A stretch of DNA of 7,958 nt. Source: a virus. Its lineage: Duplodnaviria; Heunggongvirae; Uroviricota; Caudoviricetes. Both the position numbers and the translations under genes were made by a program. The stretch spans positions 1-7,958 of the IMG/VR virus record IMGVR_UViG_2579778613_000007; one strand, 5' to 3'. The notes beneath the pieces are model-generated. The model saw nothing but the letters and a program-made list of their open reading frames with translations, made no database searches and had not been told where the DNA came from. This document shows positions 1 through 7,958 of this stretch, one piece after another; positions within the stretch are counted from its first letter, which is position 1; each line of letters starts with the position of its first letter.

Positions 1-228
1 GAGGGCTTTGCATTCTGCTTCGGTATACGTTTTACCGAGCATAATGTCTTTTCCGGTATGCCCGTAACATACAGTCCATACACCAACGATATCTTTATAT
101 GGTATGTAGCTGACGCCTTCCAGACCATCGTTACCACTTGGTCCAGTGATTAACACAGATGCTATAGCAATAGCCCCGCCACTTATCGCCGCTATTACGC
201 TATTTCGTAGTGCCGGTGACATTGCCAT
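1..228 (-). CDS. R: SAR endolysin (T4-lysozyme-type muramidase), phage 21 R-like; partial, 3' end lies beyond the window start
   Basis: ORF runs off position 1. ATG at 228-226 with GAGG 9 nt upstream (second ATG at 222-220). Translation [76 protein letters not shown]: Gly/Ala-rich signal-anchor-release segment followed by catalytic spacing E-x8-D-x5-T. Start overlaps the holin 3' end, as is usual in lambdoid lysis cassettes. Confidence 0.9.
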
Positions 229-403
229 TCAATCTGTCCTCGCGCTCTTTGCGCTTGTAGTACCAGTTGATGCCAAATGTGCCGACAGTACAAAGAATAC
301 CAATGATGACAGCCCAGTCATTCAGGGAGAGAATGCCACCCATCGCAGTCAGTCCTCCGAAGCTGTAACTGAACCATTCTCTGATTTTGTCCATACGGTA
401 CAT
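200..403 (-). CDS. Class II holin (pinholin-like, two predicted TM segments) with dual-start motif
   Basis: 67-aa [70 protein letters not shown]. Two hydrophobic segments, the first Gly/Ser-rich, and a charged C-terminus. Lies immediately upstream of and overlapping a SAR endolysin. Met1-Tyr-Arg-Met4 resembles holin/antiholin dual starts. SD GAAGGGG 6 nt upstream of Met1. Confidence 0.8.
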
Positions 404-409
404 GCTCTA

Positions 410-425
410 CCCCTTCATTGAGGGG
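410..425 (-). promoter_or_regulatory. Stem-loop sequestering the holin Shine-Dalgarno sequence (possible translational start-selection element)
   Basis: On the mRNA sense strand CCCCT-caatga-AGGGG forms a 5 bp stem whose 3' arm is the SD for holin Met1. Lambda carries an analogous hairpin (CCCCttattGGGGG, from memory) just upstream of S. Confidence 0.35.
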
Positions 426-530
426 ATTTGCTCTATTTAATTAGGAATAAGGTCGATTACTGATAGAACAAATCCAGGCTACTGTGTTTAGTAATCAGAT
501 TTGTTCGTGACCGATATGCACGGGCAAAAC

Positions 531-560
531 GGCAGGAGGTTGTTAGCGCGACCTCCTGCC
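531..560 (-). other. GC-rich perfect hairpin (10 bp stem, 10 nt loop) between tR' and the holin gene; possible attenuator or RNA processing element
   Basis: GGCAGGAGGT-tgttagcgcg-ACCTCCTGCC; on the minus strand it is followed by GTTTTG. I recall a near-identical hairpin at the same place in lambda. Confidence 0.3.
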
Positions 561-855
561 ACCCGCTTTCACGAAGATCATGTGTAGAAGGCAGCAGCGT
601 AACTATCACTGATGAATTCAGGATAGCCAGTGGCTACGGCTCAGTTTGGGTTGTGGCGGCCGGAATCGAACCGGCTTCCATCGGTGCGCTGCCGATTGCA
701 GTACGCGCGGCGGTCAGCTACATGACTAGTATTTTCACTGTCGCCTATCTGCTAGCTCGCCATTGAGCTTCACCACAACGATAAGAGCACTGCGCGGCAC
801 CTTTCACCAATTCCGCGAGGTCTGCGGGTTCAATGCTCTTACCTGTTGCACAGAT

Positions 856-913
856 ATAAAAAATCCCGAAACCGTTATGCAGGCTCTAACTATTACCTGC
901 GAACTGTTTCGGG
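856..913 (-). terminator. tR'-like rho-independent terminator of the late leader transcript
   Basis: Minus-strand stem CCCGAAAC...GTTTCGGG (865-913) containing an inner GCAGG...CCTGC hairpin, followed by ATTTTTTAT. Position is about 194 nt downstream of the inferred pR' start, as in lambda. Confidence 0.7.
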
Positions 914-1050
914 ATTGCATTTTGCAGACCTCTCAGCCTGCGATGGTTGGAGTTCCAGACGATACGTCGAAGTGACCAACTAGGCGGAATCGGTAGTAAG
1001 CGCCGCCTCTTTTTATCTCACTACCACAACGAGCGAATTAACCCATCGTT
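857..1050 (-). ncRNA. Lambda 6S-like late leader RNA (pR' start to tR')
   Basis: Interval between the inferred pR' +1 (plus coordinate 1050) and the tR' U-tract is 194 nt. The sequence is near-identical to what I recall of the lambda pR'-tR' region. No convincing ORF on this strand. Confidence 0.5.
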
Positions 1051-1085
1051 GGGTCAAATTTACCCAACTTTATTCAAAAAGTCAA
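1050..1085 (-). promoter_or_regulatory. Late promoter pR' with overlapping qut (Q-utilisation) region
   Basis: Minus-strand sequence TTGACT - 17 nt - TAAATT - TGACCC - AACGATGGG. The -35 and -10 hexamers have 17 nt spacing, and the -10-like AACGAT at +1..+6 matches the sigma-dependent pause element of lambda pR'. Located 43 nt downstream of the Q stop codon. Confidence 0.7.
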
Positions 1086-1127
1086 TATCATGCCGTTAAT
1101 ATGTTGCCATCCGTGGCAATCATGCTG

Positions 1128-1751
1128 CTAACGTGTGACCGCATTCAAAATGTTGTCTGCGATTGACTCTTCTTTGTGGCATTGCACCACCAGAGCGTCA
1201 TACAGCGGCTTAACAGTGCGTGACCAGGTGGGTTGGGTAAGATTTGGGATTAGCATCGTCACAGCGCGATATGCGGCGCTTGCTGGCATCCTTGAATAGC
1301 CGACACCTTTGCATCTTCCGCACTCTTTCTCAACAACTCTCCCCCACAGCTCTGTTTTGGCAATATCAACCGCACGGCCTGTACCGTGACAATCTCTGCA
1401 TCTTGCGCCCGGCGTCGCGGCACTACGGCAATAATCCGCATAAGCGAATGTTGCGAGCACTTGCAGTACCTTTGCCTTAGTATTTCCTTCAAGCTTTGCC
1501 ACACCACGGTATTTCCCCGATACCTTGTGTGCAAATTGCATCAGATAGTTGATAGCCTTTTGTTTGTCGTTCTGGCTGAGTTCATGCTTACCGCAGAATG
1601 CAGCCATTCCGAATCCGGCTTGTGATTGCGCCATCCCCATAGCAGCCATCACATCAGTACCGGAAAGAGAGTCAGAAGCCGTAGCCCGTGGTGAGTCGCT
1701 CATCATCGGGCTTTTTGGCGAATGAAATTTAGCTACGCTTTCGAGTCTCAT
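1128..1751 (-). CDS. Q: Late-gene antiterminator Q (lambda Q type, zinc-binding)
   Basis: 207-aa ORF MRLESVAKFHSPKSPMMSDSPRATASD...CRDCHGTGRAVD...CGRCKGVGYS...NAVTR with a Cys4 zinc motif; matches lambda Q as I recall it. Followed by pR'/qut. Start overlaps the ninH stop (ATGA). Confidence 0.95.
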   Translation of the reverse strand: MRLESVAKFHSPKSPMMSDSPRATASDSLSGTDVMAAMGMAQSQAGFGMAAFCGKHELSQNDKQKAINYLMQFAHKVSGKYRGVAKLEGNTKAKVLQVLATFAYADYCRSAATPGARCRDCHGTGRAVDIAKTELWGRVVEKECGRCKGVGYSRMPASAAYRAVTMLIPNLTQPTWSRTVKPLYDALVVQCHKEESIADNILNAVTR

Positions 1752-1936
1752 GGCCTTCCCCTTTTGCCCTGTTTGACCATCAGGACGCCGTTAACTATTA
1801 CGTGACGCTCGCCTTTGCTGTCTCGGTTGTACTTGAGCACTGTTCCTCTTGCGCAGGAAAGCATCCTCGCCACTTCGGTCTGATTTCCTCGTGTCTGGAT
1901 AAGAAGCTCTGGTATCGTTTGAATTGTGGCGTTCAT
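1748..1936 (-). CDS. ninH: NinH-like small DNA-binding protein
   Basis: 62-aa ORF MNATIQTIPELLIQTRGNQTEVARMLSCARGTVLKYNRDSKGERHVIVNGVLMVKQGKRGRP. Shares the GNQTEVAR..C.RGTV.KY core with lambda NinH. Sits directly upstream of Q; ATGA overlaps with both neighbours. Confidence 0.8.
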   Translation of the reverse strand: MNATIQTIPELLIQTRGNQTEVARMLSCARGTVLKYNRDSKGERHVIVNGVLMVKQGKRGRP

Positions 1937-2295
1937 GCGTTCTCCAGTTCGGTGATTTTTATTCCAAGCCTTCCGCCTGGTGCTTTCACACCACGAATTA
2001 CGCGAATGTCATCGAATTGCTCGTCGTCTTCCGCAAATCCGGCGTGGATAAGTGAGTCGAGTAAACCTTTCAGGATGTTATCGAGGTCGCGGCGGCGGGA
2101 GTCTGGAACGTCTGCGATTACTTTGATGCGGAGTCGTGATTTGGTGAAAATGTCTAACTTGAGTTGGCGGATGATTTTCTGAACGTCTTTTCGGTATTTC
2201 TGGCCTTTATCGCTGATGTGGTATTGGCTTCCCCGTCTTCGCCAGTAGGTATTCACCGACGGCGGGTATGGAAGCACAAACTGATATTCGTTCAT
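1933..2295 (-). CDS. rusA: RusA-family Holliday junction resolvase
   Basis: 120-aa ORF MNEYQFVLPYPPSVNTYWRRRG...DVPDSRRRDLDNILKGLLDSL...GGRLGIKITELENA with the RusA catalytic acidic motif (RRRDLDN). Strong SD GGAGGG 8 nt upstream of the ATG at 2295. Confidence 0.9.
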   Translation of the reverse strand: MNEYQFVLPYPPSVNTYWRRRGSQYHISDKGQKYRKDVQKIIRQLKLDIFTKSRLRIKVIADVPDSRRRDLDNILKGLLDSLIHAGFAEDDEQFDDIRVIRGVKAPGGRLGIKITELENA

Positions 2296-2708
2296 GGCTT
2301 AATCTTTCCCTCCTTCAGCAGTATCGCCTGGCTGAATACGACAAAGAGTGCGCGGGATTGCCACATCGAGTATCAGCAAGGAGAGAATATCAATCATCGG
2401 AACGCGGCAGAGAACGGTGTAACGCAGCCAAAAAGCGGTTCATTCAGAGCAACCCATGGAAAAGAAAAGCCCACATCATCGTGGGTAATTTTTTGCGCGA
2501 CGGTAAGCTAATCCGACCACCACAATGTGAGTGCTGCGGATCAGAATGTAAACCACAGGCGCACCACTGCGACTACAGCAAACCAACCGATGTGATGTGG
2601 CTCTGCAAGTCATGTCATGTCGAGTGGCACAAACATAACAAACCTATCTACCCAGAAGAGGAACCAGTAACTCTCCCCTTCCCTCGTCACGCTATTCACG
2701 CAATTTAA
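2268..2708 (+). CDS. HNH-like (His-Me finger) nuclease; start codon uncertain
   Basis: C-terminal motif CECCGSECKPQAHHCDYSKPTDVMWLCKSCHVEWHKH fits the HNH pattern CxxCG...HH...WLCxxCHxxxH. The stop TAA overlaps the SD of the next gene. The ATG at 2268 has no good SD and overlaps the rusA start on the opposite strand by 28 nt; the true start may be internal (for example TTG at 2358). Confidence 0.55.
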   Translation: MEAQTDIRSWLNLSLLQQYRLAEYDKECAGLPHRVSARREYQSSERGRERCNAAKKRFIQSNPWKRKAHIIVGNFLRDGKLIRPPQCECCGSECKPQAHHCDYSKPTDVMWLCKSCHVEWHKHNKPIYPEEEPVTLPFPRHAIHAI

Positions 2709-2716
2709 GGACTTAC

Positions 2717-3265
2717 ATGAATCACTTGATGGTTGACCTTGAAACAATGGGCAACGGGCCATACGCGCCAGTTATTTCTATTGGGGCGGTATTCTTTGAC
2801 CCGAATACCGGAGAAACAGGAGAAGAGTTCTCGGTAAATATCTCGCTTGAGTCATCAATGCGATATCGGGCGCGTCCTGACGCTTCAACGATTTTATGGT
2901 GGATGGAACAGAGTGAAGAAGCCAGAAAATCGCTAACCAGCAACACTCAGGAGCTTTCAACGGCTCTTTCATGGTTATCTGAATTCATCATAAAGAACGC
3001 TAACCACAAATTCGTTCAGGTTTGGGGGAATGGAGCATCATTTGACTGCGTTATTCTCCGAAACAGTTATTCGCTGACAGGGCAGCCAGTTCCGTGGCAG
3101 TGGTGGAATGACCGCGATGTAAGAACAATCGTCGAGCTTGGAAAGGTAATAGGATTCGACCCTAAGCGAGATATGCCATTCAAAGGAACTCGTCACAACG
3201 CGCTTGATGATGCCATCCACCAAGCCAAATACGTTTCAGCAATCTGGAAAAAATTAGCTAAATAA
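2717..3265 (+). CDS. DnaQ-like DEDDh 3'-5' exonuclease
   Basis: 182-aa ORF with all three exonuclease motifs: Exo I MVDLETMG (D, E), Exo II VWGNGASFD (D), Exo III HNALDDAIHQ (H, D). SD AAGGA 5 nt upstream of the ATG. Confidence 0.8.
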   Translation: MNHLMVDLETMGNGPYAPVISIGAVFFDPNTGETGEEFSVNISLESSMRYRARPDASTILWWMEQSEEARKSLTSNTQELSTALSWLSEFIIKNANHKFVQVWGNGASFDCVILRNSYSLTGQPVPWQWWNDRDVRTIVELGKVIGFDPKRDMPFKGTRHNALDDAIHQAKYVSAIWKKLAK

Positions 3266-3281
3266 TCAACAGGAGAAAATC

Positions 3282-3575
3282 ATGCCAGCGCCTCTGTATG
3301 GTGCGGATGACCCGCGCCGCTGTTCCGGCAATTCCGTATCGGAGGTGCTGGCTAAATTCAGAAAAAACTACGACCTGATAATGTCGCTACCGCAGGAAAC
3401 GAAAGAGGAAAAGGAATTTCGCCATTGTATATGGCTTGCAGAGAAAGAAGAACGCGAGCGAATTTACCAGACATCAATCCGACCATTCCGCAAAGCCACA
3501 TATACCCACTTCCCTGAAATTGACCCGCGCCTGCGTAATTACCGCTCACGCTATGGCGCTATCAGTAATGACTGA
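3282..3575 (+). CDS. Hypothetical protein (97 aa)
   Basis: ATG at 3282 preceded by AGGAG; co-oriented, 16 nt after the exonuclease stop. No recognisable domain. Confidence 0.6.
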
Positions 3576-3585
3576 GGAATTTACC

Positions 3586-3753
3586 ATGAGAGGACTTGCA
3601 TACAATCCCGGCATTCTTCAGGCAGAAATGATTATTCGCCAACGCGTAAAGCCAATGCCATCGAGAGAGGAATTGCTTAAGAGAAAGAGTTTCGGTTCTG
3701 TTAATGACAACAAATATCTGAATGCGATGTGGCGCAAAGGAGGCAACCAGTGA
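3586..3753 (+). CDS. Hypothetical small protein (55 aa)
   Basis: ATG at 3586 with GAGG 8 nt upstream. The longer ORF from 3436 in the track overlaps the previous gene in another frame and is less likely. Ends in the repeated motif AGGAGGCAACCAGTGA. Confidence 0.5.
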
Positions 3754-3804
3754 GTAATTCAGCACGACTACAGCTTGGTTTTTCACCGCTATCAAAAAAC
3801 TATC

Positions 3805-4005
3805 ATGCTGGCAAAAATGCGCGATGTTGAAGGTGGGCGTATGCGCGTTGGCAATGATCCAGGTCGTGATGTTACCAATGAGGATGCTCAATTGGTGTGG
3901 CAACTGGTCATGGCTGAAGGTGGTGAGATCGCGTGGGAGCTGGATGATGGTTCTCGCATGGTGTTGAAGGCAGAAAAACAGGAGGCAACCAGTGAACAAG
4001 ATTGA
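3805..4005 (+). CDS. Hypothetical small protein; start uncertain (ORF open from TTG at 3775, first ATG at 3805, no clear SD)
   Basis: Open frame ...MLAKMRDVEGGRMRVGNDPGRDVTNEDAQLVWQLVMAEGGEIAWELDDGSRMVLKAEKQEATSEQD. Its 3' end overlaps the start of the next gene by 14 nt. It may be the downstream part of a frameshifted gene. Confidence 0.4.
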   Translation: MLAKMRDVEGGRMRVGNDPGRDVTNEDAQLVWQLVMAEGGEIAWELDDGSRMVLKAEKQEATSEQD

Positions 4006-4486
4006 CTATCAGGCACTGCGTGAGGCGGCAGAGCGTGCAATTCAGGCAATGGAACGCCTGTTAATGTTGCCAGTTGATGATGATCTGATAAGCGAACAGG
4101 AACTTAAAGATTTCGGTGTGGATATTGATGCGCTCAACGCCTTCAAATTTCTGGCCGGACCAGAAACCGTGCTGGCACTACTTGATGAACGGGAAGCAGA
4201 CAAAAAGCGCATTGCAGAACTGGAAGCTCGGGAAATAAAACCAGCCAAAGGTGAAGTTCTTGTCGTTGTTTCTGGTTTTACTGGTTGCGGAAAAAGCGCC
4301 ATTGCCGGGGAAATAGAAATCGCGATGAAGGCTATTGGTGTACCGGTTCAGTGGACTAATGGCGATGCGGAAAAGCGCATGACAGGAGCTGACTGGCTGA
4401 CAGCGATTGAGATGTACAAACCAACTGTGCGCATCGTGGAAGTTAATGTGCCACGCGTCGCTGGAATTCGCATCAAAGGAGAGTGA
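3992..4486 (+). CDS. Ead/Ea22-like early-region protein
   Basis: GTG start with AGGAGG 6 nt upstream. The N-terminal YQALREAAERA and central TVLALLDERE motifs match what I recall of Ead/Ea22-like prophage proteins. The C-terminal part carries a Walker-A-like GFTGCGKS. Confidence 0.6.
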   Translation: MNKIDYQALREAAERAIQAMERLLMLPVDDDLISEQELKDFGVDIDALNAFKFLAGPETVLALLDEREADKKRIAELEAREIKPAKGEVLVVVSGFTGCGKSAIAGEIEIAMKAIGVPVQWTNGDAEKRMTGADWLTAIEMYKPTVRIVEVNVPRVAGIRIKGE

Positions 4487-4487
4487 T

Positions 4488-4685
4488 ATGGATAAAAACA
4501 CCACTGCCTACTGGAGTCTGTCACTTGATACCGAATGTCCCAAATGTGGTCACAATTTCGATCTGCTTTGTGATCCAGATTTCTGGGAGTTTTCTGGAGC
4601 TAAACAGGCATGTGAAGAAATAAAAGGTTACGAAACATGCTGTCCAGAATGTAACCATGAATTTAAAACAGATTTCGTGTATTGA
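4488..4685 (+). CDS. Small zinc-ribbon protein (65 aa)
   Basis: MDKNTTAYWSLSLDTECPKCGHNFDLLCDPDFWEFSGAKQACEEIKGYETCCPECNHEFKTDFVY with two Cys pairs (CPKC ... CPEC). The ATG lies 1 nt after the upstream TGA within the repeated module AAAGGAGAGTGATATG. Confidence 0.6.
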   Translation: MDKNTTAYWSLSLDTECPKCGHNFDLLCDPDFWEFSGAKQACEEIKGYETCCPECNHEFKTDFVY

Positions 4686-4695
4686 GGCATAACAA

Positions 4696-4812
4696 ATGAC
4701 CACTATTACCAAAGAATGGCTACAGAAAACGATTACCAGCATTGAGTCAGCACGGGATGAAATGCCGTTCGGACTCGATGAAGATCAAAGCAACATGCTT
4801 ACCGCAATTTAA
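4696..4812 (+). CDS. Short ORF (38 aa), possibly the N-terminal remnant of a frameshifted gene
   Basis: ATGACCACTATTACC... (MTTITKEWLQKTITSIESARDEMPFGLDEDQSNMLTAI). Its first 11 nt are identical to the start of the DUF551-like gene at 4979, and the N-terminus resembles MTTIIDKK...LNELITNIEFAAR. Confidence 0.3.
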   Translation: MTTITKEWLQKTITSIESARDEMPFGLDEDQSNMLTAI

Positions 4813-4978
4813 AATTGCACTGGCATCACTGGAAGCAAAACCAATAGGTGCTTTCCACATTGCAGAACAGCAAGTTGACGGCACAAGTGACTATCTCAAG
4901 GATGGAGAATGGCCTATTGATAATGGGATTATTGAAGTCTACACCGCGCCGCCATGCTTCAGGGTAAAGGAGAGTGAT

Positions 4979-5542
4979 ATGACCACTATAATCGATAAGA
5001 AACAGTATCCAGGCGAGCAATATCTTAATGAGCTGATCACCAACATAGAGTTTGCTGCAAGGGCACCAGTTGAAGTCGTGAGAGCAATGGCAGCAGAGCT
5101 ACAGAAGCGGCGCGAAGCTGATAGTGCCGAACCTGCAAGTAATCATGAAGAGTTGCCACTTGATTATCTCCAAGGTCAAAAAGATGGTCTTGAATGGGCT
5201 GCGCAGCTTGCAGAAGCAAATCACCCACAAACTGGCGACTGGCTTTACGATGACCCGCTGGAGCTGGCTAAAGCTATCAGAAAAGGTCCTGACATGCCCG
5301 AATTCGATGGACCAGCTCCGGTAACTCCGGATGGCTGGATAAGCTGTAGTGAGCGAATGCCAGATGATGGTCAGCACGTAATTATTTTATGTGATGGCGC
5401 ATTCGTTCTTTATGCGCAATATCGAGACAGTGAGTTTTTTGATGTTGTCCGCAATGGTGAGGAGTTCTTCGAAACGCAGAGCCGCAATGTAACCCACTGG
5501 ATGCCGCTACCGGAACCGCCGCAGGAGGCTGACAATGGCTAA
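4979..5542 (+). CDS. DUF551-like phage protein; the same frame is open upstream to 4757/4742, so an N-terminally extended form is possible
   Basis: C-terminal PDGWISCSERMPDDGQHVIIL...NVTHWMPLPEPP is the pattern I associate with DUF551. The ATG at 4979 is preceded by AAAGGAGAGTGAT, the same RBS module as at 4475-4490. Confidence 0.65.
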   Translation: MTTIIDKKQYPGEQYLNELITNIEFAARAPVEVVRAMAAELQKRREADSAEPASNHEELPLDYLQGQKDGLEWAAQLAEANHPQTGDWLYDDPLELAKAIRKGPDMPEFDGPAPVTPDGWISCSERMPDDGQHVIILCDGAFVLYAQYRDSEFFDVVRNGEEFFETQSRNVTHWMPLPEPPQEADNG

Positions 5543-5819
5543 TCTGCAACTGGCAGTGAACGGCGAATACTTCGACCAGATGAAGCGGGGCGAGAAAACG
5601 GAAGAGTATCGCCTGTGTAATGACTACTGGAATAAGCGAATTATGTTCCGGGAGTATGACCGCCTGATTATCACAAAGGGATATCCGAAGCGCGACGATT
5701 CCAGTCGCAGAATTGATGTTCCGTATGGTGGATATGAAATCAAGACAATCACACATCCGCACTTCGGCGATAAACCGGTAAAGGTGTTCGCGATAAAGGT
5801 GAATATCGGCAATGAATAA
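5535..5819 (+). CDS. ASCH/PUA-like small protein (94 aa)
   Basis: MANLQLAVNGEYFDQMKRGEKTEEYRL... The G-x-K-T-x-E-x-R signature near the N-terminus and the size fit an ASCH-type fold. AGGAGG 6 nt upstream of the ATG; overlaps the DUF551-like gene stop by 8 nt. Confidence 0.5.
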   Translation: MANLQLAVNGEYFDQMKRGEKTEEYRLCNDYWNKRIMFREYDRLIITKGYPKRDDSSRRIDVPYGGYEIKTITHPHFGDKPVKVFAIKVNIGNE

Positions 5820-5822
5820 CAT

Positions 5823-5847
5823 CCTCGCACTCGCGGGGATTTCTTTT
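5823..5847 (+). terminator. Rho-independent terminator (first of a tandem pair)
   Basis: Stem CCTCGC-actc-GCGGGG (one G-U pair) followed by ATTTCTTTT, 4 nt after the ASCH-like stop codon. Confidence 0.55.
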
Positions 5848-5852
5848 ATCTG

Positions 5853-5877
5853 AACTCGCTACGGCGAGTTTTGTTTT
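5853..5877 (+). terminator. Rho-independent terminator (second of a tandem pair)
   Basis: Stem AACTCGC-tacg-GCGAGTT followed by TTGTTTT. Confidence 0.6.
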
Positions 5878-5890
5878 ATGGAGACAAGAA

Positions 5891-6235
5891 ATGTCAGATT
5901 TGGCTATGAAGATTTTGAAATGGCAATCGACTGGCGATGTCGGCATCAGTAGCGCAACTCTTGCCTCAATCGCATGTGGACTGAAAAAGAATATCTATGG
6001 TCATCACTTCGGCGCTCCACATGATGCAGCCGATTTCCGGCGATGCGTTGCACTTGTTGAGCAGATTCCAGAAATCAGAGATTCATTCGACAAGGTTGCA
6101 AAGCGCGTTCCGGCATTCAAAGGAATCCTCAACGAATGGGATTCACTCGTTGCTCTGTTGAAGTCTGAAATGAAGACGTACGGGAACAAAGCACCAGAGA
6201 CTTACAGAAGAATCAGCGAGCTACGCAAGGACTAA
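5891..6235 (+). CDS. Hypothetical protein (114 aa), moron-like gene flanked by terminators
   Basis: ATG at 5891 with GGAG 7 nt upstream. Product MSDLAMKILKWQSTGDVGISSATLASIACGLKKNIYGHHFGAPHDAADFRRCVALVEQIPEIRD... has no domain I recognise. Terminators lie on both sides. Confidence 0.6.
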   Translation: MSDLAMKILKWQSTGDVGISSATLASIACGLKKNIYGHHFGAPHDAADFRRCVALVEQIPEIRDSFDKVAKRVPAFKGILNEWDSLVALLKSEMKTYGNKAPETYRRISELRKD

Positions 6236-6292
6236 CCCGCCTCACACTCGATGAGGCATTTTCATTTATCAAGATATCCAGACCTACCATCG

Positions 6293-6313
6293 CCGCATCA
6301 ATGCGGTTTTTTT
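6293..6313 (+). terminator. Rho-independent terminator
   Basis: Stem CCGCA-tcaa-TGCGG followed by TTTTTTT, 58 nt after the stop of the 114-aa gene. Confidence 0.65.
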
Positions 6314-6358
6314 ATTGCCTGATTTGCAGGTTCGATTCCCTATTCGGAGATAGCACTC

Positions 6359-6559
6359 ATGCAACACGAACTACAACCTGATTCACTGGTTGATTTGAAA
6401 TTCATCATGGCCGATACTGGCTTCGGTAAAACCTTCATCTACGACCGGATTAAGTCCGGCGACCTGCCAAAAGCCAAAGTTATCCACGGACGAGCAAGAT
6501 GGTTATATCGTGACCATTGTGAGTTCAAAAATAAGCTCTTAAGTCGCGCCAATGGGTAA
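6359..6559 (+). CDS. AlpA/Xis-family excisionase-like DNA-binding protein
   Basis: 66-aa ORF MQHELQPDSLVDLKFIMADTGFGKTFIYDRIKSGDLPKAKVIHGRARWLYRDHCEF... Shows the AlpA-type winged-helix pattern (I..TG.GKT.IY..I..G..P...VI.GRA.W). GGAG 9 nt upstream of the ATG. Confidence 0.8.
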   Translation: MQHELQPDSLVDLKFIMADTGFGKTFIYDRIKSGDLPKAKVIHGRARWLYRDHCEFKNKLLSRANG

Positions 6560-6609
6560 AATAGCGGGTAAAATATTTTTCACATATAAAAAATACCATT
6601 CCAATCAAT

Positions 6610-6641
6610 CCCCTGCCGCTTCAAGTAGATGTCTGCAGGGG
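6610..6641. repeat. Inverted repeat CCCCTGC - 18 nt - GCAGGGG in the ORF-free tract
   Basis: Perfect 7 bp inverted repeat, preceded by an AT-rich stretch (6572-6598). Function unknown. Confidence 0.3.
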
Positions 6642-7035
6642 ACACCAGATACCCTTCAAACGAAATCTACCTTCACCCCGTAAAAGATGGGTTTGGCAGC
6701 ACACTTGCCTTATATCTACTCATTTTTACTGCAACAGGTTGAAATCTCAGCACTGTCAGAAAGCGCTGATGACTAAACAGCCCTGGGCCGGGCGATGTAA
6801 CCATCACACAGAATCCTGATAGCGAAATATGGCGTGACTCGATACTTCACTCCGCAATGCATTCCTTGATGAATTCGCAGGACCGTGATACACGGGACAG
6901 GTCACTGAATGACGACAATGTCCTGGAAATCAGCGAACCGCGCATCTGAAGTACATTTGAGCGACTGTACCAGAACATGAATGAGGCGTTTGGATTAGGC
7001 GATTATTAGCAGGGCTAAGCATTTTACTATTATTA

Positions 7036-7079
7036 TTTTCCGGTTGAGGGATATAGAGCTATCGACAACAACCGGAAAA
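7036..7079. repeat. Inverted repeat TTTTCCGGTTG - 22 nt - CAACCGGAAAA immediately 3' of the permease gene; possible bidirectional terminator or boundary hairpin
   Basis: Perfect 11 bp inverted repeat 10 nt downstream of the permease stop (7089-7091 on the minus strand). A/T tracts lie inside the stem rather than after it, so it is not a classical intrinsic terminator. Confidence 0.35.
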
Positions 7080-7088
7080 AGTTTACGT

Positions 7089-7958
7089 CTATATTGCTGA
7101 AGGTACAGGCGTTTCCATAACTATTTGCTCGCGTTTTTTACTCAAGAAGAAAATGCCAAATAGCAACATCAGGCAGACAATACCCGAAATTGCGAAGAAA
7201 ACTGTCTGGTAGCCTGCGTGGTCAAAGAGTATCCCAGTCGGCGTTGAAAGCAGCACAATCCCAAGCGAACTGGCAATTTGAAAACCAATCAGAAAGATCG
7301 TCGACGACAGGCGCTTATCAAAATTTGCCACGCTGTATTTGAAGACGGATATGACACAAAGTGGAACCTCAATAGCATGTAACAGCTTCACTAATGAAAT
7401 AATCCAGGGGTTAACGAACAGCGCGCAGGAAAGGATACGCAACGCCATAATCACAACACCGATAAGTAATGCATTTTTTGGCCCTACCCGATTCACAAAG
7501 AAAGGAATAATCGCCATGCATAGCGCTTCGAGTACCACCTGGAATGAGTTGAGATAACCATACAGGCGCGTTCCTACATCGTGTGATTCGAATAAACCTG
7601 CATAAAAGACAGGAAAAAGTTGTTGATCAAAAATGTTATAGAAAGACCACGTCCCCACAATAAATATGACGAAAACCCAGAAGTTTCGATCCTTGAAAAC
7701 TGCGATAAAATCCTCTTTTTTTACCCCTCCCGCATCCGCCGCTACGCACTGGTGATCCTTATCTTTAAAACACATGTTGATCATCATAAATACAGCGCCA
7801 AATAGCGAGACCAACCAGAAGTTGATATGGGGACTGATACTAAAAAATATGCCGGCAAAGAACGCGCCAATAGCATAGCCAAAAGATCCCCAGGCGCGCG
7901 CTGTTCCATATTCGAAATGAAAATTTCGCGCCATTTTTTCGGTGAAGCTGTCAAGCAA
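7089..7958 (-). CDS. LacY-family oligosaccharide:H+ symporter (MFS), possibly a CscB-like sucrose permease; partial, 5' end beyond the window end
   Basis: The 289-aa C-terminal portion aligns by eye with LacY: EKMARNFHFEYGTARAWG vs EKVSRRSNFEFGRARMFG, DQQLFPVFY vs DQQFANFF, PKNALLIGVVIMALRI vs GKNALLLAGTIMSVRI, LHAIEVP vs LHMFEVP (LacY H322/E325 region). Multiple hydrophobic TM segments. AT-rich codon usage unlike the phage part. Confidence 0.9.
   Translation of the reverse strand: MLDSFTEKMARNFHFEYGTARAWGSFGYAIGAFFAGIFFSISPHINFWLVSLFGAVFMMINMCFKDKDHQCVAADAGGVKKEDFIAVFKDRNFWVFVIFIVGTWSFYNIFDQQLFPVFYAGLFESHDVGTRLYGYLNSFQVVLEALCMAIIPFFVNRVGPKNALLIGVVIMALRILSCALFVNPWIISLVKLLHAIEVPLCVISVFKYSVANFDKRLSSTIFLIGFQIASSLGIVLLSTPTGILFDHAGYQTVFFAISGIVCLMLLFGIFFLSKKREQIVMETPVPSAI

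Follow-up and report, generated by a model that had tools for sequence, protein, structure and literature searches.

A dual-start HP1-family holin gene with a predicted Shine–Dalgarno-masking hairpin in a lambdoid late lysis cassette

Organization of the late lysis locus

The window, which is the whole 7,958-nucleotide stretch of viral DNA analysed here, carries a set of late genes on its minus strand. Read in the direction of transcription, the order is Q, a pR' promoter, a leader of ~650 nt, the holin gene and an overlapping gene for a signal-arrest-release (SAR) endolysin. The features on which the analysis draws are as follows.

1128..1751, minus strand: Q antiterminator gene (PF03589, E = 6e-58)
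1057..1085, minus strand: pR'-like late promoter, TTGACT-17-TAAATT (promoter scan; near-identical to lambda at the same place)
421..655, minus strand: lambda-type late-operon leader (228/235 identical to lambda 44936-45170)
410..425, minus strand: sdi-like hairpin with arm CCCCU (425-421), loop CAAUGA (420-415) and arm AGGGG (414-410), from the minimum-free-energy structure
404..409, minus strand: spacer UAGAGC between the hairpin and AUG1 (sequence)
200..403, minus strand: holin ORF (ORF list; PF16080; phrog_20 'holin'; two hydrophobic segments)
395..397, minus strand: Arg3 codon CGT, the extra positive charge of the long form only (sequence; R/K conserved)
392..394, minus strand: second in-frame start codon, Met4 (sequence; Met4 invariant in 30 homologues)
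1..228, minus strand: N-terminus of the SAR endolysin, 76 codons, cut by the window end (PF00959; R21 identity)

The position of the Q gene makes the holin gene the first of the late operon, and its leader is presumably transcribed from the pR'-like promoter at 1057..1085. Judged from this arrangement, the gene at 403..200 is the lead gene in the late lysis cassette of a lambdoid prophage. The sequence-only reading had placed the end of the lambda-like upstream sequence at the hairpin, and the alignment bears this out: identity to lambda is 97.0% from 655 down to 421 and falls to ~50% over the next 80 nt. The limit at 421 coincides with the last base of the hairpin 5' arm, and no megablast alignment to lambda-type phages extends past it. 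ARAGORN found no tRNA in the window, and neither the leader nor the hairpin matched an Rfam family, the sole hit being a sub-threshold match to the tRNA/tmRNA clan at 648-706. Upstream of the hairpin lie two conserved, mutually exclusive stems, 424-436 with 463-475 and 466-474 with 498-506. The former, of 13 bp, competes with the hairpin and can take two C's of its 5' arm.

The holin, its two start codons and its endolysin partner

The ORF at 403..200 encodes 67 aa and opens with MYRMDK. Its product matches PF16080 (Phage_holin_2_3, the HP1 holin family) at 75.1 bits (E = 4.4e-21), well past the gathering threshold of 28.8 bits, with residues 5-53 aligned to profile positions 1-49 of 56; it also matches PHROG 20 ('holin'). 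Against PF04971 (Phage_holin_2_1, the family of the phage 21 holin S) it reached 19.5 bits, under the 26-bit cut-off, and BLASTP against S21 gave no significant similarity (E = 0.27). By these profiles the window holin is outside the S21 family, although it resembles S21 in its predicted working. Hydropathy analysis gives two segments, 11-27 (KD 1.13) and 30-48 (KD 1.78), followed by a charged tail, and an AlphaFold2 model of modest confidence (pLDDT 68) has helices at 3-22 and 27-58. Both approaches yield two segments rather than three or none, which upholds the earlier assignment as a holin. A search against solved structures returned nothing meaningful for the holin. Small size, two predicted transmembrane segments and a charged, basic-rich C-terminal tail are the marks of class II, and we classify the product as a class II, HP1-family holin with a predicted N-in/C-in orientation.

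Two in-frame ATG codons, at 403-401 and 394-392, are separated by a tyrosine codon and the Arg3 codon CGT (397-395), so that the Met1-Tyr-Arg-Met4 dual start first noticed by eye can be read directly from the DNA. This is the layout of lambda S, P22 13 and S21, in which the starts lie 1-2 codons apart and a basic residue is present in the longer product only. Thirty-five of the 39 genomic relatives retain the motif M-(x)-[R/K]-M, and the 38 genomic and reference loci with the motif all have R or K at its basic position. Since this residue is specified by five kinds of codon (CGC, CGT, CGA, AGA and AAA) while codon 2 is free (Y/Q/H/T/A/K), codons 1-3 are under selection at the protein level. 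Among 140 distant representatives, 129 are annotated without the N-terminal extension, and most of the distant family members inspected start with M-[D/E]-K at the equivalent of Met4, which makes the 64-aa form plausible as a product by itself. AUG4 is poorly spaced from the GGGG run (15 nt), and initiation at Met4 would depend on a weak GAG that precedes it by 10 nt. By analogy with the UAAG of lambda, this GAG (407-405) may act as a weak Shine–Dalgarno sequence (SD) for Met4. A small, weak hairpin spanning AUG1 and AUG4 was also seen in the folded context.

The endolysin ATG (228-226) overlaps the 3' end of the holin gene by 29 nt in another frame. The endolysin N-terminus matches phage 21 R at 89% identity over 74 aa, SAR segment included, with a hydrophobic peak at residues 11-27, and PDB entries 3hde and 4zpu match it at E = 1e-40, confirming the SAR endolysin proposed as the partner of the holin. 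In 39/39 relatives the holin is followed by a lysozyme that has a hydrophobic anchor at its N-terminus. The first transmembrane segment of the holin (TMD1) consists of Gly, Ala, Ser or Thr to 53%, as compared with 60% for TMD1 of S21, a composition that would fit a SAR-like segment able to leave the membrane.

A hairpin over the Shine–Dalgarno run of Met1

The predicted hairpin occupies -22 to -7 relative to AUG1. Its 3' arm, AGGGG at -11 to -7, is the SD run of Met1 and is followed by UAGAGC and then AUG. The SD for the upstream start is thus part of the 3' arm in a stem-loop directly 5' of the gene, as in the sdi type of element. The structure is the minimum-free-energy fold of the 61-nt context, with a ΔG of -7.5 kcal/mol in isolation and a pairing probability of 0.999 for the SD core in the window leader. 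The 5-bp pairing of CCCCT with AGGGG described from the letters is therefore recovered by folding, as is the complementarity of the arms in lambda, where CCCC, again as the 5' arm, is paired to GGGGG around a different loop. The corresponding hairpins of lambda and S21 have ΔG values of -8.7 and -10.9 kcal/mol.

Shuffling indicated that the hairpin alone is unremarkable. In the 61-nt context z was -1.61 and 13 of 200 shuffles folded as well; the 141-nt context (z = -0.15) and a shuffle of the upstream half only (fraction 0.68) gave no significance. In place of these tests we used an empirical background, made up of 169 further ORF starts with an SD from the same loci, for which the median SD pairing was 0.25 and just 7% reached 0.8. 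SD core pairing was 0.60-1.0 in each of the 36 dual-start leaders analysed (lambda S included); these span several unrelated sequence types, including lambda and relatives with phage-21-like hairpins, but are not phylogenetically independent and represent perhaps 4-5 independent types. Relatives of the holin that lie behind non-lambda leaders have the SD sequestered in hairpins of -7.4 to -12 kcal/mol, with stems CACC-CCGA/UCGG-A-GGUG, CACC-CGC/GCG-A-GGUG, CGCC-A-UCCGA/UCGGA-GGUG and Yersinia types.

Among related leaders the stems are kept while the loops are hypervariable; the closing pair swaps from A-U to U-A, and A-U and G.U replace each other. The only hairpin differences among near-identical viral and reference copies are loop changes and lengthened stems. 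Covariation in a MAFFT alignment of 26 related leaders was weak, with one pair changed on both sides and a score reached by 19 of 500 shuffles. The divergent leaders are misaligned there (shifted registers, bulges), so that the test understates them, and the SD side of the stem is constrained in any case by its function as an SD. Within the lambda-type lineage the 5' arm is inherited with the 97% conserved leader, and for this reason its conservation there is uninformative; covariation is absent in that lineage. The suggestion that the structure itself is selected is supported indirectly, by the burial of the SD in all holin relatives behind unrelated leaders.

Proposed lysis control and its alternatives

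The closest experimental parallels are lambda S (S107/S105) and phage 21 S21 (S21-71 antipinholin/S21-68 pinholin). Like the window holin gene, lambda S opens the late operon and follows the same leader, sharing the hairpin 5' arm by descent. Its G-run SD at about -11 to -7 forms the 3' arm of a hairpin of similar stability at -21/-22 to -7, a basic residue lies between its AUG codons, and a weak second SD-like element is located between hairpin and AUG1. Lambda S also has an intragenic stem-loop at nt 31-47. It differs in being a class I holin of unrelated sequence with three TMDs and a large hole, whereas the window protein is of class II; in its motif (M-K-M in place of M-Y-R-M) and loop (UUAUU in place of CAAUGA); and in its endolysin R, which is cytoplasmic, the window endolysin being of SAR type. 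A recent preprint reports that the lambda stem-loop at -21 to -7 governs the accessibility of the GGGGG run and that UAAG at -6 to -3 serves Met3 (bioRxiv 10.1101/2025.05.14.654169).

S21, like the window holin, is of class II with two TMDs. MKSM and MYRM share the M-x-x-M spacing and are both followed by D-K, and the SD of S21, GGAGG, is likewise buried in a hairpin when folded here. TMD1 is weakly hydrophobic and rich in Gly, Ala and Ser in both, and the downstream endolysin of phage 21 is ~89-90% identical to that of the window. The two holins differ in that BLASTP detects no homology between them, leader and hairpin sequences are distinct, the basic residue is at position 2 in S21 and 3 in the window, and the periplasmic loop is ~7 residues in S21 as opposed to 2.

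Within the same Pfam family, the prototype is Hol of Haemophilus phage HP1 (PF16080/TCDB HP1 holin family), whose gene overlaps a downstream SAR endolysin gene, as here. HP1 Hol kills with retention of beta-galactosidase, which is pinholin behaviour, alongside a SAR endolysin; hol encodes 78 aa, explicitly without a dual-start motif or known antiholin, and overexpressed Hol was reported to have an unusual C-out topology (PMC7312051). The dual start and SD hairpin differ from HP1 as features of the enterobacterial lambdoid branch. Holins 97-100% identical to that of the window occur in Salmonella P22-like phages (BTP1 s, ST104 gp13, Emek hol, PS34/PS119 gene 13, SPN9CC and others), together with the lambda-type leader, hairpin and overlapping endolysin; these copies differ slightly in having loops CAAUAA or CUAUGA or, in the BTP1 type, an extra G that lengthens the stem. 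Their records annotate the protein merely as 'holin' or 'class II holin', and our literature search found no paper testing the starts or the hairpin of the 67-aa holin. The phage L/ST64T holin was set aside as a different type, its amber mutation lying in a Gln50 codon, and PMC11657625 was discarded as a source because it concerns an unrelated phage.

From these comparisons we consider it likely that the gene encodes both a holin and an antiholin, in proportions governed by the hairpin, and that this pair drives pinholin-type lysis. Initiation at Met4 would yield a 64-aa effector holin, and initiation at Met1 a 67-aa form with an additional N-terminal Met-Tyr-Arg, the predicted antiholin. By analogy with lambda S107 and S21-71, the added positive charge would keep the N-terminus and TMD1 in place, and the long form would delay triggering. 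The hairpin would restrict ribosome access to Met1 and in this way set the antiholin:holin ratio and the timing of lysis. An R21-type SAR endolysin would be exported without the holin, so that the holin need only depolarise the membrane, which is pinholin behaviour. We infer the use of both starts, the antiholin activity, hairpin control of the ratio and the formation of small holes. The S21 mechanism is transferred by analogy only, given that the HP1 prototype has no dual start and an unusual C-out topology.

The dual start and hairpin might work as proposed in a canonical, large-hole class II holin that makes non-specific lesions. Hole size is not revealed by sequence, SAR endolysins occur with non-pinholin holins too, the loop between TMD1 and TMD2 has two residues (N28-D29), unlike that of S21, and similarity to S21 falls short of significance. 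We nevertheless regard a large hole as unlikely, in view of the S21-like composition and low hydrophobicity of TMD1, the anchored lysozyme paired with the holin in every relative, and the HP1 prototype, which leaked no beta-galactosidase. The suggestion of pinholin-type lysis made at the outset is in keeping with this experimental behaviour of the prototype and with the R21-like partner, the size of the hole being a prediction. Lesions of about 2 nm, which depolarise the membrane without letting proteins through, are shown only for the HP1 prototype and S21. Alternatively, the hairpin could be a passenger: on this view the CCCC arm is no more than the tail of a conserved lambda leader and would pair with any G-rich SD that follows it, in which case the start ratio, if there are two starts, would come from SD spacing alone. 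The stem is weak and not significant against shuffles, and its 5' arm lies within the block 97% identical to lambda, where conservation is uninformative; the weak covariation points the same way. Such a passenger seems rather unlikely, however, as relatives of the same holin bury the SD behind non-lambda leaders with different arm sequences, comparable pairing is seen at just 7% of other SD-bearing starts, and the equivalent lambda stem-loop is described as controlling SD access (bioRxiv 10.1101/2025.05.14.654169).

We hold it very unlikely that a single start is functional, with Met1 or Met4 alone in use, the other being an ordinary residue or part of an untranslated leader, and no antiholin made. 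The HP1 prototype and the single annotated start of most distant relatives would fit such a scheme, as would the poor SD spacing to AUG4. Were Met4 the only start, however, Arg or Lys would not be expected to persist through five synonymous or conservative codons; were it Met1, the invariance of Met4 and its match to the sole start of most relatives would go unexplained. Moreover, the S21 starts are likewise arranged as M-x-x-M, and the annotation of phage 21 lists both products. It is extremely improbable that the inverted repeat is a terminator of plus-strand (antisense) transcription and not an element of the holin mRNA. In a pattern scan of the plus strand, 410-425 came up as terminator-like, yet the T-tract is poor (ATTTGCTCTA), the 2 terminator-like sites found are within a shuffle expectation of 1.1 +/- 1.1, and the same element in lambda sits in the late mRNA. 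No credible plus-strand gene enters the repeat; the plus-strand ORF 146..421 is antisense to the holin gene and was rejected as a gene.

A wider and quite doubtful reading extends the holin/antiholin proposal. The joint between the lambda-type leader and interchangeable holin cassettes would lie inside the hairpin loop, with arms from different modules, and each holin module that comes in would adjust its SD so as to re-pair with the resident CCCC; the upstream stems would act as a switch that tunes the hairpin, making ratio and timing condition-dependent. SDs that illustrate the exchange are AGGGGU in the window and GGAGGUG in relatives behind other leaders. In the switch, 424-436/463-475 would alternate with 466-474/498-506, so that two C's of the 5' arm are occupied at times and free at others.

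These findings leave the current understanding of phage lysis unchanged: the window holin is a further example of the control device known from lambda and phage 21, not a new device. To our knowledge, the combination of dual start and SD-masking stem-loop has been worked out experimentally for two prototypes only, lambda S in class I and S21 in class II. Here the design reaches a third, unrelated holin family (HP1/PF16080), and because the prototype of that family lacks a dual start, the M-x-R extension looks like an add-on gained within the lambdoid phages of enterobacteria. The mosaic joint, sharply placed where arm meets loop, illustrates how coding modules can be exchanged without loss of a regulatory RNA structure. 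The gene is common, with protein copies 97-100% identical in many Salmonella P22-like phages and E. coli prophages, and BTP1 of epidemic ST313 is among the phages that carry a near-identical holin. A simple set of alleles could thus probe the generality of the lambda/S21 timing model.

The holin and its two predicted starts

The gene is a minus-strand ORF whose mRNA opens with two closely spaced in-frame AUGs behind a short hairpin (...AAAU CCCCU CAAUGA AGGGG UAGAGC AUG UAC CGU AUG).

Features of the holin gene and its leader hairpin
403..200, minus: holin ORF, 67 aa (ORF list)
403-401, minus: ATG1, Met1 (sequence)
397-395, minus: Arg3 codon (sequence)
394-392, minus: ATG4, Met4 (sequence)
425-421, 420-415 and 414-410, minus: 5' arm, loop and 3' arm of the 5-bp hairpin (sequence)

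The 3' arm is the G-run Shine-Dalgarno (SD) sequence, at nt -11 to -7 relative to AUG1. RNA folding returned the hairpin as the minimum-free-energy structure of its 61-nt context, with a ΔG of -7.5 kcal/mol in isolation. The sequence-only reading had described the dual start, the hairpin and its SD arm, and all of these descriptions proved correct on inspection and folding. The loop also holds an AUG (418-416) in the holin frame, opening a three-codon mini-ORF (AUG AAG GGG UAG; 407-418, minus) whose stop lies 3 nt short of AUG1. A viral contig, L047, has UGG in place of this UAG, so that its holin would be lengthened to MKGWSMYRM.... The mini-ORF lacks conservation: loops of the BTP1 type read CAAUAA.

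The protein matches Pfam PF16080 (Phage_holin_2_3, HP1 family; 75.1 bits, cut-off 28.8) and PHROG 20 'holin'. Its score against PF04971, the family of the phage 21 holin S21, was below cut-off (19.5 bits against 26), and BLASTP against S21 was not significant (E = 0.27). Hydropathy gave a weakly hydrophobic segment at residues 11-27 (KD 1.13; 53% Gly/Ala/Ser/Thr) and a strongly hydrophobic one at 30-48 (KD 1.78), followed by a basic tail, the same pattern as in S21. AlphaFold2, run on a 30-sequence alignment, predicted two helices, residues 3-22 and residues 27-58, with modest confidence (mean pLDDT 68). Since both methods yield two segments, the 67-aa protein is taken to have two TM segments, rather than three or none. 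Many P22-like phages of Salmonella (BTP1, ST104, Emek, PS34, PS119 and SPN9CC among them) and E. coli prophages carry near-identical holins (97-100%) behind the same leader; their annotation goes no further than 'holin' or 'class II holin'.

All 30 homologues compared have Met4, and those with Met1 all have Arg3 too; the motif M-x-[R/K]-M or M-R-M was found in 35 of 39 loci from distinct species. Codon 2 varies freely (Tyr, Gln, His, Thr, Ala, Lys), while the basic residue is specified by CGC, CGT, CGA, AGA or AAA. This pattern points to selection on the amino acid, and codons 1-3 are therefore probably translated. Across the wider family, the N-terminal extension was annotated in only 11 of 140 representatives (50%-identity clusters, extension counted as annotated). 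Since most of the members inspected start M-[D/E]-K at the Met4 position, and the PF16080 prototype, HP1 Hol, is explicitly without a dual start (PMC7312051), the 64-aa form appears to correspond to the ancestral holin and the Met-x-Arg extension to an addition that arose within the enterobacterial lambdoid branch, as would be expected of an antiholin made by N-terminal extension.

A sister group of 84-92-aa holins (L089-L122, from Kluyvera, Citrobacter, Klebsiella, Phytobacter and Pectobacterium prophages) shares the C-terminal half with the 67-aa holins, has the dual start M-T-R-M and carries about 22 extra residues separating its hydrophobic regions. A relative matches both PF16080 and PF04971, and the group's leader hairpin (CGCC-A-UCCGN...NCGGA-GGUG) resembles that of S21.

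The leader hairpin

Window 655..421 is identical to lambda 44936-45170 at 228 of 235 positions (97.0%, no gaps), and identity falls to about 50% directly beyond 421, bearing out the earlier suggestion that the lambda-like upstream sequence ends at the hairpin. Every megablast alignment to lambda, HK97, HK022 and similar phages also ends at 421, which puts the mosaic boundary precisely at the junction of 5' arm and loop: CCCC(U) is lambda leader, and the loop, SD arm and gene are part of the holin module.

At the equivalent site lambda reads AAAUCCCC UUAUU GGGGGU AAGAC AUG AAG AUG and folds into a 6-bp hairpin of -8.7 kcal/mol, compared with 5 bp and -7.5 kcal/mol here. In lambda S, according to a recent summary of the lambda work (bioRxiv 10.1101/2025.05.14.654169), a GGGGG SD at -12 to -7 serves Met1 (the antiholin), an unusual UAAG at -6 to -3 serves Met3, an upstream stem-loop at -21 to -7 governs ribosome access to GGGGG, and together with an additional downstream intragenic stem-loop these elements give a 1:2 start ratio favouring holin. 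The first three are matched position for position in the window, by the G-run at -11 to -7, the UAGAG spacer at -6 to -2 and the hairpin at -22 to -7.

The segment at -1 to -10 (GGGGU-AGAGC) is nearer to the leaders of non-lambda relatives (GAGGUGAGAGC) than to lambda's (GGGGUAAGAC), and the SD arm therefore seems to travel with the holin. GGAGGUG is found opposite a CACC-CCG 5' arm and AGGGG opposite lambda's CCCCU, which is consistent with, though not proof of, adjustment of the SD to preserve pairing after module exchange.

A segment at 656-830 (minus) unlike lambda interrupts the leader, which is lambda-like both from about 1130 to 830 (pR' and the 6S region) and from 655 to 421. The mosaic is an uncommon one, since among the complete E. 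coli genomes in the collection none matches over 87% of window 1-1300 at a single locus. The lambda-identical part (minus) holds mutually exclusive inverted repeats, 424-436/463-475 and 466-474/498-506, and a further one at 531-540/551-560. The 13-nt stem (92% complementary) adjoins the SD hairpin, overlapping two C's of its 5' arm, and shares one arm with the perfect 9-nt stem; compensatory changes (TCTAT/ATAGA to TTCAT/ATGAA) appear to preserve the 13-nt stem in the diverged Entomohabitans leader (L105). The exclusive stems may form a conformational switch acting on sdi, the upstream stem-loop over the SD, and we know of no description of these repeats in that role.

Taken alone, the hairpin is not more than expected by chance: z was -1.61 in the 61-nt context, with 13 of 200 shuffles folding equally well, and -0.15 in 141 nt, and shuffling the upstream part alone revealed no enrichment of SD pairing. 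No covariation was found within the phage lineage carrying the exact cassette, and the variants of near-identical viral and reference copies either change the loop or extend the stem by an added G. The case for the putative control hairpin rests on comparison with more distant relatives. Where holins are 50-82% identical and leaders unrelated to lambda's, the SD always lies in the 3' arm of a hairpin.

Leader hairpins of relatives (5' arm / 3' arm)
CACC-CCGA / UCGG-A-GGUG: Citrobacter, Atlantibacter
CACC-CGC / GCG-A-GGUG: Raoultella, Citrobacter
CGCC-A-UCCGA / UCGGA-GGUG: 89-aa sister group in Kluyvera, Citrobacter, Klebsiella, Phytobacter
CUCCG / CGGAG: among the relatives' leaders
Yersinia and Sodalis types: among the relatives' leaders
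CCCCG / UGGGG: Entomohabitans, diverged lambda-like leader

The folding energies lie close together, between -7.4 and -12 kcal/mol, with lambda sdi (-8.7) and the S21 hairpin (-10.9) inside this range. In sister-group leaders the loop is hypervariable and the stems are kept; two sequences have U-A in place of the closing A-U pair, and one pair is found both as G.U and as A-U. Formal covariation is weak, with two-sided change at one pair and the observed score reached by 19 of 500 shuffles, and the SD arm is constrained anyway by SD function.

As an empirical background we used the probability that the 4-5-nt SD core pairs with upstream bases. Every one of the 36 non-redundant dual-start leaders analysed, which include lambda S, gave a value of 0.60-1.0, and the window gave 0.999. 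At 169 other ORF starts with an SD in these loci the median was 0.25, and only 7% of them reached 0.8. The Mann-Whitney p of about 7e-18 overstates the case because the holin leaders are related to one another and amount in effect to about 4-5 independent types; the direction is clear, dual-start leaders pairing their SD more than other starts do.

Late operon and endolysin partner

The late operon of a lambdoid prophage begins with this holin gene.

Features of the late operon
1751..1128, minus: Q antiterminator (PF03589, E = 6e-58)
1085..1057, minus: pR'-like promoter TTGACT-17-TAAATT (promoter scan)
about 650 nt, minus: leader between this promoter and the holin
228-226, minus: ATG of a lysozyme gene overlapping the last 29 nt of the holin and continuing past the window end

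The 76-aa N-terminus of the endolysin is 89% identical to R21, the phage 21 signal-arrest-release (SAR) endolysin, over 74 aligned residues covering the Gly/Ala-rich SAR segment, and matches PDB 3hde and 4zpu (E = 1e-40); the complete orthologue from phage BTP1 shares 90% identity with R21. In 39 of 39 relatives a lysozyme with an N-terminal hydrophobic anchor follows the holin.

The 29-nt overlap of the holin tail with the endolysin start (M-A-M-S...; 200-228, minus; also L084-L122) is conserved across the 67-aa holins and the differently built 89-aa sister group (MTRMSTIYSRLSYG...). The tail codons GAGGAC supply the endolysin SD, and the endolysin opens with two ATGs (Met-Ala-Met). The 656-830 segment holds a tRNA-like remnant (648-706, minus; T-arm and acceptor 3' half ending CCA). 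ARAGORN found no tRNA there, and Rfam matched it to the tmRNA/tRNA clan alone, below threshold (20 bits). In phages BTP1 and 21 this position between Q and the holin is occupied by intact genes for tRNA-Asn and tRNA-Thr. Elsewhere, no integrase is visible between an AlpA-like small ORF (6359-6559, plus) and an ORF interrupted by the window end (7089-7958, minus), whose product we take to resemble the E. coli sucrose permease CscB, which would put the prophage beside the csc locus.

A proposed mechanism of start choice and lysis timing

The mechanism we propose builds on observed features (gene anatomy, conservation, positional equivalence to lambda, a SAR partner) and, for start usage, inhibition by the long form and hole size, on analogy. 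Late transcripts from pR' would carry the leader, and its hairpin would partly mask the Met1 SD so that most initiations occur at Met4, giving the 64-aa holin, and a minority at Met1. In the 67-aa form the extra Arg3 charge would retard the topological change of the N-terminus and TMD1, making it an antiholin for as long as the membrane stays polarised. Triggering time would then depend on the holin:antiholin ratio, and depolarisation would release and activate the membrane-tethered SAR endolysin. The precedents, lambda S107/S105 and S21-71/S21-68, are reviewed in PMC9636201, and the phage 21 record annotates the latter pair.

The main alternative is a passenger hairpin without function; the shuffles of the single hairpin agree with it and the pairing excess across dual-start leaders speaks for control, and we consider it improbable. 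A single functional start, as in HP1 Hol, seems more improbable still beside the conserved Met-x-Arg-Met motif. That the repeat is a plus-strand terminator is unlikely. A pinholin is suggested by HP1-family membership, the SAR-like composition of TMD1 and the R21-type endolysin, and HP1 Hol kills E. coli without β-galactosidase release and works with a SAR endolysin (PMC7312051). Simple transfer of the S21 model is countered by the lack of homology between the two holins, by an inter-TMD loop of only two residues and by the unusual topology reported for HP1 Hol (PMC7312051). A large-hole holin is less likely than a pinholin, and would be compatible with the translational-control part of the explanation. 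Overall, the analysis supports the interpretation offered by the sequence-only reading.

A search of the literature library used here found no paper testing or describing the starts or hairpin of this holin; older reviews outside it may list the motif. The device itself is already known in lambda S, P22 13 and S21, and the holin gene described here adds to the dual-start/SD-hairpin device a third, unrelated holin family.

Follow-up and report, generated by a model that had tools for sequence, protein, structure and literature searches.

On the minus strand of the analysed window (the whole 7,958-nt stretch of the IMG/VR record IMGVR_UViG_2579778613_000007), positions 1751-1 carry a lambda-type Q antiterminator gene, the late promoter pR', a pause element and a leader ending at an intrinsic terminator, followed by a variable segment with a tRNA-like relic, a conserved non-coding block, a holin gene and the 5' part of an endolysin gene (Table 1). 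Positions are given below in the direction of transcription, that is, in descending order.

Table 1. Features of the late region, with positions in the window and the basis of each assignment.
Feature	Positions	Strand	Basis
Q antiterminator gene, lambda type, 207 aa	1128..1751	-	Identity to lambda Q; Pfam PF03589
Late promoter pR' (-35 TTGACT, 1085-1080; 17-bp spacer; -10 TAAATT, 1062-1057)	1057..1085	-	Consensus scan
Transcription start (+1 = 1050) and sigma70-dependent pause element (AACGAT, then GGG)	1042..1050	-	Identical to lambda
194-nt leader, equivalent of lambda 6S RNA	857..1050	-	Colinear with lambda
Intrinsic terminator tR' (stem 916-906 / 872-862, U run 863-858)	858..916	-	Predicted hairpin, identical to lambda
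Short conserved block CAACAGGTAAGAGCATTGA just past the terminator	830..848	-	Common to lambda and Q21-type prophages
Variable middle segment, non-lambda, in the tRNA slot of lambdoid late operons	656..829	-	No lambda alignment
Degenerate tRNA-like relic	648..777	-	Sub-threshold Rfam match, cloverleaf-like minimum-energy fold, register with tRNA-Thr
Conserved non-coding block upstream of the holin	404..655	-	95.6% identical to lambda 44936-45181
10-bp GC-rich terminator-like hairpin, then GUUUUG, inside the conserved block	531..560	-	Predicted fold; identical in lambda
Hairpin CCCCU-CAAUGA-AGGGG directly 5' of both holin starts, straddling the lambda breakpoint	410..425	-	Predicted fold
Class II holin gene, 67 aa, dual start	200..403	-	Pfam PF16080
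5' part of the R21-like SAR endolysin gene (start 228 or 222)	1..228	-	R21/RrrD match

All 207 residues of the Q protein agreed with lambda Q (PDB 7UBM chain Q), and its score of 193 bits on PF03589 (cutoff 26.7) places it in the lambda family of Q proteins. The ten nucleotide differences from the lambda gene are all synonymous third-position changes, and lambda (NC_001416, 43886-44807) aligned to window positions 1761-830 at 98.0% nucleotide identity. pR' directly follows Q, with a putative Q binding region in the spacer between the -35 and -10 elements. This spacer differs from that of lambda at two of 17 positions, 1078 (-28) and 1068 (-18); both variants, as well as a T-to-C change at -2 (1052), were also found in Emek and four E. 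coli prophages, where the three are the common allele. AACGAT at +1 to +6, together with GGG and the pause at +16, has the roles described previously (PMC4005639), and by analogy the pause in the window is expected at +16, position 1035. The leader differs from its lambda counterpart by three substitutions in all, two inside it (1014 and 935) and the one at -2; its length of 194 nt follows from the U run of tR', which puts the leader end at 857. The leader fold energy was -67.5 kcal/mol (z = -3.6), and the predicted tR' hairpin (-26.9 kcal/mol, z = -6.2) is followed by UUUUUU. Thus, the Q protein, -35, -10, start, AACGAT-GGG, leader and terminator are all colinear with the lambda late control unit. 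The initial annotation had described Q, the promoter with its pause element, the leader and tR' as essentially lambda-like with scattered substitutions and as joined to a lysis cassette other than that of lambda, and the comparison with the lambda reference agrees on each of these points. The window nevertheless differs from lambda in carrying ninH/rusA instead of ninI upstream of Q, in the change of the orf-64 ATG to ATA, in the segment downstream of 830 and in the replacement of lambda S and R.

Lambda homology was broken at 830, at 655 and at 421-408. Since the 175 bp between 830 and 655 found no match when aligned against lambda, the region 1-1127 contains three lambda breakpoints and not one. 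The single homology switch proposed in the initial annotation therefore describes the last of them, about 20 nt before the holin, and misses the internal replacement in the tRNA slot. The last switch itself was placed correctly: identity to lambda is unbroken as far as 421, 18 nt short of the holin ATG at 403, and continues as weaker similarity to 408. Just upstream of the replaced segment, the CAACAGGTAAGAGCATTGA block is likewise present in two prophages of the Q21 type, those of E. coli 55989 and W4, which become homologous to the window at 848 and 866. The segment 829-656 was intact in these two genomes, in E. coli CFSAN064035 and in a 39-kb IMG/VR contig (L013). At the same position, tRNA-Asn and tRNA-Thr were found in 22 of 103 related loci, and both a tRNA slot and non-homologous holin and lysin types have already been described in P22-like phages (PMC8022706, PMC2629481).

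The tRNA-like relic in this slot retains an acceptor stem (TGTGGTG, 777-771 / CGCCACA, 658-652), a D arm and a canonical T arm (675-659), but ends in CCC instead of CCA and has an aberrant, long anticodon region. No tRNA was found in the window by ARAGORN at default settings; at relaxed thresholds, the relic was called only with a 38-nt insert. An Rfam tmRNA/tRNA-like match at 706-648 reached 20 bits against a cutoff of 47, and Rfam scans of the variable middle segments of the window and six related loci gave no family, this tmRNA-like match being the only, sub-threshold, hit. Positions 777-648 thus lack a recognised cloverleaf, a normal anticodon arm and a CCA end. An intact intron-containing tRNA was considered here and rejected on the 38-nt insert, the aberrant anticodon arm and the CCC end. 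At its 3' end, the relic keeps register with the tRNA-Thr 3' ends of phage 21 and E. coli 755. Across at least four sequence types, the tRNA-like elements of this slot have wholly different interiors and keep a terminal helix of 7-9 bp, in which one pair is fully compensatory (C-G in lambda, G-C in the window) and another shows a U-A/U-G change; their 3' end keeps register with the CCA of the phage 21 tRNA-Thr at this spot. It is conceivable, although we consider it unlikely, that such degenerate elements (window 777-648; lambda ca. 44860-44947) still act as RNA signals instead of being dead relics, for example as a processing site for RNase P or RNase E or as a 5' structure that stabilises the long late mRNA.

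The conserved non-coding block 655-404 was found in lambda, HK022, CUS-3 and Emek, among others, and what it adjoins varies by phage: the holin at one end is not always the same, nor is the Q, leader or tRNA segment at the other. It thus has the character of a lambdoid boundary sequence, conserved and non-coding, with non-homologous alternative modules around it. In CUS-3 (CP000711), the 241 bp homologous to it are annotated as 'bsq3; boundary sequence' and, as in the window, abut the holin start codon and separate unrelated Q and holin modules; unlike in the window, the flanking genes there encode a holin of the lambda family and a Q of a different type, 172 aa long. An alternative reading is that the block is kept for a function in the late transcript, as a second terminator-like hairpin and as a hairpin controlling translation of the holin, and not as a recombination target, so that joints at its ends reflect selection after random illegitimate exchange; the debate between homologous and illegitimate exchange models has been summarised elsewhere (PMC3233612). 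The strong conserved hairpin at 560-531 (-28.2 kcal/mol, z = -3.8), followed by a U-rich stretch, speaks for such a function. So does the presence of a hairpin right before the dual starts in both lambda and the window, with a different loop and 3' arm (CCCCUU-AUUG-GGGGG in lambda); an opposite-strand scan also reported an inverted repeat at 425-410. A literature search on tandem late terminators of lambda found nothing, and we do not equate the hairpin at 560-531 with a named second terminator. However, the block is itself mosaic, phage 21 having only 673-586 and Emek and other P22-like phages only 576-404. Exchanges therefore also occurred inside the block, as expected if its homology promotes recombination. 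We regard a purely functional explanation as possible but the less probable one; it is compatible with repeated exchange of modules around the block, and both can hold.

The holin gene begins with MYRM, its two in-frame start codons (Met1, 403-401; Met4, 394-392) being separated by the basic residue Arg3, with the hairpin 425-410 just upstream. This arrangement suggests a dual-start holin/antiholin, in line with the earlier description of a small dual-start holin other than lambda S. The protein scored 75 bits on PF16080 (HP1 holin family) but only 19.5 bits on the S21 family PF04971, below the cutoff of 26, so that it falls outside the S21 family; no alignment was found between the holin DNA and phage 21 or S21. 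Emek, phiKp_30 and E. coli prophages encode this holin with 100% identity (68/68 against Emek, counting the stop codon). The endolysin gene overlaps the 3' end of the holin gene and is cut by the window edge, which leaves its first 76 codons inside and no spanin genes in view. Within these codons, the predicted protein matched residues 1-74 of R21 (PDB 3HDE; ca. 88% identity) and RrrD (4ZPU) with E = 3e-40, as well as Pfam Phage_lysozyme. Its residues 3-76 correspond to R21 residues 1-74, including the Gly/Ala-rich N-terminal segment and LEG...KD...WT, and the combination of an N-terminal SAR domain with E-D-T catalytic residues points to an R21-like enzyme, as had been proposed.

Phage 21, for which the complete genome OL657228 was used after locating it by tblastn of S21, has the same late gene order as the window: Q21, tRNA-Asn, tRNA-Thr, the S21 pinholin and the R21 SAR endolysin. 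The holins of both are dual-start class II proteins beginning M-x-x-M-D-K-I. In contrast, the Q families are different and structurally unrelated (PMC9388147), the holins belong to different Pfam families, and in phage 21 the place of the relic is taken by intact tRNA genes. Phage 21 was homologous to the window DNA only at 673-586, which aligned with the tRNA-Thr 3' end and the next 62 nt, and at 223-1, where the endolysin showed 88.8% nucleotide identity (97.9% to Emek). There was thus no colinearity across holin and endolysin, and a second breakpoint in the phage 21 alignment lies exactly at the endolysin start codon. Alignment with lambda and phage 21 therefore places the expected breakpoint at 421-408, yet adds further ones and leaves phage 21 homology in the cassette from 223 only.

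The phage-21-type cassette of the initial annotation does not survive as a unit, because the holin is of the HP1 family and has no phage 21 DNA homology; only the endolysin is 21-like. Judged by its sequence, the cassette is of the PS119/ST104/Emek/BTP1 type, combining an HP1-family class II holin with an R21-like SAR endolysin. The Salmonella P22-like phages PS119, PS34, ST104, Emek and BTP1, in which gene 13 encodes a class II holin and gene 19 a SAR endolysin, share 576 bp with the window at 94-98% identity (Emek: 97.9%, one ungapped piece). These 576 bp cover part of the conserved block, the holin and the 5' part of the endolysin, and include a 141-nt junction that is 100% identical; at least 80% of this type of block was covered in 39 phage records. 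In these phages, by contrast, pR' is followed by a short leader of the P22 type, and homology to the window is lost from 1028 to 576, a stretch taken up in the window by the long leader of lambda type, tR' and the tRNA-like relic.

The sequence across the junction recurred in 39 phage records, at least five of which (PS119 and ST104 included) matched it at 100%; 82 of 5,426 complete E. coli genomes and no fewer than 100 IMG/VR contigs also carried it, so that the search for other prophages sharing the junction returned many. Of 74 IMG/VR contigs in which the junction is identical, 42 had a Q-lambda-family gene and 31 a Q21-family gene. Exact-pattern scans of species-representative genomes for the full arrangement and for a junction 44-mer gave no hits, a result that says little because each species is represented there by one genome. 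The junction is old and common. The initial annotation had read it as a precise module exchange at a conserved boundary, informative for lambdoid mosaicism; the boundary is indeed conserved, as bsq3 of CUS-3 illustrates, but a junction this common is not an informative new exchange. A specific exchange between lambda and phage 21, ca. 20 nt before the holin, would fit the end of lambda identity at 421-408 and the R21-like endolysin. It is refuted for the holin, phage 21 homology in the cassette beginning only at the endolysin start codon, and the junction is already widespread in phage records, E. coli genomes and viral contigs. Furthermore, for each part of the region the closest relatives come from P22-like phages and E. 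coli prophages and not from lambda or phage 21. We therefore consider such an event very improbable.

These observations are best accommodated by a region built from exchangeable units, and window positions 1-1751 (minus strand) very probably contain the late control unit and the first lysis genes of a remnant P22-like/lambdoid prophage assembled in this way. Five units may be distinguished: A (ninH, lambda-type Q, pR', pause element, 194-nt leader and tR'), B (the variable tRNA slot, here with the degenerate tRNA-like relic), C (the conserved non-coding block of ca. 250 bp), D1 (the HP1-family dual-start class II holin) and D2 (the R21-like SAR endolysin), all of which would be exchanged freely within the enterobacterial phage pool. 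With D denoting both lysis genes, A+B+C was joined to lambda S in E. coli CFSAN064035, in E. coli 55989 and W4, B+C+D followed an antiterminator of the Q21 type, 17 E. coli genomes combined A+C+D with different variants of B, part of C with D was present in Emek, ST104, PS119 and BTP1, and A+B+C+D occurred together in contig L013. The joint between lambda and another holin lies at the end of C, where exchanges appear to end repeatedly, through either homologous recombination within C or selection for intact units.

The exact combination of positions 1-1800 was absent among the 5,426 complete E. coli genomes, and mosaic prophage regions are often misassembled, which might suggest that two prophages of the source genome were fused into a chimera during assembly. 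However, contig L013, which is independent, was colinear with window positions 2330-1 at 98.1% identity and without gaps, and every pairwise junction was also present in complete genomes. A chimera was rejected on the colinear contig, and we give it almost no weight. To the extent of this colinearity, the region does belong to a single existing phage type; the breakpoints relative to lambda remain.

At ca. 2326-2330, homology to L013 meets homology to an intact prophage that occupies the same locus, and therefore the prophage of the window, as far as its sequence tells, is defective, having lost the immunity and replication region. Because this region is missing, the late unit is probably silent in this genome. 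The prophage remnant adjoins the csc sucrose locus.

From the near-identity to studied systems, we infer how the late switch and lysis would operate. RNA polymerase starting from pR' would pause at +16 as sigma70 rebinds AACGAT, and Q bound in the promoter spacer would load onto the paused complex by the mechanism described for Q (PMC9388147), allowing read-through of tR' and of the hairpin in C into the holin and endolysin genes. The holin mRNA would yield a longer antiholin from Met1, with the extra Arg, and a shorter holin from Met4, in a ratio presumably set by the upstream hairpin. The endolysin would be exported with an uncleaved signal-anchor-release domain and freed once the holin depolarises the membrane. 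Although the prophage is defective, its intact lambda-type pR' and lysis start could still be switched on in trans by a lambda-type Q, such as that of a superinfecting phage.

The mosaic nature of this late region is real and already known; because the same module combination recurs in many other phages, the region is a textbook example rather than something new. A modular picture with a shared cassette and a common joint has been available for two decades, in publications as well as in database annotations. The region neatly illustrates modular exchange in lambdoid phages, with one lysis cassette used behind two unrelated antiterminator families and one non-coding block serving as a common joint, and it carries little weight beyond correct annotation. 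In this respect, a whole lysis cassette should not be called 'phage-21-like' on the basis of its endolysin alone.

The late region reads on the minus strand, from high to low numbers, and its upstream part closely follows lambda (see table below). The Q protein was identical to lambda Q (PDB 7UBM chain Q) at 207/207 residues. All 10 DNA differences between the two genes (window 1128–1751) were synonymous third-position changes, a sign that Q is under strong purifying selection. Alignment to lambda (NC_001416) covered window 1761–830 at 98.0% identity and window 655–408 at 95.6%, with no alignment over 830–655. The initial annotation of Q, the promoter, the pause element, the 194-nt leader and tR' as lambda-like was thus correct. 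Lambda pR' has the same pause element and trailing GGG, with AACGAT at +1 to +6 and the pause at +16 (PMC4005639). Between the Q stop and 830 (298 nt), seven substitutions separated the window from lambda, three of them in or near pR', at −28 (1078), −18 (1068) and −2 (1052). The window bases at these three positions also occur in the Salmonella phage Emek and in four E. coli prophages, so lambda is the odd one out, carrying the rarer allele. A substitution at 1014 (minus strand) changes the ATG of lambda orf-64 (1014–1016) to ATA in an otherwise conserved leader, which speaks against orf-64 being a maintained gene.

Features of the late region and the adjacent rusA gene
Feature	Position	Strand	Remarks
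rusA	2295–1933		
ninH	1936–1748	minus	
Q	1751–1128	minus	
pR' −35	1085–1080	minus	TTGACT
pR' −10	1062–1057	minus	TAAATT
Transcription start	1050	minus	
Pause element	1050–1045	minus	AACGAT, then GGG
Leader	end at 857	minus	194 nt; ends after hairpin and U run
tR'	hairpin 916–862; U run 863–858	minus	fold −26.9 kcal/mol, z = −6.2
Non-coding DNA	between leader/terminator and holin	minus	about 450 nt
Holin	403–200	minus	67 aa
Endolysin	start 228 or 222	minus	cut by window edge

The initial annotation described a lambda-like stretch with a single switch and missed the middle segment, 830–655, which is not lambda. This segment occupies the tRNA slot of lambdoid late operons. The slot is bounded by the short conserved anchors CAACAGGTAAGAGCATTGA (848–830) and AACTGAGCCGTAGCCAC (from 646), and its contents differ among related loci. 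Intact tRNA-Asn and tRNA-Thr genes occupied the slot at 22 of the 103 loci sharing the holin junction, as in phage 21. In the window, the slot holds a 130-nt tRNA-like element (777–648, minus strand) with an acceptor stem (TGTGGTG/CGCCACA), a D arm resembling that of tRNA-Thr, an over-long, aberrant anticodon region, a canonical and perfect T arm (GCCGG-TTCGATT-CCGGC), and a 3' end with discriminator A and CCC instead of CCA. An intact tRNA at this position was ruled out: ARAGORN called none there under default settings and, under relaxed thresholds, only one carrying a 38-nt insert, while Rfam returned only a sub-threshold tmRNA-like match. The other slot variants had no Rfam family match.

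The 3' end of the element lines up exactly with tRNA-Thr in phage 21 and in E. coli 755. We treat the element as a relic. The corresponding lambda segment (1786–1875 of the lambda locus L001, about 44858–44947 of lambda; compare window 779–650) is a shorter, more decayed, non-coding version that keeps the terminal helix, GUUGUGCUG/CAGCACAAC. Its closing stem is 7 bp (TGTGCTG/CAGCACA), from which the window differs by a fully compensatory pair, C-G to G-C. In other phages, the same closing helix recurs around at least four different interiors, with CCA or CCCA at the end. It is possible, though unlikely, that the closing helix of the slot elements has been kept for a function.

The upstream anchor also bears on Q exchange. 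Q21-type promoters with ATTGAGCA/AATGAGCA repeats were found in the E. coli W4 locus (L011, about 2430–2520) and the phage 21 locus (L009, 1841–1925), and CAACAGGTAAGAGCATTGA directly follows these promoters' own terminator, the same block as at lambda tR'. The CAACAGGTAAGAGCATTGA block is thus a second common joint, for swapping Q modules.

At the downstream end, uninterrupted identity to lambda stopped at 421, 18 nt upstream of the holin ATG (403–401), so that the homology switch placed earlier at about 20 nt upstream was accurate; similarity was patchy from 421 down to 408. The identity breaks off within a small hairpin at 425–410 (CCCCU-CAAUGA-AGGGG), at the place where lambda has CCCCUU-AUUG-GGGGG, and in both the hairpin lies directly 5' of two in-frame start codons. 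The CUS-3 record already labels the conserved block before the holin, 241 bp directly adjoining the holin start, 'bsq3; boundary sequence'. Two rival views are summarised in PMC3233612: exchange at conserved boundary sequences, and random exchange with selection. Six Salmonella P22-like phages carry three types of holin and three of lysin, the types being non-homologous for the holins (PMC2629481). The conserved block also contains a perfect 10-bp, GC-rich hairpin (531–560, minus strand; −28.2 kcal/mol) followed by GUUUUG, which is identical in lambda and resembles a second terminator in the late leader.

The lysis genes had been described as a phage-21-type cassette, which held for the endolysin but not for the holin. 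The complete phage 21 genome (OL657228) showed DNA homology to the window in two places only: window 223–1, from the endolysin start codon on (88.8%), and an 88-nt piece, window 673–586, comprising the tRNA-Thr 3' end and the sequence after it. The first 76 endolysin codons had about 88% identity to residues 1–74 of R21 and DLP12 RrrD, in an alignment that takes in the N-terminal stretch rich in Gly and Ala as well as the catalytic residues E, D and T. In contrast, the holin DNA did not align to this phage 21 genome, and its product belongs to Pfam PF16080 (HP1 holin family; 75 bits), with a score for the S21 family PF04971 of 19.5 bits, under the cutoff of 26. As first described, it is a small holin other than lambda S; its N-terminus, MYRM (Met1, Arg3, Met4), is the usual dual-start arrangement. 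The protein was 100% identical to holins of Emek, Klebsiella phage phiKp_30 and several E. coli prophages. Window 576–1 (576 bp) matched Emek at 97.9% in one ungapped piece and was at least 80% covered in 39 phage records. As a unit, the cassette is of the type found in PS119, PS34, ST104, Emek, BTP1 and others.

The same junction is widespread. A 141-nt query (window 480–340), counted at ≥ 80% coverage, was found in 82 of 5,426 complete E. coli genomes and 39 phage records, with 100% identity in PS119, ST104, Emek and others, and an exact 44-mer across the junction occurred in at least 100 IMG/VR contigs. Among the 44-mer matches listed, 74 contigs had at least 1.5 kb upstream, and their Q partners were of the Q-lambda family in 42 (35 at ≥ 95% protein identity) and of the Q21 family in 31; the Q-to-holin distance in contigs among these matches ranged from about 400 to 1,760 nt. 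Other combinations were also present: window 1800–408 (98.6%) is joined to lambda S in E. coli CFSAN064035, a Q21-type Q and promoter are joined to window 848/866–1 in E. coli 55989 and W4, and 17 E. coli genomes carry a lambda-type pR'–tR' and the window's lysis cassette with other slot contents. Neither the complete E. coli genomes nor the isolated phages searched contained the full window combination; a 39-kb IMG/VR contig (L013) was colinear with window 2330–1 (98.1%, gap-free). The initial reading of a precise module exchange at a conserved boundary rested on a real and mostly accurate observation and was right in part; the exchange is ordinary, already documented lambdoid mosaicism.

The late module lies within a defective prophage, which is without immunity, replication and most nin genes. 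Homology to L013 ends at 2330, and an intact prophage residing at the same site in the chromosome begins to match at 2326, just past its ssb. Since these homologies meet at about 2326–2330, rusA abuts oppositely oriented early-left genes (by Pfam, 3'-5' exonuclease, anti-RecBCD, Ead/Ea22 and DUF551), and this site appears to be an internal deletion joint; E. coli PI6 carries a similar deletion derivative. A 146-aa ORF (2268–2708, plus strand) with paired Cys/His motifs (CxxC ... HH ... CxxCH) spans the joint; it had no Pfam match, and the matching stretch in E. coli WP7-S17-ESBL-01 carries no annotation. The sucrose permease gene of the csc locus forms the right end of the window. At the prophage end (window 6359–7958), a small ORF stands where homologous loci have torI (excisionase-like) annotated, directly followed by the 3' part of the permease gene (minus strand); no integrase gene separates the two.

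By the general loading mechanism of Q-lambda (PMC9388147), Q bound to the promoter spacer would engage the polymerase paused at +16. The modified polymerase would then pass tR' and the strong hairpin at 560–531 into the holin and endolysin genes; the dual starts would give antiholin and holin, and holin triggering would free the SAR endolysin from the membrane. The late unit stands here without its normal upstream early promoter, and it is probably silent in this genome unless a lambda-type Q comes in trans.

Follow-up and report, generated by a model that had tools for sequence, protein, structure and literature searches.

A probable cryptic P22-like prophage at Escherichia coli argW with head-to-head rusA and early-left genes

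Prophages at argW and the layout of the window

Among the closest described systems is KplE1 (CPS-53), a cryptic prophage at argW of Escherichia coli K-12 that possesses no repressor and is not SOS-inducible (PMC2951348). The argW recombination module is common to KplE1, HK620, Sf6, and CUS-3; its core of 16 nt, CTGCAGGGGACACCAT, is repeated at both prophage ends, and the integrase has its own promoter at attL, uncoupled from the excisionase and transcribed separately (PMC2951348). In the middle of KplE1, minus-strand genes meet plus-strand genes, yfdO (minus) and yfdP (plus) lying 358 bp apart with no repressor (L010, NC_000913.3 2472878-2473966). Another defective prophage of E. coli K-12, DLP12, carries rusA, Q (quuD), and lysis genes without a working early region; it is of a different phage lineage and decay history, is inserted at argU (PMC2951348), and is likened to the present locus by its described gene content.

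Sf6, HK620, Kapi1, IME10, CurroJimenez_Bas106 (Bas106), and the prophage of E. coli WP7-S17-ESBL-01 (L004) resemble the locus under study in gene order and excisionase. In intact relatives of this kind, transcripts reading through from pR would serve rusA-ninH-Q, and pL would drive the plus-strand genes. The intact P22-like relatives at argW are 96-99% identical in DNA on each side of the joint described below, with L004 also sharing the chromosomal neighbourhood, but differ in that ybcO and an endonuclease gene are separated by 10-12 kb of DNA with nin, replication, immunity, and recombination functions.

The window analysed here is the whole stretch of 7,958 nt. Judged by its sequence, it covers the half towards attR of a temperate, P22-like prophage in the Sf6/HK620/Kapi1/KplE1 group, and the element is a prophage of the P22/Sf6/HK620/KplE1 type located at E. 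coli argW next to the sucrose-utilisation (csc) genes. A first-pass annotation, made from the letters alone, had looked to lambda and phage 21/DLP12 for relatives; these are found instead among the P22-like argW phages. Its central observation, that rusA and an operon of early-left genes abut head-to-head, was borne out by the open reading frame (ORF) list, the sequence, and two homology blocks. The features below were assigned from the program-made ORF list together with Pfam and PHROG profile searches of the window.

1-222, minus strand: 5' part of an endolysin gene (Phage_lysozyme), which runs past the left window end
200-403, minus strand: class II holin, 67 aa (Pfam Phage_holin_2_3, E 4e-21)
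1057-1085, minus strand: pR'-like late promoter (TTGACT, 17-nt spacer, TAAATT; sigma-70 consensus match)
1128-1751, minus strand: late antiterminator Q, 207 aa (Pfam Antiterm PF03589, E 6e-58)
1748-1936, minus strand: ninH (Pfam Phage_NinH, E 2e-24)
1933-2295, minus strand: rusA Holliday-junction resolvase, 120 aa, intact (Pfam RusA, E 1.6e-15)
2292-2330, minus strand: ybcO (DUF1364) remnant, the last 12 codons (QAILLKEGKIKP) plus stop, aligning to the 3' end of the 96-aa ybcO of L004
2326-2330, no strand: probable deletion joint, a 5-bp microhomology, GCCTG, common to both parental sequences (alignment and BLAST end points)
2326-2708, plus strand: phage endonuclease, 5'-truncated, homologue of Sf6 gene 26 (PHROG 2340, Sf6 gene 26 match)
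2717-3265, plus strand: 3'-5' exonuclease (Rv2179c-like), intact (Pfam PF16473, E 3e-73)
3282-3575, plus strand: Abc2 anti-RecBCD protein, intact (Pfam Anti-RecBCD_p2, E 6e-64, full profile length)
Within 3586-6235, plus strand: early-left accessory genes for DUF2737, DUF7446, Ea22-like, and 65-aa zinc-ribbon proteins (Pfam/PHROG)
Within 3586-6235, plus strand: early-left accessory genes for DUF551, ASCH-like (phrog_625), and phrog_1229 proteins (Pfam/PHROG)
6359-6559, plus strand: torI excisionase, a recombination directionality factor of the KplE1/HK620/Sf6 module (66 of 66 residues as in K-12 TorI)
6633-6647, plus strand: attR core CTGCAGGGGACACCA (argW 3' end), the right prophage end (identical to both the 3' end of K-12 argW and the pawZ repeat)
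7089-7958, minus strand: cscB sucrose permease, C-terminal 289 codons, chromosomal and outside the prophage (Pfam LacY_symp, positions 125-412 of 413)

The minus-strand half holds late and nin-region genes. The whole endolysin gene encodes 165 aa on a contig 100% identical to the window (L006, 12074-12571). Identical copies of the holin protein occur within a standard P22-like late region in all 10 places shown (10/10), and an identical RusA protein is found in intact phage contexts on contigs L005 and L008. The rusA start at 2295, credited in the first-pass annotation with a strong Shine-Dalgarno sequence, is indeed preceded by AAGGAGGG, 13 nt upstream of the ATG. The TTGACT/TAAATT site lies 43 nt downstream of the Q stop codon, at the place expected for pR', and is regarded as a putative pR' with its function read from position. 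Between this site and the holin gene, at about 650-730 on the minus strand, is a tRNA-like stretch (…GGTTCGATTCCGGCC…), and related phages Bas106, Kapi1, and mEp506 possess tRNA-Thr and tRNA-Asn at the corresponding position. ARAGORN and Rfam called no tRNA genes or RNA families across the window, this stretch included; it is probably a decayed or partial tRNA gene.

On the other strand, early-left-type genes run gap-free from the endonuclease-like ORF up to the excisionase. The accessory block (3586-6235) is also backed by the gene calls of an identical contig (L007), with the exception that the gene callers chose another start for the 266-aa DUF551 ORF, which had no match in an exact-protein look-up. 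The torI gene ends 74 nt before the attR core, and attR holds 15 of the 16 nt of the recombination core. TorI is annotated in E. coli loci L001, L002, L004, and L021, all four of which share the argW/torI/csc neighbourhood. Because the integrase gene sits at attL and is transcribed separately, a missing int beside xis is normal for the argW group, and it should not be counted in annotation as a second lesion.

Inspection of the flanks, which the first-pass annotation had proposed, was carried out on L006, which reaches 8 kb past the left window end. This region comprises the endolysin, Rz, the small and large terminase subunits, a P22 portal, and a scaffold gene, such that the holin-endolysin-Rz cassette is complete and is accompanied by head genes. 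With the pR'-like promoter located past Q, the earlier description of a complete Q-pR'-lysis unit stands. Structural genes are thus present, and a repressor is absent within 10 kb. The same agreement holds for the reported lack of immunity, N, and replication modules: no repressor, Cro, N, cII, or replication genes were found between rusA and the plus-strand genes or anywhere else in the window, and no repressor/cro/O/P or other replication module was found within 10 kb on either side of rusA on L006; a relocated regulatory module or further lesions may lie beyond this, towards the tail genes, intS, and attL.

Two genes of the HNH_3 family were also observed on L006 (16542-17042 and 20187-20363), both encoded on the other strand from the head genes. 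One separates the large terminase gene from the portal gene, and the second lies past the scaffold gene. In each of the 10 intact relatives shown, nothing intervenes between terminase and portal, and the scaffold is followed by no HNH gene; the two are probably homing-endonuclease insertions.

The joint and the genes that it cuts

The alignment-based search for breakpoints suggested by the first-pass annotation was run by BLAST against complete E. coli genomes and phage records, many of which align to one side of the junction or the other. Homology on the rusA side ends at base 2330, and homology on the early-left side begins at base 2326, so that the two blocks meet at 2326-2330, a pattern not attributable to chance. 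When compared with the WP7-S17-ESBL-01 prophage, an apparently intact element at this argW/torI/csc locus, window 1747-2330 corresponds to L004 509-1092 at 96.9% identity, and window 2326-3589 corresponds to L004 12001-13267 at 98.5% identity in the same orientation as the left block. The intervening L004 1093-12000 (10,908 bp) is without a counterpart in the window. An alignment of four sequences (the window, the left and right flanks of L004, and Bas106) displays the exchange directly: up to and including ...CAGCAGTATCGCCTG the window agrees with the left parent, and from GCCTGGCTGAATACGAC... onward with the right one, with the switch located inside GCCTG, the only shared bases. A change of parent within GCCTG is the signature of a microhomology-mediated deletion, and we consider it very probable, on this sequence evidence, that one collinear internal deletion of about 10.9 kb made the head-to-head junction. 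Since L004 is a 97-98.5% relative in a mosaic group, both the length of the lost segment and its gene list are estimated. The large internal deletion and defective prophage offered as one possibility in the first-pass annotation are accordingly supported by the collinear gap of about 10.9 kb, the microhomology, and two truncated genes.

In the proposed event, illegitimate recombination between two GCCTG pentamers about 10.9 kb apart would have removed, in a single step, the segment that starts within ybcO, a gene of the nin region, and ends within the endonuclease gene that follows ssb. The annotation of the corresponding interval in L004 lists most of ybcO (DUF1364), a hypothetical gene, ninF, ninX, ninE, ninB, and two hypothetical genes; a toprim protein/primase, a replication protein, DUF2740, cII, cro, and a LexA-family (S24) repressor; and several small genes, ral, DUF2528, kil, a Rad52-family annealing protein (erf), and ssb. 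An unannotated endonuclease ORF follows at L004 11904-12383, and its 5' end belongs to the missing segment. CurroJimenez_Bas106 displays the same gene order as L004 with N and cIII annotated, and the same layout was observed in all ten P22-like prophages retrieved via the holin protein, which serve as the baseline of normal architecture. By the standard layout, in which they lie beside the repressor and cro as in lambdoid phages, the operators, pL, pR, and N would have been lost as well; early promoters and operators are not annotated in the comparators, and their placement is assumed from other lambdoid phages.

Both ends of the deletion fall within genes. The ybcO remnant constitutes the left edge. 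On the right, the endonuclease is without its first 32 codons (MKICSRCHQQKEERDFQIRRASRDGLTAACRAC), which hold a CxxC...CxxC zinc ribbon: pairwise alignment of the window ORF with the 159-aa Bas106 endonuclease begins at Bas106 residue 33, and the match to PHROG 2340 'endonuclease' (E 9e-41) covers the profile from position 57 of 171 only. The label 'HNH' given to this gene in the first-pass annotation is a putative one. It draws on the PHROG 2340 'endonuclease' match and a CxxC...HH...CxxCH motif visible in the ORF; neither the window ORF nor the full-length Bas106 homologue matched a Pfam HNH family at E values up to 1.

The ORF at 2268-2708 (plus strand) is a chimera, in which 19-20 codons antisense to rusA/ybcO are in frame with the endonuclease from codon 33 onward. 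Its 28-nt overlap with the rusA start, reported earlier for the first plus-strand ORF, is real, but the start itself is a fusion artefact and not that of a native gene. The chimeric 146-aa protein was without a match in the exact-protein look-up, and the gene calls of three identical contigs omit the ORF, which should be annotated as a truncated, chimeric pseudogene. Its first 21 residues (2268-2330, plus strand, antisense to the rusA start) match PHROG 10845 (E 1e-11), indicating that the ORF antisense to the rusA 5' end is annotated as a protein in phage genomes; PHROG 10845, of unknown function, is probably a spurious family. A hairpin at 2469-2486, inside the endonuclease coding sequence, was also observed to score as intrinsic-terminator-like on both strands, with GCCCACATCATCGTGGGT then a T run on the plus strand and CCCACGATGATGTGGG then CTTTTCTTTT on the minus strand. 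As a minus-strand element about 175 nt upstream of rusA, it could, on its sequence, block antisense read-through into rusA-ninH-Q.

Distribution of the junction and other explanations for it

Carrier contigs were retrieved via an exact look-up of the RusA protein and are 50-211 kb in length. All 7,958 bases of the window are 100% identical to contigs of GCA_012387735.2 and GCA_000503575.1, and the Logan assembly of SRR6072397 is identical over 5,844 bases, junction included. None of the 5,426 complete E. coli genomes searched carries the junction, and neither does any phage record; a related intact phage with the same junction was what the first-pass annotation had named as a case against its reading. 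An exact search with the 27-nt junction retrieved 0 GTDB representative genomes, a result that shows only that the E. coli representative lacks the junction. The junction is confined to a few identical draft assemblies and is lineage-restricted. A recent deletion is probable, given that every retained ORF is intact and that the carrier contigs do not differ, although intact ORFs could also reflect selection on some of these genes.

A misassembly that fused two prophage fragments at a short repeat might be suspected, given that prophage repeats often break or mis-join short-read assemblies and that the joint sits at a short shared sequence. Yet a repeat of 5 bp falls well below the length that could mislead an assembler, and the same junction is present in two NCBI assemblies and in an independent Logan assembly of a separate run, leaving an assembly artefact hardly credible. 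The sequence could also be genuine and the joint the product of illegitimate recombination between two elements, for instance an incoming P22-like or lambdoid phage and an older argW remnant already without its immunity region. The P22-like argW group is highly mosaic, older and differently truncated remnants occupy the argW site in other strains, and the best relatives of the two sides differ (L005, Kapi1, and HK542 at 99.2-99.7% on the left; IME10, N7, and L004 at 98.5-99.3% on the right). Order and orientation of both sides are nevertheless those of a single intact prophage, L004, for which one deletion is the simplest account, and we regard an origin from two elements as unlikely; it would yield the same product, a defective prophage without immunity or replication genes.

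The first-pass annotation had also entertained a satellite or domesticated lysis module, that is, a functional noncanonical element (with a lysis or packaging role) whose head-to-head layout is native and selected. The intactness of all retained ORFs, the survival of the Q-pR'-lysis unit, the excisionase, and attR, and the recurrence of central-region loss at the argW locus in other strains are the observations in its favor. The joint, though, cuts two genes, leaving a 12-codon stump and a headless endonuclease; the DNA covered holds no replication, regulatory, or helper-hijacking genes; terminase, portal, and scaffold are kept, unlike in satellites; no promoter is apparent at the joint; and the junction occurs in 0 of 5,426 complete genomes and in no phage records. 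With terminase, portal, and scaffold kept, genes cut, and the junction present in a few identical assemblies, this suggestion found no support, and we judge it highly improbable. Assignment to the known satellite types (PICI, P4-like) was tried and rejected, as replication and regulatory genes of its own are absent from the window and from 10 kb on each side of rusA, and lysis, terminase, portal, and scaffold genes are present on L006. A single internal deletion in an intact argW prophage is the reading adopted in what follows.

Predicted silence of the element and other remnants at argW

A prophage that lost this segment could neither replicate nor be SOS-induced, and it would need no repressor, both early promoters being gone. 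With their native promoters lost, neither rusA-ninH-Q nor the remaining early-left genes should be transcribed to any real extent. If Q is lacking, pR' transcripts should stop at the late terminator, keeping the intact lysis and head genes off. The element would be carried passively as a cryptic prophage, and it may have kept the ability to excise through its TorI/attR module, an ability demonstrated in KplE1. Apart from the pR'-like match, no sigma-70 consensus sites were detected in 1100-7000 on either strand at the scanner's threshold. A fusion-created promoter at the joint was looked for with a relaxed scan of 2100-2800, which gave only three matches, all weak (8-9 of 12); in the two closest to the joint the spacer is 19 nt long. 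The absence of consensus promoters, in itself weak evidence, suggests that the remaining genes are silent, and three precedents support this picture: the rusA gene of DLP12 is quiescent until activated by an upstream IS2 or IS10 insertion (PMC1636454), KplE1 has neither repressor nor SOS inducibility as noted above, and Rho silences toxic prophage genes (PMC12360218). The prophage is most likely silent and non-inducible, and the lysis genes, potentially lethal, would be harmless only because Q lost its promoter. As reconstructed here, the locus would be a clean example of prophage lock-in, in which one microhomology-mediated deletion takes the repressor along with both early promoters. Prophage remnants of this sort are known to provide a store of genes with which incoming phages can recombine.

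The element keeps its excisionase, attR, terminases, head genes, Q-dependent late operon, and lysis cassette and is short of its own early control only, from which it is conceivable that a superinfecting P22-like phage with a compatible Q could switch on the late genes in trans, resulting in premature lysis or in packaging of the csc/dsd region. We consider this decidedly improbable. If true, premature lysis would protect the population in the manner of abortive infection; the alternative outcome would be headful packaging in situ, with transduction of the adjacent csc/dsd region.

Prophages at argW commonly lose their central control region, as evidenced by the comparable head-to-head layout of KplE1 in K-12. 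KplE1 and the present element share the integration site, the core repeat, and an identical TorI; KplE1 has no repressor module, and none is present here as far as 10 kb on each side of rusA. KplE1 differs in being reduced to 10.2 kb, without lysis and head genes and with other internal genes, and only window 6239-6647 aligns to it (93%). The present element, in contrast, keeps Q, the lysis cassette, terminase, portal, and scaffold and, over the DNA covered, displays one clean deletion. KplE1 is the older and more degraded argW member of the two. Cryptic prophages that arose by internal deletion are well known, and the locus adds one more to them, within the argW P22-like group; it should be labelled a defective P22-like prophage at argW. 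Its main value is for annotation; nothing about the junction challenges current understanding, and the deletion represents an ordinary route to prophage defectiveness.

Other head-to-head joints were observed at the argW/csc locus in PI6, CUVET18-1475, and ECL27977, with their right ends inside abc2. The three right ends lie within about 3 nt of one another, near window 3499-3503 (joint positions about 9981 in L001, about 9799 in L002, and about 6003 in L021), and two of the three joints read CTGTATAC. Their left partners are unrelated, comprising a KilAC antirepressor, a Ser/Thr phosphatase, and P22 gp16 ejection-protein fragments, and the PI6 and CUVET18-1475 joints each occur in one of the 5,426 complete genomes. 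The shared end points may reflect a breakage hot spot or anchored nested deletions. In the window abc2 is intact, and these joints are separate from the event described here.

Beyond attR, in the chromosomal flank, cscB is a pseudogene in the carrier lineage. A nonsense mutation at codon 99 (IYVYEPLL to IYVY*PLL) divides the gene into ORFs of 98 and 289 aa (L007 3960-4256 and 4338-5207), the distal of which is window 7089-7958; set against the intact gene of PI6, the sequence has no indels and is 98.96% identical.

Follow-up and report, generated by a model that had tools for sequence, protein, structure and literature searches.

The window analysed here (7,958 nt; IMG/VR virus record IMGVR_UViG_2579778613_000007, positions 1 to 7,958) carries an HNH-like open reading frame, a DEDDh exonuclease gene and abc2 in close succession on one strand, with rusA immediately to their left on the other (Table 1). 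The first-pass annotation had described two reading frames 8 bp apart, with the HNH stop codon lying within the SD of the exonuclease, and the coordinates bear this out: the HNH frame ends in TAA at 2706–2708, the exonuclease ATG begins at 2717, and the exonuclease SD AAGGA at 2707–2711 overlaps the stop codon. It had also placed the pair at the head of an accessory operon. This part of the description does not survive, since the apparent operon head is a deletion junction, the first 20 codons of the HNH frame are antisense rusA and junction DNA, and a search for a sigma-70-like promoter in 1900–3400 found none. The sole plus-strand promoter-like site in 1–2400, at 306–334, is weak. Expression of the exonuclease from the remnant could occur via a weak or non-canonical promoter or by read-through transcription. 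The upstream operon of rusA is gone as well, and the first 28 nt of this gene overlap the chimeric HNH frame.

Table 1. Features of the nuclease locus and its immediate surroundings (window coordinates).
Feature	Coordinates	Strand	Remarks
rusA, Holliday-junction resolvase of the nin region	1933..2295	-	Pfam PF05866, E 1.6e-15; annotated homologue in locus L002
Chimeric HNH-like ORF	2268..2708	+	146 aa; codons 1–20 are antisense rusA and junction DNA; ATG inside antisense rusA
Deletion junction	2326..2330	.	5-bp microhomology GCCTG; placed by three-way alignment
HNH (His-Me finger) core	2526..2630	+	CxxC 2526–2537; HH 2562–2567; D/Y/P; W-L-C-x2-C-H 2598–2618; WH 2625–2630
Conserved cassette-boundary sequence	2663..2716	+	last 14 codons of the gp26-like gene (PVTLPFPRHAIHAI), stop codon and exonuclease SD
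DEDDh 3'-5' exonuclease, intact	2717..3265	+	182 aa; Rv2179c-like/T4 DexA family; predicted DnaQ-type Rec-module nuclease
abc2, P22-type anti-RecBCD, last Rec-module gene	3282..3575	+	Pfam PF11043, E 6e-64; PHROG 656

The exonuclease matches the Pfam family PF16473 (Rv2179c-like) with an E-value of 2.8e-73 and 245.8 bits against a cut-off of 27, residues 2–177 covering positions 1–177 of the 177 in the profile, and PHROG 255 ‘exonuclease’ with an E-value of 2e-86. The Pfam, PHROG and PDB searches returned DEDDh exonuclease families only. The residues D7, E9, D110, H160 and D165 are present and aligned with those of homologues (H-x4-D), which together with the full-length profile match supports the earlier description of an intact DEDDh set, and they correspond to the catalytic set D7, D119, H186 and D191 of T4 DexA (PMC12153337). 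DexA (exonuclease A; PDB 8KEL/8KEN) has a homologous DEDDh fold and the same catalytic set; its structure 8KEL is matched over residues 4–161 (E 6.8e-14), and W130 and D152 of the window protein are the equivalents of DexA W152 and D169, the proposed 5hmC contacts. The two proteins differ in that they are only about 31% identical, the DexA chain is 227 aa long, and the window protein is without several DexA loops and without the insertion bearing the tetramerisation residue D90. The setting is also unlike that of T4 DexA, as the window gene belongs to the recombination module of a temperate phage with unmodified DNA.

The 3'-5' polarity, the DNA or RNA substrate and the role of the window enzyme are proposed by analogy with T4 DexA, which acts on DNA, and Rv2179c, which acts on RNA. 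A much closer relative is gene 34 of epsilon34 (90% identical), which a study of lambdoid phages (PMC12315714) treats as a legitimate DnaQ-type Rec-module nuclease. In phage Tritos this domain makes up the C-terminal end of an 823-aa Rec nuclease, and the exact sequence of the window exonuclease is found on at least 1000 contigs.

The HNH gene presents a different picture. Three-way alignment shows that the DNA to the left of the junction matches rusA and its upstream nin-region DNA, while the DNA to the right matches the Sf6 gene 26 homologue from codon 33 onwards, so that codons 21–146 of the chimeric frame are codons 34–159 of that gene. Positions 2331–2708 are identical to locus L001 at 374 of 378 nt, and the full-length L001 product (159 aa) is identical to Sf6 gp26; there are just two amino-acid differences within the retained gp26-like part of the window frame. 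Its native start, ribosome site and N-terminal CxxC...CxxC zinc ribbon are all gone. This 5' truncation confirms the suspicion, voiced from the letters alone, that the HNH gene has an ambiguous start and is partly degraded, and the window copy is most likely a non-functional remnant, judging from the sequence. Every E. coli match to the window breaks at the position of the junction. What the deletion removed is extensive: the heads of the pR and pL operons, the immunity and replication genes, N, cIII, kil, the annealing-protein gene and ssb.

It is also important to consider whether the truncated frame still encodes a recognizable HNH core. Absence of the HNH catalytic residues on alignment had been raised as a possible objection to the assignment, and here the alignment is favorable: the histidines and the CxxC...CxxC zinc-site residues are present, and the window frame retains all family-invariant residues (C..C, HH, D, Y, P, W and LC..CH...H) of the core. 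In gp26 numbering, H112/H113, H130, H134, C100 and C126 are invariant or nearly so in alignments of 37 and of 90 homologues, and C103 is conserved to 90% or more in each alignment; C129 reaches this level in the 37-homologue set only, with His instead in some members. The position of the canonical HNH Asn holds Asp or Glu. The fold of the gp26-like protein is confidently predicted to be a His-Me finger (beta-beta-alpha-metal), with a zinc ribbon at the N-terminus and a linker of four helices as additional elements.

The best structural matches of the gp26-like protein are the zinc-bound HNH nucleases Gme HNH (4H9D), EcoKMcrA (6GHC), T5 SciA (9QGX), GVE2 HNH (5H0O) and P1 Ref (3PLW), with which it shares the predicted beta-beta-alpha-metal core, the CxxC...CxxC zinc ligands and the HH...H motif. 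It differs from them in having no significant match to a Pfam HNH profile, in carrying Asp or Glu for the canonical Asn, and in its additional ribbon and linker. At the level of sequence the family is not recognized. Searched against Pfam, NCBIfam and PADLOC, neither the HNH-like protein nor any of 127 homologues matched a family significantly, and the curated HNH profiles PF01844, PF13392, PF14279 and PF02945 gave no significant match (the best being PF01844, with E-values of 0.68–0.89 in 2 of 37 members and in none of 90). PDB sequence searches with the protein and with the profile found no match, and Foldseek against the PDB returned nothing significant. Comparison of the family profile by hhalign with HK97 gp74 (HNH; probability 0.4%) and with an HNH_3 protein (not significant) used single-sequence templates, which are too weak for a test.

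The setting of both genes becomes clear from intact relatives. In lambdoid phages the “Rec module” is an early-left cluster of SSB, nuclease, annealing protein and anti-RecBCD, as described in PMC12315714 (Genome Res 2025). The module is found in intact form in a prophage of E. coli WP7-S17, in Sf6, in E. coli W and in the isolated phage Bas106 (PQ850599.1; HNH gene 0032, exonuclease gene 0031), and the order of Rad52-like annealing protein, SSB, HNH, exonuclease and Abc2 is seen in Bas106 and in prophages of 36 complete E. coli genomes. The closest known counterparts are the Sf6 module (genes 28–25) and the epsilon34 DnaQ-type nuclease; the intact relative encodes an HNH protein identical to Sf6 gp26, and the operon position and the neighbors (Rad52-like annealing protein, SSB-1 and Abc2) are the same as in lambdoid Rec modules. 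The difference from catalogued modules is that two nucleases, HNH and DnaQ-type, occur in one module. PMC12315714 reports just one module with two nucleases (Exo and HNH) from the 246 Enterobacteriales panel phages whose Rec modules are recognizable. In the window the module is broken: what remains of it is abc2, the exonuclease gene and a truncated HNH gene, and the deletion has taken away the annealing-protein gene, ssb and pL.

These relatives change how the locus is to be read. The claim that a recombination module is absent holds for the annealing-protein and ssb genes and fails for abc2, which lies directly downstream of the exonuclease. The related idea that the nuclease pair stands in place of such a module has to be abandoned, as both genes belong to the very module whose other genes were deleted. 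A role in DNA end processing or recombination, which had been suggested among other roles, fits the context well, because the intact relatives hold both genes inside the Rec module, between ssb and abc2.

We then consider how tightly the two nuclease genes are associated. In 5,426 complete E. coli genomes the HNH gene is found 99 times, the exonuclease gene 172 times (gene-only matches, with flanking DNA left out) and the two contiguously 36 times, so each occurs more often without the other than with it. Sf6 has the HNH gene and no exonuclease, E. coli W has the exonuclease and no HNH gene, and among 76 IMG/VR loci the exonuclease directly follows the HNH gene in only 5. The genes are not inherited as a unit, contrary to the description of a tightly coupled pair, and an obligate pairing is ruled out by Sf6, E. 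coli W and the IMG/VR loci. The close spacing is better seen as a property of the cassette boundary than of the pair, because E. coli W has the same stop/SD junction between ssb and the exonuclease gene, the 3' tail of its ssb being the 14-codon tail of gp26. The boundary sequence is common to HNH alleles that are just 47–51% identical, and deletion chimeras of the types ssb::HNH and HNH::exo are found in databases. By their sequences, the HNH and exonuclease genes each appear to form a cassette of one gene that can be present or absent, independently of the other, between ssb and abc2, and that is swapped at short conserved boundaries.

Taken together, the locus very probably stems from a defective prophage of the P22/Sf6-like (Lederbergvirus) type and represents the distal end of its Rec module, the HNH gene having been cut by a deletion. 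A microhomology-mediated event would have brought the nin region, at rusA, up against codon 33 of the HNH gene, and this fusion would have left the HNH copy promoterless, start-less and without its N-terminal zinc ribbon; the exonuclease and abc2 would have come through intact, but with pL lost. In the intact module, RecBCD would be retooled by Abc2 and strands annealed by SSB and the annealing protein, while the DEDDh enzyme may strip the 3' ends, tails or flaps of DNA intermediates, comparable to T4 DexA in homing-associated repair. The HNH enzyme may nick or cut DNA and so start recombination, or may alternatively be a homing-type selfish nuclease riding beside ssb. A point that counts against this explanation is that 3'-5' exonucleases in E. 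coli usually inhibit recombination and do not promote it, a point also made in PMC12315714.

The nuclease pair thus belongs to an ordinary and already described kind of phage gene set, and does not amount to a new nuclease system, because it is what a large deletion left of a P22/Sf6-like recombination cluster. The features that made it striking have ordinary causes: a deletion gave the pair its place at an operon head, and the tight coupling reflects a cassette boundary that is shared. The window finding itself matters little, being the decayed part of a phage recombination module that is already known.

The nature of the gp26-like enzyme in intact phages is a separate question. It is possible, if on balance doubtful, that it is a selfish free-standing homing endonuclease that targets the ssb–abc2 region and has no part in recombination, the neighboring exonuclease being there by accident or as a homing aid in the manner of DexA in T4 intron homing, a process in which DexA is reported to act. 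In its favor, the HNH gene is present or absent between near-identical flanks (Sf6 and WP7-S17 vs. E. coli W), with the 14-codon ssb tail as its footprint in E. coli W, and in locus L006 the module has received another HNH gene, an unrelated HNH_3; PMC12315714 likewise warns that HNH genes are mobile. Set against this is the position directly after ssb, which, as would be expected of a working member of the module, is kept in relatives of only 35–55% identity in distant hosts alongside Rad52, Erf, Sak, Sak4-like and RecE-like nuclease genes. In the IMG/VR set the HNH gene directly follows ssb in 51 of 76 loci, and at least 8 of the remaining 25 have a recombination gene near it (ERF or AAA_24/Sak4-like from the locus listing, YqaJ or Sak from scanned upstream ORFs); 6 of the 10 upstream ORFs scanned at loci where ssb is not directly adjacent have no Pfam match. 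The ssb–HNH adjacency spans non-homologous annealing proteins. Synteny cannot separate a module member from a homing gene, however, because a homing gene targeting ssb would also stay beside ssb.

The opposite proposal goes furthest in assigning a function, and we offer it as a tentative and rather unlikely one. The gp26-like protein would be a working, SSB-linked Rec-module nuclease, not a selfish one, and would form with the exonuclease a two-nuclease end-processing unit in which the HNH enzyme nicks or breaks DNA and the exonuclease trims 3' ends for the Abc2-modified RecBCD and the annealing protein. The exonuclease of the remnant might in addition protect the host against phages with modified DNA.

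Protection of the host is the whole of a further reading, in which the prophage carries the exonuclease as an HREX-type defence gene that degrades incoming 5hmC phage DNA, spares host DNA and has been kept because it protects the host, the HNH fragment being irrelevant. The precedent is EcD, a DexA homologue of E. coli that degrades T4 DNA and protects cells from T4 (PMC12153337). The window protein is also a DexA homologue borne by E. coli and has the catalytic set conserved. The sequence features used in that paper are there as well, as the proposed 5hmC contacts have their equivalents and the D90 insertion is missing, and the gene is intact and identical to the widespread allele noted above. 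We nevertheless regard this reading as quite unlikely. Intact phages encode the exonuclease within the pL early operon, and since the repressor shuts this operon in a lysogen, the gene is not placed as a lysogen-expressed defence gene would be; a sister remnant that occupies the same site in the chromosome no longer has the exonuclease, PADLOC gives a weak generic DEDDh match (E 2e-4), and the promoter search described above found nothing to drive the gene. Compared with EcD, the window exonuclease has a different N-terminus and a phage early-operon context. Identity with the published EcD itself is rejected, as the EcD cloning primer encodes MIDTET... and the window protein starts with MNHLMVDLET.

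The rusA|gp26 junction could also be an assembly artefact that fuses two prophage fragments, in which case the truncation would not be biological. Misassembly is frequent at prophage repeats, and none of the 5,426 complete E. coli genomes carries the junction. However, a misjoin based on overlaps or k-mers would need more than the 5 bp common to both sides, the two sides are oriented exactly as a simple internal prophage deletion would leave them, and at the same site in the chromosome a sister strain has an internal deletion that resembles this one but is distinct from it, so that we consider an artefact very unlikely.

Short oligoribonucleotides are substrates of some DEDDh enzymes, the exoribonuclease Rv2179c gave the Pfam family its name, and the adjoining abc2 is a counter-defence gene aimed at RecBCD, yet the analysis yielded no support for signal degradation, and it is extremely improbable that the pair is an anti-defence module degrading immune signals (the cyclic oligonucleotides of CBASS or type III CRISPR), given that the closest characterised relative, T4 DexA, is a DNA exonuclease, that the recombination-module context is consistent across relatives, that the two genes are not inherited as a unit (Sf6, E. 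coli W, IMG/VR), that the window HNH copy is truncated and that the known signal-degrading anti-defence enzymes (Acb1, Apyc1 and AcrIII-1) have other folds.

Two outcomes of the comparison are of moderate use beyond the window. Bas106, which can be cultivated, carries an HNH gene together with a DnaQ-type nuclease gene in its module, so that this phage could serve to test accessory Rec-module nucleases, and the DexA-like enzyme in recombination vs. defence. The gp26-like HNH family is very common and usually found right after phage ssb. It comprises 65,830 cluster representatives that are systematically unannotated because Pfam and NCBIfam, which have no model for it, and PGAP, which leaves its members unannotated, all miss the family.

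The locus is what is left of the distal part of a phage recombination module of a known type: an HNH gene that has lost its 5' end, an intact exonuclease gene of the DexA/DnaQ type, and abc2. What the first-pass annotation had seen in the sequence is real, but the framing given to it is wrong. The stop codon of the HNH ORF (2706-2708) is overlapped by AAGGA at 2707-2711 and followed 8 bp on by the exonuclease ATG at 2717, exactly as described. The exonuclease also has its DEDDh set intact (D7, E9, D110, H160 and D165) and is a full-length Rv2179c-like member in the Pfam profile search (E 2.8e-73), and the HNH-type motif C-x2-C ... HH ... W-L-C-x2-C-H-x3-H is present at nt 2526-2630.

Features of the window, in order of position
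Feature	Coordinates	Strand	Remark
Holin-like ORF	200-403	-	
Q	1128-1751	-	
ninH-like ORF	1748-1936	-	
rusA	1933-2295	-	
HNH-like ORF of the pair	2268-2708	+	
Exonuclease of the pair	2717-3265	+	
abc2	3282-3575	+	directly after the pair
Cys-rich small early-left ORF	4407-4685		PHROG 4173
Small early-left gene, 94 aa	5535-5819		PHROG 625; ASCH domain by annotation in E. coli W
Small early-left gene, 114 aa	5891-6235		PHROG 1229
TorI/Xis-like gene	6359-6559	+	cscB on the opposite strand ~500 bp further
cscB (sucrose transporter)	7089-7958	-	adjoins the prophage

The window holds a defective lambdoid prophage of P22/Sf6 (Lederbergvirus) type. Downstream of abc2 it carries an ead/Ea22 gene, then a DUF551 gene, two small ones of no assigned function and the TorI/Xis-like gene. 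No integrase gene follows xis in the window, and in relatives the gap between the TorI/Xis-like gene and cscB holds a DUF4942 fragment; the prophage is therefore cut off at this end as well.

The doubt expressed earlier about the HNH start proved well founded, since the first 32 codons are missing at a deletion junction. In a three-way alignment of the window with an intact relative (L001) and a sister remnant, the DNA left of ~2330 is that found upstream of rusA, and the DNA right of ~2326 is the homologue of Sf6 gene 26, entered at codon 33, with 5 bp (GCCTG) common to both sides; the ATG at 2268 sits within antisense rusA. The full-length gp26-like gene encodes 159 aa (L001:5904-6383) and its product is identical to Sf6 gp26. 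The lost codons encode a CxxC...CxxC motif, which the structure model folds into a small sheet resembling a zinc ribbon. The kept part is identical to the intact relative at 374/378 nt, with 2 amino acid changes, so the deletion is recent. Among 5,426 complete E. coli genomes not one contains the junction; all E. coli matches to the junction-spanning DNA stop at 2326. The orientation of both sides fits a single internal deletion. By comparison with the intact relative, it would have taken part of the nin region, the genes for replication and immunity, the promoters pR and pL, and N, cIII, kil, ssb and the gene for the annealing protein. In the sister strain, the same site of the chromosome carries an internal deletion different from this one. 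Given this junction, and since a sequence scan found no sigma-70-like promoter around the pair, its apparent position at the head of an operon is a product of the deletion.

Intact modules illustrate what was lost. The early-left operon of an E. coli WP7-S17 prophage runs kil, a Rad52-family annealing protein, ssb, an unannotated gp26-like ORF, the 3'-5' exonuclease and abc2, and the isolated phage Bas106 has the same five genes (97.6% identity to the HNH protein and 99.5% to the exonuclease of the window). Sf6 has the annealing protein, ssb, gp26 and abc2 without the exonuclease, and E. coli W has the annealing protein, ssb, exonuclease and abc2 without the HNH gene. In the E. coli W prophage ssb (L005:6531-7046), the C-terminal 14 residues, PVTLPFPRHAIHAI, correspond to the last codons of gp26; they are the last of 15 extra residues (APVTLPFPRHAIHAI) past the canonical ...DDDIPF end (compare window 2663-2708). 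SSB partners bind the free C-terminal IPF tip, and the fused tail may disable this binding. The tail also accounts for the old Sf6 annotation that gp26 and an E. coli SSB have 14 contiguous residues in common. The same tail is common to HNH alleles of only 47-51% identity, and in comparison with Sf6 the exonuclease gene has been inserted cleanly between the stop codon of gp26 and the SD of abc2. Together these comparisons indicate that the HNH and exonuclease genes behave as separate cassettes swapped at short boundary sequences. The stop/SD/ATG junction after the E. coli W ssb is that of the window; the tight coupling proposed for the pair belongs to the boundary rather than to the pair. Among the 5,426 complete E. 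coli genomes, 99 carry this HNH allele, 172 this exonuclease allele, and 36 both contiguously.

Database proteins include in-frame deletion chimeras (P0011, P0014, P0024, P0053), for example SSB(1-105)::HNH(86-159), fused at a common IVG, and HNH(1-57)::exonuclease(110-182), from which it follows that decay of the module region is recurrent in E. coli prophages. A 90%-identity cluster with Sf6 gp26 also holds ordinary phage SSB proteins of 157 aa. This is probably an artefact of the clustering, with such chimeras as the bridge, and the cluster-derived name "single-stranded DNA-binding protein" would mislabel gp26. At L006:4060-4527, an otherwise similar module has a second and unrelated endonuclease gene, of HNH_3 type, inserted after the Rad52-like gene and before ssb; the module appears to be an insertion hot spot for HNH genes.

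Pfam, NCBIfam, PADLOC and PDB sequence searches gave no significant match for the HNH-like protein or 127 homologues, and no curated sequence profile placed it in an HNH family. It matches PHROG 2340, labelled "endonuclease". The gp26-like family has no Pfam or NCBIfam model despite 65,830 cluster representatives in a profile search at E <=1e-3 (30,699 at E <=1e-10), and among the RefSeq/PGAP matches listed (L001:5904-6383 and E. coli genomes) the 159-aa ORF is without annotation. The AlphaFold model is confident (pLDDT 92.9), with an N-terminal ribbon, four helices and then a beta hairpin plus helix. Structure-match scores are low, which is to be expected when the domain has ~50 residues; enrichment of the matches for a single fold class and the invariant Cys/His pattern support a predicted His-Me finger nuclease.

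We surveyed 80 IMG/VR loci encoding relatives of the HNH protein, 76 of which have >=500 nt upstream. The gene directly upstream is ssb in 51 of the 76; among the other 25, at least 8 have a recombination gene near the HNH gene, with ERF or AAA_24 (Sak4-like) genes among those listed. A Pfam scan of 10 upstream ORFs gave one YqaJ exonuclease and one Sak annealing protein; one short ORF had no match, nor did six of the seven others. Phages of Pantoea, Hafnia, Vibrio and Pararheinheimera add further examples, in which the partners are Erf, RecE-like or ExoX-like. The HNH gene is thus a regular part of recombination modules, next to ssb, regardless of the annealing protein. Only 5/76 loci have a DEDDh exonuclease gene immediately downstream, and the pairing itself is not conserved. 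In a Pantoea prophage (L010:2909-5498) and a Hafnia prophage (L022:2901-5540), an ExoX-like DEDDh exonuclease (RNase_T and ExoX-like_C domains) and a weakly AAA_24-like protein are encoded upstream of a distant gp26-like gene, at a distance of three genes; the two gene types thus occur together in an early operon a second time, with non-homologous members.

For the intact module, the most likely mechanism, judging from homologues and context, is that the exonuclease would trim DNA intermediates at 3' ends or flaps, in concert with Abc2-modified RecBCD, SSB and the annealing protein. Nicks or breaks would come from the HNH enzyme, or this may be selfish; the survey synteny is equally compatible with a working module nuclease and with an ssb-targeting homing gene. 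A defence role has a reported precedent in EcD, a DexA homologue from E. coli that is described as degrading DNA with 5hmC and as giving protection from T4 (PMC12153337, NAR 2025). Identity of the exonuclease with EcD was rejected, the EcD cloning primer encoding MIDTET. The exonuclease keeps W130 and D152, the equivalents of DexA W152 and D169, and lacks the insertion carrying DexA D90, so an EcD-like activity is possible; its expression for defence in lysogens of intact phages is argued against by the location of the gene in a repressor-controlled early operon. Degradation of cyclic-oligonucleotide signals by the pair, suggested earlier, is supported by no result here.

Recombination remains the preferred setting for the exonuclease. 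According to PMC12315714 (Genome Res 2025), lambdoid Rec modules are combinations of genes for SSB, a nuclease (of Exo, RecE, DnaQ-like or HNH type), an annealing protein and an anti-RecBCD protein, and the epsilon34 DnaQ nuclease is a likely true member. That paper gives a single case of two nucleases in one module, Exo plus HNH, so the HNH plus DnaQ arrangement is uncommon, yet a recombination of known parts. The exonuclease is found in 1,887 phage records, T4-like dexA genes among them, and shows 98.9% identity to genes in mEp235 and mEpX2, both phages, and 90.1% to epsilon34 gene 34; a PDB sequence search returned no relatives besides T4 DexA (8KEL, 8KEN; E about 1e-13). A 60%-identical homologue, gene 34 of phage LLS, is annotated as hypothetical. 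The 823-aa nuclease of phage Tritos (L017:1584-4055), another prototype in PMC12315714, carries a C-terminal Rv2179c-like exonuclease domain at residues 642-813; it is annotated "exonuclease VIII", has no Pfam match over residues 1-640, and is followed by xis and int rather than by a recT-like gene.

Follow-up and report, generated by a model that had tools for sequence, protein, structure and literature searches.

The window (the whole stretch of DNA that was analysed, 7,958 nucleotides) belongs to a P22-like/lambdoid prophage remnant that is rearranged, lacks an integrase and lies beside the csc locus of E. coli. It corresponds to bases 2–7959 of contig AYQZ01000028.1 in assembly GCA_000503575.1. 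Its matches are to the early-left accessory (“ea”) region found in E. coli and Salmonella phages and prophages of the P22-like and lambdoid kinds, and the ea-region matches of individual genes are to P22-like phages, HK97 and HK620. Genes are on the forward strand unless otherwise stated. The late genes Q, ninH and rusA (1–2330) are on the opposite strand, inverted and adjoining the early-left operon, and are followed by an HNH-like ORF (about 2326–2708). The ea operon itself (2717–6559) begins with genes for a 3′–5′ exonuclease (2717–3265) and the anti-RecBCD protein Abc2 (3282–3575), followed by a 55-aa gene (3586–3753) that matches Pfam PF10930 (E 4.5e-28) and is annotated as DUF2737 in relatives. 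Next are a frameshifted DUF7446 gene (3750–4005), a 164-aa Ead/Ea22-like gene (3992–4486; Pfam PF13935, E 3e-19) and a gene for a 65-aa protein with two CxxC pairs (4488–4685; phrog_4173, E 9.5e-28), for which zinc-motif matches were only weak. A DUF551-domain gene (4696–5542), which is frameshifted in the window and encodes 281 aa in its intact allele, precedes an ASCH-like gene (5535–5819), a gene for a 114-aa protein termed hyp114 (5891–6235) and xis, which encodes a Xis/TorI protein (6359–6559). The host gene cscB (7089–7958) is on the reverse strand. No integrase was found between xis and cscB, nor was one of any kind found to be encoded in the window, and a tRNA scan of the window gave no tRNA. 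Because the late genes are inverted and no integrase lies between xis and cscB, the prophage is a rearranged remnant that is unable to excise. The genes for the exonuclease, Abc2, Q, hyp114 and Xis, and the part of cscB that is present, are full-length relative to their relatives and carry no frameshift.

Two strings of 16 nucleotides each occur twice in the window and are referred to here as linker 1 (AGGAGGCAACCAGTGA, copies at 3738–3753 and 3980–3995) and linker 2 (AAAGGAGAGTGATATG, copies at 4475–4490 and 4966–4981), all on the forward strand. A preliminary description made from the sequence had placed the four copies at these positions, and all four are exact. The two strings are the longest exact direct repeats of the window, in which additional copies of either were not found when up to two mismatches were allowed. 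The number of exact 16-mer pairs expected by chance in 7,958 random bases is 0.007, and none of 200 shuffles of the window gave two matches. Each 16-mer contains a canonical Shine–Dalgarno sequence (SD; AGGAGG or AAGGAG) 6 to 7 nucleotides before a start codon, and a stop codon that overlaps or abuts this start.

The first copy of linker 1 consists of the SD AGGAGG, a 6-nucleotide spacer and GTGA, in which the stop codon of DUF2737 overlaps the GTG start codon of DUF7446. This copy encodes the final five codons and stop of DUF2737 (KGGNQ*, where the asterisk denotes the stop codon). The second copy supplies the SD and GTG start codon of the Ead gene, and is read by DUF7446 in a different frame to give QEATSEQD*, with the stop at 4003–4005 and an overlap of 14 nucleotides between DUF7446 and Ead. 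Each copy had been described as spanning a stop codon and an overlapping GTG. This is correct for the first copy and for the GTG of the second; the TGA of the second copy does not serve as the stop of the upstream gene, which reads through it. Since the same nucleotides encode KGGNQ* at one copy and QEATSE.. at the other, linker 1 is conserved as a nucleotide sequence. Outside the 16 nucleotides, the two copies have no flanking sequence in common. The first copy of linker 2 holds an SD, the TGA stop codon of Ead (4484–4486) and the ATG start codon (4488) of the gene for the 65-aa CxxC protein, and it encodes the Ead tail ..GIRIKGE*.

Viral contigs were scanned for both linkers, giving at least 173 non-identical contexts for linker 1 and at least 144 for linker 2. 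Flanking genes were grouped into families by clustering at the protein level with BLASTP, excluding the linker-encoded tail, and “no detectable similarity” denotes none by BLASTP with 80-residue segments. Clustering of the flanks at the DNA level was set aside because it may split diverged alleles of one gene. By these measures linker 1 follows at least 15 upstream families that have no detectable similarity to each other, and precedes at least about 12 downstream families. The downstream counts are approximate, as single-linkage clustering yielded 13 families and merged Ead with DUF7446 in one run. At least five of the upstream families end in KGGNQ*, with the stop codon in GTGA, and the tail (K/Q)EATSE.. 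closes at least ten others, whose stop codon usually falls 10 nucleotides later; EATSEQD is one such tail. Of the 136 linker 1 occurrences listed, 110 have a TGA that ends an upstream frame of 40 or more codons, and 124 have a GTG from which 40 or more codons are open. Some of the combinations among the matches listed contain neither DUF2737 nor Ead. At least seven families of cassettes are found between two copies of linker 1, at spacings of 224 to 2435 nucleotides, and the presence or absence of a cassette falls exactly between the linker copies. Between contexts that are unrelated on both sides, the island of exact identity has a median length of 17–19 nucleotides and a 90th percentile of 21–29 nucleotides.

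A sample chosen independently of the linkers, comprising 80 loci anchored on DUF2737, was also analysed. DUF2737 homologues end in the exact 16-mer at 45 of these loci and in a version with one or two mismatches at a further 30. The genes that begin at the junction GTG after DUF2737 fall into eight families. Ead comes first, with no DUF7446 cassette, at 38 of the 80 loci; DUF7446 comes first at 13, and 11 of these 13 then have a second linker followed by Ead. The arrangement of DUF2737, a single linker and Ead, with no cassette, is found in EC16. Both linkers are also present in the early operon of HK620 with one mismatch each (AGGAGGCAGCCAGTGA at hkaH/hkaG and AAAGGAGAGTGAGATG at hkaG/hkaF). 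The suggestion in the preliminary description that the 16-mers are conserved linkers between gene modules is therefore upheld by the many upstream and downstream families, without detectable similarity, that they join. One prophage that is a close relative (L287) is homologous to the window from 3745 onwards, a position within linker 1, and its joint rests on the nine nucleotides AACCAGTGA, fusing an upstream ORF in frame to DUF7446. With only nine nucleotides at the joint, this looks like a microhomology deletion rather than a linker-to-linker exchange.

Linker 2 is found with about 25 upstream families, many of them ending in ..GIRIKGE*, and about 28 downstream families among the matches listed, but these counts are inflated to an unquantified extent, since its SD-like string probably matches some unrelated phages by chance. 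Its TGA closes a frame of at least 40 codons in 128 of the 141 occurrences listed, and its ATG opens at least 40 codons in 125 of 141. The second copy in the window (4966–4981) lies inside the 281-codon ORF of the DUF551 gene, which in the intact allele (contig L296) runs through the linker as a single frame. Here the TGA of the linker does not lie in the frame of this ORF, and its own frame is open for only 13 codons upstream; the ATG at 4979 retains its SD and starts the C-terminal DUF551 module. The second copy of linker 2 is thus a fossil gene boundary, and the DUF551 gene a fusion of two ancestral genes. The family phrog_3323, of about 90 residues, covers residues 1–88 of the DUF551 gene product, and phrog_6847 begins at residue 95, which corresponds to the ATG at 4979. 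A separate upstream gene ending in AMLQGKGE* at linker 2 is kept in contig L147, and in the window ..VYTAPP and ..MLQGKGE* are fused out of frame at about 4944–4955. It was through this fusion that the upstream gene came to run into the downstream gene. The DUF551 gene also carries the second frameshift of the window, an extra A at 4806–4807 that changes GCATTT to GCAATTT and leads to a stop codon at 4810–4812. An extra T in the TTT run was considered for this lesion and rejected, as comparison with the intact allele shows an extra A. Five of ten near-identical relatives have the extra A and five lack it.

The DUF7446 gene is broken by the insertion of one base, which converts a run of five As in intact alleles to the six As at 3794–3799. 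Its length is 256 nucleotides in the window and 255 nucleotides in intact relatives, where it comprises 84 codons starting at the GTG of the GTGA overlap. Alignment to three intact relatives gives one extra A, TCAAAAA(A)CT, and no further difference in length. These relatives are complete E. coli genomes, in each of which DUF7446 is annotated as one uninterrupted coding sequence of 255 nucleotides whose end lies 14 nucleotides inside the Ead gene. In the window the frame is shifted after codon 16, such that the GTG at 3750 opens a stub of 26 codons ending at the TGA at 3828–3830, while the body of the gene is in the +1 frame, from the ATG at 3805 to the TGA at 4005.

These observations bear out most of what the preliminary description had proposed for this gene, namely that the GTG at 3750 opens only 26 codons, that the adjacent frame (3775/3805, running to 4005) has no purine-rich SD upstream and that a frameshift may have parted the start codon from the gene body. 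The joined frames, which it had asked to be compared with relatives, do form a continuous protein in them. It had placed the frameshift among homopolymer runs lying between the two frames. The runs are present, each one position further along than had been given (T5 is 3779–3783, A6 is 3794–3799), and it is the A run that differs from relatives; the T5 run is unchanged in them. An independent start at 3805 and 16-mers lying away from gene boundaries would have told against this account. The opposite was found in relatives on both points.

When the intact DUF7446 protein was used as a tblastn query, 20 full-length, single-frame copies with A5 were found at other loci. The A6 copies number 11, all of the window’s own lineage, and only in that lineage is the match limited to residues 9–84. 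The repaired protein (one A removed, 84 aa) matches Pfam PF24233 with 63 bits (gathering cut-off 24.1; E 2.4e-17) over positions 2–70 of the 70 in the profile, and matches phrog_1578 from profile position 1 (E 2e-32). It is therefore the repaired product that belongs to PF24233, the ORF as encoded in the window being split. Because both profiles begin upstream of the shift, the 16 codons that precede it belong to DUF7446. A sequence search of the PDB with the repaired protein gave no significant match.

To follow the A6 allele, we used contigs that encode exactly the 164-aa Ead protein of the window, of which there are at least 12, and examined the 10 places among the matches listed. A6 is present in all ten (six NCBI assemblies and four Logan assemblies of SRA data). 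The 242-nucleotide unit that runs from linker to linker is identical to that of the window in nine, which are those keeping both linker 1 copies; the tenth is the L287 prophage, which has A6 and has lost the first copy. On the left, the ten places show at least four different contexts, namely a RecT module, a Rad52 plus SSB module, the inverted late genes or a cI/gp16 rearrangement, and on the right all have the same xis–csc junction. Differing left-hand contexts together with a common right-hand side indicate one resident prophage lineage in which the A6 allele is inherited. The A6 version was absent from 178 complete E. coli records, all of which have this stretch and give best matches that are one base shorter, and the A6 site was not found in the GTDB representative genomes. 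DUF7446 is broken in other ways in two further prophages (L006 and L217), where it is truncated or frameshifted elsewhere.

As judged from the sequence, A6 most likely makes DUF7446 a pseudogene, a reading that fits the remaining lesions of the remnant. In this lineage the gene was frameshifted by a slipped-strand insertion (A5 to A6), and the resulting allele would presumably give no functional DUF7446 protein. The frameshift is of an already known kind, an ordinary homopolymer pseudogene of a grounded prophage. Like other such pseudogenes of cryptic prophages, it involves the one-base expansion of a run in an accessory gene of a non-excising prophage, with vertical inheritance, although here the run is short (A5 to A6) and invariant within the lineage. 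A phase-variable homopolymer was considered and rejected, because the lineage shows a single run length: A6 is found in ten of the ten places listed and A5 in all other copies.

Taking the linkers and the frameshift together, the explanation that we regard as quite probable is one of conserved operon boundary linkers, with a DUF7446 cassette between two copies and an A6 frameshift inherited in a prophage remnant. Each 16-mer packs into one string an SD, a fixed spacer, the stop codon of the upstream gene and the start codon of the downstream gene, which would presumably be translated by coupling to the gene upstream. We infer from the sequences compared here that recombination within the 16-mers makes the joints and moves the cassettes. 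Recombination between two linker copies would exchange, insert or delete a gene cassette and would regenerate a working junction each time, and an upstream gene landing at a linker would acquire the tail KGGNQ*, EATSEQD* or ..KGE*. DUF7446 is one such cassette, bordered by DUF2737 and Ead and with a copy of linker 1 at either end. Exchange could occur between two phages, between a phage and a resident prophage or between direct repeats of one genome. Likely catalysts would be the annealing recombinases of the Rad52/Rad22 family or RecT, which relatives encode in the same operon, a few genes farther upstream, with host RecA as an alternative. Relaxed, short-homology recombination by phage recombinases has been described (PMC2327257, PMC3945230). 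The pairing minima given are 23–27 bp for Red-beta and 31–34 bp for RecA (PMC3945230), and recombination on 5–13 bp has a very low efficiency, about 1e-8 (PMC3945230, PMC2327257). The 16-nucleotide identity, or the island of 16–29 nucleotides, is below these minima, so recombination at the linkers should be rare per encounter.

The main rival holds that the 16-mers are idle in recombination. In this model, of the type proposed by Hendrix, joints are made by illegitimate recombination and are then selected at gene boundaries, and the strings recur simply as the unchanging ends of a small number of very widespread modules, namely the 3′ termini of DUF2737 and comparable genes, together with the 5′ leader that precedes Ead. 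Illegitimate recombination with selection also leaves breakpoints at gene boundaries, and the downstream gene is of the Ead type in most of the linker 1 contexts listed. DUF2737 and one other upstream family account for 57 and 50, respectively, of the 172 contexts listed, the L287 joint within linker 1 rests on nine nucleotides, and the published pairing minima exceed 16 nucleotides. The breadth of partners weakens this reading and leads us to consider it unlikely. Linker 1 follows at least 13 other upstream families and precedes at least about 11 families that are not Ead, it occurs in combinations without DUF2737 and Ead, and upstream genes use it in two frames. At least seven cassette families are flanked by it on both sides, and chance joints would not reproduce an identical spacer.

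A more specific proposal, which we consider rather doubtful, is that the linkers are not just passive shared ends but mark out a slot dedicated to exchange within the early-left operon of P22-like and lambdoid phages. This slot would act as an integrase-less counterpart of the integron, in which the operon’s own annealing recombinase would swap or delete cassettes at a junction of 16–30 nucleotides. The cassettes would then be accessory genes, possibly with anti-defence functions. If true, the junction would supply a ribosome binding site, stop codon, start codon and C-terminal tail for a gene landing upstream of it, and the proposal would explain why at least 15 unrelated-looking families end in the same linker-encoded peptides.

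It is improbable that a functional DUF7446 protein is nevertheless made from the A6 allele, whether by +1 slippage, ribosomal or transcriptional, or by re-initiation at the ATG codons at 3805 or 3817. Were tRNA-Lys to slip by +1 on TCA AAA AAC, the wild-type SKTIML would be regained exactly, and the allele persists unchanged in the ten places listed. No +1 stimulator is present, however, neither a rare or stop codon nor an upstream SD, and A_AAA_AAC is a heptamer of the −1 type, at which a −1 slip leads to the wrong frame. Efficient transcriptional slippage is usually tied to runs of about nine or more, and the run of six As is shorter. The SD-less internal ATG at 3805 could be used for translation. 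The stub’s stop codon at 3828–3830 is 13–25 nucleotides downstream of the ATGs at 3805 and 3817 and so probably within reach of re-initiation. Neither of these ATGs has an SD upstream, and the product would lack 18–22 N-terminal residues that the Pfam and PHROG profiles include. The shifted arrangement is confined to one prophage lineage, being absent from the 178 complete E. coli records and the other DUF7446 copies examined, and neighbouring genes of the remnant are also decaying. Programmed ribosomal frameshifting was rejected for similar reasons: the two-frame layout is not conserved, as DUF7446 copies outside the lineage have a single frame and A5, and a +1 shift is needed where the motif is of the −1 type, with neither an SD upstream nor a rare or stop codon in the A site.

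The 16-mers might also be alike through convergent selection for an optimal translation-coupling signal rather than through descent or recombination, which we consider very improbable. The canonical SD at 6–7 nucleotides from the start and the overlapping or abutting stop codon are what such selection would favour, and among the DUF2737-anchored loci the spacer is more variable than the positions of the SD. Selection on the SD and start codon would nevertheless leave the spacer CAACCA and the arrangement of GTGA or TGATATG unspecified, and the remaining junctions of the same operon have quite different sequences. Moreover, variants of the linker are single point changes from the consensus, a pattern of descent. 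Finally, the idea that the extra A in DUF7446 is a sequencing or assembly error, which its position in a homopolymer and the draft assembly of the window might suggest, can be dismissed as extremely improbable, because an identical A6 is shared by all ten places in independent NCBI and SRA-derived assemblies, and the exonuclease, abc2, Q, hyp114, xis and partial cscB genes are full-length and unshifted.

As conserved operon boundary linkers, the 16-mers are an already known kind of feature. They do not differ in kind from the boundary sequences of lambdoid phages. The model of short conserved boundary sequences is credited in PMC3029335 to Susskind & Botstein 1978 and to Clark et al. 2001, the latter for HK620. 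In both cases short strings at gene boundaries of the early operon are common to phages with differing flanking genes, and such strings, as cited in PMC3029335, are proposed as sites of homologous module exchange. The linkers are found at gene boundaries, between non-homologous genes and in the early operons of lambdoid reference phages; HK620, which is cited there for “conserved boundary sequences”, is the phage that carries both 16-mers with one mismatch each. Candidate enzymology is provided by the relaxed or short-homology recombination of Rad52-like proteins, RecT and Red-beta, described as giving rise to mosaicism (Martinsohn 2008, PMC2327257; De Paepe 2014, PMC3945230), in which defective prophages likewise serve as donors and recipients. 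Those studies concern diverged homology over tens to hundreds of bp, whereas the island here is typically 16–29 nucleotides. Integron cassettes resemble this layout: accessory genes without promoters form an array in one orientation, and single cassettes may be present or missing between repeated junctions. Unlike integrons, the window has no integron integrase, and the 16-mers, as read directly, are not self-complementary, whereas attC sites are imperfect palindromes. Neither hallmark of an integron cassette array, an integrase or palindromic attC sites, is therefore found in the window. The repeat here is a ribosome binding site with a stop and a start codon, and any exchange would be general or annealing-based rather than site-specific.

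The counts of flanking families and the reading of linker 1 in two frames come from this analysis. They indicate that one string of 16 nucleotides gives translation signals together with the C-terminal tails of many proteins in two frames. For phage evolution, the window illustrates the boundary-sequence model clearly; the findings have little importance beyond housekeeping. The linkers, together with the fossil copy in the fused gene, could serve in a systematic test of breakpoint concentration. For annotation, both the DUF7446 gene (3750–4005) and the DUF551 gene (4696–5542) deserve to be labelled as frameshifted pseudogenes. Gene callers now give short independent ORFs at these positions, of 66 aa for DUF7446 and of 38 plus 261 aa for the DUF551 gene.

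Positions 4944-4981 of the window are a fossil gene boundary. At an out-of-frame joint near 4944-4955, where ..VYTAPP passes to ..MLQGKGE*, an Ead-like gene of ~93 aa was fused to the DUF551 gene, whose start codon is ATG 4979; elsewhere the Ead-like and DUF551 parts are two separate genes, both as PHROG families and in contig L147. The DUF551 gene (4696-5542) is also split by a second insertion of one base at 4806-4807, which turns GCATTT into GCAATTT and is followed by a stop at 4810-4812. This insertion is polymorphic among near-identical relatives carrying the Ead protein of the window, being present in L289, L290, L292 (the source contig of the window), L294 and L295 and absent from L287, L288, L291, L293 and L296. 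Without it, the DUF551 ORF in L296 encodes 281 aa.

The prophage is a rearranged remnant and is non-excisable. Late-region genes (1-2330), comprising Q (1128-1751), ninH (1748-1936) and rusA (1933-2295), all on the minus strand, lie head-to-head with the early-left operon on the 2326-7958 side. Directly after the inversion joint, and ahead of the exonuclease gene, is an HNH-type endonuclease-like ORF (~2326-2708; phrog_2340, E 9e-41). The window contains no tRNA genes; in L006, a relative of similar arrangement, tRNA-Thr and tRNA-Asn are located next to Q. No integrase is found between xis and cscB (6560-7089), where the sole content noted was a DUF4942-like fragment (6827-7006). The host permease gene cscB, which adjoins the prophage, appears to be broken as well, since in L292 it was called as two pieces of 289 aa and 98 aa (L292 7090-7959 and 8041-8337), reaching just past the right end of the window. 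Note that the same gene is annotated as frameshifted in one complete genome (L004).

At L287 4740-4770, equivalent to window 3745, a Gp157-like upstream ORF is joined in frame to the N-terminus of DUF7446. Homology of L287 to the window starts within the linker 1 16-mer, and the joint has only AACCAGTGA in common with this linker. The C-terminal half of the Ead/Ea22-like protein (gene at 3992-4486) includes a Walker-A-like motif, GFTGCGKS (~4273-4296), and gives a weak match (E 0.008) to adenylyl-sulfate kinase. In other phages, no family precedes linker 2 more often than this C-terminal module. The ORF at 4488-4685, which encodes 65 aa and contains two CxxC pairs, was assigned to phrog_4173; its further matches, to YnfU-family and Rad50 zinc-hook motifs, are only weak.

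A third recurrent junction was observed at 4690-4710 and 4979-4989. Contigs L166 and L117 have in common with the window the sequence TAACAAATGACCACTATTACC, located where the DUF551 N-module starts. ATGACCACTAT is present twice in the window, at 4696 and 4979, and the genes at both positions therefore begin MTTI.

Follow-up and report, generated by a model that had tools for sequence, protein, structure and literature searches.

The region at positions 4696-4978, in front of an intact DUF551 gene, is best explained as the decayed remnant of an accessory gene of approximately 135-140 aa, which was probably fused to the DUF551 gene by a 112-bp join and frameshifted by one extra A (probability of about 0.85). 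In this defective prophage, a mosaic phage gene has decayed in an ordinary way, and the locus is no regulatory device. Its components are already in public databases, and no new mechanism is involved. All positions refer to the window, i.e., the whole analysed stretch of 7,958 nucleotides.

The starting state was two coupled genes in the exo-xis (ea) region, with stop and start codons arranged as TGAtATG, as in four relatives (L001, L002, L014, and L015). A deletion of 112 bp, or else an out-of-register crossover of two prophages, took place at CCGCGCCGCCA, costing the small gene its C-terminal half and putting the rest in frame with DUF551. The fusion product is comprised of the leader, the middle module, the residues CFRVKESD, and the whole DUF551 protein, with the old Shine-Dalgarno (SD) sequence and ATG kept as an in-frame start inside the longer ORF. 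In the window lineage, one extra A at 4806/4807 threw the leader out of frame, leading to a TAA at 4810. That the deletion preceded the insertion is an order that we infer, as the 281-aa immediate ancestor was not recovered, i.e., no un-frameshifted 281-aa protein with the window leader was found among approximately 15 billion proteins.

The original prediction offered, as one alternative, that a frameshift had split an ancestral longer gene. A frameshift did split the ORF, but the ancestral state was two coupled genes, as in those four relatives, and not one long DUF551 gene. The recent recombination that was also suggested fits the mosaic joints at the gene starts and at the linker.

Prophage setting

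The window is a defective lambdoid, KplE1/CPS-53-like E. coli prophage remnant adjoining a LacY-family sugar transporter gene, which is named cscB or oligosaccharide MFS transporter in relatives. The holin gene and the Q, NinH, and RusA genes are placed on the minus strand (200-2295, with the latter three at 1128-2295). A gap of approximately 420 bp leads from Q, NinH, and RusA to the plus-strand exo-xis genes, which start with the exonuclease gene at 2717. Their order is 3'-5' exonuclease, anti-RecBCD, DUF7446, Ea22-like, small zinc-ribbon gene, the 4696-4978 region, DUF551, ASCH-like gene, 114-aa gene, and excisionase-like gene, the last at the position annotated torI in relatives. No repressor or replication gene was found among the window ORFs between the RusA side and the exonuclease gene, no integrase was found in the window between the excisionase-like gene and cscB, and the immunity region, the usual place of the early promoters in lambdoid prophages, is absent from the gene content of the window and appears to be deleted. 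A prophage remnant without integrase and immunity region is a setting where gene decay is expected.

The upstream neighbor is a 65-aa zinc-ribbon-like gene (4488-4685, plus strand), which was listed among the ORFs and called with the same 65 aa in the identical loci L021 and L022. The zinc-ribbon Pfam matches of its protein are weak, and all are below the cut-off. Its stop codon TGA (4683-4685) overlaps the SD sequence GAGG (4684-4687) of the ORF starting at 4696. The downstream neighbor is a 94-aa gene (5535-5819, plus strand), which overlaps the DUF551 stop and is kept in relatives as the ASCH neighbor. Its counterpart is annotated as ASCH in L002, L008, and L013, and the Pfam ASCH match of the 94-aa protein in the window is only weak (E = 0.071). 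No promoter-like site was detected in the scan of 4300-5700, and the terminator scan of the same interval gave one terminator-like match at 4574, within chance expectation. Rfam and tRNA scans of the whole window gave nothing.

The intact DUF551 gene

The 187-aa DUF551 gene is intact and located at 4979-5542 on the plus strand. The PF04448 match (E = 5.5e-22, 78.9 bits against a cut-off of 22) is at the C-terminus of the product, with residues 119-182 of the 187 aa aligned to the complete profile (positions 1-68 of 68). The exact protein was found on 66 contigs and named DUF551 domain-containing protein. The ATG equivalent to 4979 is the annotated start in L001, L002, L013, and L014. The SD sequence GGAG (4969-4972, plus strand) is placed 6 nt before this ATG, and GGAGAGTGATATG also precedes the DUF551 start in L001, L002, and L014. 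The ribosome-binding site had been described as strong, and its SD:anti-SD pairing of -9.1 kcal/mol agrees with this, being in the top 3% of all window positions.

The upstream gene in relatives

A comparison with orthologous loci had been recommended for finding a single longer ORF. It recovered intact fusion ORFs of 273 and 279 aa, together with two-gene relatives and native single-ORF relatives.

In the two-gene relatives, i.e., L001 (plasmid pOkiPb01698_2), L002, L014, L015, L023, and L024, an ORF of 135-140 aa precedes DUF551. Its size is 140 aa in L001, 135 aa in L014, and 137 aa in L015, L023, and L024, and in the latter three it is directly before a DUF551 protein identical to the 187 aa of the window. 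In L002 and L014, the only NCBI PGAP annotation of the small upstream ORF is that of a partial pseudogene. The small gene is composed of four parts, i.e., a variable leader, the linker A(R/K)IALASLEA(K/E)P, a middle module with Y(T/A)APP at its end, and the tail ...CRAAMLQGKGE*. Its TGA is one base ahead of the DUF551 ATG (TGAtATG), as in GGAGAGTGAtATG. This layout is typical of translational coupling.

The single-ORF relatives are WP_096245603.1 (227 aa; L012) and URC09143.1 (306 aa) of the P22-like phage vB_EcoP-611R6. They show leader, linker, middle module, ...AAML..., and DUF551, all in one native frame.

Both fusions come from other E. coli assemblies; the 273-aa fusion was found in L016, L017, L019, and L020, and the 279-aa fusion, with yet another leader, in L018. 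The 273-aa protein reads MTTITKERIELF...ARIALASLEAKPIG...VYTAPPCFRVKESDMTTIIDKK..., is present on 28 contigs, and was deposited as OXL65016.1 ('hypothetical protein RO13_07135'). All five fusion ORFs carry the identical junction YTAPPCFRVKESDMTTII. Over the 730 nt of 4813-5542, no more than 2-3 SNPs, all beside the linker, distinguish the fused alleles from the window. This points to one origin of the junction, probably followed by leader exchange at the linker. The fused segment is near-identical in all carriers, so it says nothing about selection on the fusion.

Among the 24 of 66 contigs that were read, approximately nine had two genes, approximately 13 had the same junction with an intact upstream ORF, and two had the window allele. 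These counts are approximate, being a grouping of similar places among the contigs with the exact 187-aa protein.

The 112-bp out-of-frame junction

The linker and the middle module (FKIALASLEAKPIGAFHIAEQQVDGTSDYLKDGEWPIDNGIIEVYTAPP) were located at 4808-4954 on the plus strand. Relative to 4696 they are now in the +1 frame, as is the DUF551 gene. This stretch has homologs in L002, L011, and the middle of the 140-aa gene of L001, as well as in two single-ORF DUF551 proteins, those of L012 and of phage vB_EcoP-611R6. Compared with L001 and L002, the window lacks 112 bp between ...GTCTAC(A/G)CCGC... and ...TGCCG(C/T)GC(C/T)GC(C/T)ATGCTTCAGGG, and in the alignment with both the gap endpoints are in CCGC microhomology.

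Pairwise alignments placed the deletion or recombination junction at 4944-4954 (plus strand), i.e., in the 11-nt microhomology CCGCGCCGCCA. Homology from the left side reaches 4954 (blocks H84-H100), homology from the right side begins at 4944 (H27-H30), and the overlap of the two is CCGCGCCGCCA itself. In the left reading it encodes ACC GCG CCG CCA (TAPP, or YTAPP with the preceding residue), and in the right reading TGC CGC GCC GCC ATG (CRAAM). L008, which represents the same chromosomal locus in strain EC16, has two exact copies of the 11-mer in its intact 232-aa DUF551 gene, at a distance of 157 bp and in different reading frames, and L011 has a near-exact pair. This out-of-frame repeat pair provides the family with a natural substrate on which slipped or out-of-register recombination can act.

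The missing 112 bp are not divisible by three (3 x 37 + 1), so that the join brings the middle module into the DUF551 reading frame. The C-terminal remnant of the upstream gene, ATG CTT CAG GGT AAA GGA GAG TGA (MLQGKGE*), is retained at 4954-4977 (plus strand) in the 4696 frame, and its counterpart is ...CRAAMLQGKGE* in L001, L002, L014, and L015. By frame arithmetic, the same bases in the DUF551 frame encode the linker CFRVKESD. The original prediction had noted that the DUF551 frame is open upstream of its ATG, and the ORF list agreed, with TTG 4742 and ATG 4757 as upstream starts, an ORF at 4742-5542, and an overlap with the 38-aa ORF in another frame. The frame is open upstream of 4979 because of the 112-bp join, through which the old tail now reads CFRVKESD.

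The term "fused" was apt, as a 112-bp out-of-frame deletion joined the upstream gene to DUF551 and the intact 273- and 279-aa fusions share the junction. With two genes in L001, L002, L014, and L015, fused genes in L016-L020, and CCGCGCCGCCA at the junction, the pattern is that of fusion by microhomology-mediated deletion. Exact-pattern scans of genome and metagenome contig collections did not find the deletion junction, and the relatives carrying it came from an exact-protein look-up of the 187-aa DUF551 protein.

It is conceivable, although we regard it as improbable, that the CCGCGCCGCCA repeat pair is a recurrent point of fusion and fission, that the intact fusions, present on at least 28 contigs, are functional with two isoforms, and that the window allele is a recently silenced version or one that is leaky by rare +1 slippage at AUU-UAA. 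If so, one slip would turn two coupled genes into a single DUF551 protein that has two leaders and keeps the internal start.

The 38-aa stub and the extra A

The 38-aa stub (4696-4812, plus strand) is the N-terminal leader (MTTITKEWLQKTITSIESARDE...) of the decayed upstream gene, and it ends at a premature TAA (4810-4812). It matches the first 134 nt of intact genes annotated DUF551 or dATP/dGTP pyrophosphohydrolase by 93-98.5%. The same leader was found in a DUF551-containing dATP/dGTP pyrophosphohydrolase protein (L004) and in other proteins (L005 and L006), and intact homologs of the truncated leader gene were identified in L004, L006, and L012. The 38-aa product was called on three contigs.

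A frameshift between 4742 and 4812 had been suspected of splitting a longer ORF. Alignments with relatives located it as a single-base insertion, i.e., one of the two A's at 4806-4807 (plus strand) is extra in comparison with the relatives inspected. The window reads GCAATTTAAA, whereas relatives read GCATTTAAA (LTAFK) or GCATTAAAA (LTALK). All of the same-leader relatives inspected have CTTACCGC-ATTTAAAATTGCA (L-T-A-F-K-I-A) with one A fewer, compared with CTTACCGCAATTTAAAATTGCA in the window. In the E. coli matches listed across the site, 135 query bases align to 134 record bases with a one-base gap. The extra A changes TTT AAA to (A)TT TAA, the ORF stops at 4810-4812, and the native sequence that follows is now in the +1 frame.

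The extra A was also found in L021 and L022. Both are the same as the window over 4686-4981 without differences, and L022 is identical across all 5480 overlapping nt. L021 carries the window allele with different genes upstream of approximately 4006. Because these two loci carry the same allele, one of them with different upstream genes, the extra A is not a one-off assembly error. The lesion is reproducible, and its products are recorded from both NCBI and Logan assemblies.

This bears on the reading in which sequencing or assembly introduced the extra A by mistake and the true gene is an intact 281-aa fusion. The change is a single-base indel, the ORF is intact once it is corrected, and nearly identical fused alleles with other leaders are intact, all of which would suit an error. 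However, two further NCBI assemblies carry the base as well, one of them with different upstream prophage genes, and the resulting products are on record from both assembly sources. In addition, the site is a change from A to AA without a long homopolymer, and the 15-billion-protein collection does not contain the 281-aa protein that the correction would give. An error is thus very unlikely.

Exact-pattern scans of genome, metagenome, and viral contig collections gave no further copy of the extra-A site. Neither the extra A nor the junction was among the best-ranked matches for 5,426 complete E. coli genomes, so the comparison rests on draft assemblies. An imprecise recombination joint was also considered as the source of the extra A, and it was rejected, as the window stays of the leader-donor type (as L004) through 4819 and 4828. 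Any crossover with a fused allele would consequently be approximately 25 nt downstream of the insertion.

Start sites and isoforms

Nested in-frame starts could in principle give two functional isoforms, i.e., a protein of approximately 261-266 aa from 4742/4757 and the 187-aa protein from 4979, as had been proposed for this locus. The open frame at 4742-5542 is in line with this. An automatic gene caller called the 261-aa product of ATG 4757 on three contigs, and the fused relatives with the same C-terminal 235 residues make the long form a plausible protein. However, the upstream starts are poor. The SD:anti-SD pairing is -5.6 kcal/mol at 4696, but it is +0.2, -2.2, and -3.2 kcal/mol at 4742, 4757, and 4778, respectively, which is the background level (55% of window positions reach -2). 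These three in-frame starts without SD sequence sit within the 38-aa ORF, which itself has one, and the first 17-22 codons of the long form are the leader read out of frame. After the TAA at 4810, no other in-frame ATG, GTG, or TTG is present before 4979 (4813-4978). The proposal of long and short isoforms does not hold for the window, and two functional isoforms from it are highly improbable.

In the preferred reading, i.e., decay of a fused gene, the window would efficiently yield only the 38-aa stub and the 187-aa DUF551 protein with its own SD sequence at 4979, and 4813-4978 would be left untranslated. The long isoform is unlikely in the window. A credible upstream start is present only in fused relatives, e.g., the fusion ORF of L016 has a GAGG SD sequence 8 nt before its ATG. 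The long isoform is a real possibility only in these intact fused relatives, which combine an SD sequence of the long ORF with the internal in-frame SD-ATG of the former gene start. For annotation, 4979-5542 is correctly called as the 187-aa DUF551 gene and 4696-4978 as a pseudogene fragment, and the 261-/266-aa ORF reported by some gene callers should not be annotated.

Phage lambda S107/S105 is a known system in which nested in-frame starts produce two protein isoforms. The intact fused relatives resemble it by having a strong in-frame SD-ATG inside a longer ORF. Unlike in lambda, the internal start is the old start of a separate gene, and the long form in the window has lost its own start.

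Programmed frameshifting

A programmed +1 frameshift at GCA-AUU-UAA-A (4804-4813), restoring the 281-aa fusion in the manner of prfB, is a further reading, which we consider extremely improbable. A +1 shift at a sense codon before a stop is formally the prfB geometry, with a sense codon ending in UU before the stop and a continuing ORF in the +1 frame, and removal of one base gives an uninterrupted 281-aa ORF. However, the extra A is rare and derived, being present on three contigs. It is absent from the inspected same-leader relatives (matches in 689 of 5,426 complete genomes) and from the fused relatives, so that beyond the allele itself no inspected relative carries the base and the site is not conserved.

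The prfB-type +1 signal consists of a slippery CUU-U, a weak stop (CUU UGA C), and an SD-like stimulator approximately 3 nt upstream. In the window, the site is AUU UAA A, and the upstream AGCAACATGCTTACCGCA has no SD-like element. At prfB, tRNA-Leu moves from CUU to UUU, whereas tRNA-Ile(GAU) would re-pair on UUU with a mismatch in the first position. A -1 shift enters the wrong frame. The window thus differs from prfB in having no conservation, no upstream SD-like stimulator, poorer tRNA re-pairing, and a recent single-base insertion. The suggestion of programmed frameshifting found no support, as the site depends on a rare derived base, a +1 shift would be required, and none of the known signals was recognized.

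Comparison with related mosaic loci

Frameshifted or incomplete pseudogene fragments, labeled as DUF551 or hypothetical, are annotated by PGAP before DUF551 genes in E. coli prophages, e.g., EC042_RS31005 (E. coli 042), ACSYA8_RS02210 (AH21A060), and H7R26_RS26125/26120 (WP7-S17-ESBL-01). Like the window region, they are placed between the Ea22-like and DUF551 genes of the exo-xis region, consist of the same leader and linker modules, and have a truncation or frameshift at module joints. The window allele differs from them by combining the out-of-frame 112-bp join with the extra A.

The fusions of 273 and 279 aa (L016-L020) are identical to the window in the junction YTAPP-CFRVKESD-MTTII and in the DUF551 part, but they have other leaders and no frameshift, and their long ORF is intact. 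URC09143.1 and WP_096245603.1 share with the window the leader, linker, middle module, DUF551 domain, and genomic neighborhood. However, their joins are in native frame, and they are without the internal SD-ATG or the second leader. Compared with these single-ORF mosaic proteins, which belong to functional phages and prophages, the window join is an out-of-frame accident that retained a whole second gene.

The Ea22 and DUF551 proteins of the exo-xis region have already been described as mosaic and DUF551 as a portable domain, and Ea22 variant 2 and YfdS of CPS-53 are related DUF551 cases (PMC10834534, PMC4776307).

Conserved sequences at module boundaries

The 11-mer ATGACCACTAT was reported to open both ORFs. 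It has exactly two copies in the window (4696 and 4979), each at an ORF start, and the minus strand of the window has no copy. An 11-mer pair by itself is unremarkable; 23 pairs were observed in the window, against 10 +/- 4 in Markov simulations. This pair is not a product of chance, because both copies are on start codons and ATGACCACTAT(A/T)ACC heads the equivalent genes in many relatives.

In the relatives, ATGACCACTAT(A/T)ACC heads at least three otherwise unrelated N-terminal modules, i.e., MTTITKEWLQKTITSIE..., MTTITKERLLTIKQW..., and MTTIT(D/N)KKQYPGEQYL..., behind five different upstream contexts. Homology blocks are bounded at the 11-mer, with H47 beginning at 4696 and H1 at 4978. Phage 611R6 matches the window in the upstream gene and in 16 nt at the ORF start and is divergent thereafter. 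L004 and L013 have the upstream gene and ATGACCACTAT as in the window and different genes after it. The 11-mer is a conserved cassette start, where phages swap alternative N-terminal modules.

The idea of a duplicated gene-start module is not borne out as a local duplication, since this cassette start is conserved across the family. The similarity of the two N-termini, also pointed out originally, does exist, i.e., MTTIT and MTTII followed by KEWLQKTITSIESA and EQYLNELITNIEFA (6/14 identical), but it is thin and marginal (shuffle test, p of approximately 0.025). Homology of both N-terminal regions was considered and rejected, as a BLASTP comparison of the DUF551 protein with the reconstructed upstream protein yielded no significant alignment (best E of 0.5, in an unrelated stretch). 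The DUF551 N-terminus was also dissimilar to four other leaders.

The locus can serve as a worked example of N-terminal cassette exchange at conserved start and linker sequences, out-of-frame microhomology fusion, and later decay in a defective prophage. A 16-mer, AAAGGAGAGTGATATG, is present at 4475 and 4966, and the 65-aa gene begins just after the 4475 copy. Both ATGACCACTAT and AAAGGAGAGTGATATG are conserved module-boundary sequences of this mosaic region and no local duplication.

Gene content and missing regions

In positions 1128-2716, the minus strand carries the genes for Q, NinH, and RusA, and the plus-strand exo-xis genes followed within approximately 420 bp. No repressor or replication gene was found between these two gene groups in this interval. 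Therefore, the prophage seems to have lost its entire immunity and replication region by deletion, and the plus-strand genes may be without a promoter. A comparable join was found in the related locus of strain PI6 (L009), where it is annotated with pseudogene fragments.

Beside the rusA gene, an ORF of 146 aa was predicted on the plus strand (2268-2708), with a 28-nt overlap with the 5' end of the oppositely oriented rusA. The ORF had no Pfam match. Its CxxC...HH...CxxCH motifs resemble an HNH or zinc finger.

No integrase gene was found in positions 6560-7088, i.e., between the excisionase-like gene (6359-6559), which occupies the place of the gene that relatives annotate as torI, and the minus-strand transporter gene (7089-7958), which runs off the window. 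At the equivalent position, an integrase was present in two relatives (L013 and L015), and only a DUF4942 fragment was present in two others (L007 and L009).

The stretch of approximately 720 bp from the holin gene to the Q gene (404-1127) showed no convincing ORF, no tRNA in the tRNA scan, and no match in the Rfam scan. An IS3-family transposase was among the features listed under one homology match (H38), which starts at position 401 of the window.

Repeats and start annotation

The 16-mer AAAGGAGAGTGATATG was present twice in the window, at 4475-4490 and 4966-4981. Both copies are composed of a gene end (...KGE*), an SD, and the ATG that starts the following gene. Four relatives (L001, L002, L011, and L014) carry the same boundary. 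This boundary looks like a conserved linker and a site of exo-xis cassette exchange.

A second boundary-type repeat of 16 nt, AGGAGGCAACCAGTGA, was observed at 3738-3753, the end of ORF 3436-3753, and at 3980-3995, where it extends into the start codon of the Ea22-like gene (GTG at 3992).

The 13-mer CATGCTTACCGCA was observed at 1583-1595, on the plus strand of the Q gene region, and at 4794-4806 in the leader, the N-terminal module of the decayed gene upstream of the DUF551 gene. The leader copy ends where the extra A, i.e., the single-base insertion, is located. The sharing is probably due to chance.

The start of the fused allele, in which the upstream gene is joined in frame to the DUF551 gene, was annotated inconsistently across sources. 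In L016 (2243-3064) and L018 (2225-3064), the recorded gene call is the 187-aa product. An intact longer ORF with its own start extends upstream in frame, giving 273 aa in L016 and 279 aa in L018, and OXL65016.1 is the 273-aa form.

What the first reader, a model, noticed from the sequence alone, without database searches (positions are those of the whole stretch)
5535..5819. Stand-alone ASCH/PUA-like small protein translationally coupled to the DUF551-like gene
ASCH-type domains are predicted to bind RNA or modified nucleic acids, and PUA-like folds are recurrently linked to modification-sensing nucleases. A 94-aa ASCH-like protein as the last gene of the accessory operon, followed by tandem terminators, is a candidate for a role in host-phage conflict, for example masking or sensing modified bases. 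The function is unknown.
Basis: inference. Interest (0 to 1): 0.4.

Follow-up and report, generated by a model that had tools for sequence, protein, structure and literature searches.

The report
Small ASCH-fold prophage accessory protein
The 94-codon gene is real and encodes a small ASCH/PUA-like protein, but databases already label it that way, it is very common in phages, prophages and IncC plasmids, and nobody has tested what it does.

Summary

It is not new. The identical protein is already named "ASCH domain-containing protein" (PHROG 625, function unknown). It occurs in 1559 of 5426 complete E. coli genomes, 332 phage records and 1283 plasmid records, mostly IncC.

Two details of the finding are wrong. 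It is not the last gene, because a 114-aa gene and torI follow on the same strand. DUF551 is not a specific partner either: the coupled upstream gene is highly variable, with DUF551 in 44% of close loci and 5% of diverse ones.

The function is untested. My best guess is a nucleobase or nucleic-acid pocket protein, either a hydrolase or a reader, in the K21/E24/R26 class. The links to counter-restriction (nearby orphan methyltransferases, Lar-like zinc ribbons) are circumstantial. Interest is low.

The parts
5535..5819 (+). Gene for a 94-aa stand-alone ASCH-fold protein (PHROG 625; RefSeq name 'ASCH domain-containing protein' or 'RNA-binding protein'). Signature G19-x-K21-x-x-E24-x-R26; family-specific motifs G49-Y50-P51-K52 and T73-H74-P75-H76-F77-G78.
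5524..5528 (+). Shine-Dalgarno-like GGAGG, 6 nt upstream of the ATG and inside the 3' end of the upstream gene.
   Evidence: Read directly from the sequence. The last ~6 codons of the upstream genes (PQEVNRG / PQEADNG) are conserved across relatives whose upstream genes are otherwise unrelated.
5535..5542 (+). 8-nt overlap ATGGCTAA between the ASCH start codon and the stop codon of the upstream gene. Translational coupling is inferred from it.
   Evidence: The same 8-nt overlap (mostly GTGGCTAA) or a 1-nt TAATG overlap occurs in nearly all of 80 close relatives. Overlaps of 1, 4 or 8 nt occur in 33 of 77 diverse loci.
4979..5542 (+). Upstream DUF551-domain gene at its probable true extent (187 aa, ATG 4979 preceded by AAGGAG). 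ORF listing extends it to TTG 4742 (266 aa) through a remnant of another gene.
   Evidence: Pfam DUF551 E 8e-22 at residues 198-261 of the 266-aa ORF. A 187-aa homologue starts at the equivalent Met in L059. Sequence context.
5821..5840 (+). First terminator-like hairpin (8 bp, 5 G-C pairs) followed by TTCTTTT.
5852..5871 (+). Second terminator-like hairpin (8 bp) followed by TTGTTTT.
   Evidence: The sequence is conserved downstream of the gene in many relatives, where it appears as a spurious ORF reading through it (MNNNPRTRGDFFYLNSLRRVLFYGDD...).
5891..6235 (+). Context only: the next co-directional gene (114 aa, PHROG 1229, unknown function). It shows that the ASCH gene is not the last gene. 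Another hairpin pair follows it at 6239-6257 and 6292-6307.
6359..6559 (+). Context only: TorI-type excisionase gene, the end of the leftward early region. No integrase lies between it and cscB.

Best explanation
The locus encodes a small, basic, stand-alone ASCH-fold (PUA-like beta-barrel) protein. It is a self-contained accessory cassette in the leftward early ('ea') region of a KplE1/P22-like prophage.

Expression (inferred): the gene would be transcribed with the early-left operon. Its translation would be coupled to whichever gene lies upstream, because the cassette carries its own SD and start codon inside the last codons of that gene. The twin terminators behind it would stop any transcription that is not antiterminated.

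Mechanism (inferred, not shown): the conserved K21/E24/R26 residues line a pocket, as in YqfB and EOLA1. The family-specific invariant residues (W32, R35, G49-Y50-P51, H74) may contribute to it, but I could not map them on the model. The pocket would accept a nucleobase, either free or flipped out of single-stranded RNA or DNA. The protein would then hydrolyse an exocyclic modification, as YqfB and EOLA1 do with N4-acetylcytidine, or simply read the base. The probable benefit is to a mobile element soon after it enters a cell. A counter-restriction or nucleic-acid-modification role is possible but unproven.

How sure I am of each step:
- Real gene: about 0.98.
- ASCH fold: about 0.9.
- Independent cassette with no obligate partner: about 0.8.
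- Binds a nucleobase or nucleic acid: about 0.7.
- Catalytic rather than a pure reader: about 0.4.
- Role in counter-defence: about 0.2.
For: Gene and fold:
- PHROG 625 at E 4.7e-50 and pN/pS about 0.09.
- AF2 model with pLDDT 83 and topology beta1-alpha1-beta2-alpha2-beta3-6.
- Foldseek ranks 3IUW first (probability 0.97), then PH0355, PF0470, ZmASCH and YqfB.
- 23 of 41 family members give sub-threshold Pfam ASCH hits, and no other family recurs.
- A profile search of PDB sequences weakly aligns the N-terminal motif to the same 3IUW and PF0470 chains.

Pocket:
- G19, K21, E24 and R26 are invariant in alignments A1, A3 and A4, including the IncC plasmid and Helicobacter prophage homologues.
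- hhalign puts residues 10-26 in register with YqfB 10-26, so K21 pairs with K21 and R26 with R26 (not significant on its own).
- YqfB's catalytic residues are K21, T24, R26 and E74 (PMC9599836).
- EOLA1 and the TRIP4-like clade use K21, E24 and R26, and EOLA1 is reported to deacetylate free ac4C (bioRxiv 10.64898/2026.08.01.741249).

Nucleic-acid link:
- The window protein has pI 9.0. The family median is 9.5, and 44 of 50 members are above 8.
- Several longer family members carry Cys4 zinc-ribbon N-terminal extensions.

Cassette behaviour:
- The upstream proteins fall into 106 clusters across 162 loci, yet the overlap junction is conserved.
- In a closely related prophage the same slot holds an 'Eag' gene instead.

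Mobile-element and establishment context:
- The family is in 332 phage records, including virulent Jerseyviruses.
- It is in 1283 plasmid records, 1025 of them conjugative. In the one IncC plasmid examined it lies in a run of co-directional genes that includes a cytosine methyltransferase.
- Co-directional DNA methyltransferases lie within 4 kb in 21 of 80 diverse loci.
- A BFVD structural match is named 'restriction alleviation protein'.
Against: - There is no experimental datum for this family, and no paper in the library characterises it.
- Pfam ASCH is below its gathering score, NCBIfam gives nothing, and a sequence search of the PDB gives no significant hit.
- I could not map the conserved residues on the model, so the claim that the family-specific residues line the K/E/R pocket is inference.
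- The YqfB nucleophile Thr24 is replaced by Glu here. The Ser/Thr said to be universal at position 7 of the TRIP4-like clade is Ala here.
- Activity of bacterially expressed mouse EOLA1 was reported as undetectable.
- The methyltransferase neighbours belong to several unrelated classes, there is no matched control, and the window itself holds no methyltransferase.
- PADLOC finds nothing.
Confidence: 0.45

Rival explanations
1. A non-catalytic RNA-binding protein. The ASCH barrel binds a host or phage RNA and modulates its translation or processing early in infection. This is the classical Iyer-Burroughs-Aravind prediction for ASCH and the basis of the 'RNA-binding protein' label.
For: Some records name the family 'RNA-binding protein'. 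The family is basic, with median pI 9.5. The literature describes the ASCH/PUA superfamily as RNA-associated.
Against: Many polar residues are invariant in a 94-aa protein (K21, E24, R26, R35, H74, and in most members E23, D55, T73, H76). That looks more like a ligand or catalytic pocket than a binding surface. The stand-alone ASCH proteins YqfB and EOLA1 act as enzymes, and YqfB lacks RNA-binding activity. No RNA partner or conserved neighbouring RNA gene was found, and Rfam matched nothing in the window.
Confidence: 0.25
2. A metal-dependent single-stranded-RNA ribonuclease like Zymomonas ZmASCH, degrading host or competitor transcripts.
Against: ZmASCH is about 140 aa, and its key residues (Tyr47, Lys53, Ser128) lie in elements that this 94-aa protein cannot be shown to share. 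ZmASCH activity is described as weak, and its cleft lacks conserved acidic residues. Smaller ASCH proteins match better than ZmASCH.
Confidence: 0.12
3. One half of a two-gene DUF551-ASCH functional pair, as the finding's title implies: the two proteins would act together.
For: The two genes overlap by 8 nt here. DUF551 is the upstream neighbour in 37 of 85 enterobacterial loci. In Salmonella phage SETP13 the two genes are adjacent in the opposite order.
Against: Upstream genes fall into 106 clusters across 162 loci. They include a small protein of unknown function, TraR/DksA zinc fingers, Lar-like proteins, HNH nucleases and methyltransferases. DUF551 is upstream in only 4 of 77 diverse loci. 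Clustering all ORFs within 4 kb in 80 diverse loci found no shared neighbour family. DUF551 modules are simply abundant in enterobacterial 'ea' regions.
Confidence: 0.08
4. A lysogen-protecting defence component: a modification sensor of the PUA type that directs a nuclease against incoming modified phage DNA.
Against: The protein is stand-alone, with no fused or conserved adjacent nuclease. No PADLOC model matches. No promoter-like site was found in 4400-6700. The gene is also carried by virulent Jerseyviruses and by conjugative plasmids, which fits an element-serving role better than a host-serving one.
Confidence: 0.05

Closest known systems
E. coli YqfB, a stand-alone ASCH N4-acetylcytidine amidohydrolase (PDB 1TE7, 9KYF-9KYH)
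   Different: The YqfB nucleophile Thr24 is Glu here. No significant sequence similarity (hhalign E 0.12; phmmer finds nothing). YqfB is a chromosomal housekeeping gene, linked to tmcA in some genomes. This gene is carried by phages and plasmids.
Human EOLA1 and the TRIP4-like ASCH clade
   Same: The same K21/E24/R26 triad that the EOLA1 preprint calls the active motif. EOLA1 is also a stand-alone ASCH protein. Prokaryotic members of that clade are reported next to R-M and base-modification systems.
Small prokaryotic ASCH proteins of unknown function: E. faecalis 3IUW, Pyrococcus PH0355 (2Z0T) and PF0470 (1XNE)
   Different: Sequence identity is only 16-24%, and those proteins are uncharacterised too. 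BFVD matches named 'DUF3850 domain-containing protein' also appear, but Pfam DUF3850 hits to this family are sub-threshold and rare.
Zymomonas mobilis ZmASCH ribonuclease (PDB 5GUQ)
   Different: About 50 aa larger. Its functional residues Tyr47, Lys53 and Ser128 could not be mapped here. It is a chromosomal gene.
EVE, YTH and SRA modified-base readers in modification-dependent restriction enzymes
   Different: Those domains are fused to or operonic with nucleases and use aromatic cages. This protein is stand-alone and has the ASCH K/E/R motif instead.

Membership tests
ASCH superfamily (PUA-like clan) | [quoted passage not shown] | tested here: met
ASCH superfamily (PUA-like clan) | Conserved N-terminal octapeptide GxKxxExR. 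| tested here: met
   G19-E-K21-T-E-E24-Y-R26. G19, K21, E24 and R26 are invariant in A1 (41 sequences), A3 (26) and A4 (9 distant sequences).
ASCH superfamily (PUA-like clan) | Score at or above the Pfam PF04266 gathering threshold. | tested here: not met
   14.3 bits against a cut-off of 21.2, E 0.071. 23 of 41 relatives give only sub-threshold hits, best E 0.0028. The precomputed Pfam field is empty for every homologue listed.
YqfB-type N4-acylcytidine amidohydrolases | Catalytic residues Lys21, Thr24, Arg26 and Glu74. | tested here: not met
   K21 and R26 are present, but position 24 is an invariant Glu, not Thr or Ser. The equivalent of Glu74 could not be assigned without a structural alignment.
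TRIP4/EOLA1-like ASCH clade | K21/E24/R26 active motif. | tested here: met
   All three are invariant. The motif definition comes from bioRxiv 10.64898/2026.08.01.741249.
TRIP4/EOLA1-like ASCH clade | Ser/Thr at position 7, said to be universal in the clade, and phylogenetic placement within the clade. | tested here: inconclusive
ZmASCH-type ssRNA ribonuclease | Tyr47, Lys53 and Ser128 in a basic cleft, with Mg2+-dependent ssRNA cleavage. | not testable with these tools
Modification-dependent restriction endonucleases (PUA sensor plus nuclease) | Sensor domain fused to, or in a conserved operon with, a nuclease domain. | tested here: not met
   The protein is a 94-aa single domain. The longer relatives carry no nuclease domain. 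There is no conserved neighbour family in 80 diverse loci and no PADLOC hit.
DUF3850 (PF12961) small ASCH-like proteins | Score at or above the Pfam PF12961 gathering threshold. | tested here: not met
   Only sub-threshold hits in a few relatives (2 of 41; P0294 at 18.8 bits against 22.9), although BFVD proteins named DUF3850 match structurally.

The most novel reading that the evidence does not exclude
This phage- and plasmid-borne ASCH subfamily (PHROG 625; K21/E24/R26 plus GYPK/THPHFG) is an establishment-phase counter-defence enzyme. It would recognise, and perhaps hydrolytically erase or shield, a modified nucleobase in incoming element DNA, in RNA or in the nucleotide pool. It would work alongside orphan DNA methyltransferases and Lar-type restriction-alleviation zinc ribbons, which would explain why it sits in early-left phage operons and in the IncC plasmid backbone.
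Probability: 0.15. Interest if true: 0.6.

Novelty: already known. Interest (0 to 1): 0.2.

Why it matters
As it stands, this is a correct re-discovery of an existing annotation, so it matters little. It would matter more if someone determined the function. The family is very widespread: about 29% of complete E. coli genomes, Stx-converting phages, Jerseyviruses used in biocontrol, and more than a thousand IncC and related resistance plasmids. It keeps the exact K/E/R pocket that YqfB and EOLA1 use to deacetylate N4-acetylcytidine. A function in processing modified bases or in counter-restriction would add a new class of small anti-defence or nucleic-acid-editing proteins on mobile elements. 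It would also give the first role to a phage ASCH protein.

Tried and rejected
- Sequence searches of the PDB with the protein and with two family profiles gave no significant hits. The chance-level hits were ribosomal L15, a xylosidase and Rv1816; the weak N-terminal matches to 3IUW and 1XNE had E about 1.
- hhalign of the family profile against YqfB aligned only the 17-residue motif (E 0.12).
- NCBIfam and PADLOC returned nothing for the protein. Rfam and tRNA scans of the window were empty.
- Pfam scans of 20 longer family members, looking for informative fusions, gave one Ead/Ea22 read-through fusion, a weak reverse-transcriptase hit and weak zinc-ribbon hits. There was no nuclease or other enzyme domain.
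- The AFDB50 fold library was unavailable.
It was repeated with A3.
- Greedy gene calling in high-GC loci lost the ASCH gene to antisense shadow ORFs in 39 of 80 loci. I replaced it with six-frame ORF clustering.
- A local Lar-type HMM found no further Lar-like upstream genes in the diverse set, so the Lar link rests on one enterobacterial cluster, a few fusions and one BFVD name.
- I rejected the antisense ORF 5382..5822 as the real gene, because it is broken by stop codons in all close homologues.
- I rejected DUF551 as an obligate partner.
- I rejected 'last gene of the operon'.

Full report

The window has an ATG-initiated ORF at 5535..5819 (+) of 94 codons. Its ATG overlaps the TAA stop of the upstream ORF (ending 5542) in the string ATGGCTAA. 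A GGAGG lies 6 nt upstream of the ATG.

It is clearly a gene:
- It matches PHROG 625 over its full length (E 4.7e-50).
- It has 629 homologues in the 90%-clustered protein collection. A family profile finds 2699 clusters at 50% identity, 554 of them at E no higher than 1e-10.
- Against 59 distinct close alleles, synonymous differences far exceed non-synonymous ones (pS 0.285, pN 0.025, ratio about 0.09).
- The longer antisense ORF 5382..5822 is interrupted by 1-7 stops in all 77 close homologues, so it is a shadow ORF.

Two hairpins, each followed by a T-run, lie directly downstream at 5821-5840 and 5852-5871. That region folds at -26 kcal/mol, with z = -5.3 against shuffles.

**2. Is it ASCH?**

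By sequence alone the case is weak. Pfam ASCH scores 14.3 bits against a gathering score of 21.2. NCBIfam finds nothing. PDB sequence searches give nothing significant. The signal is consistent, however: 23 of 41 family members give sub-threshold ASCH hits and no other family recurs.

The ASCH signature GxKxxExR is present as G19-E-K21-T-E-E24-Y-R26. Its four defining residues are invariant across Enterobacterales, alpha- and betaproteobacterial, IncC plasmid and Helicobacter prophage homologues.

The structural scores are moderate, and this is a divergent subfamily that the Pfam model misses.

**3. Is it new?**

No. The identical 94-aa sequence is in NCBI and UniRef as "ASCH domain-containing protein [Escherichia coli]", seen on 79 contigs and belonging to a 1351-member 90% cluster. 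The gene matches in 1559 of 5426 complete E. coli genomes, where it is annotated as an ASCH domain-containing or RNA-binding protein.

It occurs in 332 phage records. These include Stx-converting phages, phage 21 (upstream of xis-int), phiV10, virulent Jerseyviruses such as SETP13, Ralstonia phages and Brucella phage BiPBO1. Papers that mention it only repeat the generic RNA-binding prediction. I found no functional study.

**4. Anatomy and context**

The window is the left arm of a KplE1/P22-like prophage. Running rightward on the + strand it holds:
- an HNH-like gene;
- an Rv2179c-like 3'-5' exonuclease;
- Abc2 anti-RecBCD;
- DUF7446;
- an Ead/Ea22-like gene;
- a zinc-ribbon gene;
- the DUF551 gene;
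- ASCH;
- a 114-aa gene;
- torI.

The host sucrose permease gene cscB then follows on the opposite strand. The ASCH gene is therefore not the last gene, since two co-directional genes follow it. If the early-left transcript is antiterminated as in lambdoid phages (textbook knowledge, not tested here), the twin terminators would be read through during lytic growth.

The 266-aa "DUF551" ORF is an over-extension. A 38-codon ORF at 4696..4812 matches the N-terminus of an Ea-type protein and then shifts frame into the 4742 ORF. A strong AAGGAG-N7-ATG at 4979 starts a 187-aa protein that is collinear with an intact homologue. The coupling to ASCH is unaffected.

**5. Is DUF551 a partner?**

No. In 80 close viral loci, the reference phage locus and the window, the upstream gene ends in the same 8-nt (ATGGCTAA or GTGGCTAA) or 1-nt (TAATG) overlap. 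The gene itself varies from 65 to 434 aa. It is DUF551-like in 37 of 85 loci. In the rest it is a small protein of unknown function, a TraR/DksA zinc finger, a Lar-like protein, or something else. Only the last ~6 codons (PQEVNRG or PQEADNG) are shared, and these carry the ASCH ribosome-binding site. So the mosaic junction sits just upstream of the ASCH cassette.

In 77 diverse proteobacterial loci DUF551 is upstream in only 4. Across 162 loci the upstream proteins form 106 clusters. Clustering every ORF within 4 kb in 80 diverse loci finds no shared neighbour family apart from tyrosine integrases 1-2 kb downstream in 17 loci. In a closely related prophage at the same csc site, the slot is occupied by an Eag gene instead. 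The gene behaves as an autonomous, exchangeable cassette.

**6. Mechanism**

What is shown:
- a basic protein (pI 9.0; family median 9.5);
- an ASCH fold;
- an invariant K21/E24/R26 motif;
- additional near-invariant polar and aromatic residues: Y12, F13, E23, W32, R35, G49-Y50-P51-K52, D55 and T73-H74-P75-H76-F77-G78.

What is known from relatives:
- YqfB hydrolyses N4-acetylcytidine using K21, T24, R26 and E74 (PMC9599836).
- The TRIP4-like clade has K21, E24 and R26, and human EOLA1 is reported to deacetylate free ac4C with R26 essential. Prokaryotic members of that clade lie next to R-M and base-modification systems (bioRxiv 10.64898/2026.08.01.741249).
- ZmASCH binds nucleic acids and weakly cleaves ssRNA with Mg2+ (PMC5615036).

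My inference is that the phage protein uses the same pocket to accept a nucleobase, and either hydrolyses an exocyclic group or reads the base. I could not extract model coordinates. The placement of the family-specific residues around the pocket is therefore unverified, and I cannot separate enzyme from reader.

**7. Leads towards host-element conflict (circumstantial)**

- A 52-56%-identical homologue that keeps all motif residues occurs in most of the 1283 matching plasmid records, of which 1025 are conjugative. The one locus examined, on an IncC plasmid, places it as the last of a run of co-directional genes that includes a DNA cytosine methyltransferase, close to mobH/traD.
- Co-directional DNA methyltransferases of four different Pfam classes lie within 4 kb in 21 of 80 diverse loci. 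Thirteen of these loci have one within 1 kb, and some are adjacent. The Helicobacter prophage copy sits between two methyltransferases.
- Several 145-170-aa family members carry N-terminal Cys4 zinc ribbons, one of them Lar-like by eye. A Lar-like protein is the coupled upstream gene in five enterobacterial loci. A BFVD structural match (26% identity, E 6e-6) is named "restriction alleviation protein".
- Orphan methyltransferases and anti-defence genes are known to cluster in the regions of mobile elements that enter the cell first (PMC11541004).

None of this is controlled. The methyltransferases are of mixed types. The window itself has no methyltransferase. PADLOC has no model for the protein. 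These genes may simply share the same accessory neighbourhoods.

**8. Verdict**

The "last gene" and "DUF551 partner" details are wrong, and the conflict role remains speculation. This is an already annotated, very common mobile-element gene of unknown function. Interest is low unless the function is tested.

Noticed in passing
window 4696-4978: Frameshifted remnant of an Ea-type gene. ORF 4696..4812 (MTTITKEWLQKTITSIESARDEMPFGLDEDQSNMLTAI*) matches the N-terminus of intact relatives, then continues in another frame (KIALASLEA...) inside the 4742 ORF. The intact DUF551 gene probably starts at ATG 4979 behind AAGGAG. This could be a sequencing error or a real pseudogene.
   Followed up: partly
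window 5891-6307: The 114-aa gene 5891..6235 (PHROG 1229, unknown function, no Pfam hit) is bracketed by two pairs of terminator-like hairpins (5821-5871 and 6239-6307). No sigma-70-like promoter was detected in 4400-6700. In relatives this slot alternates with a 55-aa gene or others.
   Followed up: partly
window 6359-7958; L001 (ON470594.1): The excisionase is TorI-type (KplE1-like), and no integrase lies between it and the host sucrose permease gene cscB (7089..7958, minus strand). The deposited genome of Escherichia phage vB_EcoP-683R2 contains the whole cscB-cscK-cscA-cscR sucrose operon next to the same xis. Either the phage record includes host flank, or the phage carries csc.
   Followed up: no
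window 200-2708: A holin-like ORF, antiterminator Q (1128..1751) and RusA (1933..2295) lie on the minus strand. They abut, with a 28-nt overlap of 5' ends, the plus-strand HNH-like gene (2268..2708). The immunity and replication region expected between them is absent, so this is probably a deleted or rearranged, likely defective, prophage.
   Followed up: no
window 3992-4486: The Ead/Ea22-like protein (Pfam E 3e-19 over residues 3-80) has a C-terminal half with a Walker-A-like GCGKS motif and weak P-loop kinase hits (APS kinase, AAA_16; E about 0.03-0.06).
   Followed up: no
window 2717-3575: An Rv2179c-like 3'-5' exoribonuclease-domain gene (E 2.8e-73) is followed directly by the P22 Abc2 anti-RecBCD gene (E 6e-64). 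This is a known counter-defence and recombination module upstream of the ea genes.
   Followed up: no
L167 (IncC plasmid pT1, NZ_KX147633.1) 7986-8264: A 52-56%-identical homologue occurs in most of the 1283 matching plasmid records, 1025 of them conjugative. In the one IncC plasmid examined it ends a run of co-directional hypothetical genes that includes a DNA cytosine methyltransferase, between korB/N6-methylase and topB/mobH. All ASCH motif residues are kept.
   Followed up: partly
L086-L165, L003: Co-directional DNA methyltransferase genes (C5, N6_N4, D12 and N6_Mtase classes) lie within 4 kb of the ASCH gene in 21 of 80 diverse loci, and several are adjacent. There is no matched control, so this may only reflect shared accessory neighbourhoods.
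   Followed up: partly
proteins P0256, P0272, P0283, P0294, P0329; loci L026, L029, L031, L037, L040: Cys4 zinc-ribbon modules recur, fused to the N-terminus of family members or encoded by the coupled upstream gene. Some look like the Lar restriction-alleviation family by eye. One BFVD structural match is named 'restriction alleviation protein'.
   Followed up: partly
L166 (NZ_AP022173.1) 6284-7424: In a closely related prophage at the same csc-adjacent site, the position between the DUF551 gene and the 114-aa gene holds an 'Eag protein' gene instead of ASCH. This illustrates cassette exchange at that slot.
   Followed up: no

Follow-up and report, generated by a model that had tools for sequence, protein, structure and literature searches.

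A single small gene bracketed by terminator-like hairpins, just ahead of an excisionase gene in a prophage, raises a simple question: is it a moron, transcribed from its own promoter to the benefit of the lysogen, or a regular part of the phage operon in which it lies? The DNA that we analysed (the window) comprises 7,958 nt, positions 1-7,958 of IMG/VR record IMGVR_UViG_2579778613_000007 (Caudoviricetes), and a preliminary description had assigned its gene at 5891-6235 a moron architecture. We find that the architecture is ordinary and largely already described, and that the gene is real but uncharacterised. We are highly confident in this reading of architecture and identity. The mode of expression proposed below, early and by antitermination, is probable, the biochemical role is tentative, and the explanation as a whole is one towards which we lean.

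The window holds a decayed, lambda-like E. coli prophage, a deletion remnant. This lambdoid/P22-like prophage occupies the argW site and adjoins cscB; no tRNA genes were found in the window. Its gene order is exonuclease, Abc2, Ea22, DUF551, ASCH, gene 5891-6235, TorI. Intact relatives carry on one strand a cI-like repressor, Ral, kil, Rad52, ssb and a 3'-5' exonuclease, then Abc2, an Ea22-like gene, DUF551, Eag or ASCH, a gene of protein family PHROG 1229 (the homologue of gene 5891-6235), TorI, attR and cscB. Homology of the window to these relatives starts near 2326, and minus-strand genes for Q, a NinH-like protein and RusA (1128-2295) directly abut the early-operon remnant; pL, N and a repressor are absent from the window.

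Gene 5891-6235 comes last but one in the leftward early (pL) operon, within what the lambda literature calls the exo-xis region: it lies on the pL strand between the recombination genes and xis/torI. The last gene ahead of the hairpin array encodes an ASCH-like protein of 94 aa (PHROG 625; 5535-5819, plus strand) and is present at the equivalent position in HK022. Downstream of the array, as the preliminary description had it, comes an excisionase gene, torI (6359-6559, plus strand), whose product is a recombination directionality factor (RDF) of the KplE1/HK620 type.

Gene 5891-6235 is real and, to judge from substitutions among its copies, under purifying selection. The plus-strand frame opens with ATG and does have its own Shine-Dalgarno sequence, a GGAG at 5880-5883, 7 nt ahead of the start codon; the ribosome-binding-site sequence TATGGAGA is common to this gene, lambda orf55 and 933W L0063. 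The protein has copies of 96-99% identity in HK022, mEp043, Huey, 2851 and Stx1a-converting phages; those of P22-like Salmonella phages reach 61%. Among five lambdoid copies (Nei-Gojobori), nine of the ten pairs gave a dN/dS of 0.07-0.27; the remaining pair, the closest, with only five differing sites, gave 0.42. At least 80% of the 511-bp interval around the gene occurs in 861 of 5,426 complete E. coli genomes; part of the interval is matched in 2,481 of them, the gene itself in only those 861. GC content is 0.47-0.49 over the ORF against 0.42-0.51 in the flanks, so the gene has no distinct composition.

Four terminator-like hairpins, all on the plus strand and all conserved in other phages, surround the gene. 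Hairpin 1 (stem-loop 5821-5840, with tail 5821-5850; tail TTCTTTTATC) has a predicted energy of -12.2 kcal/mol and a z score, against shuffled sequences, of -5.4. Hairpin 2 (stem-loop 5852-5871, with tail 5852-5881; tail TGTTTTATGG; -11.9 kcal/mol, z -3.6) follows at once, and its tail extends into the ribosome-binding site shared with other phages. These two, both stable, bear out the tandem terminators placed earlier at 5823-5877. On the other side, a single strong terminator had been listed at 6293-6313. Hairpin 4 is indeed there (stem-loop 6292-6307 followed by T7, to 6314; -8.3 kcal/mol, z -2.1) and is the last terminator-like site ahead of torI, but "strong" does not describe it: its stem is the least stable of the four, though its U-tract is the best, uninterrupted in hairpin 4 and interrupted in hairpins 1-3. 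Nor is it alone, for hairpin 3 (stem-loop 6239-6257, with tail 6239-6267; -9.1 kcal/mol, z -3.9), immediately 3' of the stop codon, had been overlooked. A pattern scan of 5400-6800 counted five terminator-like sites against 1.3 +/- 1.6 in shuffles, and an Rfam scan of 5600-7100 returned nothing near gathering scores.

The hairpins are linkers shared among lambdoid phages rather than private signals of gene 5891-6235. By alignment, and by scans of lambda, HK022 and 933W, hairpins 1 and 2 are homologues of lambda t3 and t4, which Bloch et al. 2014 predicted as terminators together with t5 after orf55; their sequences agree with Table 4 of that paper (PMC4195576). The 5800-5900 segment that holds the twin hairpins is matched in 317 phage records, and the linker is more than 90% identical across lambda, 933W, HK022, 2851 and P22-like phages, each of which has another last gene between it and xis. 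Hairpins 1 and 2 with the ribosome-binding site front unrelated genes, lambda orf55 and 933W L0063, and the linker occurs also in 2851 and E. coli W. By contrast, distant family members in a marine prophage and a Halopseudomonas prophage have no flanking terminators at the two loci scanned, which indicates that the hairpins go with the enterobacterial slot rather than with the gene family.

Gene orders show the same linkers around changing genes. Lambda has ea8.5, t3, t4, orf55, t5, xis; 933W has t3, t4, L0063, a t5-like hairpin, xis; HK022 has ASCH, t3, t4, an orf55 homologue, t5, the PHROG 1229 gene, hairpin 3, hairpin 4, xis. From these orders, the window layout reads as the HK022 arrangement minus the orf55 cassette. 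[quoted passage not shown] The occupants differ: lambda Orf55, a 55-aa protein with a beta/alpha fold, and 933W L0063 are both unrelated to the 114-aa protein. The surroundings differ too, since the window has TorI where lambda has Xis, places the integrase at the opposite prophage end and has lost the operon promoter. We considered lambda orf55 as a truncated homologue of the 114-aa protein and rejected it, the sequences being unrelated and HK022 having both; K-12 YfdT and YpdJ were likewise rejected as homologues.

Exchange appears to have taken place at the hairpins themselves. E. coli W carries an extra cassette for a 266-aa protein, with its own hairpin, inserted between hairpins 1 and 2. 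Hairpin 3 recurs in HK022, 2851, E. coli W and K-12 KplE1; in the last of these it comes after an unrelated gene, yfdT, and is followed by a hairpin 4 that has degenerated and by the torI leader. The window and HK022 share hairpins 3 and 4, and homology stops after the U-tract, where a different xis starts. Another hairpin occupies the hairpin 4 site in phage 2851, and a different hairpin with U-tract substitutes at some sites in E. coli W and phage 2851. Megablast alignment ends in E. coli genomes coincide with hairpin edges, falling in the window at 5821, 5863, 5884-5893, 6257-6265 and 6311-6312. Lambda, 933W, HK022, E. coli W and K-12 thus hold differing genes between the same linkers, and in the exo-xis region the slot is the last cassette open to exchange, behind the lambda-type t3/t4 linker and inside a predicted terminator array upstream of TorI.

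The locus shares part of the moron layout and departs from it in other features. In the usage of Juhala and Hendrix for HK97 and HK022, a moron is reportedly a single gene with its own promoter and a downstream factor-independent terminator, set between otherwise adjacent genes, distinct in composition and expressed from the repressed prophage. Like a moron, gene 5891-6235 is a single, self-contained accessory gene, present or absent between otherwise similar genomes, in a polymorphic slot and directly followed by intrinsic terminators (predicted hairpins 3 and 4); members of its family are likewise inserted in structural modules of other phages. Unlike a moron, it has no promoter that we could find and no distinct composition, it lies inside the early operon along the direction of transcription, and its flanking hairpins are common to other cassettes. 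The moron architecture proposed earlier therefore stands for the single gene, the slot and the downstream terminator, and falls for promoter, composition and private hairpins. Since hairpin-delimited cassettes are a known feature of lambdoid exo-xis regions, the label is no evidence of a defence gene expressed in the lysogen.

The promoter search agrees with the earlier remark that no obvious sigma70 promoter fits the locus. No sigma-70-like promoter was found on either strand in 5400-6800, and across 2200-7100 such sites are depleted, with one found against 6.8 expected; the scan covered consensus-type sigma-70 sites. A weak or non-consensus promoter within the hairpin linker may be conceivable, and Bloch et al. 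2014 (PMC4195576) predicted a promoter overlapping lambda t2.

These observations suggest that the array governs expression of both the slot gene and the excisionase. The four hairpins belong to a conserved series of predicted intrinsic terminators that stands, in lambdoid phages, just ahead of the gene for the excision factor and has lambda t3, t4 and t5 as its equivalents. Such an array would restrict transcription of slot genes and xis/torI to N-modified, terminator-resistant polymerase from pL, so that these genes would stay off in the repressed lysogen and be expressed soon after infection or induction. The conserved sequences of the array may also be the joints at which cassettes of ribosome-binding site, gene and hairpin are swapped between phages, so that one terminator run would double as a set of recombination joints. 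In each lambdoid phage examined, whatever its excisionase, three to five terminator-like hairpins lie within the last 0.3-0.7 kb before that gene; the four or five before lambda Xis, HK022 Xis, 933W Xis and TorI suggest a general silencing of the excision factor when antitermination is absent. Panis et al. 2010 (PMC2951348) conclude that in KplE1-type prophages the RDF gene is the main point at which excision is regulated, because low-level expression of intS is constant. From the hairpin runs before each excisionase and this RDF-based control we infer both roles of the array: control of the RDF and slot genes, with read-through by antitermination and gating of torI, and cassette exchange at its joints. 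A study by Menouni et al. from 2013 is reported to concern transcription termination and KplE1 maintenance.

Position in the operon and the deletions in the window bear on when the gene would be expressed. Its distal place in an N-antiterminated leftward early operon predicts expression in the early lytic phase and not in the repressed lysogen. Since pL, N and the repressor are deleted from the window, the gene is probably silent there, though intact; most likely this remnant leaves it untranscribed. We hold with moderate confidence that expression is early and antitermination-dependent in intact phages and absent in the window remnant.

The 114-aa protein belongs to a very large family without a name in Pfam, NCBIfam or PADLOC and without a characterised relative or solved fold. 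It matches PHROG 1229 over its full length (E = 2e-51; residues 1-114 against profile positions 1-113 of 116), PHROG 8038 and PHROG 15291 being partial families; as PHROG 1229 carries no functional annotation, belonging to it says nothing about mechanism. Searches of Pfam and NCBIfam gave no match and PADLOC-DB 2.0 defence profiles no family at E <= 0.1, in line with the domain-free reading of the preliminary description. Searches of PDB sequences with the single sequence and with a 93-sequence profile found nothing below E = 0.1, and a Pfam scan of all 93 alignment members gave scattered chance matches only. The profile of these 93 diverse members retrieved 4,559 clusters at 50% identity, of which 3,276 had E <= 1e-10. 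Among 20 longer relatives scanned for domain fusions, one combined FHA, TPR and DUF6585, and the rest had no Pfam domain or were tandem repeats, so that the fusions gave no lead to function. A literature search for the protein accessions or PHROG 1229 returned no mention.

The predicted fold is confident. An AlphaFold2 model built from the 93-member alignment is all-helical, with seven helices, a mean pLDDT of 96 and a pTM of 0.89. The remote-homology and structural searches that had been proposed for this protein yielded no solved relative: the best Foldseek hit had E = 1.6, and BFVD returned uncharacterised relatives, one from a Clavibacter phage (E = 4e-4) and a borderline match to a Sylvanvirus giant-virus protein (E = 0.04, 17% identity). 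Conservation concentrates on particular residues, with W11, S20, A25, P43, D45, D48, R51, C52 and P60 invariant and G15, G18, S21, E61, W83, E93, A101, T104 and Y105 nearly so.

The family is widespread and keeps no fixed partner. Its members come from phages that infect Proteobacteria or Actinobacteria, some of them temperate and others apparently not. Pseudomonas, Halopseudomonas and marine prophages carry the gene one to three genes upstream of xis/int, with Lar, Mom or orphan methylases upstream of it; on other contigs it lies near Lar, DUF3850 (presumably ASCH-related), Tad2-like, Sequestin or Tad5 genes. Within 5 kb on its own strand, the genes around it include Abc2, Ral, Lar, Mom, orphan methylases, Tad2-like, Tad5 and Sequestin. 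Escherichia, Klebsiella and Vibrio phages of 56-60 kb have the gene amid small early genes, with no integrase in the stretches viewed, and in PDP46 and Kpn BU9 it follows an exonuclease gene, overlapping the stop codon of the latter. Three phage types have it in their tail or head modules, inserted on the opposite strand. All-against-all BLAST of flanking ORFs from 11 contexts found no conserved partner gene, which indicates that the PHROG 1229 gene works as a single autonomous unit.

We tentatively propose that the protein is an early host-takeover or counter-defence factor. It would be a small helical domain with conserved polar residues that acts during lytic growth by binding a widely conserved ligand or host component. 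The proposal draws on the gene neighbourhood, on occurrence in apparently non-temperate phages and on polar residues that are invariant across distant host phyla. Early counter-defence genes (Ral, Lar, Abc2, Gam, Tad and Acb-type sponges) are likewise small stand-alone early genes of the same regions, often direct neighbours, but they have no similarity to the 114-aa protein in sequence or fold. Early accessory regions hold many genes of other kinds, an observation that tells against counter-defence, and the opposite-strand inserts in structural modules of several phages tell against a lytic role.

A more specific and rather doubtful version, read from the conserved residues, is that the family constitutes a new class of counter-defence or host-takeover factor in which a putative Ser-Ser/Asp-x-x-Asp/Arg-Cys pocket binds a universal ligand. 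If true, the ligand might be an immune signalling nucleotide or a conserved host machine, for example, and the terminator-delimited slots before xis would be a dedicated exchange site for such factors. The protein is in any case a good experimental candidate, with its large family, a confident model, no assigned fold or domain, and copies of 97% identity in two tractable model phages, HK022 and mEp043.

A classical moron, transcribed in the repressed prophage from a promoter hidden in the linker and benefiting the lysogen through exclusion, defence or conversion, seems unlikely. The gene has its downstream terminator, its own ribosome-binding site and its presence/absence polymorphism among related phages, and an opposite-strand slot in structural modules of the tail or head, where family members are also found, is the typical place of prophage-expressed morons. 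One such insert (L024), with a promoter-like site at 3940-3969 and a strong predicted terminator at 4528-4547, has what reads as a true moron layout. Strain CUVET18-1475, moreover, holds an independently decayed remnant in which the homologue of gene 5891-6235 and torI are both intact, and retention in two such remnants, this one and the window, could reflect a benefit to the host. Against this reading stand the empty promoter scan of both strands in 5400-6800 with its operon-wide depletion, a GC content equal to that of the neighbours, the lack of a PADLOC match and hairpins that are shared linkers and not cassette-specific signals. Phages in which the stretches inspected show no integrase carry family members too, which argues against a lysogeny-specific function, and we do not think that the protein serves lysogenic conversion or exclusion.

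A developmental regulator, which might bind DNA, RNA polymerase or recombination proteins and so adjust when excision occurs or how the phage chooses between lysis and lysogeny, is similarly improbable. Its attraction is position: in E. coli lambdoids, P22-like phages and Pseudomonas, Halopseudomonas and marine prophages, xis/int is found on the same strand as the gene, one to three genes further downstream, and the characterised exo-xis proteins Ea22, Orf63, Orf60a and Orf61 affect the lysis-lysogeny decision, with genes of the region reported to influence lysogenisation and induction (PMC3824215, PMC8614690). Yet family members also turn up at a distance from any integrase, within structural modules, and in phages where none was seen. 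The protein shows neither the profile or fold match nor the basic surface of a helix-turn-helix; the family's median pI of 5.9 (net charge -2), together with small or hydrophobic residues, invariant in the putative recognition helix that follows a Gly-rich turn, argues against DNA binding of that type, and Pfam support for such a motif is confined to one of the 93 members (E = 0.037).

Least probable is a small enzyme or small-molecule binder whose Ser-Ser, Asp-x-x-Asp, Arg-Cys and Glu pocket acts on a nucleotide or universal metabolite, for the protein resembles no enzyme or binding fold and lacks an invariant His or metal-binding motif. This reading is a mechanistic variant of host takeover or counter-defence, our main explanation; it is favoured by the Tad2-like, Tad5 and Sequestin families nearby and by at least ten polar residues that vary little or not at all between phages of Proteobacteria and Actinobacteria, although overall identity is about 30%, a host breadth unusual for inhibitors of a single host protein.

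The terminator-like stem-loops that flank the 114-aa gene of PHROG 1229 (5891-6235) belong to linkers common to lambdoid phages, and different cassettes lie between them. E. coli W carries an additional gene for a 266-aa hypothetical protein (6363-7163 of its locus) with its own hairpin, placed precisely between its counterparts of hairpin 1 (5821-5840 in the window) and hairpin 2 (5852-5871), which shows gain of a cassette at a linker. Phage HK022 (NC_002166) encodes a 59-aa homologue of lambda orf55 at 3295-3474 and the 114-aa gene at 3501-3845, directly upstream of xis; both are unannotated in the RefSeq record. In K-12 MG1655, pairing is lost in the equivalent of hairpin 4 (6292-6307 in the window). 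The annotated K-12 ORF ypdJ (b4545; 6095-6235 of that locus) runs across the conserved linker that carries hairpin 3 ahead of torI and, for that reason, may not be a real gene.

ASCH-type genes may be recurring neighbors of the family. In both the window (5535-5819) and HK022, such a gene closely precedes the family member. An unrelated metagenomic phage has a DUF3850 gene (4270-4584 of the contig), which is probably ASCH-related, two genes upstream of its family member.

The family also occurs in other settings. On an uncultured phage contig, a family member is paired with a 56-aa ORF in a two-gene unit (3940-4547) on the strand opposite to the tail and head genes. The unit has a strong terminator as well as a site resembling a promoter (TTGACT-18-TAAACT), a textbook case of a moron within the family of the window's 114-aa gene. 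In a marine prophage, the gene that separates the family member from the excisionase (5415-6185 of that locus) encodes a 256-aa protein. This protein has no Pfam match on record; its N-terminal SGGxxS motif, as read by eye, would be that of a PP-loop ATPase of the PAPS-reductase-like kind.

The window prophage is a deletion remnant, as seen at 1128-2330. Three minus-strand genes, Q (1128-1751), a NinH-like gene (1748-1936) and RusA (1933-2295), directly adjoin what is left of the leftward operon, and the prophage lacks N, pL, the repressor, cro and the replication genes. Similarity to intact relatives begins at about 2326. A plus-strand 146-aa ORF (2268-2708) that overlaps the start of rusA is probably a chimera made at the deletion junction: it matches the HNH-type endonuclease family PHROG 2340, and its residues 1-21 match another family, PHROG 10845. 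The homologous stretch in strain WP7-S17-ESBL-01 carries no gene annotation.

Sigma-70-like promoter matches are strongly depleted on the plus strand of 2200-7100, with 1 observed versus 6.8 +/- 2.8 expected. The sole match (7006-7033) falls between torI and cscB, outside the prophage genes. Within the operon remnant, the Ea22-like ORF (3992-4486, plus strand) and a 92-aa double zinc-ribbon ORF of PHROG 4173 (4407-4685, plus strand) share 80 nt, read in different frames, and the true start of the latter is probably an internal ATG.

Follow-up and report, generated by a model that had tools for sequence, protein, structure and literature searches.

The right end of an argW prophage in sucrose-positive Escherichia coli is very probably an intact attR of the KplE1/HK620 type

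Site-specific recombination at the tRNA gene argW has been studied with the prophage KplE1 (CPS-53) of E. coli K-12, which has the order argW-intS ... torI-attR. The genes intS and torI are the first and the last genes of KplE1, a layout that is common to phages integrating at argW (PMC3509656, PMC2951348), and the two are transcribed independently (PMC2951348, PMC3509656). TorI is the characterised recombination directionality factor (RDF) of KplE1/CPS-53 and has the same sequence (100% identity) as HkaC of phage HK620 and gp18 of phage Sf6 (PMC3509656). Excision dependent on TorI, IntS and IHF was shown for K-12 and HK620 substrates (PMC2951348, PMC3509656), and the 10-kb KplE1 remnant of K-12 still excises (PMC2951348). 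In K-12 the copy number of KplE1 rises when Rho is inhibited with bicyclomycin (PMC11551753, citing Menouni 2013). The core was published as a sequence of 16 nt, CTGCAGGGGACACCAT, the published arm-type sites of the P' arm have TAAA in common, the five TorI sites on attL have the core GTTCG/GATCG/GTCCG, and the promoter PtorI was described as non-characterised (PMC2951348).

In the curated records of the free phages HK620 and Sf6 (Lederbergvirus) the order is hkaC or gene 18 (= torI), a small ORF, the attP core and, about 250 bp downstream, int. As attP is located between torI and int, integration cuts between them and the two genes come to lie at opposite ends of the prophage. As in this family, the integrase of phage lambda is a heterobivalent tyrosine integrase that has arm-type and core-type sites, the RDF is a winged-helix protein, and IHF is used (PMC2951348). 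In contrast, lambda attP lies outside int-xis, so that the two genes stay together at one prophage end under shared pL control, whereas in the KplE1 type, with attP between them, they become separated and are transcribed independently. With such a split layout in the family, the lack of an integrase gene beside torI is expected and is no sign of decay.

The DNA studied here, a stretch of 7958 bp referred to as the window, contains an excisionase-like gene at 6359-6559, which is followed by non-coding DNA and a permease gene. A first-pass annotation started from the premise that an excisionase gene adjoins its integrase gene, and read this region as the probable degraded end of a prophage whose integrase gene and att site had been deleted or degraded, or whose excision depended on an integrase encoded elsewhere. 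That premise fails here, the split layout being a published hallmark of the family (PMC2951348, PMC3509656). We consider it very probable that a P22/HK620-like lambdoid prophage with a KplE1/CPS-53-type module resides in argW of a sucrose-positive (csc+) E. coli and that the region is its right junction (attR), in intact form. An intact attR of the KplE1/HK620 type is an ordinary arrangement that has already been described.

The ORF at 6359-6559 (+) had been called correctly. Its 66 aa product is identical in all 66 positions to the 'Tor inhibition protein' of PDB entry 1Z4H, the ORF bears the name torI in E. coli genome annotations, and its Shine-Dalgarno sequence GGAG is at 6346-6349. Direct protein comparison also gave 100% identity with HkaC (HK620) and gp18 (Sf6), and a first search of viral contigs returned identical TorI only. 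The Pfam scan of TorI yielded a single match, HTH_17, with 16.9 bits against a cutoff of 27, which is below the gathering threshold; the assignment as RDF (excisionase) of the KplE1/HK620/Sf6 module was therefore based on identity to TorI and not on Pfam. The label 'AlpA/Xis family' is thus appropriate at the level of fold and function, it is not borne out by Pfam, and the protein is exactly TorI.

Two intrinsic terminators, detected by terminator scan and folding, occupy 6239-6314 (+) (stems 6239-6257 and 6292-6307, the second with a T run after it). They close the upstream early-left operon just before torI, and the records of HK022 and phage 434 have a tL4 terminator annotated in the counterpart of this stretch. 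Taking into account that two intrinsic terminators precede torI and that the pL/immunity region is deleted (see below), torI is probably silent here; if this is true, the prophage is stabilised although its recombination end is intact. A small ORF at 6552-6683 (+), homologous to hkaB of HK620 and gene 17 of Sf6, starts within the 3' end of torI and crosses the core into host DNA, so its C-terminus varies with the state of integration; it probably does not represent a real gene.

As had been reported, the tract between torI and the permease gene (6560-7088) contains no ORF of at least 60 aa on either strand; the largest have 43-44 aa, and there are 7-11 stops per frame. The placement of the core, the limits of phage and host homology and a four-way alignment of att sites divide these 529 bp into 73 bp of P arm, a 15-bp core and 441 bp of argW-cscB spacer. 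A search with the published core found CTGCAGGGGACACCA at 6633-6647 (+), followed by a G. This attR core, the strand-exchange site, is the 3' terminus of argW, a tRNA-Arg(CCU) gene. Homology to free phages (HZ41, IME10) stops exactly at 6647, and host homology, in records with an intact tRNA-Arg gene before the csc genes, begins at 6633 and runs with 100% identity through 7088. In the four-way alignment of attR, attL, attP and attB, the window attR corresponds to the left arm of attP, the core and the DNA after argW, and the attL of the relative PI6 corresponds to argW, the core and the right arm of attP. This is the end of a prophage, as the first-pass annotation had it, with phage homology ending at 6647; the att site, however, is neither deleted nor degraded, the core and the P arm being present and colinear with the attP of free phages.

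The phage-derived P arm of attR (6560-6632, +; GC 0.34) was delimited by its colinearity with the attP sites of HZ41, HK620 and Sf6. A direct-repeat search revealed tandem GGGTAAAATA repeats at 6554-6563 and 6566-6575 (+), the first overlapping the torI stop codon, which are candidate IntS arm-type sites of the P arm. They coincide with the attP repeat_region of the HK620 record and are invariant across 20 diverged modules. The GenBank features of HK620 and Sf6 (attP repeats and attP core) map onto 6553-6575 and 6633-6648. Compared with the K-12-type sequence, P arm plus core differ at 4 of 94 positions, none of them in the repeats, in the arms of the inverted repeat described below or in the core. 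The strict IHF consensus was searched for in the P arm and not found, and an Rfam scan of 5800-7200 gave no relevant match. A 4-7-4 inverted repeat, TGTC-TGCAGGG-GACA (6630-6644), lies within and beside the block of identity; from its geometry it could be the layout of core site, 7-bp overlap and core site that is typical of tyrosine integrases.

The locus thus shows what distinguishes a KplE1/HK620-type module, namely a TorI RDF, an argW core at the boundary, a P arm with repeats and an empty-site host flank. The type also includes, beside argW at the other prophage end, an intS gene whose promoter overlaps attL. As regards the marks of a degraded or orphan end, the core is not truncated, the arm sites are present and the tract holds no integrase pseudogene. 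An integrase gene adjoining the RDF gene, as in lambda, is absent from the window and is not expected in this family. With KplE1 the prophage shares the identical TorI, the core (15 of 16 nt), the P-arm layout, the argW locus, torI as the last gene, the lack of a cI module and the state of a defective remnant. The two differ in the host flank, which is dsdC in KplE1 and a csc (sucrose) type spacer in the window, and because of this csc-type flank the block of identity has 15 nt and not 16. They also differ in the prophage body, which in the window is a larger P22/HK620-like mosaic with an internal deletion of its own, known here from its right end only. In strain J6, torI and the P arm match at 100% but the flank is of the dsdC type. 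HK620 and Sf6 have, besides the 100% identical RDF, a DNA identity of 95-96% over the stretch that begins upstream of torI and extends to the core, and their annotated attP repeats and core map one-to-one; unlike the window, these are free functional phage genomes in which attP is unsplit and the RDF gene is followed 250 bp downstream by int.

The host side of the junction, 6648-7088, is the ordinary chromosomal argW-cscB spacer, with 100% identity to the DNA directly after intact argW. argW is followed directly by the spacer in 1471 genomes. For the comparison with the empty site a synthetic junction (end of yfdC, argW and spacer) was used. Of 5426 complete E. coli genomes, 1415 contain this junction without interruption, with identities of up to 100%, which means that the predicted excision product exists in nature; the direct repeat defining the insertion is the 15-nt core. 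The following gene at 7089-7958 (-) is the 3' part of cscB, coding for a sucrose (oligosaccharide:H+) symporter (Pfam LacY_symp, E 7e-133). In relatives it is annotated as 'oligosaccharide MFS transporter' or cscB and is followed by cscK, cscA, cscR, dsdX' and dsdA. Its description as a host-type permease gene of the LacY family was right, the gene being chromosomal; the different base composition that was also attributed to it amounts to a weak contrast (GC 0.434, against 0.478 in the prophage part; 0.454 in the spacer).

The spacer of csc+ E. coli also carries a relic of a DUF4942 gene, a pseudogene of about 40 N-terminal codons at 6791-6992 (+), on the host side of attR. It was recognised by Pfam (match at nt 6818-6940, E 1.7e-4, 21.8 bits, below the 25-bit cutoff) and by 72-76% DNA identity to intact DUF4942 genes, and it is called by PGAP in PI6 and WP7. 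In its intact form the gene stands last in CP4-44-like islands (context seen in strain C9), which are tRNA-associated. The likeness to integrative islands of the CP4-44/CP4-57 type is confined to this relic: apart from the N-terminal codons the window contains no other island gene, integrase or att repeat of such an element. The relic hints at an older island at the argW hotspot and is unrelated to the torI prophage.

Integrase sequences were searched for in several ways. With IntS and an unrelated argW-associated integrase as queries, tblastn of the tract yielded noise only (best E 0.084 over 22 aa), tblastn found nothing integrase-like anywhere in the 7958 bp, and Pfam and NCBIfam scans of all stop-free segments detected no integrase; the integrase fragments that translated searches of the tract might have uncovered are not there. 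The earlier statement that there is no integrase is thus correct for the window, but not as a general statement, the window ending inside the prophage on the left side. For this reason the far end was judged from relatives. E. coli W, WP7-S17-ESBL-01 and PI6, which have the same torI-spacer-cscB junction, carry yfdC, the tRNA-Arg gene argW and intS at the far end, and the torI-attR-csc junction is common to 372 genomes. By analogy with these relatives we infer that intS and attL are present at the far end of the prophage, beside argW. The suggestion that the integrase is encoded elsewhere was thus essentially correct, the family IntS belonging to the other end of the same prophage. Judged from its sequence, the attR junction should be competent for excision. 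In some csc+ genomes (loci L002 and L050, the latter from strain 219) a different integrase gene was seen directly 5' of argW in opposite orientation, so that argW is flanked on its other side by a second, unrelated type of integrative element.

The prophage is degraded in its interior. By match to the WP7 prophage (locus L013), window positions 1801-2330 correspond to L013 8563-9092, on the Q-ninH-rusA side, and positions 2326-2900 to L013 20001-20575, which is ssb-exonuclease intergenic DNA. The deletion joint at 2326-2330, with a 5-bp microhomology (GCCTG), fuses the region upstream of rusA to this intergenic DNA, and about 10.9 kb have been removed: the rest of the nin region, the replication genes, cII, cro, the repressor gene, early-left genes around ral/kil, a Rad52-type recombinase gene and ssb. 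The chimeric ORF of 146 aa across the joint (2268-2708) was found nowhere on record by exact look-up, and a 33-mer over the joint was absent from genomes, viral contigs and metagenome contigs. The prophage is therefore defective through this internal deletion and not at its attR end; the expression 'degraded prophage end' is justified as to the degradation but not as to the end, where torI and attR are intact. The 266-aa DUF551 protein of the prophage had no exact match on record, and its Q protein is very widespread. Between the holin and Q genes, at 648-706 (-), there is a 3' fragment resembling a tmRNA or tRNA, with the T-arm GCCGGTTCGATTCCGGC and an acceptor-like end. Rfam matched it to tmRNA with E 4e-6, its 20 bits falling short of the cutoff of 47, and ARAGORN called no gene; it is possibly a decayed phage tRNA or the remnant of an old attachment site.

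Two perfect inverted repeats had been reported in the tract, and both were confirmed (6609-6616/6635-6642 and 7036-7046/7069-7079). The first, TCCCCTGC-N18-GCAGGGGA (6609-6642; repeat search and folding), has perfect 8-nt arms, the right one in the core, and an 18-nt loop, and folds at -16.9 kcal/mol (z -2.6 relative to shuffled sequence). It was followed through 66 distinct P arms (loci L001-L238) of E. coli, Serratia, Citrobacter, Pantoea, Erwinia, Edwardsiella, Rouxiella and others. A fixed 18-nt spacing between the 7-bp arms CCCCTGC/GCAGGGG is kept across this set and pairing is 7/7 in most, whereas among E. coli prophages the left arm is followed by 5 hypervariable nt. Compensatory double changes occurred in two lineages (TCCCTGC/GCAGGGA in the Edwardsiella group, CCCCTAC/GTAGGGG in Rouxiella). 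Pairing was found in 91% of cells compared with 40-59% for slid controls; the covariation score was reached by 5 of 500 shuffles and the number of double changes by 21 of 500, so the support from covariation is modest. The first inverted repeat is a real, conserved element of attP/attR. The second, at 7036-7079 (-), is a hairpin located 10 nt after the cscB stop codon, with perfect 11-nt arms (11-bp stem), a 22-nt loop and no U tract (-17.3 kcal/mol, z -4.0 relative to shuffled sequence). The host DNA around it does not differ between genomes that have the prophage and those that lack it, and the hairpin is probably a 3'-end or termination hairpin of cscB. Of the proposal that the repeats are remnants of recombination or termination sites, what holds is that the first belongs to the recombination site; it is, however, conserved and no remnant, and the second is a host hairpin after cscB.

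These data bear on several other readings of the region. One of them is that the 530-bp tract once held an integrase gene and an att site, whose deletion or decay then fixed the element in the chromosome. This would agree with the lack of an integrase in the window, with the ORF-free tract and with the decayed gene fragment inside it. The fragment, however, is on the host side of the core and derives from DUF4942, not from an integrase; host spacer, unchanged in genomes without a prophage at argW, makes up 441 of the 529 bp; and int is never on the torI side (attR) in the KplE1/HK620-type family (three relatives; PMC2951348). With a core and a P arm colinear with a functional phage attP, this reading is extremely improbable, and the att alignment and the empty-site comparison refute it. 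The idea that permease gene and spacer are phage cargo (a moron), with the true prophage end beyond cscB, has practically nothing left to commend it. The GC content of cscB is slightly under the prophage average, but the order argW-spacer-cscB-cscK-cscA-cscR occurs without a prophage in 1415 genomes, phage homology does not extend beyond the core, and no second copy of the core was found to the right of 6647 in relatives. The empty-site comparison thus refutes the cargo status of the permease gene too.

The other two readings leave attR itself intact. Since about 10.9 kb have already been lost internally, further decay at the far end is possible, and torI and attR could be orphans in a genome that has lost intS, attL or both, so that excision no longer takes place; the far end is beyond the window, and in the relative PI6 decay is heavy and includes IS insertions. 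We regard such a loss as quite unlikely, because argW-intS is kept in all three relatives examined, the decayed PI6 included, intS at a coverage of at least 80% is found in 1862 genomes compared with 1405 genomes for torI, and the K-12 remnant is still able to excise. The reading that the first inverted repeat is mainly an RNA hairpin, forming the 3' end or terminator of the torI transcript, is compatible with an intact attR. Its folding energy and the pairing kept by two compensatory double changes would suit this role. No U tract follows 6609-6642, however, the fixed spacing combined with a hypervariable loop fits a protein-binding geometry at least as well, and the right arm, being tRNA sequence, is under constraint in any case, with covariation that is modest and a double-change count that 21 of 500 shuffles also reach. 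An RNA function as the main one therefore seems rather unlikely. The preferred reading remains that of an intact attR with intS and attL at the far end.

A further element lies upstream of torI. The sequence TTGCAGGTTCGATTCC at 6324-6339 (+), 30 nt upstream of the torI ATG, is identical in 16 of 16 nt to the T-arm of argW and contains GTTCG at 6330-6334; a 'promoter: phage integration' that the HK620 record predicts overlaps it. Among 59 distinct upstream regions, drawn from many genera, 32 have the 11-mer GGTTCGATTCC at 27-43 nt ahead of the xis ATG, and Erwinia-type phages carry it as a tandem duplicate; GTTCG is retained in variants such as AGTTCGATTTCC, and the sequences further upstream are unrelated. 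A promoter scan showed no sigma-70 promoter at the element. Taking into account that GTTCG is the published core of TorI sites, that the element is position-locked and that PtorI is non-characterised, a TorI operator before torI is a reasonable hypothesis. On these sequence comparisons it is conceivable, if doubtful, that the GGTTCGATTCC element, which matches the argW T-loop exactly, is a sixth, autoregulatory TorI operator on the torI promoter or leader and, separately, that CCCCTGC-N18-GCAGGGG is a required attP element co-evolving with the host tRNA.

Three other interpretations of the upstream element were rejected. A scar of insertion into a longer tRNA-like attP does not agree with an element that is position-locked and conserved, has unrelated flanks and keeps GTTCG, not tRNA identity, in its variants. 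A cII site (TTGC repeats), as predicted in the HK620 record, was discarded because the second TTGC is not conserved in relatives, and a conserved RNA hairpin around the T-loop-like element because the flanking bases, by inspection, lack consistent pairing.

The envisaged recombination cycle would begin with a free phage in which torI, the small ORF, attP and int follow one another in that order. IntS would recombine the attP core of 15-16 nt with the identical 3' end of argW, and this would split the module: at attL, argW would have the P' arm and intS beside it, and the phage DNA at attR would end with torI and the P arm. For excision, TorI would act on the GTTCG-type sites of attL and IntS on the arm-type GGGTAAAA repeats and the cores, the DNA being bent by IHF. 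Recombination of attL with attR within the core would then release the circle and restore yfdC-argW-spacer-cscB.

The finding is chiefly a correction. Where attP separates xis and int, attR normally shows an excisionase gene that has no integrase gene beside it and is followed by non-coding DNA, and to score such an attR as decay is an error that concerns a large family of tRNA-integrating prophages. For annotation, the base-level boundary at 6633-6647 fixes the end of the prophage exactly. The control of torI expression is an acknowledged open question in KplE1. Two smaller leads are the upstream GTTCG element and the inverted repeat covarying with the tRNA-derived core. If GGTTCGATTCC is a TorI operator, a further in-phase TorI site could be the T-loop of argW on attL, and the excision switch of a widespread prophage family would carry negative feedback.
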